Shown here piece after piece: positions 1 to 42,454 of a DNA stretch of 42,454 nucleotides. The position numbers and the translations under genes were made by a program. A model generated the notes under the pieces. It ran no database searches and was not told the DNA's origin. It was given only the letters and a program-made list of their open reading frames with translations. Origin of the DNA: Patescibacteria group bacterium (lineage in GTDB: Bacteria > Patescibacteriota > Minisyncoccia > Phycocordibacterales > SIBU01); assembly GCA_038063715.1 (NCBI GenBank), contig JBBTUO010000025.1, forward strand, positions 1 through 42,454. The letters run 5' to 3'. Within the stretch, counting starts at the first letter, position 1. Each line of letters starts with the position of its first letter.

Positions 1-697
1 CTGGCAGCTTTGTGTCAGAAGATGTGGCTTGGGTGCTAAACGACAGTGTGTTTGACATCGCTACGTTACCCGCCGCATCTTTAGAACGGAGCAGTACGTA
101 ATACGTGGTACCCGGAGAGAGTCGTTTCAGTATGATCTCATGAGTCTTGGTGAGATTTTTCTTTTCAGTTATCACAGTCGTTGTCGCGGATTGATTAACA
201 GGACTTACGGTACTCAAGAATACTGTACTGTCGGATCGTTCGTTGGTTACCCATCGTACCTCGGCTTGAGTTTTTGCTGGTCTAAATGCGATCCCGCTTA
301 TTACCGGCGCCAAGATATCTGGCGTTGACGAAGCGTTATTGCCGGTGAATTTTTTGCCGATGCCAAACGGCAACTGACACTCGAGATTCCAATCAATCGG
401 GCCATTATGGGCGATCCACCCCGGGGCTATTAAATGCCCGAACGCTCGCAAACAGCTTTTGGCGTTCTTGTCTTCCTTTTTCGCGTTGTCTTTTTTGTCA
501 TCGGCATCATCTTTTTCGCTTTTTGCTCCGAAAATTTTCAACGTGAGTTCTTTTTTGTCGGATTTGTTATTGTCGTTTTTGTCTTTTTTGTCGCCATTGC
601 TTTCCGCAAAACCACTGAGAGGGGCTAGAGCCACAAAACTCATGAGCAGTGCTGCGATTATCAATGGCATATATGCTTTTTGATGTAAGGTTTTCAT
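1..697 (-). CDS. Secreted/surface protein with a fibronectin type III-like domain (runs off the window start; missing from the ORF track)
   Basis: Hand translation from ATG at 697: MKTLHQKAYMPLIIAALLMSFVALAPLSGFAES (signal peptide), a K/D-rich linker, GHLIAPGW...LPFGIGKK, then FN3-like AEVRWVTNERSDS...HEIILKRLSPGTTYYVLLRSKDAAGN. The frame is open to position 2. Confidence 0.8.
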   Translation of the reverse strand, partial: MKTLHQKAYMPLIIAALLMSFVALAPLSGFAESNGDKKDKNDNNKSDKKELTLKIFGAKSEKDDADDKKDNAKKEDKNAKSCLRAFGHLIAPGWIAHNGPIDWNLECQLPFGIGKKFTGNNASSTPDILAPVISGIAFRPAKTQAEVRWVTNERSDSTVFLSTVSPVNQSATTTVITEKKNLTKTHEIILKRLSPGTTYYVLLRSKDAAGNVAMSNTLSFSTQATSSDTKLP

Positions 698-767
698 AAA
701 TGGTTTTAATGATTATTCCGATAATACATAGAGAATTTCGGCCGATTTCTCTGTGTTCCACTGTAGA

Positions 768-794
768 TAGACGGTTTGCAATGCGCATCCTTAC
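768..794 (-). promoter_or_regulatory. Putative ECF sigma promoter (GTAAG-N16-CGTCTA) for the FN3 gene
   Basis: Minus strand GTAAG at 794-790, 16-nt spacer, CGTCTA at 773-768; same architecture as the site upstream of the sigma gene. Confidence 0.55.
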
Positions 795-874
795 GTGACA
801 ACCGACTTGTTTGCGGTACAATCTAGATATAGGGCAGATGGGCCATTGTCTGGTATAAAAAGAGCACTGATTAT

Positions 875-900
875 GTAAGAATTTGGCTCGTCGCACGTTG
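875..900 (+). promoter_or_regulatory. Putative autoregulatory ECF promoter (GTAAG-N16-CGTTG), near-leaderless
   Basis: GTAAG 875-879, 16-nt spacer, CGTTG 896-900, ATG at 906. Confidence 0.55.
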
Positions 901-905
901 TACAT

Positions 906-1454
906 ATGCAGAAGAAAGGCAATACATTACAAAACACTTTCAATACCATATATACCGAGGAATCCAATGCAATATTCCGATTTTGTTACACTCGTGTATC
1001 AAGTCGTGAGCAGGCTCTCGATCTCACCCAGGAGACGTTTCTGCGACTCTGGCAGACGTTGTCCGACGGTAAGACGGTCAGCAACTACCGAGCCTTTCTG
1101 TTTACTGTCGCTCGCCACTTGATTATTGATTGGTATCGAAAGAAAAAATCCCTCTCGCTTGAGGGTCTGGCTGAAGAAGATGAGACAAAAAGTTACGCTG
1201 ACCCGAGTGATGGAAGTACGAACATCGATCGCGAGCTTGATGCCGAGGGCCGGTACGTGAAGGAGAAGATACAGCTTTTGGATGCCACTTATCGGGACGC
1301 AATACATCTTCGATTCGTGGAAGGTCTCCCGCCAACAGTGATAGGTAGAATTTTAGGAATTTCAACAAACGCGGTGTCAGTCAGAATCAATCGAGGAATA
1401 GAAAAGCTTCGCTTTTTGACAGGATATGATATTGATACCGATGGGATAGCATAA
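906..1454 (+). CDS. ECF-family RNA polymerase sigma-70 factor
   Basis: 182 aa; region 2 (ALDLTQETFLRLW, FLFTVARHLIIDWYRK) and region 4 HTH (IGRILGISTNAVSVRINRG). Confidence 0.93.
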   Translation: MQKKGNTLQNTFNTIYTEESNAIFRFCYTRVSSREQALDLTQETFLRLWQTLSDGKTVSNYRAFLFTVARHLIIDWYRKKKSLSLEGLAEEDETKSYADPSDGSTNIDRELDAEGRYVKEKIQLLDATYRDAIHLRFVEGLPPTVIGRILGISTNAVSVRINRGIEKLRFLTGYDIDTDGIA

Positions 1455-1458
1455 AAAC

Positions 1459-2532
1459 ATGAACGATATACACTTTACAAAGGGCATTGAAAATATTAAA
1501 AAAGTAACGATGACAGCCGCAGAAAAACGGCGTATGGTCGAAAGCATTCTCGCTTCTCGGCCTGTTTCCCGTTCTCCGTTTTCTCAATGGGATGTGTATT
1601 TGTGGGGTACCTGGAAACATCACTACAAACGGCTAGTGCCTGTCGGCGCTCTTGCCGGTGTTATGCTTTTGATCGGAGGAAGTTTGACCTATGCCGCTGA
1701 AGGGACACTCCCCGGCGATGTGTTGTATCCTTTTAAGATAGCGATTTCAGAACCGGTGCGGGGTTTTTTGGCCATTGGTCTTGAGGCGGAGGCGAGATGG
1801 CATGTTCGCCAATCAGTCAGGCGAATGCAGGAAGTTGAAAAATTGGTTGTCCAAGGAACACTCGACTTGGTGAGAGAGTCGCAGGTTAAAAGTTTGCTTA
1901 AAAAACACGCTCAGGATCTTGGAAAAACACTCGATGACGTTCGCCAGAAATTTGGCTCGGACGCTGTCGATTCGGTGGTGCTGAAATTCCAAGCCCAGAT
2001 GAATGGGCACGCGAAAGTGCTTGACGTTATAAAATCAGAAGAGAAGGAGTCAAAACAATCATTCACGACAGCTGATGTTGCTGAAGCGGCTCGTGAGTCT
2101 GCCCGTGATATTCAGGCTACGGTGCGGGTGAGCCGTACTGAAGCCAAACAACCGGATCTCATTAAAAAATTTGTTGAACAGCGAACAGAAAAGAATGATC
2201 ACGCATCCGCGGCTTCCTATGCTGAAACCGTTCATTCGCTTCAGTCTGAACTACGGTCAACGGCCATTGATCTTAATGCGTTTGGAACCGGAACGGAGCC
2301 GCTTGGGCAAAAATTGATTGAGAGCGCTCGTGCTACACTTATTGAAGCCGAGAAATCATTGGAGCAGGCAACAGTAGAGAGTGGAAGGGGCGAGAAAGAA
2401 AATGCTGGAAAATCGCTTTTTAATTCAAAACGTTCTGTGCTTGAAAGCCAGGTGTTGCTTGGCGAAGGCCTCCGGCTTGAAGGTACGGTGAGTGATGCCG
2501 GCAAGGGGATTCGGAAGAACAAAAATGACTAA
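1459..2532 (+). CDS. Putative membrane anti-sigma factor (DUF5667-like)
   Basis: Immediately follows the ECF sigma gene; one TM helix followed by AEGTLPGDVLYPFK...E, then a helical extracytoplasmic region. Confidence 0.7.
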   Translation: MNDIHFTKGIENIKKVTMTAAEKRRMVESILASRPVSRSPFSQWDVYLWGTWKHHYKRLVPVGALAGVMLLIGGSLTYAAEGTLPGDVLYPFKIAISEPVRGFLAIGLEAEARWHVRQSVRRMQEVEKLVVQGTLDLVRESQVKSLLKKHAQDLGKTLDDVRQKFGSDAVDSVVLKFQAQMNGHAKVLDVIKSEEKESKQSFTTADVAEAARESARDIQATVRVSRTEAKQPDLIKKFVEQRTEKNDHASAASYAETVHSLQSELRSTAIDLNAFGTGTEPLGQKLIESARATLIEAEKSLEQATVESGRGEKENAGKSLFNSKRSVLESQVLLGEGLRLEGTVSDAGKGIRKNKND

Positions 2533-3370
2533 AGATAAATATAGCGCGGTTTGGGTCTCGCACTCATCGATGGGCGATTTTTTGAAATGTCCGCGAGCGT
2601 ATTTTTTGCACAATATTTACAAACACCCGAAAACCGGCAAAAAAATAAATATCATTAACCCGGCGCTCGCGCTCGGACAGATTGTCCATGAGGTGGTGGA
2701 AGGTCTCGGTGAGTTCAAAGCGGATGAAAGATTCAATCGGCCGCTGTTAGACATTTTTGATACGGCCTGGGAAAAAGTGTCCGGCAAGAAGGGTGGGTTT
2801 AAAAATGCGGATGAGGAGTCGCTTGCTCACGAGCGAGGTAAGGCGATGATCGCGCGCGTGATAGCGCACCCTGGGCCGCTCAAAAATAAAACAGTTCGAA
2901 TGAAGGCGGGGGCCAACGACATGCCGCCGAATTTTTATTTATCTGAAGATGACAATATAATTTTGTGCGGAAAAATTGATTGGCTTGAATATATTCCTGA
3001 GAAAGACGCGGTGAGGTTGATTGATTTTAAGACTGGCAAGCATGATGAGGATGGTGAGTCTCTTCAACTTCCGATTTATCACTTACTATTAAAACATTGC
3101 CAAGATCGTCCGCTCGCCGGTGCTGCATACTGGTATTTGGATCGTGATGACGAGCCGAAGCCAGTTGACTTGCCAGATCTTGAAAAGGGTCGTCAGGCCG
3201 TGCTCGTCGTCGCCAGAAAAGTGAAGGAGGCGCGCGAGAAAAAAGAATTTTTGTGCCCGCGTGGGGAGCGGGGCTGTTTTGCCTGCCAGCCGTTTGAAAA
3301 AGTTGTCCGAGGCGAGGCGGAGTTTATTGGGACAGGAGAGTACAATCAGGATATCTACATAATAAATTAA
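2525..3370 (+). CDS. PD-(D/E)XK RecB/AddB-like nuclease, probable 4Fe-4S
   Basis: SHSS..DFLKCPRAYF, G..VH, GKID, DFKTG, QLPIY, C-terminal CX6CX2C; likely start ATG 2525 overlaps the end of the upstream gene. Confidence 0.85.
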   Translation: MTKDKYSAVWVSHSSMGDFLKCPRAYFLHNIYKHPKTGKKINIINPALALGQIVHEVVEGLGEFKADERFNRPLLDIFDTAWEKVSGKKGGFKNADEESLAHERGKAMIARVIAHPGPLKNKTVRMKAGANDMPPNFYLSEDDNIILCGKIDWLEYIPEKDAVRLIDFKTGKHDEDGESLQLPIYHLLLKHCQDRPLAGAAYWYLDRDDEPKPVDLPDLEKGRQAVLVVARKVKEAREKKEFLCPRGERGCFACQPFEKVVRGEAEFIGTGEYNQDIYIIN

Positions 3371-3423
3371 ACCCGCCCGAACGTGCCGTTTCGGTACGGT
3401 CGGGGATTTAAGATTCACGATTC

Positions 3424-4332
3424 ATGAATGAAAATACGGACGCACTAAAGCTTAAGATTCAGGAACTTCTCAGAAAAGAAATTACGAAGTTTTCGCTTAA
3501 GGGTAAGGGGTATTGTAACAATGCGTATTATGTCGAAACTCGCGACGAAGGAAAATATATTGTAAAGAAGGAAATAACCGGTGAGGGCGCCAACAAGCAG
3601 GAAAATAATTTGTCTGTAGAAGCCCGTGTCATTCAACAGCTCTACACTAGGGGGCTGTCAATTTCGGTACCTCACATAATTTTTGTTTCAGAGGATCCTA
3701 AAATGTTCGCGTATGAATATATTGAGGGAAATATGATGATGGGGGAATGGGATTCTTTTTCAGAAGACCAGAAGATTAGTGTTTGCCAGGCCCTCGGTCG
3801 TTTTCATGCCGAAATTGGTAAAAATTTTAGCAAGGAGATGGCGAAAGACACCGGTATTAAACTCGATGAGTCCGCAGATGTTCATCCAGAAGTTACCAAT
3901 GAATACAGCAAGCTTATTGTCGCCCTAGATGTGCCTGATGATTTTAAAATACTCGCAAAGGAGGCAAAAGTAATATTTGCAGGAACATTGGATAGGGCAG
4001 TATTTCAATTTATTCATAACGATTCTCACCACGAGAACATTATCACTCAGAACAAAAAGATTTCTGGGATTATTGACTTCGGTGCTGCCGAGTACGGGGA
4101 AGTGGCGAAGGAGTTTTCTCGTTACATTCGAGATTACCCGGATTATTTTCAGTATATAGTTTCCGCGTATGAAAAAAAATCAGGAAACAATCTTTCGTAT
4201 GATCGTCTCGTGAGCGGTGCATTATTGTGTGGTTTTATGGAAATTGTAGATGATTATAGAAAAGGAGGTCAGGATCGGGCAAAAGCCGAAAAAGCTATAG
4301 CCACATATCGAAAACTTTTGAGCGTGCAATAA
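3424..4332 (+). CDS. Aminoglycoside phosphotransferase/choline kinase-like protein
   Basis: GKGYCNNAY nucleotide loop, Brenner motif HNDSHHENII, IIDFG. Confidence 0.8.
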   Translation: MNENTDALKLKIQELLRKEITKFSLKGKGYCNNAYYVETRDEGKYIVKKEITGEGANKQENNLSVEARVIQQLYTRGLSISVPHIIFVSEDPKMFAYEYIEGNMMMGEWDSFSEDQKISVCQALGRFHAEIGKNFSKEMAKDTGIKLDESADVHPEVTNEYSKLIVALDVPDDFKILAKEAKVIFAGTLDRAVFQFIHNDSHHENIITQNKKISGIIDFGAAEYGEVAKEFSRYIRDYPDYFQYIVSAYEKKSGNNLSYDRLVSGALLCGFMEIVDDYRKGGQDRAKAEKAIATYRKLLSVQ

Positions 4333-4346
4333 TTGTTCAAGGTCCG

Positions 4347-4500
4347 GCCTCAAACAAATTAACAACTTGTTTGAGGCGTTCTTTATCTATTCCAATGTTC
4401 TGCAGAACATTGGAATAGATTCGGACGATATGTTGTACAAATATAGTTAACGGCTCACCCGTGCTACCGGTGAGCCGTTAAGCAAAAGCATTGAGCCGTT
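4347..4500. repeat. Cluster of inverted repeats between convergent genes, including a 36-bp perfect palindrome
   Basis: Hairpin 4347-4377; palindrome ATCTATTCCAATGTTCTG|CAGAACATTGGAATAGAT 4385-4420; hairpin TTAACGGCTCACC..GGTGAGCCGTTAA 4447-4481. Confidence 0.85.
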
Positions 4501-4505
4501 GAAGA

Positions 4506-7500
4506 CTAAACCAGCTCTTTTATTTTTTCTGCAATAAGGCTCACCTCGTCATTTCGGTTTGAAACCTTTCCTTTGATGACGACGCACTTTTCGGCGACGA
4601 GCAGTTTGCTGAATTCAGCGAAGACGCGCGGGAAGACAACCACCTCTATCGTTCCAGACATGTCCGCGAGACGCAGAAACATCATTTGGTCATTTTTTTT
4701 AGTGATGATTGGTTTTGCTTCTTCAATAATGCCACCAAGGACAGCTATCATGCCATCCTTCATTTCCGCTTTTACTTTGGCGACGGTTATCTCGCGTTTT
4801 TCAAGAACAGTTTTAAATTTATCGAGCGGGTGTCCGGAAATGTACAGGCCAAGTAATTCTTTTTCCCAGATTAATTTTTCACTTTGGGTTGCGGGAGGTG
4901 CGGGGGTAAGGTGGAGGTCGGATCCATCTTGAGACACGCTTGTCGCGCCGAAGAGCGATTCTTGATTGTCAGGTGCTCTTGATTTTTCTTTATTGTATGC
5001 GAGTAAATTTTCCACGTTCGCAAGCATGATCCCGCGTTCGCCAAATTCATCCATCGCTCCAGACTTGATAAGTGCCTCAATTGATTTTTTATTTAAATTT
5101 CTATCGCGAATACGATCCAGGAAATTACCAAGAGATTTAAATGCGCCGTGCTCGACACGCTCTTTAATAATTATATCCGCTATCCCTTCGCCGAAGTTTT
5201 TAATAGTTGTAAGACCAAATCTAATGCGATCATCGGAGGGTACTTTCCCTTTGACCACGGTAAAACCAGAAAAACTTTCGTTGATAGAGGGCGGCAGTAC
5301 TGGAATGTTCATTCTTTTACACTCTCCGATAATTTCGGAAATTTTTTCAACATCTCCTGAGTCGGCGGTGAGTACCGAGGACATGTATATAGCGGGGAAG
5401 TTGGCTTTCATGTAGGCGGTTTGATACGCTACCTTGCCGTAACTTGCGGCGTGAGCCTTGCCGAACCCGTATGCGGCAAACGGCTCAATAAGTTTCCAGA
5501 GTTCCTCGGCTTTTTTTTCGGACATGCCGTTTTTTACGAGACCCTTAAAAAGTTTTTCTTTTTGAGCCTCCATTTCGGCCACAATTTTCTTGCCCATAGC
5601 TTTGCGAAGTTTGTCGGCTTCAAGCCACGAATAGCCAGCTAGATGTATGGCGATAAGCATGACATCTTCTTGGTATGTAATCACGCCGTAAGATGCAATG
5701 AGAATGTCTTTCATTCGCGGGTCAAGATATTTCACAAGTGCGGGATTATGTTTGCGTTCTATATATTGTGGGATTGATTCCATCGGGCCTGGACGGTAAA
5801 GTGCCACCATAGCATTGATGTCGTGGATGGTGCTTGGACGCAGATCTTTTAAGTGTTTAGTCATGCCCGAACCGTTGAGTTGAAAAAGCCCACCAGTAAT
5901 GCCAAGGGCAAGCATGGCGAATGTTTTTTTATCGTCGATCGGTATTGTGTCTATATCTACATCTACATTCTCCAGTTTTTTTGCGAGATTGACCGAATCA
6001 GCGAGGATTGAAAGATTTTTTATTCCAAGAAAGTCTAATTTCAAAAGGCCGACATCTTCCATTACGTACATGTCGTACTGGGTGATGATTTTGCCTTCGC
6101 CTTTCGGGTCAAATTGAAGTGGGGTGAAGTCTATAAGTGGTGTAGGCGAAATAACAACGCCGGCAGCGTGTACAGAAATGTGTCTGGCGCACCCTTCGAT
6201 TTTTTTTGCTAAATCTATAATTTCTTTTACCTCCACCTCTTCCGTGTACGCCTTTTTTAATTCCGGAACTAGTTCTATTGCACGATCAATGGACATTGGA
6301 AAACCTTGTGAACCCATCGGGATTAATTTTGCAATTCGATCACTCAGTGTGTATGGGTGGCCGAGTGCTCTGGCGACATCGCGGACTGAACCTCGTGCCA
6401 TCATGGTACCGAATGTTCCCACCTGCGCTACTTTGTCTGCGCCGTATTTTTTTCGGGCGTAGGCAATGAGCTCATCTCTTCTGTTGTCGGCGATGTCCAT
6501 GTCTATATCGGGAGCTGACGGTCTTTCGGGGTTCAAAAATCGTTCAAAGGGCAGTTTGTACTCGATTGGATTTACCGTACTGATGTATGTGAGGTAAGAC
6601 ACCATTGAACCGGCAGCCGAACCTCTGGTGGTACTCAAAATTTTTTCTTGCCTTGCGTGGCGTAACAAATCCGACACCACCAAAAAATACGGCGCGTAGC
6701 CTTTGTCCTTAATAATTTTTAATTCGTAATCTACACGGGCGGTAATTTCTGGAGTTTTTTCCAAACCTCGGGTTTTAATTCCGGAATAGGCGAGTGAGCG
6801 TAATTCGTCGTCAAGAGTTTTGCCGGAGACAACTTGGTAGTCAGGAAATACCCATTTCCCCATTTCAATTTCGACATTGCACATGTCGGCGATTTTCGCA
6901 GTGTTTTCGAGTGCCTCAGGCAGGTCTTTGAAGAATTTCTTAGCCTGGGTTTCGGTGATGAAAGAAAAGTCGCCAGCATTTTCTGCGCCAAATGATCGCT
7001 CGCTTAGTTCCGCGTTGCTATTCACGAGTGTGAGCGTGTCACGAGCTTTTTTGTCATCTGGACTTAAATAATAGACATCGTGGCAGGCAGTAAGAGGGGT
7101 TACGCTTTCTTTAGCGAACAAAACTAGAGCATCCATACTTTTTTCATGACCCTCAATTTCGGGGTGGCGGGTAATTTCCAGAAAAAAGTTTTCAGAGCCG
7201 AAAACCTTTTTGTACCAGTCAGAAAGTTCAGCAGCTTTTTTTGTGTCGCCATTTTTGAGCGCGTTTACGATAGGGCCACTGAATGATGGTGAGATGGCAA
7301 CGATACCCTCGGCGTGTTTTTCGATAAGTTCGGTATCGATTCGTGGTTTGTAGTAGAAACCCTCGAGGTGGGCTGCGGTAGTGAGTTTAATTAAATTTTT
7401 GTAGCCGGTCAGATTTTTTGCCAGAAGCACCAGACGTGAACGACGATTGTCTACCCCCGCTTGTTTGTCGTGTCGAGTGCGCAGAGCAAGATATGCGTCA

Positions 7501-7700
7501 ATGCCAATGATAGGTTTAATTCCGGCGCTTTTGCAGGATTTATAAAACTCAATGGCCCCATACATATTTCCATTGTCGGTAAGGGCAAGGGCTGGCATAC
7601 CGGCCGATTTCGCAGCCTCTACCAGCTCGTCAATTTTAGGCAGGGCCGCAAGCAGGCTATAATGAGAATGAGTGTGTAGGTGTGAAAATTTTCCTGACAT
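4506..7700 (-). CDS. dnaE: DNA polymerase III alpha subunit
   Basis: PHP domain HLHTHSHYSLL, RGSAAGS, FERFLNPER..PDIDMD, C-terminal OB fold. Confidence 0.97.
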   Translation of the reverse strand: MSGKFSHLHTHSHYSLLAALPKIDELVEAAKSAGMPALALTDNGNMYGAIEFYKSCKSAGIKPIIGIDAYLALRTRHDKQAGVDNRRSRLVLLAKNLTGYKNLIKLTTAAHLEGFYYKPRIDTELIEKHAEGIVAISPSFSGPIVNALKNGDTKKAAELSDWYKKVFGSENFFLEITRHPEIEGHEKSMDALVLFAKESVTPLTACHDVYYLSPDDKKARDTLTLVNSNAELSERSFGAENAGDFSFITETQAKKFFKDLPEALENTAKIADMCNVEIEMGKWVFPDYQVVSGKTLDDELRSLAYSGIKTRGLEKTPEITARVDYELKIIKDKGYAPYFLVVSDLLRHARQEKILSTTRGSAAGSMVSYLTYISTVNPIEYKLPFERFLNPERPSAPDIDMDIADNRRDELIAYARKKYGADKVAQVGTFGTMMARGSVRDVARALGHPYTLSDRIAKLIPMGSQGFPMSIDRAIELVPELKKAYTEEVEVKEIIDLAKKIEGCARHISVHAAGVVISPTPLIDFTPLQFDPKGEGKIITQYDMYVMEDVGLLKLDFLGIKNLSILADSVNLAKKLENVDVDIDTIPIDDKKTFAMLALGITGGLFQLNGSGMTKHLKDLRPSTIHDINAMVALYRPGPMESIPQYIERKHNPALVKYLDPRMKDILIASYGVITYQEDVMLIAIHLAGYSWLEADKLRKAMGKKIVAEMEAQKEKLFKGLVKNGMSEKKAEELWKLIEPFAAYGFGKAHAASYGKVAYQTAYMKANFPAIYMSSVLTADSGDVEKISEIIGECKRMNIPVLPPSINESFSGFTVVKGKVPSDDRIRFGLTTIKNFGEGIADIIIKERVEHGAFKSLGNFLDRIRDRNLNKKSIEALIKSGAMDEFGERGIMLANVENLLAYNKEKSRAPDNQESLFGATSVSQDGSDLHLTPAPPATQSEKLIWEKELLGLYISGHPLDKFKTVLEKREITVAKVKAEMKDGMIAVLGGIIEEAKPIITKKNDQMMFLRLADMSGTIEVVVFPRVFAEFSKLLVAEKCVVIKGKVSNRNDEVSLIAEKIKELV

Positions 7701-7746
7701 ACACGGATTATACTATAAGTTATTGGTGGTGTATGTTTTTAATGTA

Positions 7747-8358
7747 ATGCATAAAATTAAGTATATCGTTGGTATTGATGAGGCGGGCAGGGGGCCATTA
7801 GCTGGGCCGGTCTCCGTCGGTGCTTTTGCAGTTTCTGTCGAATGGCAAAATAAACTTTCCGGGTTTTTCCCGAAAGGAAAAGTGAAGGATTCAAAAAAAC
7901 TTTCGTCACAAGTTCGTGAAAATATTTTTAACTTGTTACAAGTAGCGAAAGGTCGTAGCGAAATTTCGTATGCCGTCTCTTTTTCGAGTGCAGAATTGAT
8001 TGATAGAAAGGGAATTTCTTTTTCGATACGCCAAGCTTTGGCCCGATCGCTAACGAAACTTGGTATTGCCCCCGGCTCGGCGCAAGTTCTTCTTGACGGC
8101 AGTTTGAGCGCGCCCGCGGAGTTCTTGAATCAGCGGACAATTATAAAAGGGGATGAAAAAGAGTCGGTGATTGCGCTGGCATCAATTGTTGCAAAGGTGT
8201 CGCGTGATCGAAAGATGAAAATGTTTGCTAAAAAATATCCCGAATACGGTTTTGAGGTACACAAGGGGTACGGCACGCGAGAACACTGTCAATACATCAA
8301 AAAACACGGTTTGTCGCCGATACATCGCAGGTCGTTTACGAAAAAGTTCGCAAAGTAG
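7747..8358 (+). CDS. rnhB: Ribonuclease HII
   Basis: GIDEAGRGPLAGPV, DSKKLS, ASIVAKVSRD, HKGYGT, HRRSF; start moved to ATG 7747. Confidence 0.95.
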   Translation: MHKIKYIVGIDEAGRGPLAGPVSVGAFAVSVEWQNKLSGFFPKGKVKDSKKLSSQVRENIFNLLQVAKGRSEISYAVSFSSAELIDRKGISFSIRQALARSLTKLGIAPGSAQVLLDGSLSAPAEFLNQRTIIKGDEKESVIALASIVAKVSRDRKMKMFAKKYPEYGFEVHKGYGTREHCQYIKKHGLSPIHRRSFTKKFAK

Positions 8359-8371
8359 GGACTTTTTAAGG

Positions 8372-8414
8372 CCAACGGCTCACTGGTTTCGTGACAAAAC
8401 CAGTGAGCCGTTGG
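8372..8414. repeat. Hairpin of the AACGGCTCA/TGAGCCGTT family; probable rnhB terminator
   Basis: 18-bp stem CCAACGGCTCACTGGTTT / AAACCAGTGAGCCGTTGG, followed by a T-run. Confidence 0.7.
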
Positions 8415-8429
8415 AATTTTTTTGAATCC

Positions 8430-8457
8430 TTGACATTGTCCTGGGCAAGCGTAGACT
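8430..8457 (+). promoter_or_regulatory. Putative sigma70 promoter
   Basis: TTGACA-N16-TAGACT upstream of the lipoprotein gene. Confidence 0.5.
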
Positions 8458-8517
8458 GACCCTCAGTTTGTAAATCGTCATTTCAACCAAAAATTCGGTC
8501 AAAAGAAGGAGTCTCGC

Positions 8518-9156
8518 ATGAAAAACCTGTTCTGTCTGTTTCTGTCCGTCACCCTGCTCGTCGGGGGTTGTTCTTCGCCCACCTGTCAAAAGGTGTTGAA
8601 TCGCACCACGATTGACTACGTCAATGTCGGCCTCAATCCCGACCAGCTCGTCAGCCTGTTCGACGCCGCCCACAAGGATAAGGGCAAGATTACCAAGAAG
8701 CGTTTGGAAGAACTGGGCCTGAATTTCGGGTCGAAAAATCTTCTGACTGCAAGCGGGTCAAGCGCGTTCATCACGCTCTTTGGCCCGAACGTCTATCAGG
8801 AGCAGATTCAGCACCTGATGAAGGACGGCATCAATGAGATCGACGGATACCTTCTTGTTCAGCCGCTCTACCGTGCTGTCACAAACAGGGCCAGTCGTCT
8901 TTACGTCAACAAGCAGGTGAAGACCGCACAGGGTCCGGACCTGCAGGTGAACATCCTGCTTAAAGACGACGTGGTGGTTTACGCTTCAATCAAATCCATC
9001 ACTCATGACAGCCGCCAGGTCAACTGGCGTTTGGGTGGCGGTATCATCGACCTCTTTGGTGAGGCGGGTAGCGCAGTTGGAGCGATTGCTAAGCCTCGTC
9101 GGCGCCCGAAATTCTCTGGCGGAAGGCGCCATCGCCGGCTTCGGTCTCGTCGGTAG
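8518..9156 (+). CDS. Hypothetical lipoprotein with an Arg-rich C-terminus
   Basis: Lipobox-like MKNLFCLFLSVTLLVGG|C; own candidate promoter and terminator. Confidence 0.65.
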   Translation: MKNLFCLFLSVTLLVGGCSSPTCQKVLNRTTIDYVNVGLNPDQLVSLFDAAHKDKGKITKKRLEELGLNFGSKNLLTASGSSAFITLFGPNVYQEQIQHLMKDGINEIDGYLLVQPLYRAVTNRASRLYVNKQVKTAQGPDLQVNILLKDDVVVYASIKSITHDSRQVNWRLGGGIIDLFGEAGSAVGAIAKPRRRPKFSGGRRHRRLRSRR

Positions 9157-9170
9157 TCCAATTTAGTTCG

Positions 9171-9212
9171 CCCCGGCGGTCTGTCTGACAGACCGCCGGG
9201 GATTTTATTTTC
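9171..9212 (+). terminator. Intrinsic terminator
   Basis: CCCCGGCGGTCTGTC-T-GACAGACCGCCGGGG followed by a T-rich tract. Confidence 0.8.
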
Positions 9213-9270
9213 TTCCTATAAACAGGCCATATATTGCAAAATTTTAAAATCCGTATATACTATCTTTCAT

Positions 9271-9501
9271 ATGGTAGTTCGAATGCGTGCCAACAGAGGT
9301 CATAGAGATAATCGACGGAGCCATTTCGCTTTGGGCGCTCCTCGTTTTTCTACATGCAAAGACTGTGGAGCCTCGCATTTGCGACACCGGGTTTGTACCA
9401 CCTGCGGAAAGTACAAGGGTGCACAGGTTTTGAACGTGCACGCTAAGATTGAAAAGAAGGCGAAAAAGACGAAGGCCGAGGCGGTAGCGGTAAAAAACTA
9501 A
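9271..9501 (+). CDS. rpmF: 50S ribosomal protein L32
   Basis: RRSH..L, CKDCG...HRVCTTCGKYKG zinc ribbon. Confidence 0.93.
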   Translation: MVVRMRANRGHRDNRRSHFALGAPRFSTCKDCGASHLRHRVCTTCGKYKGAQVLNVHAKIEKKAKKTKAEAVAVKN

Positions 9502-9566
9502 CAATTGACAGATGACAATTGCCATTTGACAGGGGTCAAATGTTAAAGGTTACTTGTTAAATGTTC
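9499..9566. repeat. Inverted array of 7-bp-periodic units, copy 1
   Basis: ACAATTG ACAGATG ACAATTG CCATTTG AC..TCAAATG TTAAAGG TTACTTG TTAAATG. Confidence 0.75.
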
Positions 9567-9573
9567 TTTAGCA
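9562..9573 (+). promoter_or_regulatory. boxA-like element just upstream of nusB
   Basis: TGTTCTTTAGCA versus the boxA consensus TGYTCTTTAACA; ends 4 nt before the ATG. Confidence 0.5.
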
Positions 9574-9577
9574 CTCT

Positions 9578-10480
9578 ATGGCAAACAGGCACCTTGCAAG
9601 ATCGACGGTATTACAAACACTCTTTGAGTGGGATTTCAACGGCAAAAGACCGACTGATGATGTCGAGGCGATTTTGGAACGTGATGTTTTCGAGTTTGCT
9701 CCAGGACTCGGTGATACCTCTTTTATGCGCGAACTCCTACGCGCTATTGTTGCCAAGCGAAAAGATATAGACATGGTGATTGAAAAAGCTGCGCCAGACT
9801 GGCCGCTTGATAAAATCTCCATTGTTGATCGCAACATTTTGCGTATCGGTCTTTATGAACTTTTGTTTGCGGATAAAGGCGAGGTGCCTGAAAAAGTAGC
9901 AATCAACGAAGCGATTGAACTCGCCAAAACCTACGGCGGAGAAAACAGCGGTAAATTTGTTAACGGCGTACTTGGTTCTGTGTATAAAGAGCTCGGCGAG
10001 CCAGGCAAAGACGCTGTTGCCAAAAAGGGTAAGCGAAAGGTGGAGGTCCCTTTCGAAAAAATGCCGATTCAAAAGCTCGTCGGCGGGGTAGTGTACGCGA
10101 AAGACGGCTCAGATGTATATCTTGCCTTTGTCCACGATATTTTCGGCCACTGGACTCTTTCAAAGGGTAAAATTGCCGAGGAGGAAAAGGAGGAGGATGG
10201 TACAATCCGAAAAATGAAGGAGGAGCTCGGTCTTGATGTTGTTGTGAAGGAGACATTGGGCAAAAACGAGTATGTTGCATCAGATCCAGAACTCGGAAAG
10301 ATTAGAAAACAGGTGAGCTATTTTTTGGTTGAGGCAAAGTATGAAAATATAAAACTCGGCAGCTCTGGGGGGCTTGACGACGGCCGATGGTTTAAAATGG
10401 CAGATATTGTGTCTCTTAATTTGTACAACGATATTTTGCCGATTGTGACAAAGGCGGTGAATATATTATTAGGAAAATAA
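9578..10480 (+). CDS. nusB: Transcription antitermination factor NusB fused to a C-terminal NUDIX-like domain
   Basis: RHLAR..VLQTLFEWD, VDRNILRIG.YEL, VAINEAIELAK.YG...SGKFVNGVLG; then WTLSKG...RKMKEELG. Confidence 0.92.
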   Translation: MANRHLARSTVLQTLFEWDFNGKRPTDDVEAILERDVFEFAPGLGDTSFMRELLRAIVAKRKDIDMVIEKAAPDWPLDKISIVDRNILRIGLYELLFADKGEVPEKVAINEAIELAKTYGGENSGKFVNGVLGSVYKELGEPGKDAVAKKGKRKVEVPFEKMPIQKLVGGVVYAKDGSDVYLAFVHDIFGHWTLSKGKIAEEEKEEDGTIRKMKEELGLDVVVKETLGKNEYVASDPELGKIRKQVSYFLVEAKYENIKLGSSGGLDDGRWFKMADIVSLNLYNDILPIVTKAVNILLGK

Positions 10481-10551
10481 CAATTGACAGTTGACAATTG
10501 ACCTTTGACCCGAGAGTCAAATGTTAATTGTCAAAGGTCACATGTCAGATT
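10478..10551. repeat. Inverted array of 7-bp-periodic units, copy 2
   Basis: ACAATTG ACAGTTG ACAATTG ACCTTTG AC..TCAAATG TTAATTG TCAAAGG TCACATG TCAGATT. Confidence 0.75.
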
Positions 10552-11241
10552 ATGGATTTTGGAAAATTCGAAGACCAGCTCGGTATATATTTTAAAGATA
10601 AGGGTTTGCTTCAAACGGCGTTTACACACCGTTCTTTTATCAATGAGAATCGCAAGGGATCCCTGGCCCACAACGAACGCCTCGAGTTTTTAGGTGACGC
10701 AGTGCTCGAGCTTATCGCGACCCACTTTCTGTACAATAAGTATCCGGATAAGGCGGAAGGGGATTTAACCTCGTACCGTTCTGCTTTGGTAAATGCCGTT
10801 ACTCTTGCCGAAGTTGCCTCGAAACTCGGTATGAATAATTTTCTTTTACTTTCTCACGGTGAATCAAAAGATGTTGGTCGCGCAAGACAATACATTTTGG
10901 CTAACACAATAGAAGCGTTTATCGGAGCGCTGTATCTTGATCAGGGCTACACAGTTACAGAGGCTTTCGCCAAGAAATATGTTTTGTGTTTGATTGACGA
11001 TATTGTCGCTAAGAAAAGTTGGCTTGATGCTAAGAGTTTCTTTCAGGAGAAGGCGCAGGAGGTGGAGGGGGTGACGCCTTCCTATACTGTTTTAAAAGAG
11101 CTTGGACCAGACCACGACAAGCATTTTACTGTTGGCGTGTTCATTGGCAAAGAAAAGGTGGCCCAGGGTGTTGGCCGGTCAAAACAGGACGCGGAACAGG
11201 ATGCGGCAAAGCAGGGACTTGCGGCTAAAGGCTGGATGTAG
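10552..11241 (+). CDS. rnc: Ribonuclease III
   Basis: HNERLEFLGDAVL signature, dsRBD (GPDHDKHF, SKQDAEQDAA); start moved to ATG 10552. Confidence 0.96.
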   Translation: MDFGKFEDQLGIYFKDKGLLQTAFTHRSFINENRKGSLAHNERLEFLGDAVLELIATHFLYNKYPDKAEGDLTSYRSALVNAVTLAEVASKLGMNNFLLLSHGESKDVGRARQYILANTIEAFIGALYLDQGYTVTEAFAKKYVLCLIDDIVAKKSWLDAKSFFQEKAQEVEGVTPSYTVLKELGPDHDKHFTVGVFIGKEKVAQGVGRSKQDAEQDAAKQGLAAKGWM

Positions 11242-11303
11242 GAAAGGCGACACAGGGGCGCTTTTTTCTTTGTGTTAAAAAGGCTATAATTTGGGGCAAT
11301 ATT

Positions 11304-13565
11304 ATGTATTTAAAATCCCTGGAACTTAGCGGATTTAAATCCTTCGCCAAAAAGACGGAGCTTAATTTTGCTACTCCAATTACAGGTATTGTCGGGCCGA
11401 ATGGTTCTGGAAAATCCAATATCTCTGAAGCATTTCGGTTTGTGCTTGGTGAGCAATCAATTAAGTCCATGCGTGGAAAGCGCACTGAGGATTTGATTTG
11501 GAACGGTGGGGGAGATTTGAGTCGGGCGAATCGCGCGGGTGTGAAAGTTGTTTTCGATAATCACAAGCGGATTTTGAATGTTGATTTTGATGAAGTGTCT
11601 ATAGAACGTGTGGTGTATCGGGACTCATCAAGCGAATATTTGATAAATGGGACACAGGTGAGATTGAAGGATGTCATCGAGCTTCTTGCGGCAGCTCATA
11701 TCGGCTCGTCCGGCCATCACATTATTTCTCAAGGTGAGGCAGATCGAATTTTAAATGCCAACAGTCGTGAGCGTCGTGACATGCTCGAGGACGCGCTTGG
11801 GCTTAAGATTTTTGAATATAAGCGAATTGAGAGTGAACGGAAGCTTGAAAAAACGGAGGAAAATATTAAATCGGTTGAATCGCTTCGTCGAGAAATAGCC
11901 CCACATCTTAAATTTTTAAAAAAGCAGGTTGAAAAAATCGAGAAGACCCTCGAACTCAAGGAACAGCTGCGTGCTCTCTACAAGGAATATTTGAAGCGTG
12001 AAGATAACCACCTGAAACAGGAAAAAAATGCGCTTGAAGGCGAGCGACAGAAACCACTCACTGATTTGAAAAAGTTGGAGCATGACCTGGCTAACGCGAA
12101 AGCCTTTTTGGAAAAGTCAGCCGGCCGGGATCATAAATCAGATGAGCTTATCAAGCTTGAAGAAGATCTTTCTGCGCTTCGGCAAGAAAAGGACACAATT
12201 GTACGTGAGCTCGGGCGAATTGAAGGCGCAATTCTAAGCGAGAAGCGTATTGTAGAGAGGGAGCGATTGGTACAGGCGCGAGAGGGTACTCAAACTGTAC
12301 CACTTGGTGAAGTTGAAAATTTTGCCCGTACTGTTGAGGAAAAAATGAAGGTCGTTGAGGCCGAGAATAATCCGCAAGGTTTTGTTGGTTTTTTGGCATT
12401 TATAAGAAAAGCATTTCAGGATTTTGTAAGCTCGCATCGCGCTAAAAGCAATGCGCGCCTGACAGAGGATTCCGAAGGTGAGATTACTAGACTTACCCTT
12501 GAACGCGAGACCCTTGATGGAAAATTGAAAAATGTAGTTATTCGCGAGGCTGAATTTCGCCAGAACTACACTGTTTTGCAGTCTGCCATTGAGAAGGAAA
12601 AAAACTCAGGCCGCGAGGCAGAGCGAGATGTATTTCGTATTGTGAGCGAGCAGAATGACATTCGAGCTATTTTGGCGAAGCTTACTCAGCGAGAGGAAAA
12701 ATTAATTGTTATCGAGGAAGATTTCAAGCGGGAATTGCAAGAAGGTTCAATGCTTTTGGGTCGGGCAGTGCTCGATTTTGACGCTTTTGTAATTTCCGAG
12801 ATTGCAGAAGAACGAACAGCTCAAGATAATCGTAAACATCTGATTCAGAAATTAAAAATTCGCATCGAAGATGCCGGAACTGGTGGCGGGGAAGATGTGA
12901 TGAAGGAATTTAAAGAGGCGACCGAGCGCGACGCATTTTTGGAACGAGAACTTGCCGATCTTGCTTTGTCAGCTGTGTCTCTCAAAAATCTTATCGCCGA
13001 GCTCGGTGAGAAATTGAACCAGGAATTTCAAGCTGGAGTGGAAAAAATCAATACCCAATTCCAGAACTTTTTTATTCTGATGTTCGGTGGTGGTAGCGCC
13101 AAGCTTGAAGTGGTTCGAGAGCAAAAAAAGAAAAAAGCGGACACTGATTTGGATATTAGTGGCGAGGAAGAAATGTTGTCCGACGAACCAGACGAGGATG
13201 GGGAGGTAAAGGAGGGAATTGAGATTGAAATTTCTTTGCCACGCAAAAAAATCAAAGGTTTGATGATGCTTTCTGGTGGCGAGCGAGCTCTCACATCGAT
13301 TGCGCTACTTTTTGCGTTGTCACAGGTCAACCCTCCACCTTTTGTTATCCTCGATGAAACAGACGCCGCGCTTGATGAAGCAAATTCAAAAAAATATGGA
13401 GATATGATCGAAAGCTTGGCCAAGCTGTCACAACTTATTTTGATTACGCACAATCGCGAGACAATGTCTCGTGCTGGAGTGATTTACGGCGTGACGATGG
13501 GTTCGGGCGGTGCCTCGAAACTTTTGTCTATCGCGTTTGACCAAGCGGTGGAGGTGGCGAAATGA
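11304..13565 (+). CDS. smc: SMC-family ATPase, short form (753 aa)
   Basis: GFKSF, Walker A GPNGSGKSN, IISQG Q-loop, LSGGE signature, LDETDAALD, ITH; coiled-coil middle. Confidence 0.88.
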   Translation: MYLKSLELSGFKSFAKKTELNFATPITGIVGPNGSGKSNISEAFRFVLGEQSIKSMRGKRTEDLIWNGGGDLSRANRAGVKVVFDNHKRILNVDFDEVSIERVVYRDSSSEYLINGTQVRLKDVIELLAAAHIGSSGHHIISQGEADRILNANSRERRDMLEDALGLKIFEYKRIESERKLEKTEENIKSVESLRREIAPHLKFLKKQVEKIEKTLELKEQLRALYKEYLKREDNHLKQEKNALEGERQKPLTDLKKLEHDLANAKAFLEKSAGRDHKSDELIKLEEDLSALRQEKDTIVRELGRIEGAILSEKRIVERERLVQAREGTQTVPLGEVENFARTVEEKMKVVEAENNPQGFVGFLAFIRKAFQDFVSSHRAKSNARLTEDSEGEITRLTLERETLDGKLKNVVIREAEFRQNYTVLQSAIEKEKNSGREAERDVFRIVSEQNDIRAILAKLTQREEKLIVIEEDFKRELQEGSMLLGRAVLDFDAFVISEIAEERTAQDNRKHLIQKLKIRIEDAGTGGGEDVMKEFKEATERDAFLERELADLALSAVSLKNLIAELGEKLNQEFQAGVEKINTQFQNFFILMFGGGSAKLEVVREQKKKKADTDLDISGEEEMLSDEPDEDGEVKEGIEIEISLPRKKIKGLMMLSGGERALTSIALLFALSQVNPPPFVILDETDAALDEANSKKYGDMIESLAKLSQLILITHNRETMSRAGVIYGVTMGSGGASKLLSIAFDQAVEVAK

Positions 13566-13668
13566 AAAATCAATATACGCCATGGCGTATATTGATTTTT
13601 CATGACAAAAATGTTTAAAGGCTCAACCGTTCACGGTTGAGCCTTTAAACCAAAACCAGTGAGCCGTT
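13562..13668. repeat. 42-bp perfect palindrome plus a GGCTCA-family hairpin between convergent smc and rnr
   Basis: ATGAAAAATCAATATACGCCA|TGGCGTATATTGATTTTTCAT 13562-13603; GTTTAAAGGCTCAACCG..CGGTTGAGCCTTTAAAC; then CAAAACCAGTGAGCCGTT. Confidence 0.85.
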
Positions 13669-13696
13669 ACATTAAAATACGCCTTTGTAAGGCCGT

Positions 13697-15667
13697 TTAC
13701 TCCTTTACGAGTGTGTAATCGAGCGTTTTTCGCTCGAGATCCGCACTGGCAACTTTGAATTTTATTTTGTCACCGAGCGAGTAGGCTTTTTTGGTTTTTT
13801 CGCCCACGATCCGGTAATTTTTTTGGTCGAGAATGTAAAAATCATCGCCGAGGTCGCGCAGTTTGATCATTCCCTCACATCGGGTTTCTTTCTCTTCGAT
13901 ATACATACCCCATTCAGTGACTCCGGAAATAGTGCCGTCAAATACTTGGCCAACCTTGTCCTGCATATATTCCACCTGCTTGTATTTTTTCGAAGCGCGT
14001 TCGGCTTCAGCCGCGGCAATTTCCTGCTCAGAATTTTCATGCGCCATTTTTTCATAGGAATGCCATTCGTGCGGAGGAATTTTCGTGCCGTTTAGGTGAT
14101 GGAACAAAATACGATGCACGAGAAGGTCAGCATATCGGCGAATAGGGGACGTAAAGTGCGTGTAATACTCGAAAGCTAATCCGAAATGGCCGATGTTGCC
14201 GGTTGAATAGACTGCTTTGGCCATCGAACGGACGGCAGCGGTTTTAATCATTGATTCTTCAGCCTTACCTTCAATTTGTCTGAAAAGCATCTGAAGATCC
14301 TTCGCGGACACTTTTCCGTGGGTATCCGGCAGATCATGGCCGAGGGCGCGCAAGAAAATGCCGAGCTCGGAAATTTTTTCCTGGTTTGGAATATCGTGAA
14401 TGCGGTAAATAAACGGCTCCTTGCTCTTTGTTTTCTCGCGAGCTTTGTAAATAAATTCGGCCACCTCTCGGTTGGCAAGCAACATGTATTCCTCGACGAG
14501 TTTGTGGGTATCGAGACGCTGTTTCTTGTAAATTCGGATTGGCTTGCCGGTTTCATCAAGATCAAAACGCACTTCGTCTTGCTCGAAATCAATTGCGCCA
14601 TCACGGAACTTTTTCTCGCGCATTTTTTTGGCGAGACGATTAAGGGTTTCCAGACCCTCCTTGTGCTCAGTCGATTTATTGTCCAACACATCTTGTGCCG
14701 CTTCGTATGTAAATCTTTTTGCAGAATGGATTATTGTTTTACCGAACCAGCGCTCTTTAACAGTGGCATTTTCACCAATCACAAACACAGCTGAAAAAGT
14801 CATGCGATCCTCGTTTGGTTTTAAACTACATACATCATTTGAGAGTGCCTCGGGAAGCATTGGAATTGTGCGGTCAACCAGGTACACCGAGAAGCCTCGC
14901 TTCTGGGCCTCACGATCGAGCTCGGTTTTTTCCTGGACATAGTGCGATACGTCGGCAATGTGAACGCCGATTTCAAAGTCACCATTTGGCAATTTTTTGA
15001 ATGAAATAGCGTCGTCAAAGTCCTTCGCGTCTACTGGGTCAATGGTGAAGGTGAGAGTTTTGCGGAAGTCACGTCGCTTGGCCAGTTCTTCTGGGGAAAC
15101 TTTGCCCGATTGTGCTGAAATTTTTTCTGACTCATGTTCTACTGCCTCGGGGAAGCTCGCATCAAACCCTTTTTCAAGTGCGATACCTCGCATTTCGGCG
15201 TCATTGTCTCCTTTTTTACCGATGACCTGTGCGAGTTCACCCTCAGGGTTTTTCTCTGGGTCGGTCCAGCTGGTGAAATTTATTAGCACCTTCATACCGA
15301 TGGCGGAGTCGGCGAGGTTACTTTGGGCTACTACAATATCTTTGTAGACTTTTTTGTCGTCTGGTACGAGGAAAAATCGCCCTTTGTCTTTTTCAAGTGT
15401 GCCGACAAATTGACGCTTGGCGCGGGTTACGATTTTTGTGACCTTACCAGCTAATCTCTGTTTTTTTTGTTTTGGGAGTAGGGAGATTTCAACCTCATCG
15501 CGGTTGAGGGCGGTGTTGAGGTTTTCGGTTTCAATCACAATATCTTCATCAAATCCTTCGGCCTCAAAAAAGCCAGTCCCTTTTCCAGCAATGCGAATAA
15601 CCCCGATAAGAGGTTTGGAGTGTGCTGGTTGACCCCTGTGTTTTTGGTTTTTTTGACGCTTTTGCAT
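13697..15667 (-). CDS. rnr: Ribonuclease R
   Basis: TIDPVDAKDFDDAIS, HIADVS, HFGL..YTHFTSPIRRYADL, C-terminal S1 domain; start moved to ATG 15667. Confidence 0.95.
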   Translation of the reverse strand: MQKRQKNQKHRGQPAHSKPLIGVIRIAGKGTGFFEAEGFDEDIVIETENLNTALNRDEVEISLLPKQKKQRLAGKVTKIVTRAKRQFVGTLEKDKGRFFLVPDDKKVYKDIVVAQSNLADSAIGMKVLINFTSWTDPEKNPEGELAQVIGKKGDNDAEMRGIALEKGFDASFPEAVEHESEKISAQSGKVSPEELAKRRDFRKTLTFTIDPVDAKDFDDAISFKKLPNGDFEIGVHIADVSHYVQEKTELDREAQKRGFSVYLVDRTIPMLPEALSNDVCSLKPNEDRMTFSAVFVIGENATVKERWFGKTIIHSAKRFTYEAAQDVLDNKSTEHKEGLETLNRLAKKMREKKFRDGAIDFEQDEVRFDLDETGKPIRIYKKQRLDTHKLVEEYMLLANREVAEFIYKAREKTKSKEPFIYRIHDIPNQEKISELGIFLRALGHDLPDTHGKVSAKDLQMLFRQIEGKAEESMIKTAAVRSMAKAVYSTGNIGHFGLAFEYYTHFTSPIRRYADLLVHRILFHHLNGTKIPPHEWHSYEKMAHENSEQEIAAAEAERASKKYKQVEYMQDKVGQVFDGTISGVTEWGMYIEEKETRCEGMIKLRDLGDDFYILDQKNYRIVGEKTKKAYSLGDKIKFKVASADLERKTLDYTLVKE

Positions 15668-15784
15668 AAGGGTGTCATTGTAGCACAGAAAATGAAACAT
15701 GGAACCTGGAGCATATAGCACCTGTCTAAATTGCTTTAGCAGTAGTTCTTGCAAAAAAGCGCGGTTTTTGCTACTATAGCGTCC

Positions 15785-16147
15785 ATGTTAAAAATCAGAT
15801 TACAACGGGTTGGCAGGAAGCATGTACCGACTTTTCGTGTGGTTTTGACTGATTCAAGAAACAGTACCAAGAGCGGTCGCTTTTTGGAGATTCTTGGCTC
15901 ATATGATTCACGCAATGATGACAGTAAGCTTGTTAATGCTGAACGAGTAAAATATTGGATTTCAAAAGGAGCCCAGGTTTCAGGAACTCTTCATAACTTT
16001 CTTGTTCACACAAAGGTAATTGTGGGTAAGAAAATCAATGTATTGCCAATGAAGCGGCCAATCAAGAAGGAGGAGGAAGCAAAGAAGGAAGGTGAGGCAA
16101 TTCCAGTCGCCGAGGCCGCTCCAGTAGCTGAAGCTCTAAAGGCATAG
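15785..16147 (+). CDS. rpsP: 30S ribosomal protein S16
   Basis: MLKIRLQRVGRK..P.FRVV..DSR....GRFLEILGSY, YWISKGAQ.S. Confidence 0.96.
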   Translation: MLKIRLQRVGRKHVPTFRVVLTDSRNSTKSGRFLEILGSYDSRNDDSKLVNAERVKYWISKGAQVSGTLHNFLVHTKVIVGKKINVLPMKRPIKKEEEAKKEGEAIPVAEAAPVAEALKA

Positions 16148-16155
16148 TACTAAAA

Positions 16156-16190
16156 CAAAAACCCCCGCTGATGAAATCGGCGAGGTTTTG
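16156..16190 (+). terminator. Possible terminator after rpsP
   Basis: Imperfect hairpin AAAACCCCCGCTGAT-GAA-ATCGGCGAGGTTTT. Confidence 0.5.
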
Positions 16191-16216
16191 ACTTGACTAG
16201 CCTGTTACCGTATACT
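16188..16216 (+). promoter_or_regulatory. Putative sigma70 promoter of khpA, giving a ~230-nt leader
   Basis: TTGACT-N17-TATACT. Confidence 0.6.
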
Positions 16217-16294
16217 ATTTATAGCAGTACGTGAGTATGGCGGAAGATTATATTAAAAATATTGCCGCATTAACGGTCGAAACTGCAGATCGAA

Positions 16295-16425
16295 ATAGAA
16301 CTTTTGACTTTGGATGCAATTCGAGGCGCAAGCGAGGCTTGTGACCAAGCTGTAGTTAAATGCTACTGCGCGGGAGCAAACGAGCGAAGCAACGAAGAAG
16401 TGCGCCAAAGACGAAAGTTATAGAA
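16295..16425 (+). other. Rod-shaped structured insert (MITE-like element or ncRNA) in the khpA leader
   Basis: Outer stem AACTTTTGACTTTGGATGCA / TGCGCCAAAGACGAAAGTT, inner stems, flanking ATAGAA direct repeats. Confidence 0.55.
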
Positions 16426-16449
16426 TTAAAAATCAAATATACTGTATAT

Positions 16450-16767
16450 ATGAAACAAGAAGGTGATGTAGCTTTTCTTGAGTATGTTGTGAAAGCTCTT
16501 GTTGACACTCCAAACGATGTTAAGGTCGTCAGGACTGTTGACGAGATGGGAGTGCTTTTGACGCTTAGCCTTAATCCTGCCGACATGGGTAAAATCATCG
16601 GCCGAATGGGTAACACCGCAAAAGCTCTCCGAACTTTGCTTCGAGTTGTTGGAATGAAAAACAACGCTCGGGTCAATTTGAAGATCAGCGAGCCAGAAGG
16701 CGCCGCTCCTCGGGAGATAAAGACCAATAAGACTGTTGATGAGTCATTGGAAGACTTGAAGATTTAA
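16450..16767 (+). CDS. khpA: KH-domain RNA-binding protein KhpA
   Basis: FLEYVVKALVD.P..V.V, DMGKIIGRMGNTAKALRTLL (GxxG loop); located after rpsP. Confidence 0.9.
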   Translation: MKQEGDVAFLEYVVKALVDTPNDVKVVRTVDEMGVLLTLSLNPADMGKIIGRMGNTAKALRTLLRVVGMKNNARVNLKISEPEGAAPREIKTNKTVDESLEDLKI

Positions 16768-16787
16768 GTAGATTCAAGATTCAGGAA

Positions 16788-16835
16788 TTATGTCAAACCA
16801 AAACCGCCCGCAAGGGCGGTTTTGGTTTGACATAA
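16788..16835. terminator. 22-bp perfect hairpin with a GCAA loop; terminator overlapping the aroD -35 box
   Basis: TTATGTCAAACCAAAACCGCCC-GCAA-GGGCGGTTTTGGTTTGACATAA; TTGACA(16827)-N17-TAGTAT(16850). Confidence 0.75.
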
Positions 16836-16894
16836 CCTTATCCTGTAAGTAGTATCCTCTCCAGACTAGAAACACAAACCAGACTATTGATATC

Positions 16895-17623
16895 ATGAAT
16901 AAACCGAAATTCGGTGTAGTTGCTTCCGTCACAGAAAGTGACCCTGCAAAATTTGCCGGGGCGTTGGTCATCGCCGGCCTTAAGGCTCCCTCAGTTGAGG
17001 TTCGGCTCGATGGGTTGGAGGATGAAGTCGGGCGGTTTTGGCCTTTTTTGTCCAACTGGCCGAAATCAACACCGCTTATTCTTACCTTGCGTTCAGTGGA
17101 GCAGGGTGGTTCACGGGTGATTCCACTTGAAATGCAGTGGCTCCTTTGGGCAAGCTTGCCTCCCGAACCTCAGTCACTTGTCGCTGATCCCAAGTCGCTG
17201 ATTTTTCTGGATTGGGGTCTCGATCTCATTCAGTATTGTCAGAAAAACAGAAAGCGGCAGCTGTTTCCTTGGGAGAAGATTGGGGCCTCGCTCCATTATT
17301 TTCGCGAAACTCCTGACGATCTTGCAACTCCTGTCGCAGCACTTGAAGCCGCTCCAGCCCTGGCGTTTTTGAAATTCGTGACAACAGCAACGCGTGATAC
17401 CGATGCCGATCGTGTCAAACGCCTTTTCAGCGGTCGTTCTGACCCGCGCCCATTCATCGCATTTTTGATGGGAAAGTTGGGTGAGGACAGTCGGCGAAAG
17501 TGTCTGGGTTGGGGATCAGACGCAACCTACGGCTATGTGCCCGGTTGTCCGCGCACCGCACCAGGACAGATACCGTTTACCGATCTGCTCGAAGATCCTG
17601 ACGTTCGGGCCGCTCTCGTTTGA
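16895..17623 (+). CDS. aroD: Type I 3-dehydroquinate dehydratase-like protein
   Basis: VEVRLD, LILTLRSVEQGG, ASLHYF..TP, LKFV (Schiff-base Lys), MGKLG..SR, TAPGQ. Confidence 0.8.
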   Translation: MNKPKFGVVASVTESDPAKFAGALVIAGLKAPSVEVRLDGLEDEVGRFWPFLSNWPKSTPLILTLRSVEQGGSRVIPLEMQWLLWASLPPEPQSLVADPKSLIFLDWGLDLIQYCQKNRKRQLFPWEKIGASLHYFRETPDDLATPVAALEAAPALAFLKFVTTATRDTDADRVKRLFSGRSDPRPFIAFLMGKLGEDSRRKCLGWGSDATYGYVPGCPRTAPGQIPFTDLLEDPDVRAALV

Positions 17624-17704
17624 AATCAGTTTTCTCAATTCCCACGCTCGACTCCGGTCGGGCTTTTTTCTTGCCTTTTTGTATAAAAAAAGCCCCCGTC
17701 AGCG

Positions 17705-18193
17705 CTAGCTGAAAGGGGAATTAGGGCCGTCAAACTCATTATGAACGGGCGGAGCCGGGACATAAATTTCCTCGGGGCGCGGTTGGCGGTCGGCAGTTCG
17801 TGTGGTGACGGTTATGCCTCGAGCATGGAACTGAGCGGCGATCATGGTGGCCCAATCACGCTCAGTTACAGTTGCGTCATAGGAATTTTCAACGACGACA
17901 CTCAAAGAGGTTTGGGTAACTCGCACGCGAGCCCAGACTTTGTGATGTTCCGGTTGAAGTCCACAGACGATCGAAACAAATTCGATTTCGCGGTCGTTGA
18001 TCCAACGTTGCTTGCCCTCCCAGCCGATCGACTCAAGTATTTCCTTGACTTTTTTCTCAGCCGCCGAATCGTTTGCCGCGATGATTTCTTGTTGAAGCCG
18101 GTTATTGAAGGCGACTATTCGCCAGAACAGCACGGCAGCGGTAAGGAAGAAAAACAACACAGAGGTTTTGGGGTATTCGTTCAAGATTTCCAT
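17705..18193 (-). CDS. Hypothetical membrane-anchored protein
   Basis: 162 aa with an N-terminal TM helix; upstream TTGACA(18260)-N16-TAAAGT. Confidence 0.6.
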   Translation of the reverse strand: MEILNEYPKTSVLFFFLTAAVLFWRIVAFNNRLQQEIIAANDSAAEKKVKEILESIGWEGKQRWINDREIEFVSIVCGLQPEHHKVWARVRVTQTSLSVVVENSYDATVTERDWATMIAAQFHARGITVTTRTADRQPRPEEIYVPAPPVHNEFDGPNSPFS

Positions 18194-18290
18194 AGCATTT
18201 AAAGGACGAGGTTTTTTTAGAGGCTACGTAATACTTTATCATTATTTAATAAATTGTCAAATTTGCTAAATAGTGCTATTGTTTTTCTTT

Positions 18291-18941
18291 ATGACTTTTC
18301 ACATCATCACATTATTTCCAAATGCCTTTGATTCCTACCTAGGGGAGTCGATTTTGAAGCGGGCGATTGAGGACAAGAAAATCAAGGTACAATTTTACAA
18401 TCCGCGCGATTTTTCGGAGAAGAAATTCCGCCATATTGACCGCCCACCGTACGGCGGTGGCCCGGGTATGGTGATTCAGGCCGAGCCGGTTATTAGGGCA
18501 GTTGCTAGTTGTAAGTTGGAAGTTAAAAGTAAGAAGCCGAAGATAATCTGGCTAACACCAAGTGGTAAACAATTTACAAACGAATCCGCAAAAAAATTGG
18601 TTTCAAAATCCAAAGATATAATTATTATTTGTGGACGATATGAAGGAATCGATGCTCGTGTGAAAAAAGTTTTCAAGGTGGAGGAAGTTTCGGTTGGCCC
18701 ATTCATCCTGACCGGTGGGGAATTGCCTGCAATGCTCATGATTGATGTGATCTCGCGGCAGGTGGAAGGGGTGTTAGGTGATTTCAATTCGCTCGAAGAA
18801 TCTCGGACGGCAAATCCGAATGTTTATACTCGTCCTGAAGTTTTGGAATACAAAGGCAAAAAGTATCGCGTACCAAAAATTCTCTTGTCTGGTCACCGTG
18901 CCAAAATTGAGGCATGGAAGCAGTCAAAAATTAAAAAATAG
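18291..18941 (+). CDS. trmD: tRNA (guanine-N1)-methyltransferase
   Basis: ITLFP, DRPPYGGGPGMV, CGRYEGIDARV, ILTGGELPAM, YTRPE, LLSGH. Confidence 0.96.
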   Translation: MTFHIITLFPNAFDSYLGESILKRAIEDKKIKVQFYNPRDFSEKKFRHIDRPPYGGGPGMVIQAEPVIRAVASCKLEVKSKKPKIIWLTPSGKQFTNESAKKLVSKSKDIIIICGRYEGIDARVKKVFKVEEVSVGPFILTGGELPAMLMIDVISRQVEGVLGDFNSLEESRTANPNVYTRPEVLEYKGKKYRVPKILLSGHRAKIEAWKQSKIKK

Positions 18942-18952
18942 TTTTTTCGATA

Positions 18953-19636
18953 CTAGAGCTCGTAAATTACGTCCTTGCGTTCTACGACCACCTTCCAGCC
19001 GTTCATTTTGGCGTAGCGGTAGAGTTTTTGATTTGGATTAAAGCAGATTGGGTGTTCTACAAGTTCAAGCATTGGAATATCGCCTTCAGTGTCTCCCACG
19101 CCGTAGGAATCTTTTAGGGTTAATTTATCTTTTGCCACCGCTCGCCGTACCACATTTCCTTTGTTGGCAATCAGGTGTAGGTCCACCACTTCTCCGGTAA
19201 ATTTTTCGGATGGTCCAAGTTCATAAAATCGTCCGTACACTTTGTCGAACCCGAATTGTTTGCAGAATACGTCCAAGATGCCTTTTGGTGATTGCGAAAT
19301 AGCGAGCAGAAAATATCCCTTGCGTTTTAATTTCTTCGTGAGGTCGCGGGTGTAGCGGTACACTTTGTTTTGATTTGCTTTCACCACTTCAAGGCCAATG
19401 CGTTCGAAATCTTTGTAGCTCACGCCTTTAAGATTTTGCATAAACACTTCAATAATCGCCTCGATGTAGTCATCGTAGCTTCCTTCGCGATTAGTCCACA
19501 TTTTGTGACTGCGTTCGTACATAGCTCGGCTCTTTTTTGGGAATATGCCTTGAGTGATAAATGCTTCCACCAGTTCGATCAAGAGGCTTGAGCGAAATAT
19601 GGTTCCGTCAATGTCGAAAATGGCTACTTTTTTCAT
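18953..19636 (-). CDS. HAD-IB family hydrolase (SerB-like)
   Basis: FDIDGT motif I, ISQSP, K, GDTEGDIPML, NP. Confidence 0.88.
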   Translation of the reverse strand: MKKVAIFDIDGTIFRSSLLIELVEAFITQGIFPKKSRAMYERSHKMWTNREGSYDDYIEAIIEVFMQNLKGVSYKDFERIGLEVVKANQNKVYRYTRDLTKKLKRKGYFLLAISQSPKGILDVFCKQFGFDKVYGRFYELGPSEKFTGEVVDLHLIANKGNVVRRAVAKDKLTLKDSYGVGDTEGDIPMLELVEHPICFNPNQKLYRYAKMNGWKVVVERKDVIYEL

Positions 19637-20067
19637 TCTCGTAGTTTTTTATTGTAATTTTTTAAAAACACGTGAAGCTGAGAATGAACTGGAGAGGGAA
19701 GTGTGTCGAGCGTAAACCAGGAGACCTCGTCAAATTTGTGTGGCTCACCGTTTTTTGCTTGCGCACGGTCAACGAGCACTTTGAAGTCGAGTGCAACCCA
19801 GTGTGTTTTGATTCCAGCGTTTTCTCGATGTACATCGCGGTAGCCGAGAAATTCTTGGTTGAGCACATCGGTGCAATATTCCTCCCGAATTTCATTTTTT
19901 AAAGTTTCTTCTATAGGCACGCCGAATTCCGCCGCACCTCCGCCAATGTCCCATCGGCCCTGTTCATCACGAGAGTTTACCCCGCGTTTGTTCATCAAAA
20001 CATTTCCTTTTCCATCGTGGCAAAAGTAAACGATGGCCAGGCCGGTAAAATCAACACCTTTTTTCAT
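19633..20067 (-). CDS. NUDIX hydrolase
   Basis: WDIGGGAAEFGVPIEETLKNEIREEY (degenerate Nudix box), NGEPHKFDEVSWF. Confidence 0.85.
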   Translation of the reverse strand: MKKGVDFTGLAIVYFCHDGKGNVLMNKRGVNSRDEQGRWDIGGGAAEFGVPIEETLKNEIREEYCTDVLNQEFLGYRDVHRENAGIKTHWVALDFKVLVDRAQAKNGEPHKFDEVSWFTLDTLPSPVHSQLHVFLKNYNKKLRE

Positions 20068-20198
20068 AATGTAATTGTACAAAGTGGAGGTATAAAAAGC
20101 CAGAATTGACTAATTTTGCAATATAAGTAATCTTGTAATTAGTTAGTTCAACCCAACCCAACTACGTTAAATCGTGGTAATTCAGAGGAATCCTCACT

Positions 20199-20795
20199 AT
20201 GAGACCAAAAGTGTTAGTGTCGGTTACGGATAAGCGGAATCTCGGCGCGCTTGTGCCTCTCGCACGTAACGATTGGGAATTCATTTCGACCGGCGGGACG
20301 GCTAAAGAGCTGCGCACGCTTGGTGTGGTGGTTACGGAGGTCAGCGATTACACCGGATTTCCGGAGATGCTTGACGGACGACTCAAAACTCTCCACCCGA
20401 AAATTTTCGGTGGAATCTTGCCCGATCTCCGTGTCCCCAAGCACCGTGCCGAAATCGCGGAGCATCGCATTGAGCCGATTACCCTCGTGGTTGTGAATCT
20501 CTACGACTTCGCCAAACGGCCGAATATCAACGAGATCGACATAGGCGGGCCGTCGCTCTTGCGTGCAGCCGCCAAGAATGGTGCGACTGCCGTCCCGATT
20601 GTGGACCCCGATGACTATGAGCGCGTTGTCAGCGAGCTTCTCTCTACCGGCGTCTTGTCGCTCGTTACCCGCGGAGGCCTGGCCAGCAAGGTGTTCTGGG
20701 CAACCGCTGCTTACGATGCGATGATTTCCCAGTGGTTTATGGAGGAACTTGCAGCGGGAAGGAACCCGCTTAATACTCTGCCTGCAGGGCATTAG
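20199..20795 (+). CDS. purH: Stand-alone PurH N-terminal (IMP cyclohydrolase/MGS-like) domain
   Basis: LVSVTDK, STGGTA, YTGFPEMLDGRLKTLHPKIFGGIL, VVVNLY, IDIGGPSLLRAAAKN, TAAYD; no transformylase domain. Confidence 0.85.
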   Translation: MRPKVLVSVTDKRNLGALVPLARNDWEFISTGGTAKELRTLGVVVTEVSDYTGFPEMLDGRLKTLHPKIFGGILPDLRVPKHRAEIAEHRIEPITLVVVNLYDFAKRPNINEIDIGGPSLLRAAAKNGATAVPIVDPDDYERVVSELLSTGVLSLVTRGGLASKVFWATAAYDAMISQWFMEELAAGRNPLNTLPAGH

Positions 20796-20820
20796 GCCGA
20801 GGGCTCCTTCAATTGAGTTC

Positions 20821-20853
20821 GAACCGCGCAGGCAACTGCGCGGTTTTTCTTTT
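20821..20853 (+). terminator. Intrinsic terminator
   Basis: AACCGCGCAG-GCAA-CTGCGCGGTT followed by a T-run. Confidence 0.8.
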
Positions 20854-20862
20854 ACATATTTC

Positions 20863-20890
20863 TTGACACAAACGACAACTCTGATAGACT
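20863..20890 (+). promoter_or_regulatory. Putative sigma70 promoter of the metK leader
   Basis: TTGACA-N16-TAGACT with an extended TGn. Confidence 0.6.
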
Positions 20891-20907
20891 TTAATTACAA
20901 TTTAATA

Positions 20908-21045
20908 TTATCCAGAGGGTGGTTAGAGTAATTGGCTCGTTGACCCATCCAGCAACCCTTCACAGGTCGTGAAGAAGGTGCTCAACCCAATCCCGTAAGG
21001 GGAAGATAACCAAGCAAAAATCTTTCCACTCCGGGAAAGATTTTT
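20908..21045 (+). promoter_or_regulatory. SAM-I (S-box) riboswitch with downstream terminator
   Basis: TTATCCAGAG, kink-turn P2, CAGCAACC...GGTGCT, AGATAA closing P1 (21005-21009), terminator AAAAATCTTTCC..GGAAAGATTTTT; lies upstream of metK. Confidence 0.88.
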
Positions 21046-21129
21046 AATTTAAAATAACTAATTTCTAAATTATAGAGTTAGATATTGTATTGAGAATCAA
21101 AATTTATTAATTATTAATTAAAAAATTTT

Positions 21130-22188
21130 ATGAAGGTTCAGAATAGTACGTATACCGTCGAAAGTGTCACCTGCGGTCATCCCGACAAAGTCTGTGATCA
21201 GATTTCGGATGCGATTCTTGATGCCTGTTTGGCGCAAGACCCAAAGAGTCGAGTGGCGGTGGAAACATTCGGTAGCCACGGACATTTGGTTCTTGGTGGA
21301 GAGGTTACAACAAAAGCAAAGGTGAATTACAAAAAAATCGCCGCTGATGTGTACAAGAGTATTGGCTATACAAAGAAGCTCGATATCCAGGTGTTCATCG
21401 TTCAACAGTCATCAGACATAGCCCAGGGAGTAGACACAGGTGGAGCGGGGGATCAGGGCATTATGTACGGTTTTGCCACCAACGAAACGCCGGAATTCTT
21501 GCCTCTCGGTGTGGTGCTAGTACACAAGCTTGCCAAGGGCCTTGAGAAACTTCGCACTAGCGGAGCGATAAAGTGGTTGCAACCCGACGGAAAGACCCAG
21601 GTTACATTTCATAACGGTAAGATTCACACAGTGCTTGTGAGTACTCAACATGATAAGAAAGTTACTCACGCGGAGATCAAGAAAACTTTGACTGAAAAAT
21701 TAATCAACCCAATTCTCGGCGTTCATGCAAAGGGGATTGAGATTTTGGTAAATCCAACTGGTATTTTTGTGCAGGGAGGTTTTGAGGCAGATGCTGGGCT
21801 CACCGGACGAAAGATTATTGTGGATACTTATGGCGGATTGGTGCCACACGGCGGAGGTGCATTTTCTGGAAAAGATTTGACCAAGGTGGATCGTTCCGGC
21901 GCTTACATGTGCCGTTATGTTGCCAAAAACTTGGTAGCCAATGGTTACGCCAACGAAGCGATTGTCTCGGTGGCCTACGCTATCGGACATATTGATCCGT
22001 TGATGGTTTACGCTGTGAACGAAAAAGGGAAGGATTTGTCAGAGATAGTTAAAAAACATTTTGATTTCCGACCTCGCAAGATTATCGAGACGCTCGATCT
22101 TCTCAAGCCGATTTATCAGCAGACTGCTGCTTACGGCCATTTTGGGAAACTAGGTTTACCTTGGGAGAAAATTATCAAGATGAAGTAG
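21130..22188 (+). CDS. metK: S-adenosylmethionine synthetase
   Basis: ESVT.GHPDK.CDQISD, GAGDQG, DAGLTGRK, GGGAFSGKD.TKVDRS, TAAYGHFG. Confidence 0.97.
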   Translation: MKVQNSTYTVESVTCGHPDKVCDQISDAILDACLAQDPKSRVAVETFGSHGHLVLGGEVTTKAKVNYKKIAADVYKSIGYTKKLDIQVFIVQQSSDIAQGVDTGGAGDQGIMYGFATNETPEFLPLGVVLVHKLAKGLEKLRTSGAIKWLQPDGKTQVTFHNGKIHTVLVSTQHDKKVTHAEIKKTLTEKLINPILGVHAKGIEILVNPTGIFVQGGFEADAGLTGRKIIVDTYGGLVPHGGGAFSGKDLTKVDRSGAYMCRYVAKNLVANGYANEAIVSVAYAIGHIDPLMVYAVNEKGKDLSEIVKKHFDFRPRKIIETLDLLKPIYQQTAAYGHFGKLGLPWEKIIKMK

Positions 22189-22224
22189 GGCAGGTAGTCG
22201 CTAGATGTTAGACATTAGATAGGA

Positions 22225-22259
22225 AAGAACCCCCGGCCGCTTCGCGGCCGGGGGTTCTT
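22225..22259. terminator. Bidirectional terminator hairpin
   Basis: AAGAACCCCCGGCCGC-TTC-GCGGCCGGGGGTTCTT between convergent genes. Confidence 0.8.
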
Positions 22260-22271
22260 CTTAACTTGAAT

Positions 22272-22751
22272 CTATTTCACTATGATCACTCCTGTGTCGT
22301 TGGGACTATTCAAGTTGTAGTAAGCCCAAGCTCCCGGTGTAGTAAATCCAAAAAAGAATTTTCCACCCTTACCGAGCGGGTCGCCAGTCTGTGCAAAACC
22401 CGGGTAAGTATTTTCAGGCTTGTTCTCGTAAGAACGAATCACCATGGTCTTGTCGCTTGTGTTTGAAAATTCGACACTCTCACCGCGCTTAATCTCAAGG
22501 ATGAAAGGGGAGAAGCCTTTTGCGGTCAGCTGAACAACATTACCAGACGGTTTCTTGTAAGTGGTAGTTGTCTTGGCTGGAGTTTCAACAGTAGCTGTCT
22601 TCACCGTTTCTGTGGTGCTCGCGGTGGATTCGGTACCGGTCTCAACTGCGGCCTTATAGTCATTACCACGCTTGGCGCCAATCAATAATCCTAGAACGAC
22701 AACCACTATGATTGCGCCTACGATCATTTGAGTTTTATTTTTGTTTTCCAT
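22272..22751 (-). CDS. Membrane-anchored cupredoxin-fold protein lacking copper ligands
   Basis: TM helix, Thr-rich linker, GFSP..LEIKRGESVEFSN, F.FTTPGAW.YYN.....GVIIV. Confidence 0.65.
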   Translation of the reverse strand: MENKNKTQMIVGAIIVVVVLGLLIGAKRGNDYKAAVETGTESTASTTETVKTATVETPAKTTTTYKKPSGNVVQLTAKGFSPFILEIKRGESVEFSNTSDKTMVIRSYENKPENTYPGFAQTGDPLGKGGKFFFGFTTPGAWAYYNLNSPNDTGVIIVK

Positions 22752-22895
22752 ACTAAAATGATGTTTTTGTTATATTAAATACGACTATACTATTATACAC
22801 CTTACCTATGTATAAGTCAAGTATCAGGGGACTATGTTGTAAATAGGTAGATTACTACGATATACTAGCCCAATAAGGGACAATTTTAATTTATT

Positions 22896-23627
22896 ATGCA
22901 CCAAAATACTTTCATATCTATAATAGGAGCGTTGGTTCTTATTTCGGTCGTTGGTTTAGGGATTTACTCATCTCAGAAGACTGTGCCGAAAAATTCTACC
23001 GATAATTTCTCAGTAGATTCTACTGGCGGTACACTCAAGGTGACGGAGGTTCCAATAGAACAAACACCACCTCTAAATGAGGACGGCACGGAGATACTAC
23101 CAACTACTAATAGTAAGTCATCATCAGAACAAACAATGAAAACAGAAACAAAAAATTTGAACCATGTCACCATTGAGACCAACTTCGGAAAGATTGTCGT
23201 CGAGCTCTATCCAAAAGACGCGCCAAAGGCTTCTGCCAATTTCGTCACCCTCGCCGAGAAAGGTTTTTATAACGGCATTATTTTTCACCGCGTCATCCCG
23301 GGCTTCATGATTCAGGGTGGCGATCCAACCGGTACCGGCATGGGCGGTCCTGGCTACAAGTTTGAGGACGAGCTGAATCCTGCGACTCAATCATACAAAA
23401 CTGGTTACAAAAAAGGTGTACTAGCGATGGCAAATTCCGGTCCAAACACCAACGGTAGCCAATTCTTCATCATGCTCGCCGATTATCCGCTTCAAAACAA
23501 TTACACAATCTTCGGCCACGTAATTTCTGGTCAGGAAGTAGTGGATGCTATCGGCAAAAATCCCACCGGGGCTAACGATCGCCCGATTAAGGAGGTGGTT
23601 ATGAAATCGGTGATGGTGGGAGAGTAA
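22896..23627 (+). CDS. Cyclophilin-type peptidyl-prolyl isomerase with an N-terminal membrane anchor
   Basis: FHRVIPGFMIQGGDPTG.G.GGPGY, AMANSGPNTNGSQFFI. Confidence 0.95.
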   Translation: MHQNTFISIIGALVLISVVGLGIYSSQKTVPKNSTDNFSVDSTGGTLKVTEVPIEQTPPLNEDGTEILPTTNSKSSSEQTMKTETKNLNHVTIETNFGKIVVELYPKDAPKASANFVTLAEKGFYNGIIFHRVIPGFMIQGGDPTGTGMGGPGYKFEDELNPATQSYKTGYKKGVLAMANSGPNTNGSQFFIMLADYPLQNNYTIFGHVISGQEVVDAIGKNPTGANDRPIKEVVMKSVMVGE

Positions 23628-23666
23628 GGGTTTAGTGTTGGTCAAATTTATAACGGTGTTTAAGTT

Positions 23667-24536
23667 ATGGAACAAGAAATTATAAAGAATGTAAAAGAAC
23701 CATTATCTAGAAGTCACCTTTCGGACACAATAATTGTTACATTTTTAACTGCTTTCTCGTATTTTGTTGCGTTTCTATATCATCTTGGTTATCTATCGGT
23801 GTTTAATGTGCCTATTCAATTTGTTACTGTTACCCTAACAGATATTTTCATTGCCGTTTTGGCGGTTCTGGGTACTTTTTTTTCTTTGGCGAATATAATA
23901 AATGTGTTTATGCCGCTTATTCCTTTCGAAAAAAAAGATCATCCTGTTTTTATTGCGTCCGCTAGCATTTCTATATGGTTATTCATAGCAATGATCATAA
24001 TATATCTTTTCCATGATTTTTTATCCTTAGCTTATTGGCTAGGCATTTTCGGTGTCATTTGTTTTTTTGGAGCCATAGAGTTTTTGCTACCCATGTTTAA
24101 CCGAAAAGGAAAAACATATATTGAAAACATGACATCACAACAACAATTATCTACAAAATCTACTACCGTTATTGGTTTATTACTTCCTTCAGAATCCATA
24201 AATTTCAAATTATTATTTTTTGTTGTATTTGCGACATTCCTGGCGTTTACTTGTGGAATTTCAAATGCCTTGCGTCAGAAACAGTTTTTAGTATTTAAAA
24301 ACCCAACAAGTATTTCCATTGATATGGCGGTTGTCGGAGTATTTGATGGCAAAATACTTGCCGTGTCCTTTGAACCAGACACGAAAAAGCTCACTCATCA
24401 ATTACAAATTTTTGATACGAGTACTCTGAATTTACCTTTTGTGAATAAAAGTGTTGGACCCCTAAAATCGCAAAATAGTGAAGTAGTTACGGTCATCGCG
24501 ACAGTTAATCCAATCAATGTTCAGGGAAATAAATAA
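23667..24536 (+). CDS. Hypothetical multi-pass membrane protein (AT-rich)
   Basis: 289 aa with about 5 hydrophobic segments and a soluble C-terminal domain. Confidence 0.7.
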   Translation: MEQEIIKNVKEPLSRSHLSDTIIVTFLTAFSYFVAFLYHLGYLSVFNVPIQFVTVTLTDIFIAVLAVLGTFFSLANIINVFMPLIPFEKKDHPVFIASASISIWLFIAMIIIYLFHDFLSLAYWLGIFGVICFFGAIEFLLPMFNRKGKTYIENMTSQQQLSTKSTTVIGLLLPSESINFKLLFFVVFATFLAFTCGISNALRQKQFLVFKNPTSISIDMAVVGVFDGKILAVSFEPDTKKLTHQLQIFDTSTLNLPFVNKSVGPLKSQNSEVVTVIATVNPINVQGNK

Positions 24537-24569
24537 CATAATAATTTTAAATGGCACTAATCATGTTAT

Positions 24570-25340
24570 ATGGAACTGGCTCTAAGCAAAACTCTCGCTG
24601 AAAATTACACAAGTTCGTCACAGAAGATTCGTGTTTTGACCGAGCAGTGGGTCGGTGCAGAAATTTATTGTCCAAATTGTGGGCAAATTGATATTGGTAA
24701 GTACGCAAACAATAAACCTGTTGCCGATTTCTTTTGTGAAAATTGTAATGAGGAATACGAATTAAAAAGCAAGAAAGATGCCGTAGGAAATAAAATCGTA
24801 GATGGTGCATACCAAACCATGATTGAAAGATTGGGCCAGAGCAATAACCCGAATTTTTTCTTGCTTAATTATGACGTGAATTTGTTGACAGTTTTAAATT
24901 TTTTAGTAATCCCGAAGCATTTTTTTGTTCCCGAGATTATTGAGAAGCGAAAACCGCTTTCTGTTACTGCTCGTAGGGCAGGATGGACGGGTTGTAATAT
25001 TTTAATGGGCGGTATTCCACAGACAGGAAAGATTTTTTACATAAAGGACGGTGTTATTGAACCAAAAGAAAAGGTGTTGGCGGAATGGCAGAAGACATTA
25101 TTCTTGCGTGAGGAAAAAGAAATTTCCGCTAAGGGCTGGCTGCTCGATACTATGAGGTCAGTTGAGAGGGTCGGTAAAAAGGAGTTTGCGCTTGAAGATG
25201 TGTATAGATTTGAAAATGAATTGAGCGAGCTACATCCAGAAAACAAACATATCAAGGATAAAATCCGTCAGCAATTACAGGTTTTACGCGACAAAGGGTA
25301 TCTCGAATTTCTTGGAAGGGGGCTATACAGAGTTAGATAG
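24570..25340 (+). CDS. DpnI-family (Dam-replacing) methyl-directed restriction endonuclease
   Basis: SQKIRVLTEQWV, CPNCG, NNKPVADFFC..C.EEYELKSK, DGAY.TM, ARRAGW.GC, winged-helix HP.NKHIKDKIRQQLQVLRD. Confidence 0.9.
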   Translation: MELALSKTLAENYTSSSQKIRVLTEQWVGAEIYCPNCGQIDIGKYANNKPVADFFCENCNEEYELKSKKDAVGNKIVDGAYQTMIERLGQSNNPNFFLLNYDVNLLTVLNFLVIPKHFFVPEIIEKRKPLSVTARRAGWTGCNILMGGIPQTGKIFYIKDGVIEPKEKVLAEWQKTLFLREEKEISAKGWLLDTMRSVERVGKKEFALEDVYRFENELSELHPENKHIKDKIRQQLQVLRDKGYLEFLGRGLYRVR

Positions 25341-25375
25341 TTGACTTTGTTTTCGATTCGATCAACGATCAGGGG

Positions 25376-25807
25376 ATGGAAATAAGCAGGGAACTGGCTA
25401 TCAGAATTTTAAAATATTTGGACGAGCACAAGGATTTTTATTTTCCGTTTTTGGTTATGAATCAAGAGGACACTCCAGAAGACAATGATTTTGTTGAAAT
25501 TGAGCCGAATGAATGGGAAATGATTGCTGAAGATGATGTATACCAAACATTTCAGCTCTGGGAAAATTTAAAACATCTTGATGAGCGAACCACAAAACTT
25601 CTGGCGAAGGGATTTATCGAGGAAATCACAGATGAATCCCTAGAAAAGGCAATTTCAGGACTGGCTAAGGGGTGTAAAAAGTATTACAAGAAAGACGGAT
25701 GGTTTTCCCTTCATAAGGCTCTTGACTACGGAGACAACGAGTTTATTGGCGGTAAGGCGGAAGCGTTCGAGGATTGTTTAGAATTAATTAAGGAGTTTAG
25801 GAACTGA
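25376..25807 (+). CDS. Hypothetical acidic protein
   Basis: 143-aa ORF, D/E-rich, co-oriented directly after the DpnI-like gene. Confidence 0.65.
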   Translation: MEISRELAIRILKYLDEHKDFYFPFLVMNQEDTPEDNDFVEIEPNEWEMIAEDDVYQTFQLWENLKHLDERTTKLLAKGFIEEITDESLEKAISGLAKGCKKYYKKDGWFSLHKALDYGDNEFIGGKAEAFEDCLELIKEFRN

Positions 25808-25845
25808 TTGTGAAAATTTAGCATGTTTATGATAGTATTTAGTCT

Positions 25846-26715
25846 ATGCTCATCCCCCTCAAACAACTAAAAAACGGGTTTGCGATGCCGGAATTCGGCT
25901 TTGGGACGTGGCAAATGGGTGGACGGCATGAGCGGGATCTTGCAAACGACGACCAAGCTGATATTCACGCGATCAAAAAAGCGATTGAGTTTGGTGTGAC
26001 GCACATTGATACCGCCGAAATCTATGCTGGTGGGCACGCCGAGAGGCTTGTGGCACAGGCGATTGACGGCCACGAACGAGAAAAACTTTTTATAATTTCA
26101 AAAGTGCATGCAGAGAACATGTCATATGACGGCGTTCGGAAATCTTGCAAGGAAAGTTTGAAAAGACTTGGGCTTCAGTATCTCGATTTGTACTTGCTTC
26201 ATCGCTACAATCCGGATTTTCCTTTGAAAGAAACAATGCGCGCTTTGGACAGCCTTGTCGAAGAAGGTTTGGTAAAAAATATTGGCGTGGCGAATTTCGG
26301 TGTTACGCATTTGAAAGAAGCGCAGAGTTACACCAAAAATCCGATTGTCTATAATCAGGTACATTACAATCTTGAGTTTCGCGAGCCGGAACATTCCGGG
26401 CTCCTTGAGTATTGTCAGAAGCACGATATTCTTTTGGCGGCGTGGCGACCGGTAGGGAAAGGGAACTTGCTTGCAGAAATTCCAGAGATTGTGGAGAGGA
26501 TGGCTGTGAAGTATCAAAAGACTCCCGCCCAGATCGCCATCAACTGGCTCTTGTCTCAAAAGAATGTGGTTACGCTTTCAAAGACTAGAAGTGTCGAACA
26601 TCTTAAGGAAAATCTCGGCGCAGTGGGGTGGAAGATGAACGCACTCGATATTAAGGCTCTACGAAAGGAGTATCCCAACCAGAAGATGGTTTCGGATGTT
26701 ATCCCGCTGGCTTAG
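25846..26715 (+). CDS. Aldo/keto reductase
   Basis: GFGTW, IDTAEIY, ISKV, SLKRLG..YLDLYLLH, TPAQIAINWL. Confidence 0.93.
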   Translation: MLIPLKQLKNGFAMPEFGFGTWQMGGRHERDLANDDQADIHAIKKAIEFGVTHIDTAEIYAGGHAERLVAQAIDGHEREKLFIISKVHAENMSYDGVRKSCKESLKRLGLQYLDLYLLHRYNPDFPLKETMRALDSLVEEGLVKNIGVANFGVTHLKEAQSYTKNPIVYNQVHYNLEFREPEHSGLLEYCQKHDILLAAWRPVGKGNLLAEIPEIVERMAVKYQKTPAQIAINWLLSQKNVVTLSKTRSVEHLKENLGAVGWKMNALDIKALRKEYPNQKMVSDVIPLA

Positions 26716-26762
26716 AGATATCAGATTTTTCATATTTACGCCATGGCGTATATATACCTACT

Positions 26763-27254
26763 TTAGAAAGCCTCCAATTCTTGAGTTAATTTCAACACGA
26801 GTTTTTTGGCGTCGGATTCAGGGTAACTTTCTAAAAGTTCACGAATCAAAAGAATATAAAAATTGTGGTATGTACTTTTCGGGTCTGCTTTTATTTTATT
26901 AATCTCGACAACTCTCAGGTTATCGACAAAATCTGCTAGTTTTAGTATTTTCGCCTTTGGGCTTACTGTCCTTAGTTTTTTATAAAACTCCAATTTTTGC
27001 TCCCTATTGTAATTTTTAGGATGAGAAACTTCCTCGACTAAATCCGCAACGGGTTTTGAGAACGTTTTTACCAGTTCATCATAGGTTGTGTCGGTGTCTT
27101 CAAGGGTGTCGTGCAAAATTGCCGCAGTAAGCAGCTCTAAATCATCAATATGAAATTCATCTTGTAAAACTGCAAGCACTCGCATAAAGTGGTTTTCCAT
27201 GCCCGCACCCCTAAATTTTTTAGTTGCAAAATCTATAGCTAAATCTAGATTCAT
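26763..27254 (-). CDS. HD-domain hydrolase, small alarmone hydrolase/Mesh1-like
   Basis: H..RV, AAILHDTLEDT, VADLVEEVS, KLADFVDNLR. Confidence 0.8.
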   Translation of the reverse strand: MNLDLAIDFATKKFRGAGMENHFMRVLAVLQDEFHIDDLELLTAAILHDTLEDTDTTYDELVKTFSKPVADLVEEVSHPKNYNREQKLEFYKKLRTVSPKAKILKLADFVDNLRVVEINKIKADPKSTYHNFYILLIRELLESYPESDAKKLVLKLTQELEAF

Positions 27255-27307
27255 ATCGATAGTATATACTTTAATCTATCAACCTCACACGTATATCCAC
27301 ACCCCTA

Positions 27308-27336
27308 TTGACATTGTAATAGCCTTGGTATATACT
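27308..27336 (+). promoter_or_regulatory. Putative sigma70 promoter of rpoBC
   Basis: TTGACA-N17-TATACT. Confidence 0.7.
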
Positions 27337-27529
27337 TCCCCCAATCTTCGCAAGATTGTGTCACAGGGGAAAGGCGAGATAAACGAAGGATTACAAGGTT
27401 AATTGGTCCTCATCTTGTCGAACAACAACTAAATAACCAAAAATTATTTTGGAAGCCTTTTAAAAAGGGCCATTTTTTGTTTGTACAAAAATTATCAAGT
27501 TCGGTTTTAATAATTTATTAAAAAGTTTT

Positions 27530-30500
27530 ATGAACATCCAAAAGATTTTTCGAAACGGCAGTACTGAGCAGATCGTCCCAACCGAAACCGGAGGCAAGCG
27601 CCCAAAGAAGTATTTCGGAAAGTGGAAGAAACCGTTGACCTCGCTCCCAAACTTTGTGGAGCCACAGATCAAATCTTTTGAGTGGCTCGTGAAGCACGGC
27701 CTTGAAGAGGTGTTCAAGGAATTTTCTTCAATCAAAGACTACGCCGGAAAGAAATTTGAACTTGATTTCACCGGATTCAAACTGTCTGAACCAAAGTACG
27801 ATGAGTACTACGCAAAGGCCAATAAGCTCTCTTATGAAGCGCCCTTGAAAGGAACAGTTCGCCTCAAGAACAAAGTTTTGGGTTCAGTGAAAGAGCAGGA
27901 AATTTTCCTTGCCGATTTTCCAATGATGACTAACCACGGTACCTTTATTGTATCTGGTATCGAGCGCGTTATCGTCCCACAGCTTGCACGATCATTCGGT
28001 ATTTCTTTCACTGCGCAGGATATTAAAGGAGGCCGTTACTTCGGTGCAAAAATTATTCCTTCACGAGGAGCCTGGATTGAGATTGAATCTGATCCAGACG
28101 GCGCGATTTATGTTCGTATCGATCGCAAGCGAAAGTTTGCCGTTACCTCTCTTTTGAGAATCCTCGGTGCAGCCACTGAAAAAGATATTTTCAATCTTTT
28201 TAAAGACAACGAATTTGCTAAAACTGTTCTTGAGAACACCTTTTTGAAGGATCACGCCAAGACAGCTGACGAATCATTTCTTGAAATTCACAAGCGACTT
28301 CGCGATGGCGACCTTGGTACCGTCGACAACGCTCGCGAATTTATTAAATCAATTTGGAGTGTAGAGCGTTATGATATTTCAAAGGTTGGACGTTTTCGCT
28401 TCAACAAGCGATTCGGTAAAGGTATGGACGATAAGGCTATCGCCATTCGCACCATTACTCTTGATGATGTGGTGACTATCGTTTCGCATGTCATTACTTT
28501 GAACAATACCCCGGGTGCTATCGAGGACGATATCGATCACTTGGGTTCTCGCCGTGTCCGTTTTGTCGGTGAACTTATGCAACAGAAGATCCGCGTCGGT
28601 ATGTCCCAGATCAAGCGAAACATTCAGGACAGAATGTCTACTGTGGATCCAGATGTTACGATGCCGGTGCAATTTATTTCACCAAAACCTCTTCAAGCAC
28701 GATTGAAAGAATTCTTCACAACCAACCAGCTCTCGCAATTCATGCTTCAGGAAAATATTCTTTCCGAGCTTGAACACTTGCGAACCCTTTCAGCCCTTGG
28801 TCCCGGCGGTCTTACTCGAGAGCGAGCCGGTTTCGAAGTCCGCGACGTGCACCCATCTCACTACGGTCGCCTTTGCCCGATCCACACACCAGAAGGTCCG
28901 AACATCGGTCTGATTCTTCGCCTTGCCACATACGCAACTATCAACGATTTCGGCATGATCGAAACTCCTTACGCTAAAGTTGTAAATGGAAAAATCACAA
29001 AGGAAATTCAGTATCTCGACGCAATGGCTGAAGAGACCTTCAAAATTGCTCACGCCGCAACTGACTATAATGAAGACGGCACAATCACTACTAAGGAAGT
29101 GGAAATTCGTATCAACGGCAAGCCAGGTCTCTGTTCACCAAAAGAAGTGGATTATATTGACGTGGCAACAAACCAGGCATTTTCAATCGCGACCTCGATG
29201 ATTCCATTCTTGAACCACGACGATGCCAACCGAGCATTGATGGGTTCGAACATGGAAAAGCAGGCTACTCCTTGTATTATTCCTGAGGCTCCACTCGTTG
29301 CGACCGGTGTTGAAGGTAGAGCGGCAGAGGACAGTGGACGAATTGTGCTCGCACAGGAGGACGGCGTTGTTACACATATTGATGCATCACGAATTGTTGT
29401 TAAAAATACAAAGGGCAAAGAGCACGGCCACACTCTTGTAAATTTCTCACGAACAAACGGTTTTACCGCATTTCATCAGCGCCCATCGGTTAATCTTGGC
29501 GACGCTGTAAAGAAAGGCGATCTTTTGGCTGACACTTCTTCTTCAGACAACGGTCAGATTGCCCTAGGTCAGAACATGCTCGTAGCTTTCATGTCATGGT
29601 CAGGAGCCAACTACGAAGACGCTATCATTATTTCAGAAAGATTGGTTAAGAATGCAAAGTTTAGCTCAATTCACATTGAGGAGTTCGTGGTCAATGTTCG
29701 CGACACCAAGCTCGGTCCCGAAATTACCACCCACGACATTCCAAATGTGGGTGAATCAAAATTGAAAAATCTCGACGAAGATGGTGTTGTCCGAATCGGA
29801 GCCGAAGTACGCCCAGGCGATATTTTGGTTGGTAAAATTACACCAAAGGGCGAGACTCAGCTCACTCCAGAGGAAAGATTGCTACGCTCACTCTTCGGTG
29901 AAAAGGCTCGCGATGTCAAAGATACATCAAAGAGAATGGAAGGAGGCAAGCGCGGCCGAATTATCGGAATCAAAGTATTTTCTCGCGACAAGGGTGACAA
30001 GCTCGACTCAGGTATCATCAAGCGAATTCATATTGAAGTTGCAGAACTTCGTACCGTATCCGTGGGAGACAAGCTCGCCGGACGCCACGGTAACAAGGGT
30101 GTTATCTCAAAGATTTTGCCAGAAGAGGATATGCCATACATGCCAGACGGCCGACCAGTGGATGTTATTTTGACCCCACTCGGTGTGCCTTCTCGTATGA
30201 ACTTGGGTCAGATTTTGGAACTGCACCTCGGTCTTGCTGCTCAGATTAATGGATACCAGGCTATCGTGCCTCCATTTGCCGGTGCATCTGAAACTGAAAT
30301 TAAGGAGGAATTGGTGAAGGCCGGAATTCCAGCTTCAGGAAAAGTGAAATTGTATGACGGCCGAACCGGTGAAGCCTTTGATCAGGATATCGCTATCGGT
30401 TATATGTACATTCTGAAACTCCATCACATGGTTGAAGACAAGATTCACATGCGTTCAATTGGTCCGTACTCTCTCATTACTCAACAGCCACTCGGAGGTA

Positions 30501-30799
30501 AAGCTCAAGGTGGAGGTCAGAGATTCGGAGAAATGGAAGTCTGGGCGCTTCTTGGTCACGGTGCCGCTCACACCCTTCGGGAAATACTCACAATCAAATC
30601 AGACGACATCGTTGGACGATCGGCAGCATTCGACTCTATTGTTAAGGGTCAGGAAATTACAGAATCAAACGCACCCGCTTCATTCAATGTTTTGCTCAAC
30701 AACCTTCGAGGACTTTCACTCGATGTTGAATTAAAGGGTGAACATATGGATGAGCCCGAGGTCAAAAGGTCGCAATCAAGAGGCTCGTACGATCGCTAA
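27530..30799 (+). CDS. rpoB: RNA polymerase beta subunit
   Basis: VRDVHPSHYGRLCPIHTPEGPNIGL, GDKLAGRHGNKG, GGQRFGEME. Confidence 0.99.
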   Translation: MNIQKIFRNGSTEQIVPTETGGKRPKKYFGKWKKPLTSLPNFVEPQIKSFEWLVKHGLEEVFKEFSSIKDYAGKKFELDFTGFKLSEPKYDEYYAKANKLSYEAPLKGTVRLKNKVLGSVKEQEIFLADFPMMTNHGTFIVSGIERVIVPQLARSFGISFTAQDIKGGRYFGAKIIPSRGAWIEIESDPDGAIYVRIDRKRKFAVTSLLRILGAATEKDIFNLFKDNEFAKTVLENTFLKDHAKTADESFLEIHKRLRDGDLGTVDNAREFIKSIWSVERYDISKVGRFRFNKRFGKGMDDKAIAIRTITLDDVVTIVSHVITLNNTPGAIEDDIDHLGSRRVRFVGELMQQKIRVGMSQIKRNIQDRMSTVDPDVTMPVQFISPKPLQARLKEFFTTNQLSQFMLQENILSELEHLRTLSALGPGGLTRERAGFEVRDVHPSHYGRLCPIHTPEGPNIGLILRLATYATINDFGMIETPYAKVVNGKITKEIQYLDAMAEETFKIAHAATDYNEDGTITTKEVEIRINGKPGLCSPKEVDYIDVATNQAFSIATSMIPFLNHDDANRALMGSNMEKQATPCIIPEAPLVATGVEGRAAEDSGRIVLAQEDGVVTHIDASRIVVKNTKGKEHGHTLVNFSRTNGFTAFHQRPSVNLGDAVKKGDLLADTSSSDNGQIALGQNMLVAFMSWSGANYEDAIIISERLVKNAKFSSIHIEEFVVNVRDTKLGPEITTHDIPNVGESKLKNLDEDGVVRIGAEVRPGDILVGKITPKGETQLTPEERLLRSLFGEKARDVKDTSKRMEGGKRGRIIGIKVFSRDKGDKLDSGIIKRIHIEVAELRTVSVGDKLAGRHGNKGVISKILPEEDMPYMPDGRPVDVILTPLGVPSRMNLGQILELHLGLAAQINGYQAIVPPFAGASETEIKEELVKAGIPASGKVKLYDGRTGEAFDQDIAIGYMYILKLHHMVEDKIHMRSIGPYSLITQQPLGGKAQGGGQRFGEMEVWALLGHGAAHTLREILTIKSDDIVGRSAAFDSIVKGQEITESNAPASFNVLLNNLRGLSLDVELKGEHMDEPEVKRSQSRGSYDR

Positions 30800-30817
30800 A
30801 AATAGTAACGAAATACC

Positions 30818-33800
30818 ATGAAATCAAAAACAATCTCAAATATAAATAATTTCGATACTATCAGCCTCAAGATCGCGTCACCTGACCGTATTAAGGAATG
30901 GTCATTCGGTGAGGTTACCAAGCCAGAAACTATCAACTACCGAACACAGCGAAGTGAAAAGTCCGGTCTTTTCGACGAGAAAATCTTCGGTCCAGATCGA
31001 GACTACGAATGTTACTGTGGAAAATATCGCGGTATTCGCTATAAAGGAATTGTCTGTGAAAAATGTGGAGTGGAAATTACACGATCAATTGTCCGCCGAG
31101 AGCGCATGGGTCACATTGATCTTGCTACCCCTGTTTCTCATATCTGGTTCCTTCGCTCAATGCCATCACGCCTCGGCCTTATTCTTGGTATGGCGACTGG
31201 CGATCTTGAAAAAGTAATTTACTTTGCCGGATACATCATTACCAAAGTTTTTGCCGATGAACGCGCACAGATTTTGAAGGACCTTGATTCAGAATACAAA
31301 TCAAAGGTGAAGTCGCTCGTGGACGAAAAGTCTAAAGAGGCGATTAAGGAAAAGTGTGTTGAGGCTAAAAAAGAAATCGAAGGCATTGAAGAGGGGGTTG
31401 TGCTCGACGAAGTCGCGTACCACGCATTCTCAATGAAATACAGTACCTTGTTTGAGGCCGCTATTGGCGCCGAGGCTGTTTACGAGCTTTGCCGAAACAT
31501 TGATCTCAAAAAACTTGAAGCCAAGCTTGAGGAGCAGTTCCAAAAGGCCAGCTCACTTGAAAAAGACAAGATCAACAAGCGACTTTCACTTGTACGATCA
31601 ATGGTTATTTCCAACATTCGCCCAGAGTGGATGTTTTTGACACGAATTCCTGTTATTCCTCCTGCGCTTCGACCGATGGTTCCATTGGACGGAGGACGAT
31701 ACGCGACATCTGATGTAAACGACCTTTACCGACGTGTCATCAACCGAAACAACCGCCTCAAAAAGCTCAAGGAAATCAATGCGCCGGAAGTTATTTTGCG
31801 CAACGAAAAAAGAATTCTCCAGGAAGCTGTCGACTCTCTTATCGACAACTCAATTCGACACGGCAACACTCCTTCAGGTGCTCTGAATCAATCTCAGCGC
31901 AGACCGCTCAAATCTCTTGCAGACAACTTGAAAGGTAAGCGAGGTCTTTTCCGCCAGAACCTTCTCGGTAAGCGCGTGGACTATTCCGCTCGTTCGGTTA
32001 TCGTCGTGGGTCCTGAATTGAAACTCGACCAATGTGGTTTGCCAAAACACATGGCTCTTGAACTTTTCAAGCCATTCGTGATTGGCGAACTTTTGCGCCG
32101 TGAGTTGGCATTCAACATCCGTGGTGCAGGCCGTCTTATCGATGAAGATATTCCAGAGGTCTGGGCAATTCTCGAAGATATTACAAAAGACAAATATGTT
32201 CTTTTGAACCGTGCTCCGACGTTGCACCGCCTCGGTATTCAGGCTTTCCGACCAGTGCTCATTGAGGGTAACGCTATTCATGTTCACCCGCTTGTTTGTA
32301 CTGCATTCAACGCTGACTTCGACGGAGACCAGATGGCTGTTCACTTGCCACTCGGTGTTGAGGCACAGCTTGAAGCAAAGGAAATAATGGCTTCAGACAA
32401 AAACATTTTGAAGCCTGGAAACGGCGATCCAATTGTGTCTGCAAAAATGCTCGATATCGTGCTCGGCTGTTATTGGATGACCAAAATTATTCCGGGAGCA
32501 AACGGAGAAGGAAAAGCATTCTCAAGTCCAAATGCCGCCATTACCGCTTTCAACTTCGGCGCTGTAGACTTCCGCGCAAAAGTAAAAGTACTTGGTACTG
32601 AAAACTTGAAGTACAAGGAATTTGCCGGAACATTGTTTGAGACATCTGTCGGACGACTTTTGTTCAACAGTGTGCTTCCTTCAGATTACCCATACATCAA
32701 TGGTGATATTGAACGAAAGAAAATGGCTGGACTTGTTGATGACCTAATCAATAAGTACGGTATCGGTAACATTCCTCCAATCATGGACAAGATTAAGGCT
32801 TTTGGTTTCAAGTATGCAACTTATTCTGGCGTAACCTGGGGTATTGATGATGTAAATATTCCTGAAAAGAAGCCAGATGTTATTAACGCAGCTAAAAAGA
32901 AATCTGAAGAGGTAACGACACAGTATAATGACGGACTTCTTTCAAAAGAAGAGAAGCTTCGTAAGAATATTGAAATTTGGCACGGTGCGAAAAATGAAAT
33001 TGAAAAATTAATTCCCGCCACCTTGCCGGTCAACGGCTCAGTGCACGACATGGTGTTTTCTGGTGCTCGAGGTTCTTTCTCACAGATTACACAGATGGCA
33101 GGTATGAAAGGTCTTATTCAGAATACTGCCGGTGAGACAATCGAGTTCCCAATTCTTTCTTCTATGAAGGAGGGTTTGACCCCAATTGAGTATTTCATTA
33201 CTACTCACGGTTCACGTAAGGGTCTTACTGACACCGCACTTAACACTGCGAAGGCCGGTTACCTCACTCGTAAATTGTTCGTTGCCGCTCAAGACACGAT
33301 TATTACTGAAGAAGACTGCGGTACCAAAGAATCAATTGTGGTTAAGCGTGTTGGTGCTATGGGTGTAGATGTTACACTCGCCAAGCATATTAAAGGACGC
33401 TATCTTGGCGCCGATGTTCTGGGTAAGGATAGCGAAGTATTGTTCAAGAAGGGGACACTCCTTTCAAAGATCGATGCTGGAAAGATTCAGGATGCAGGTG
33501 TTGCCGAAGTAAAAGTTCGTTCACCACTCACATGTAAATCAGCTCCTGGTATTTGTGTAAAATGTTACGGAGTGGATCTTGGTAAATATCAATCAGTCGG
33601 TATTGGCGAAGCTGTCGGTACAGTTGCCGCACAAGCTATCGGTGAACCAGGTACACAGCTTACAATGCGTACATTCCACGCCGGAGGTACTGCGTCAGTC
33701 GGTGGAGACATTACACAAGGTTTGCCTCGCGTTGAAGAATTGTTTGAGAAGCGCGCACCAAAGAATCCTGCCATTGTCAGTCATGTCGATGGTGTGATTT

Positions 33801-34489
33801 CAGAAATCCGCGATTCAGGTAAGGAAAAGGTGATTATCGTGATTCCTGATATTGGTGATAAATCAAAGACGAAGAAAGCCAAGAGTGAAATTGAATATGA
33901 ACTAAGTTATAACCGTATGCCTCTCGTTAAGGCGGGTGACACAGTCAAGAAAGGAGATGTCATTACTGACGGTTCAGTCGATATCGACGAGCTCTTCAAG
34001 TACGCCGGTCATGAGAAAACTCAGGAATATATTATTGCTGAAGTTACCAAACCGTACGAACTCCAGGGTGAAACTGTATCTCGCAAGCACATTGAGGTTA
34101 TTGTGCGACAAATGTTCTCGCGCCGAAAAGTTTTGGATGGAGGAAGCACTTCTTTCTCCACAGGCGAAGTGTCAGATCTCTATCAGCTGGGACTTGAAAA
34201 TGATAAAGCAAAAGAAGCTGGAACTGAGGAAGCAAAAACCGAAAATATGGTTATGGGTATTTCCGAAGTATCACTATCACGCAAGAGCTTCTTGTCAGCT
34301 GCTTCATTCCAGCACACCACTCGCGTACTTATCAACGCTGCTATTCGTGGTAATGAGGACAAGTTGCTCGGTCTCATGGAAAACGTCATTATCGGGCGCT
34401 TGATTCCTGCCGGAACTGGAGTTCTTGGAGGTGCGAAAGCAACACTCATCAAAGAGAAGGGGGACGAGGCAAAGGCACTCAAGGCTTAA
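30818..34489 (+). CDS. rpoC: RNA polymerase beta-prime subunit
   Basis: Zinc finger CYCGKY...CEKC, NADFDGDQM, GEPGTQLTMRTFH. Confidence 0.99.
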   Translation: MKSKTISNINNFDTISLKIASPDRIKEWSFGEVTKPETINYRTQRSEKSGLFDEKIFGPDRDYECYCGKYRGIRYKGIVCEKCGVEITRSIVRRERMGHIDLATPVSHIWFLRSMPSRLGLILGMATGDLEKVIYFAGYIITKVFADERAQILKDLDSEYKSKVKSLVDEKSKEAIKEKCVEAKKEIEGIEEGVVLDEVAYHAFSMKYSTLFEAAIGAEAVYELCRNIDLKKLEAKLEEQFQKASSLEKDKINKRLSLVRSMVISNIRPEWMFLTRIPVIPPALRPMVPLDGGRYATSDVNDLYRRVINRNNRLKKLKEINAPEVILRNEKRILQEAVDSLIDNSIRHGNTPSGALNQSQRRPLKSLADNLKGKRGLFRQNLLGKRVDYSARSVIVVGPELKLDQCGLPKHMALELFKPFVIGELLRRELAFNIRGAGRLIDEDIPEVWAILEDITKDKYVLLNRAPTLHRLGIQAFRPVLIEGNAIHVHPLVCTAFNADFDGDQMAVHLPLGVEAQLEAKEIMASDKNILKPGNGDPIVSAKMLDIVLGCYWMTKIIPGANGEGKAFSSPNAAITAFNFGAVDFRAKVKVLGTENLKYKEFAGTLFETSVGRLLFNSVLPSDYPYINGDIERKKMAGLVDDLINKYGIGNIPPIMDKIKAFGFKYATYSGVTWGIDDVNIPEKKPDVINAAKKKSEEVTTQYNDGLLSKEEKLRKNIEIWHGAKNEIEKLIPATLPVNGSVHDMVFSGARGSFSQITQMAGMKGLIQNTAGETIEFPILSSMKEGLTPIEYFITTHGSRKGLTDTALNTAKAGYLTRKLFVAAQDTIITEEDCGTKESIVVKRVGAMGVDVTLAKHIKGRYLGADVLGKDSEVLFKKGTLLSKIDAGKIQDAGVAEVKVRSPLTCKSAPGICVKCYGVDLGKYQSVGIGEAVGTVAAQAIGEPGTQLTMRTFHAGGTASVGGDITQGLPRVEELFEKRAPKNPAIVSHVDGVISEIRDSGKEKVIIVIPDIGDKSKTKKAKSEIEYELSYNRMPLVKAGDTVKKGDVITDGSVDIDELFKYAGHEKTQEYIIAEVTKPYELQGETVSRKHIEVIVRQMFSRRKVLDGGSTSFSTGEVSDLYQLGLENDKAKEAGTEEAKTENMVMGISEVSLSRKSFLSAASFQHTTRVLINAAIRGNEDKLLGLMENVIIGRLIPAGTGVLGGAKATLIKEKGDEAKALKA

Positions 34490-34493
34490 TATA

Positions 34494-34602
34494 GATACGA
34501 ACATACGAATTGTACGAATATACGAAGCCATACGAACACAAGAGTTGTGTTAAAAGGTTTTCGTATATATTCGTATTTTCGTTTTCGTTCGTATATTGGT
34601 AT
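34494..34602. repeat. Inverted array of TACGAA / TTCGTA units
   Basis: TACGAA at 34496, 34504, 34513, 34521, 34531; central hairpin; TTCGT(A/T) at 34560, 34570, 34578, 34584, 34588. Confidence 0.8.
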
Positions 34603-34642
34603 TAATAAGCGAATTAGGGAGGTGCTATAATTAAGCTTATTT

Positions 34643-36406
34643 ATGGGAAGCTCCGTCGAACAAATTAAAGAACGGCTTGGGATTGCTGACGTTGTTGGTT
34701 CGTACGTTAAGCTTGAAAAAGCCGGCAGCAATTATAAGGCACGGTGTCCTTTTCACAACGAAAAGACGCCGTCTTTCTTCGTGTCGCCCGCTCGCGGTTC
34801 GTATTTTTGTTTTGGTTGTAATGCGAAAGGAGATATTTTTTCTTTTGTGGAGCAGTTTGAGGGCCTAGATTTTGTCGGGTCGCTCAAGGTTCTGGCACAA
34901 AGGGCTGGTGTTGAGCTCGTGCGGGAAAATCCCAAAGCCAAAAACGAAAAGGACCGACTGTATCGAGCGCTCGACGTTGCAACAGATTTTTTTGAAAAAA
35001 CTCTAACGACTGATACTGAGGCAAAAGAGTATCTTGAAAAGCGTGGGGTAAAACCAGTGACGATTAAAGAATGGCGATTGGGTTTCGCGCCGGATTCCTG
35101 GAGCGGATTGTATGAAGAGATGGTTAAGCAAGGATTTACCGCTCTAGAAATGCAGGCAGTAGGATTGGTCAAGAAGAGTGATAAATCTGGAGGCGGATTC
35201 TACGACTTTTTTCGAGGCCGAATTATGTTTCCGATTTTTGACAGCTCAGAAAGAGTGATAGGTTTTTCTGGTAGAATTTTGCCGCGCTTGGATGATGGTA
35301 AAACTGGTAAATATGTAAATAGTCCTGAAACCGCGCTCTTCAACAAATCTCGAGTTCTTTACGGCCTCCACAAGGCCAAATTCGACATCAGGAAGCGCGA
35401 TTATTCGATTATGGTAGAAGGTCAAATGGACCTCATCATGTCGCACCAGGCCGGTTTTACTAATACGGTCGCGGTGTCGGGAACGGCGCTTTCTGCCGAC
35501 ACAATGTCGGACGATACAGTTACAAATTTGGGACTCCTGACACGCCTTTCGAAAAATATTATTTTGTCATTTGATTCAGACGAGGCCGGGTTCAAGGCTT
35601 CGGCTCGTAACGCGAAGACGGCGTTGTCGCTCGGTATGGATGTGAAGGTCGCGAAGATGCCAGCCGGGGATGATCCGGCTGATATTATCTTGCGAAGTCC
35701 TACGGAGTGGGCAGATATTATCAAACACTCGAAGCATGTGATTGATTTTTCTCTTGAAACCTTACTTGAGAAGAAACTGGAACCTCGGAAGCTCGGTAGG
35801 GAAGTCGTGACGCTAATTTTGCCCTATATTCAATCGCTTCAGAGCGCCGTAGACCAATCACATTTCATAACCAAAATTGCTTCTGGCGCCGGGATAAAAG
35901 AGGATGCGCTGTGGGCTGAATTTAAAAAGATTTCAACGACAAACACAACGCAGTCTGTGAATATCTCGAATACGGTTCCGGTTCAGACAGGGTCATTTTC
36001 CCGCAGAAGTATTATCGAGAAAAAACTTTTAGGAATTATATTTTGGCAGGAGGGAAAAGAAAAACCAACGATTGATATTCTAAAGATTCGAGAAAGCTTT
36101 TCACATGTGGTGGGTGCTGAGGCCCTCCTAGTACTTGTGGAGAGTTTTAAAGCAACAAAAAATGATCTTATTTTTCAGGCCGAGTTGTCATATGAACAAG
36201 CTTCGAACCTTCAACATGAAATTACTGAACTTTTGATTAATCTTGAAATGGAAACTATAGACCAGCGGCTCGAGGAAGTGATGAGACGAGTGTATGGGCA
36301 AAAGGCTCAGGGCAGTAAGGAGGATATTGAATTGATTCAAAAACTTTCAACGCAAAAAGAAAAGCTCAGGACTCGTCGTCACGGCCTTGATAATTCCTCA
36401 TTTTAA
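34643..36406 (+). CDS. dnaG: DNA primase
   Basis: [55 protein letters not shown]. Confidence 0.97.
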
Positions 36407-36428
36407 TAGTATACTTACGGCTAAATTT

Positions 36429-37634
36429 ATGAAAAAAACCAAGAAGAAGGCCCCTAAATCCAAGAAGAAGAAAATAGCTAAAAAGCCCGTAAAGGCTAAG
36501 AAAGTTAAGGCTGTCAAAAAGCTAGCGAAGGTGAAAGCTGTTGTGTCCAAGAAAGATAAGGACATGAATGCCCGCGCACAGAGACTTTTTCTGAAAGGTA
36601 AAGAGCGCGGTTTCGTGACTCATGACGAAATACTTAAAGAATTTCCACACATCGAGGACGATATTCTTTTTCTTGATCAGCTCTACGCAAAACTTCACGA
36701 AGGCAGTATAGATATTTTGGAAAGCGGAGGAATGCTCGATCTCGGAGAAGATGATCCTGTTGCTAAGAAAAATGTGTACTCCGGCCGAACCGCCGATTCT
36801 TCATACGATTCAATTCAAATGTATTTGAAAGAAATCGGTCAGTACCCGCTGATTCACGCTCAGGAAGAAAAAGATTTGGCAAAGAGAATTCAGGTCGGGG
36901 ACTTGGAAGCAAAAAATCTTTTAGCTCGAGCCAACCTCCGCCTCGTTGTTTCAATTGCCAAAAAATATGTCGGCCGTTCACCTGATCTGACTTTGCTCGA
37001 CTTGATTCAAGAGGGTAATCTCGGTCTTTTCAAGGCTGTAGATAAATTTGATTGGACTAAGGGCTACAAGTTTTCAACCTACGCTACCTGGTGGATTCGC
37101 CAGGCTATTACTCGCGCGCTAGCCGACCAGTCTCGTACTATTCGCGTGCCGGTGCACATGGTAGAAACGATTGCCAAGTACAAGCAGGTTGTACGACGTT
37201 TGTCGCAGGATCTCGGACGTGAGCCGTTGCCGGAAGAAATTGCCGTAGAAATGGGTCTTGATGTTGAGAAAGTTTATAATATTGAAAAAATTGATCAGGA
37301 TACCGTATCGCTCGAAAGCCCAGTTGGAGATGAGGGAGATGACGGTAAATCAACTCTCGGAGACTTTTTGCCCGATGATAAAATTTTGTCGCCAGATCAG
37401 GATGCTTCACGCAGAATATTGTCCGATCAAGTTAAAGAAATTTTGAATGATTTGTCTGAAAAAGAGAGACGCATTCTTGAAATGCGACATGGTTTAAATG
37501 ACGGTATCACTCACACGCTCGAAGAAGTAGGACAGAAATTTGGTGTGACTCGCGAGCGTATTCGGCAGATTGAAGCTAAGGCTCATGAGAAGATAAGACA
37601 GCACGATAAGTCCAAGAGATTAGAGAACTACTAA
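36429..37634 (+). CDS. rpoD: Primary sigma factor RpoD/SigA
   Basis: [46 protein letters not shown]; Lys-rich N-terminus; start moved to ATG 36429. Confidence 0.97.
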
Positions 37635-37639
37635 AAAGA

Positions 37640-37678
37640 AAAACAGCCCCGATTCGCAAAGCGAATCGGGGCTGTTTT
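37640..37678. terminator. Bidirectional terminator
   Basis: AAAACAGCCCCGATTCGC-AAA-GCGAATCGGGGCTGTTTT. Confidence 0.85.
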
Positions 37679-37720
37679 AAGCAAGAAAAAAGGCGCTTGT
37701 GGAGCGCCCTAGCGGAGAGA

Positions 37721-38023
37721 TTAAATTGGAATGATCAAGAAGTAATGTCGTTCCGGATCAAAGCCCGGCACGCGAGATCCTGCGAGAGTCAGTGCCTGAC
37801 GGAGTTCTCCGAGCGAGCGCCAGGTTTCTCCGGGTTCATGGATGACACTTGTCGCCAGCAGATCACGAATGTTTTTGATTCTGCGGCTACTGAGAAATTC
37901 CAACGTAAGAGCGTTGAGGGTAATCTCTGCTAAGACTTCTGCGAAGTCCTCGACCGGCATAACCAGGAGGTGTTCAGGTAGATGAGTAACTGGGTCAACC
38001 ACAAGAGGCTCGTTCATAAACAT
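37721..38023 (-). CDS. Small protein resembling a stand-alone RNA polymerase alpha C-terminal domain
   Basis: LLVMPVED...TLNAL...RRIKNIRDLL.TS....RSLGELRQAL..AG; own candidate promoter TTGCCA-N17-TATGCT near 38047-38075. Confidence 0.5.
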   Translation of the reverse strand: MFMNEPLVVDPVTHLPEHLLVMPVEDFAEVLAEITLNALTLEFLSSRRIKNIRDLLATSVIHEPGETWRSLGELRQALTLAGSRVPGFDPERHYFLIIPI

Positions 38024-38084
38024 TTTGGGTTCAAAGGACTGATATAAGCATATTCCACATATTTAATAATGGCAAATTTGGAAA

Positions 38085-38402
38085 AGTGTTGGGGCCACTT
38101 GCGACAAGCGCAAGCGGCCCCGTAGGGATATTAGATTCTTTTCTCTGTCTGGAAATGTGTCACCCTCCCTTGTTGTCTCCAACGTATCTAAGGGCCAGGG
38201 CAATTAAGTCCTCCTGGCGAAGCAACCCTGTGTGGGGTACAGTCGATATGTTGTAGCGCGGGTGTCCAGAAGCGCGACCTATCGTCCTTTCGGACTTAAG
38301 AGCTCCAACCAATATTTACAGCCATGGTTGTGGTCGCCTGAATGTGTCTTTTTAAGGCTTTTGTGCTTTCATCACCAGACCATCTCCTTTCTGGCTTTTG
38401 CC
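38085..38402 (-). ncRNA. Unassigned large structured RNA candidate
   Basis: No credible ORF; nested helices, two GNRA tetraloops on the minus strand, an 8-nt long-range complement, and a candidate promoter and terminator. Confidence 0.6.
38091..38121 (-). terminator. Terminator-like hairpin closing the candidate ncRNA
   Basis: Minus strand GGGGCCGCTTGCG-CTTGT-CGCAAGTGGCCCC, then AACACTTTT. Confidence 0.6.
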
Positions 38403-38485
38403 AAATGCAGTATATACATTTTTTTGATATCACGCCATGACGAACCTGTGCCAAAAGTCTATTATTTTTTGTTATACTAGTGGCT

Positions 38486-41413
38486 ATGAAATCGCAGAAA
38501 ATCCAAGTTTTTGATGAGTTGTACGCACGCTTAAATAAGCAACAAAAAAAAGCAGTGGACACTATTGATGGTCCAGTGATGGTGATTGCCGGCCCGGGAA
38601 CGGGAAAAACGACTATTTTGACGCTTCGTATTGCTAATATTTTGCGGAAAACCGATACACCTGCGTCGGGTATCTTAGCGATAACATTTACCGATGCGGG
38701 AGTGAAAGCGATGCGCATGAAGCTTCGAGCTGTTATTGGTAGCCGAGCCGACGAGGTCAAGCTCTACACATTCCACGGCTTTGCCGCGAGTATTATTGCA
38801 GAGTTTCCCGATCATTTTACGAGAATCTATCGCTCACAGCAGATGACCGAGATTGAGGCACAGGAATTAGTTCGTGGTATTTTGAAAGATAAAAAATATA
38901 AACAAATTCGTCCCCTCGGTGAGCCTGATTTTTATATTTCTGCGATTCTCAAAACAATTAGTGATGCAAAGCGTGACGCGCTTACTCCCGGGAAGGTGCG
39001 TGATTTTGCGCGTACTGAAGCGAAGCGTTTGGCCGATGATCCGGATTCTCTATCGACCCGCGGAGCGACTAAGGGTCAATTGAGAGCTGATATAAGGAAG
39101 CAGATTGAAAAACTTGAGAAAACCGTTTTGTTCGGAGACATCTATGAGACCTACGAGGAAGAGAAGCGGGCAGACAAAAAAATCGATTTTGATGATTTAA
39201 TTTTTGAACTGTTGCAGGCAATTCGTACCGATGAATTGCTGAAGTCGCTAATCCAGGAAAAATATCTGTACCTTTTGGTGGATGAACACCAAGACACCAA
39301 TGATTCACAAAACGCCATTATCCGCCTTATAGCCAGTTTTTTTGATGAGCCGAATCTCTTTGTGGTGGGTGATGAAAAGCAGGCGATTTACCGATTTCAG
39401 GGCGCTTCGGTTGAAAATTTTCTGCAATTTCAGAGTCTCTGGAAAAATATGCAAACGATTTCGCTTGAGGATAATTATCGTTCTCACCAGCACATTCTGG
39501 ATGCTGGTTTTTCGCTTATCCAGCACAATTATGCCGAGGGCGAACATGCCTCACTTCGGACCAAGCTTAAGGCAGTGGCTGATGAAAAACCTCGTCCAAT
39601 AGAGGTAATTTCAGCGGGCAGTACGGCATCGGCCGATAGGGCACTTGTAGATCGATTGAAAAATTTTGTTGAGCGATGTGAGAAAAATTCCGGCTCCACC
39701 GCAGCGGTTATTGTTCGTCGGAATCGAGATGTTGAGAAGATCGCAACACTTTGTGAAGCACACGGTATCTATGCCGCGTCTGAGCGAGGTATAAATATTT
39801 TCCTTCACCCTGTGGGTGCACTTTTTTTTGAACTACTTCAGTTTTTGCATAATCCGGCGCAGATAGAAAGTTTGGCGGTTACATTGGCCTCTGGTTTGTG
39901 GAATATTGAAATGGGCAAAGTGTCGGAACTTGTTCGTTTAATTAAAACTGGGAGGGAATCAGAGGTGATGAAGGCTATACCAGCTGTTAGCCAGATTCTT
40001 CGGGAAGTAAATCATAAAGGAGGGCTTTCATTTTTGGTGTATGTTGCCGAACAAAGTGGTTTTAAAAATGTGGTTATAAAAAGTCCAGCAAACGCAGAAG
40101 TGTGGCGAGGGATTATTGCGCTTGCATCTGAATTGGCTGGGCGCGACCGGTCTTACGCAGATGACCCACGCAAACTTATCGAAGCCTTGCTTGCATACAA
40201 AGCGACTGCGGAAAATCGGAGTGTGAAAGTGCTATCAGGAACACCCGATGCGCCGATTCGTATTATGACTGCACACGGATCCAAAGGACTTGAGTATGAT
40301 GAAGTGTTTTTACCATACGCGGTAAATGAATCGTGGCTTACTCGTCCGCACTCTGCATCTTTTGTGTTGCCCAACTGCGAGAAAGCAGAGGGAGATGAGC
40401 TAAAAGACGCACGGCGACTTTTTTATGTTGCGTTGACTCGTGCTCGAAAACACGTGACGATTTTGGTGCCACTTGAGGATGCTACAGGAAGGATGTTTAC
40501 CCCGCTTGGATTTGTTGATGAGTTGTCTCCTGCCGATATTGCCCGCAGTCAGGTTCCCGCCGAGGCTATCGATACCTTTGTGCTAGCTAAAACTCGGGGT
40601 GATGAAAAACGACGTGAGGAATTATCTTCGTATGCGAAAACTGTTTTAATTGAGAAGGGACTCTCCGTAACGGCGCTTAACCATTTTATAAAATGCCCGC
40701 AAGAATTTTTGTATAAGAGTATTTTGAAAGTTCCAGAACCGCCGTCGGCTAAATCCGAAGGTGGAAGCGCAATGCATTCGGCAATGGACCTAGTGTGGCG
40801 GACGGTGCGTAGCGATCAGGCTGTCTCTCACATCGATACTGAAATTAAAACCGCCGTCACGGAGTATCTAGCCAGCTCTCTGTTGCCCTCGTTTGAAAAG
40901 GAAGCCATTCGTGAGGAGCTACTCGAAATCGCACCAGTAGTGGCGAAAGCGTTGGGTTCTCATTTTGAGGAACAAGGCGAAGTTCGGACTGAATCGTGGT
41001 TTGAAACTGAGTTTGAGGGCATTCGACTTCACGGGAAGATGGATGCTGTACTTGTGAACGGCGACACAGTGAAGGTTTTTGATTATAAAACAAAACAGGC
41101 GATGTCCCCGGCTGCAATCAAGGGCGAAACGAAATCGAGTAACGGTGATTATTTCCGACAGTTAGTATTTTATTACATGTTGCTCGGTGCGCAGTCGGCG
41201 TATGCTGGCAAACAAATTATGCCGGCGCTTGTGTTCATCAAGCCTGATGATAAAGGGAGATGCCCCATTATTTCTTTGCCGATTACTCAAGCAGATGTTG
41301 TGAACCTGAAAAAAGAGGTTGCGATATTGGTTGAGGCAGTAAAGACAGGGAAATTGATTGATGGTCGTTGTGGCGAGGACGACTGTCAGTGGTGTGGAAT
41401 GTCGGAGTTGTAA
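38486..41413 (+). CDS. UvrD/PcrA-family helicase with a C-terminal PD-(D/E)XK nuclease (AddA/AdnB-like)
   Basis: AGPGTGKT, LVDEHQD, GDEKQAIYRFQGA, MTAHGSKGLEY, LFYVALTRA; nuclease CPQ..GKMD..DYKT..QLVFY..CX4CX2C. Confidence 0.92.
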   Translation: MKSQKIQVFDELYARLNKQQKKAVDTIDGPVMVIAGPGTGKTTILTLRIANILRKTDTPASGILAITFTDAGVKAMRMKLRAVIGSRADEVKLYTFHGFAASIIAEFPDHFTRIYRSQQMTEIEAQELVRGILKDKKYKQIRPLGEPDFYISAILKTISDAKRDALTPGKVRDFARTEAKRLADDPDSLSTRGATKGQLRADIRKQIEKLEKTVLFGDIYETYEEEKRADKKIDFDDLIFELLQAIRTDELLKSLIQEKYLYLLVDEHQDTNDSQNAIIRLIASFFDEPNLFVVGDEKQAIYRFQGASVENFLQFQSLWKNMQTISLEDNYRSHQHILDAGFSLIQHNYAEGEHASLRTKLKAVADEKPRPIEVISAGSTASADRALVDRLKNFVERCEKNSGSTAAVIVRRNRDVEKIATLCEAHGIYAASERGINIFLHPVGALFFELLQFLHNPAQIESLAVTLASGLWNIEMGKVSELVRLIKTGRESEVMKAIPAVSQILREVNHKGGLSFLVYVAEQSGFKNVVIKSPANAEVWRGIIALASELAGRDRSYADDPRKLIEALLAYKATAENRSVKVLSGTPDAPIRIMTAHGSKGLEYDEVFLPYAVNESWLTRPHSASFVLPNCEKAEGDELKDARRLFYVALTRARKHVTILVPLEDATGRMFTPLGFVDELSPADIARSQVPAEAIDTFVLAKTRGDEKRREELSSYAKTVLIEKGLSVTALNHFIKCPQEFLYKSILKVPEPPSAKSEGGSAMHSAMDLVWRTVRSDQAVSHIDTEIKTAVTEYLASSLLPSFEKEAIREELLEIAPVVAKALGSHFEEQGEVRTESWFETEFEGIRLHGKMDAVLVNGDTVKVFDYKTKQAMSPAAIKGETKSSNGDYFRQLVFYYMLLGAQSAYAGKQIMPALVFIKPDDKGRCPIISLPITQADVVNLKKEVAILVEAVKTGKLIDGRCGEDDCQWCGMSEL

Positions 41414-41420
41414 TTAAATG

Positions 41421-41455
41421 GAAAGCCCCGTTCCGCAAAGCGGAACGGGGCTTTC
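41421..41455. terminator. Terminator hairpin related to 37640-37678
   Basis: GAAAGCCCCGTTCCGC-AAA-GCGGAACGGGGCTTTC. Confidence 0.8.
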
Positions 41456-41468
41456 CTCTTAACCTCGA

Positions 41469-41572
41469 CGAGCGAGCGTTGTTTGGGAAAAGCCTAGGGA
41501 GCGCGGCGGCGCGAGCTCGAGGAATTTTTTAGAAAAAAAATATCCGTGCTTTTCTCAAACAATGCGAGCGAG
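41469..41572 (+). other. Structured intergenic element with an 18-bp outer stem and flanking direct repeats
   Basis: GCGTTGTTTGGGAAAAGC (41476-41493) pairs with GCTTTTCTCAAACAATGC (41548-41565) using two G-U pairs; CGAGCGAG on both flanks. Confidence 0.55.
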
Positions 41573-41575
41573 TTT

Positions 41576-42391
41576 TTACTTCCCCGACAAAATCAAATCG
41601 ATAATTTCCTTCATGACAGCGAGTTGAAATGCGCCACCAATGCCAACTTTTTTATTGGTCGAGTCTAGAGTAATGACATTAGGGCTTCCTGGTGGTAGTT
41701 GGTTTAAAATGCTTTGGTTAATCTCACTTAGTCGTTTTGCTGCCGCGGTTGTTATTGGGTTTGTCATTACCAATACAGTATTTGGTGTCCCGCTCACCCC
41801 TGCGGTCAGACCATCTTCGTAATCGGCTTTCACCTTGGCACTGTATTTTCCGCTATCAAGACAAGTTTGGAATTGAGTTACATTTAAACCGACCTGGCCA
41901 GCAATCTTTGGTAGTTGGGTAAGGTCGAGACCGTTATTTGATGGTGTTACGGATAGCAATTTATTTATGTAAGCCCAGAATTTTTCATTACCACCAAGTT
42001 CTAATGCACATTCGGACGCCTCGGCTTCCGTAAATGCCTTTGGATGAATATCGAGTGGGAAGTGGCGATAAACCCAAGCTACATTGCCAGTTTTTCCATA
42101 CTGATCAATGAGCGTTTGCATTGTTGTGTGGAAACTTTTGCAGAACGGACACTCTAGGTCTGAGAATTCCACCATTACTATTTTTGCATTTGGGTTGCCA
42201 AGTATATGATCGTCTGCGGTCACATCTCGAAGTGTCAGGTTTTCTGTGATAGAGGTGTTTGTGGCTTGTGCGGGTTCTTTAAACACATTTTTTGCTGGTC
42301 CACCGTTTGATAGTAAAACAGCTCCGCCTATGATAACGCCGGCTATAATGATTGAAACTGGTACTGTTAAAATATTTTTTTGTGGCTCCAT
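41576..42391 (-). CDS. Membrane-anchored DsbA-family thiol-disulfide oxidoreductase
   Basis: TM anchor, GNPNAK..MVEFSDLECPFCK, YRHFPL..H, GVSGTP. Confidence 0.9.
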   Translation of the reverse strand: MEPQKNILTVPVSIIIAGVIIGGAVLLSNGGPAKNVFKEPAQATNTSITENLTLRDVTADDHILGNPNAKIVMVEFSDLECPFCKSFHTTMQTLIDQYGKTGNVAWVYRHFPLDIHPKAFTEAEASECALELGGNEKFWAYINKLLSVTPSNNGLDLTQLPKIAGQVGLNVTQFQTCLDSGKYSAKVKADYEDGLTAGVSGTPNTVLVMTNPITTAAAKRLSEINQSILNQLPPGSPNVITLDSTNKKVGIGGAFQLAVMKEIIDLILSGK

Positions 42392-42454
42392 AAGTATTTA
42401 AAATTATTATTTCACCCATTCTAGCATAAACAAATAAGAAAAGGCGCCGCGATG

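Follow-up and report, generated by a model that had tools for sequence, protein, structure and literature searches.

An unassigned intergenic stretch near rpoD of a Patescibacteria group bacterium: candidate spacer or orphan transcript in a slot that varies between genomes

The stretch at positions 38085 to 38402 is best explained, with a probability that we put at roughly 0.5, as a species-restricted, non-coding and probably transcribed spacer or orphan transcript, located in a slot that varies between genomes. The window in which it lies is a 42,454-nt contig (JBBTUO010000025.1) of a Patescibacteria group bacterium, and all positions given below refer to it. A previous reading of the bare sequence (hereafter the sequence-only reading) had proposed that the stretch encodes on its minus strand an independent ncRNA or ribozyme-like RNA with several structured domains, a putative promoter and a putative terminator. 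We read the candidate as neither a ribozyme-like RNA gene nor a member of a described RNA family. According to the explanation favoured here, the gap would be a species-restricted non-coding insert between two conserved, divergently transcribed genes, and an orphan RNA of approximately 250 to 320 nt is probably produced from it. The RNA would correspond to the minus strand and would run toward the hairpin 38121-38091 or end at it. Its internal helices are real complementarities, which in number, length and folding energy resemble those of shuffled sequences of the same composition. Since they are at shuffle level, we consider the stretch to be a young orphan transcript or, as an alternative origin, what remains of a small gene cassette that formerly occupied the slot and is decaying. 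In both cases it would presumably lack a function of its own.

Gene context and the non-coding gap

The candidate is situated in a 456-nt non-coding gap (38024 to 38479) between a 100-aa ORF on the minus strand and a helicase gene on the plus strand (Table 1). The helicase gene is transcribed divergently from the 100-aa ORF, and rpoD is located just beyond this ORF, approximately 400 nt from the candidate. Among 5.8 billion proteins the 100-aa ORF has a single other cluster, which is 97% identical. A protein-pattern scan with this ORF yielded 328 pattern matches, none of which was confirmed.

In the ORF map the gap contains stops in every one of the six frames, and all three frames of the minus strand are broken. 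The proposal that the stretch is non-coding is thus borne out. No paralogue of the gap was detected by blastn or nhmmer in the genome of 843,795 bases, showing that it is single-copy. The GC content of the gap (44.5%) was also considered as a sign of a structured RNA and was rejected, since in comparison to the median of 41.5% for the 284 gaps of at least 150 nt in this genome it is no outlier.

Table 1. Features of the candidate region and its neighbours. Paired segments of a helix are given in minus-strand order.
Feature	Position	Strand	Remark
100-aa ORF	37721-38023	minus	no Pfam family; conserved divergent partner of the helicase gene
Promoter-like site TTGCCA-17-TATGCT	38047-38075	minus	called by the scan, 9/12; between the hairpin and the 100-aa ORF
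13-bp GC-rich hairpin, then AACACUUUUCC	38091-38121	minus	possible 3' end of a transcript
Core inside GUCUGG/CCAGAC with the other named helices	38147-38380	minus	pair probabilities 0.25-0.97
Closing helix GUCUGG/CCAGAC	38380-38375 with 38152-38147	minus	read from the sequence
Helix GCGACC/GGUCGC	38337-38332 with 38279-38274	minus	encloses CAACCA/UGGUUG and GUCC-GAAA-GGAC
Helix CAACCA/UGGUUG	38330-38325 with 38311-38306	minus	
Hairpin GUCC-GAAA-GGAC, GNRA cap	38284-38295	minus	pair probability 0.94-0.95
Hairpin ACCC/GGGU	38238-38235 with 38228-38225	minus	
Helix GCCAGG/CCUGGC	38218-38213 with 38199-38194	minus	encloses a 13-nt loop
GGACUUAA in the 13-nt loop	38204-38211	minus	exact 8-nt complement of UUAAGUCC (38292-38299)
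Helix CCCUU/AAGGG	38194-38190 with 38171-38167	minus	C38194 common to the CCUGGC helix
Hairpin GUUG-GAGA-CAAC, GNRA cap	38172-38183	minus	stacked on CCUU/AAGG; pair probability 0.81
Metatranscriptome contig of run X10, 245 nt	38162-38388	strandless	14 differences, ~94% identity; library of another study
Promoter TGGCGT-N17-TATACT of the sequence-only reading	38409-38437	minus	2/6 and 5/6 consensus positions, 7/12 in total
UvrD-type helicase with PD-(D/E)XK nuclease domain	38480-41413	plus	PF00580, 2.3e-60; PF12705, 3.5e-23

A variable slot beside the helicase gene

The helicase gene is present in all seven genomes of the genus with 28-53% identity, so that "same genus" here refers to organisms whose helicases are only to this extent identical. 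A homologue of the 100-aa ORF lies beside the helicase gene in genome G001 (38% identity) and in genome G003 (29%; pairwise test, E 1e-9). The two genes are approximately 52 nt apart in G003, and therefore no room for an RNA is left. In genome G004, the helicase gene comes next after rpoD, at a distance of 177 nt. The slot of G001 harbours an intact, equally oriented gene for a 106-aa protein, with a GC hairpin and a U run behind it; the protein is RMF-like, with a PF04957 (RMF) match of 26.6 bits, which is below the cut-off of 27.9. This gene and the candidate have the position and the orientation in common, as well as a similar span of approximately 320 to 360 nt followed by a hairpin. However, the ORF in G001 is intact, while the frames of the candidate are all broken. 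The possibility that the candidate is a pseudogene of the RMF-like gene was rejected, since no likeness was found by tblastn. Judged from these genome comparisons, the candidate is confined to one species-level lineage and occupies a slot that varies between genomes.

Is the fold above chance?

All helices, loops and repeats named in the sequence-only reading are present on the minus strand at the coordinates given there, including GACACAUU, which occurs two times according to the repeat listing. The MFE and the centroid folds of the candidate are both predicted to be multi-branched. For the 251-nt core (38390-38140) the MFE is -70.1 kcal/mol versus -64.5 +/- 4.4 in shuffled sequences, which corresponds to a z-score of -1.25, and 22 of the 200 shuffles fold at least as well as this minus-strand core. 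The plus strand of the core has a z-score of -0.94. For the full 318 nt, z is -3.60 on the minus strand versus -1.58 on the plus strand. Since the former value drops to -1.25 without the 3' hairpin, we attribute it to the hairpin 38121-38091. Of 62 background windows taken from the contig (240 nt each), five had z-scores of -4.7 to -5.8, and the others ranged from about -2.9 to +2. The five low-scoring windows overlap gaps after genes, and one of them corresponds to the terminators after rpoD.

The number of stems was similar to that expected from composition. We observed six perfect stems of at least 6 bp, compared to 4.67 +/- 2.10 in 300 dinucleotide shuffles, 36% of which have as many. Stems of at least 5 bp numbered 16, compared to 19.8 in the shuffles. 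A selected multi-domain fold in the candidate is unsupported by these data, and with fold energy and stem counts at the level of shuffles the proposed multi-domain structured RNA did not find support. Many true RNAs do not beat their shuffles, and shuffle tests cannot exclude a real fold.

The complementarity between GGACUUAA and UUAAGUCC had been taken as a hint to a pseudoknot or a switch. In the nested ensemble the pairing of the two has a probability of 0.02-0.03. A perfect complement of at least 8 nt is seen in 18% of 300 shuffles, and the same 571 nt contain a second, unrelated perfect 8-nt inverted repeat. We conclude that the pseudoknot or switch is not supported.

The two GNRA-capped hairpins deserve separate consideration. 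At least two GNRA-capped hairpins with 4 Watson-Crick base pairs within 250 nt are found in only 26 of the 13,382 strand-specific windows of the genome, a set that includes the RNase P RNA gene. In the candidate the GNRA loops read properly on the minus strand only. From the measured rate, approximately 19 such pairs per genome are estimated to arise by chance. The GNRA pair is the sole feature above background and is suggestive, no more than this.

Search for homologues

In a BLAST search of the region against 60 relatives, no match longer than 22 nt was obtained. The window and an identical copy served to build, with the helices of the sequence-only reading, a covariance model (R1) of 251 positions and 44 pairs. 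It revealed no homologue in 149 relatives, whereby R1 rests on one sequence and strict filters were applied, so that fast-evolving relatives could be missed, as they could be by BLAST. Matches at E values up to 1 were present in nine genomes, the best with 25.9 bits. These matches were rejected: the best four of the nine, when aligned, were A-rich flanks in which 177-192 of the 251 positions were deleted, and the other five had lower scores. The phage and plasmid collections contained no match to the region.

We also searched for the combination of the GAAA hairpin and its loop complement. This pattern has zero loci in the collection genome_contigs and one locus in metagenome_contigs, which is identical over all 456 nt and has the same neighbours. 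Loosening the pattern led to nine viral loci, a number expected by chance according to our estimate. None of them fits R1 and they were rejected.

Because no homologues were available, covariation was uncountable. Absence of homologues, of covariation and of minus-strand transcription had been named beforehand as arguments against a functional RNA. No homologues and no covariation is indeed what we found, while the contig from the RNA library described below cannot show the strand. Altogether, an independent, ribozyme-like ncRNA gene is supported neither by the fold energy nor by homologues or expression signals. Among the papers listed in a literature search on structured RNAs of Patescibacteria, none contained the word Patescibacteria.

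Comparison with known RNA families

Rfam 15 has no match at the gathering score in the whole window. At E values up to 10, a single match is located in the region 38080-38410, a snoRNA-like chance match of 13.4 bits. The candidate thus remains unassigned by Rfam at both levels, as the sequence-only reading had anticipated. That reading had recognised no hallmarks of tmRNA, RNase P, SRP or 6S, and this was also correct: the candidate is not RNase P RNA, tmRNA, SRP RNA or 6S RNA, as indicated by Rfam, by ARAGORN, which detected no tRNA or tmRNA in the window, and by the copies of RNase P RNA and tmRNA located elsewhere in the genome. This genome encodes RNase P RNA at G000:C2:5389-5736 (119.9 bits versus a cut-off of 100) and tmRNA at C40:19405-19808 (99.8 bits). 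In the candidate region there is no match to RF00010 (RNase P RNA). Small and large SRP RNAs (RF00169, RF01854) and 6S RNA were not found anywhere in the genome, and RF00013 (6S RNA) has no match at E values up to 10.

The genome has no match to PF02978, PF00448 or TIGR00959, which stand for Ffh and FtsY, and the DT[AS]GR motif is present in none of its open frames. SecY was found with 344.6 bits, which shows that the protein search works on this genome. Since no Ffh or FtsY is found in the genome, no SRP RNA is expected, and the candidate as a divergent SRP RNA was rejected on this basis and on the basis of the missing match to the SRP RNA models. The SRP components were likewise not found in two sets of genomes from the order (26 and 41) or in 81 genomes of the phylum (G000 is included in each count). 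In PMC8080830, two SRP subunits are described as absent in many CPR bacteria.

A riboswitch or T-box leader was rejected as well. There is no corresponding Rfam match, the hairpin lacks a U run, a promoter-like site is located between the hairpin and the ORF, and the homologue of the ORF in G003 has no leader.

Several known systems show partial similarity to the candidate. One of them is the 6S/Ms1-type RNAs, which bind RNA polymerase, belong to a similar size class and are encoded by stand-alone genes; the candidate is located approximately 400 nt from rpoD, in a genome in which otherwise no 6S RNA was found. However, 6S RNA is a rod with a central bubble, whereas the predicted fold of the candidate has a multi-branch loop, and 6S RNA is conserved across relatives, whereas the candidate was not found in 149 of them. 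With RNase P RNA the candidate presumably has in common an 8-bp long-range pairing with an AAGUCC-like strand and GNRA-capped helices; the pairing of UUAAGUCC with GGACUUAA is what we take to resemble the long-range helix P4, and the GUCC-GAAA-GGAC hairpin is what we take to resemble helix 8 of SRP RNA. In contrast to RNase P RNA, there is no RF00010 match here, the 8-bp pairing is within chance and the genome has its copy elsewhere.

Orphan (lineage-specific) bacterial intergenic sRNAs are similar to the candidate as well. It is single-copy, non-coding, located between divergent genes and limited to one species-level lineage, and an RNA library contains it. A -10-like box lies upstream of it, and its 3' end carries a stable hairpin. 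Unlike these sRNAs, it has no nameable target, partner protein or conserved seed. Its -35 box is weak and its hairpin lacks a U run, in contrast to the RNA genes of this genome. A length of approximately 250 to 320 nt is also long for orphan intergenic sRNAs.

Expression signals

For the candidate, the promoter and the terminator of the sequence-only reading exist as sequences, but the promoter is weak with 7 of 12 consensus positions, the hairpin is not a canonical terminator, and neither was called by our scans: TGGCGT-N17-TATACT was not called in the consensus promoter scan, and the 13-bp hairpin was not called in the terminator scan because no U run adjoins it. The scan called two canonical terminators after the 100-aa ORF and rpoD. 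Further, the promoter-like site called between the hairpin and the 100-aa ORF suggests that this ORF may have its own promoter.

Inspection by eye revealed that the RNase P RNA gene of the same genome has TTGAAA and TATAAT hexamers upstream, and that the genes for RNase P RNA and tmRNA end in GC hairpins directly followed by U runs. In terms of sequence, the promoter and the terminator of the candidate are weaker than those of these proven RNA genes. If a stand-alone sRNA gene is taken to be delimited by a sigma-70 promoter and an intrinsic terminator, the candidate does not qualify, with a promoter of 7/12 and an uncalled hairpin.

Presence in an RNA library and sequence variants

Parts of the stretch are contained in 11 public runs from five studies, namely ten DNA runs of groundwater or freshwater origin and a single freshwater metatranscriptome. 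Contigs were compared for four of the 11 runs (X3, X7, X9 and X10). X3 and X9 gave identical pieces, while the contig of X7 covers 38042-38335 with four changes. The contig of the metatranscriptome run X10 (Table 1) confirms that the stretch is present in an RNA library, and its limits nearly coincide with those of the part that the closing helix encloses. Based on this contig, which gives no strand and for which DNA carry-over is not excluded, the candidate may be transcribed.

No contig of X10 lies on 37623-38155 or 38402-38700, an observation which carries no weight on relative abundance. In the runs X10 and X11 small shares of the words of the stretch occur, and no habitat claim is drawn from this.

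The four variant positions considered here are those of X7; two of them are common to X10 and belong to its 14 differences. On the minus strand, the exchange of C38192 by U changes a C-G to a U-G pair in CCUU/AAGG and is present in two variant contigs. The exchange of U38239 by G could add a G-U pair, thereby extending ACCC/GGGU. U38162, which is replaced by C, is unpaired in the model of the sequence-only reading, and the exchange of C38157 by A breaks a pair in the helix GAUG/CAUU of the MFE fold, a helix not listed in that model. Thus, one variant keeps a pair, one may add a pair, one is unpaired and one breaks an MFE pair, which are too few to judge.

Coding readings of the candidate

Although the gap is non-coding according to the ORF map, short frames in it were considered. 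The frame from AUG at 38372 to UGA at 38160 on the minus strand (70 codons) is open except for two UAA codons. Its read-through version with X at the two UAA (P0002) was rejected for want of any relative or Pfam family. A 46-aa ORF (38203-38063, minus strand) is preceded by AGGAGG 6 nt before its UUG and has no Pfam family. Among 1.84 billion representatives it has two matches, P0005 and P0006, which we judged to be spurious: P0005 is a surface protein of 1319 aa with Ig-like repeats, and the alignment is on a repeated stretch of 30 residues; P0006 has 273 aa and matches in three stretches. In the 46-aa frame the variants at 38192 and 38162 are synonymous at the third position and the variant at 38157 changes Thr to Lys; these are three sites, too few to judge, and two of three synonymous changes would arise by chance with a probability of approximately 0.16 according to our estimate. 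An exact look-up of four small ORFs in a collection of 15 billion proteins returned none of them. Furthermore, at the 5' end of the candidate an AAAGGAG motif precedes a mini-ORF encoding MKAQKP. In this genome 23 of 431 AGGAGG sequences precede an ORF of at least 100 aa, and Shine-Dalgarno motifs were therefore dropped as evidence for translation, being uninformative here.

Weighing of alternative explanations

The most serious competitor of the spacer or orphan transcript is a genuine, independently transcribed structured sRNA of approximately 240 to 320 nt, which would exist only in this species-level lineage and would bind proteins or regulate in trans. In such an RNA the two GNRA hairpins and the complement between loop and helix would form a compact fold. 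We consider this possible but unlikely. The GNRA pair is rare in the genome, but the estimated 19 chance pairs weaken this argument. The contig from the RNA library, with its identity of approximately 94% and its nearly exact match to the closed part, would fit a stable RNA, and the stretch is non-coding; however, the weak -35 box and the hairpin without U run are not what such a gene is expected to have. That one variant preserves a pair as a wobble, and that the 318 nt have a lower z-score on the minus than on the plus strand, would also agree with a structured sRNA, but neither the core fold nor the stem counts exceed what chance gives. Finally, no homologue was found in the 149 relatives or in any collection, and in relatives the slot is empty or otherwise filled. 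It is tempting to speculate even further, namely that the candidate represents an undescribed class of structured RNA of approximately 250 nt, restricted to a CPR species, recently arisen in the variable slot next to rpoD and so abundant in situ that a freshwater metatranscriptome allowed its assembly, and that in this RNA the two GNRA-capped hairpins are combined with an 8-bp pairing from loop to helix that competes with the GAAA hairpin and acts as a conformational switch. We regard this as improbable. Should the fold be real, the candidate would be a rare instance of an ultra-small CPR genome, in which every base is under pressure, having recently given rise to a large structured RNA.

Alternatively, the stretch could be the long 5' leader of the 100-aa ORF, starting near 38402 and using the hairpin 38121-38091 as an attenuator. 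Strand and direction are those of the ORF, and the hairpin is located approximately 65 nt before its start codon, but the promoter-like site (9/12) lies between the two, and the homologue in G003, approximately 52 nt away from the helicase gene, does without a leader. The mini-ORF MKAQKP at the 5' end would suit an attenuator, although Shine-Dalgarno-like motifs are little informative in this genome, the hairpin has no U run and no riboswitch or T-box was matched. Altogether a leader seems improbable to us. An mRNA for a small protein (the 46-aa ORF) or a pseudogene (the 70-codon frame) is quite improbable, too. It could account for the AGGAGG-N6-UUG before the 46-aa ORF and for the protein gene of G001 in the same slot and orientation, but such motifs are uninformative here, the 70-codon frame is without relatives, and tblastn revealed no likeness to the protein of G001. 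The two synonymous changes among three variants in the 46-aa frame would agree with a protein gene but are too few to judge. The matches of this ORF are judged to be spurious, it has no Pfam family, and the four small ORFs are absent from the 15-billion collection. A divergent copy of RNase P RNA, tmRNA, SRP RNA or 6S RNA, for which the presumed resemblances to P4 and to SRP helix 8 and the failure to find SRP RNA and 6S RNA elsewhere in the genome could be put forward, can practically be dismissed: RNase P RNA and tmRNA are located elsewhere, no SRP RNA is expected without Ffh and FtsY, no Rfam match exists even at E 10, and a housekeeping RNA should be present in the relatives, where the candidate was not found.

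What the locus illustrates

The value of the spacer or orphan transcript as an example is mostly negative. Helices of 4-6 bp read by hand, together with one or two GNRA loops and a complement of 8 nt, are what chance provides in a gap of 250 nt. At the same time, the locus provides a case in which the genes of a divergent pair are conserved in the genus and the slot between them varies. It also shows that one terminal hairpin can carry the strongly negative z-score of a whole stretch. This 13-bp hairpin (38091-38121) has no other copy in the genome and, being unique, was rejected as a member of a repeat family. Contig C29 contains a copy, with 92.7% identity, of one arm of the double hairpin that follows rpoD.

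Variable content between the helicase gene and the small ORF

The space between the UvrD/PD-(D/E)XK helicase gene and its small neighbouring ORF, which in the window harbours the candidate RNA, differs in content among the genomes of the genus. In a relative (G001) it is filled by an ORF of 106 aa, the product of which matches ribosome modulation factor (PF04957) only below threshold, with 26.6 bits at a cut-off of 27.9. Reading of the sequence 3' of this ORF revealed a GC hairpin together with a U run. Coordinates are given in the table.

Features in and around the space beside the helicase gene
Feature	Location	Strand	Remark
106-aa ORF	L037:4559-4879	+	locus of G001; takes the place of the candidate RNA of the window
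Double hairpin	window 37640-37710		two terminator-like stems; 3' of rpoD
Small ORF	window 37721-38023	-	
Small ORF	L037:4969-5235	+	locus of G001
Small ORF	L035:1146-1439	-	locus with the G003 homologue

A further arrangement was found in a public DNA run from groundwater or freshwater (X3), in which one contig joins window position 37606 to 38543. Thereby 936 nt are skipped and the end of rpoD is linked with the first part of the helicase gene. With 17 differences in 86 nt, the contig belongs to another organism, and its junction fits with relatives such as G004, in which rpoD and the helicase gene are adjacent and the small ORF and the gap are missing.

The small ORF itself, with a length of 88-100 aa, is a conserved and divergently transcribed neighbour of the helicase gene in three of the seven genomes of the genus. 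No Pfam family was found for it. All copies have a common C-terminal end, ...F/YxFL(I/V)xPI, and by eye we take the protein to resemble a helix-hairpin-helix domain like the C-terminal domain of the RNA polymerase alpha subunit. In the window, neither the small ORF nor the helicase gene is preceded by a strong Shine-Dalgarno motif. Gene starts are barely associated with such motifs in the genome as a whole: only 23 of the 431 AGGAGG sites and 9 of the 165 AAAGGAG sites are located 4-10 nt upstream of the start of an ORF of at least 100 aa. The longer stem of the double hairpin following rpoD has a second copy in this genome, at G000:C29:4636-4676, with 92.7% identity.

Search for 6S RNA and components of the SRP pathway

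Searching the whole genome (G000) with RF00013 at E-values up to 10 revealed no 6S RNA, in a search whose control was positive for no more than 7 of 14 known genomes; elsewhere in G000, a divergent 6S RNA may still await discovery. Neither SRP RNA nor a match to the Ffh M domain was detected in 26 genomes of the order, and a full SRP54-type GTPase was not detected in 41 genomes of the order or 81 of the phylum (G000 is included in each count). The apparent lack of the SRP pathway in G000 and its relatives seems to be already known, since according to a passage in PMC8080830 many CPR bacteria lack SRP subunits. G000 does contain SecY, tmRNA and RNase P RNA.
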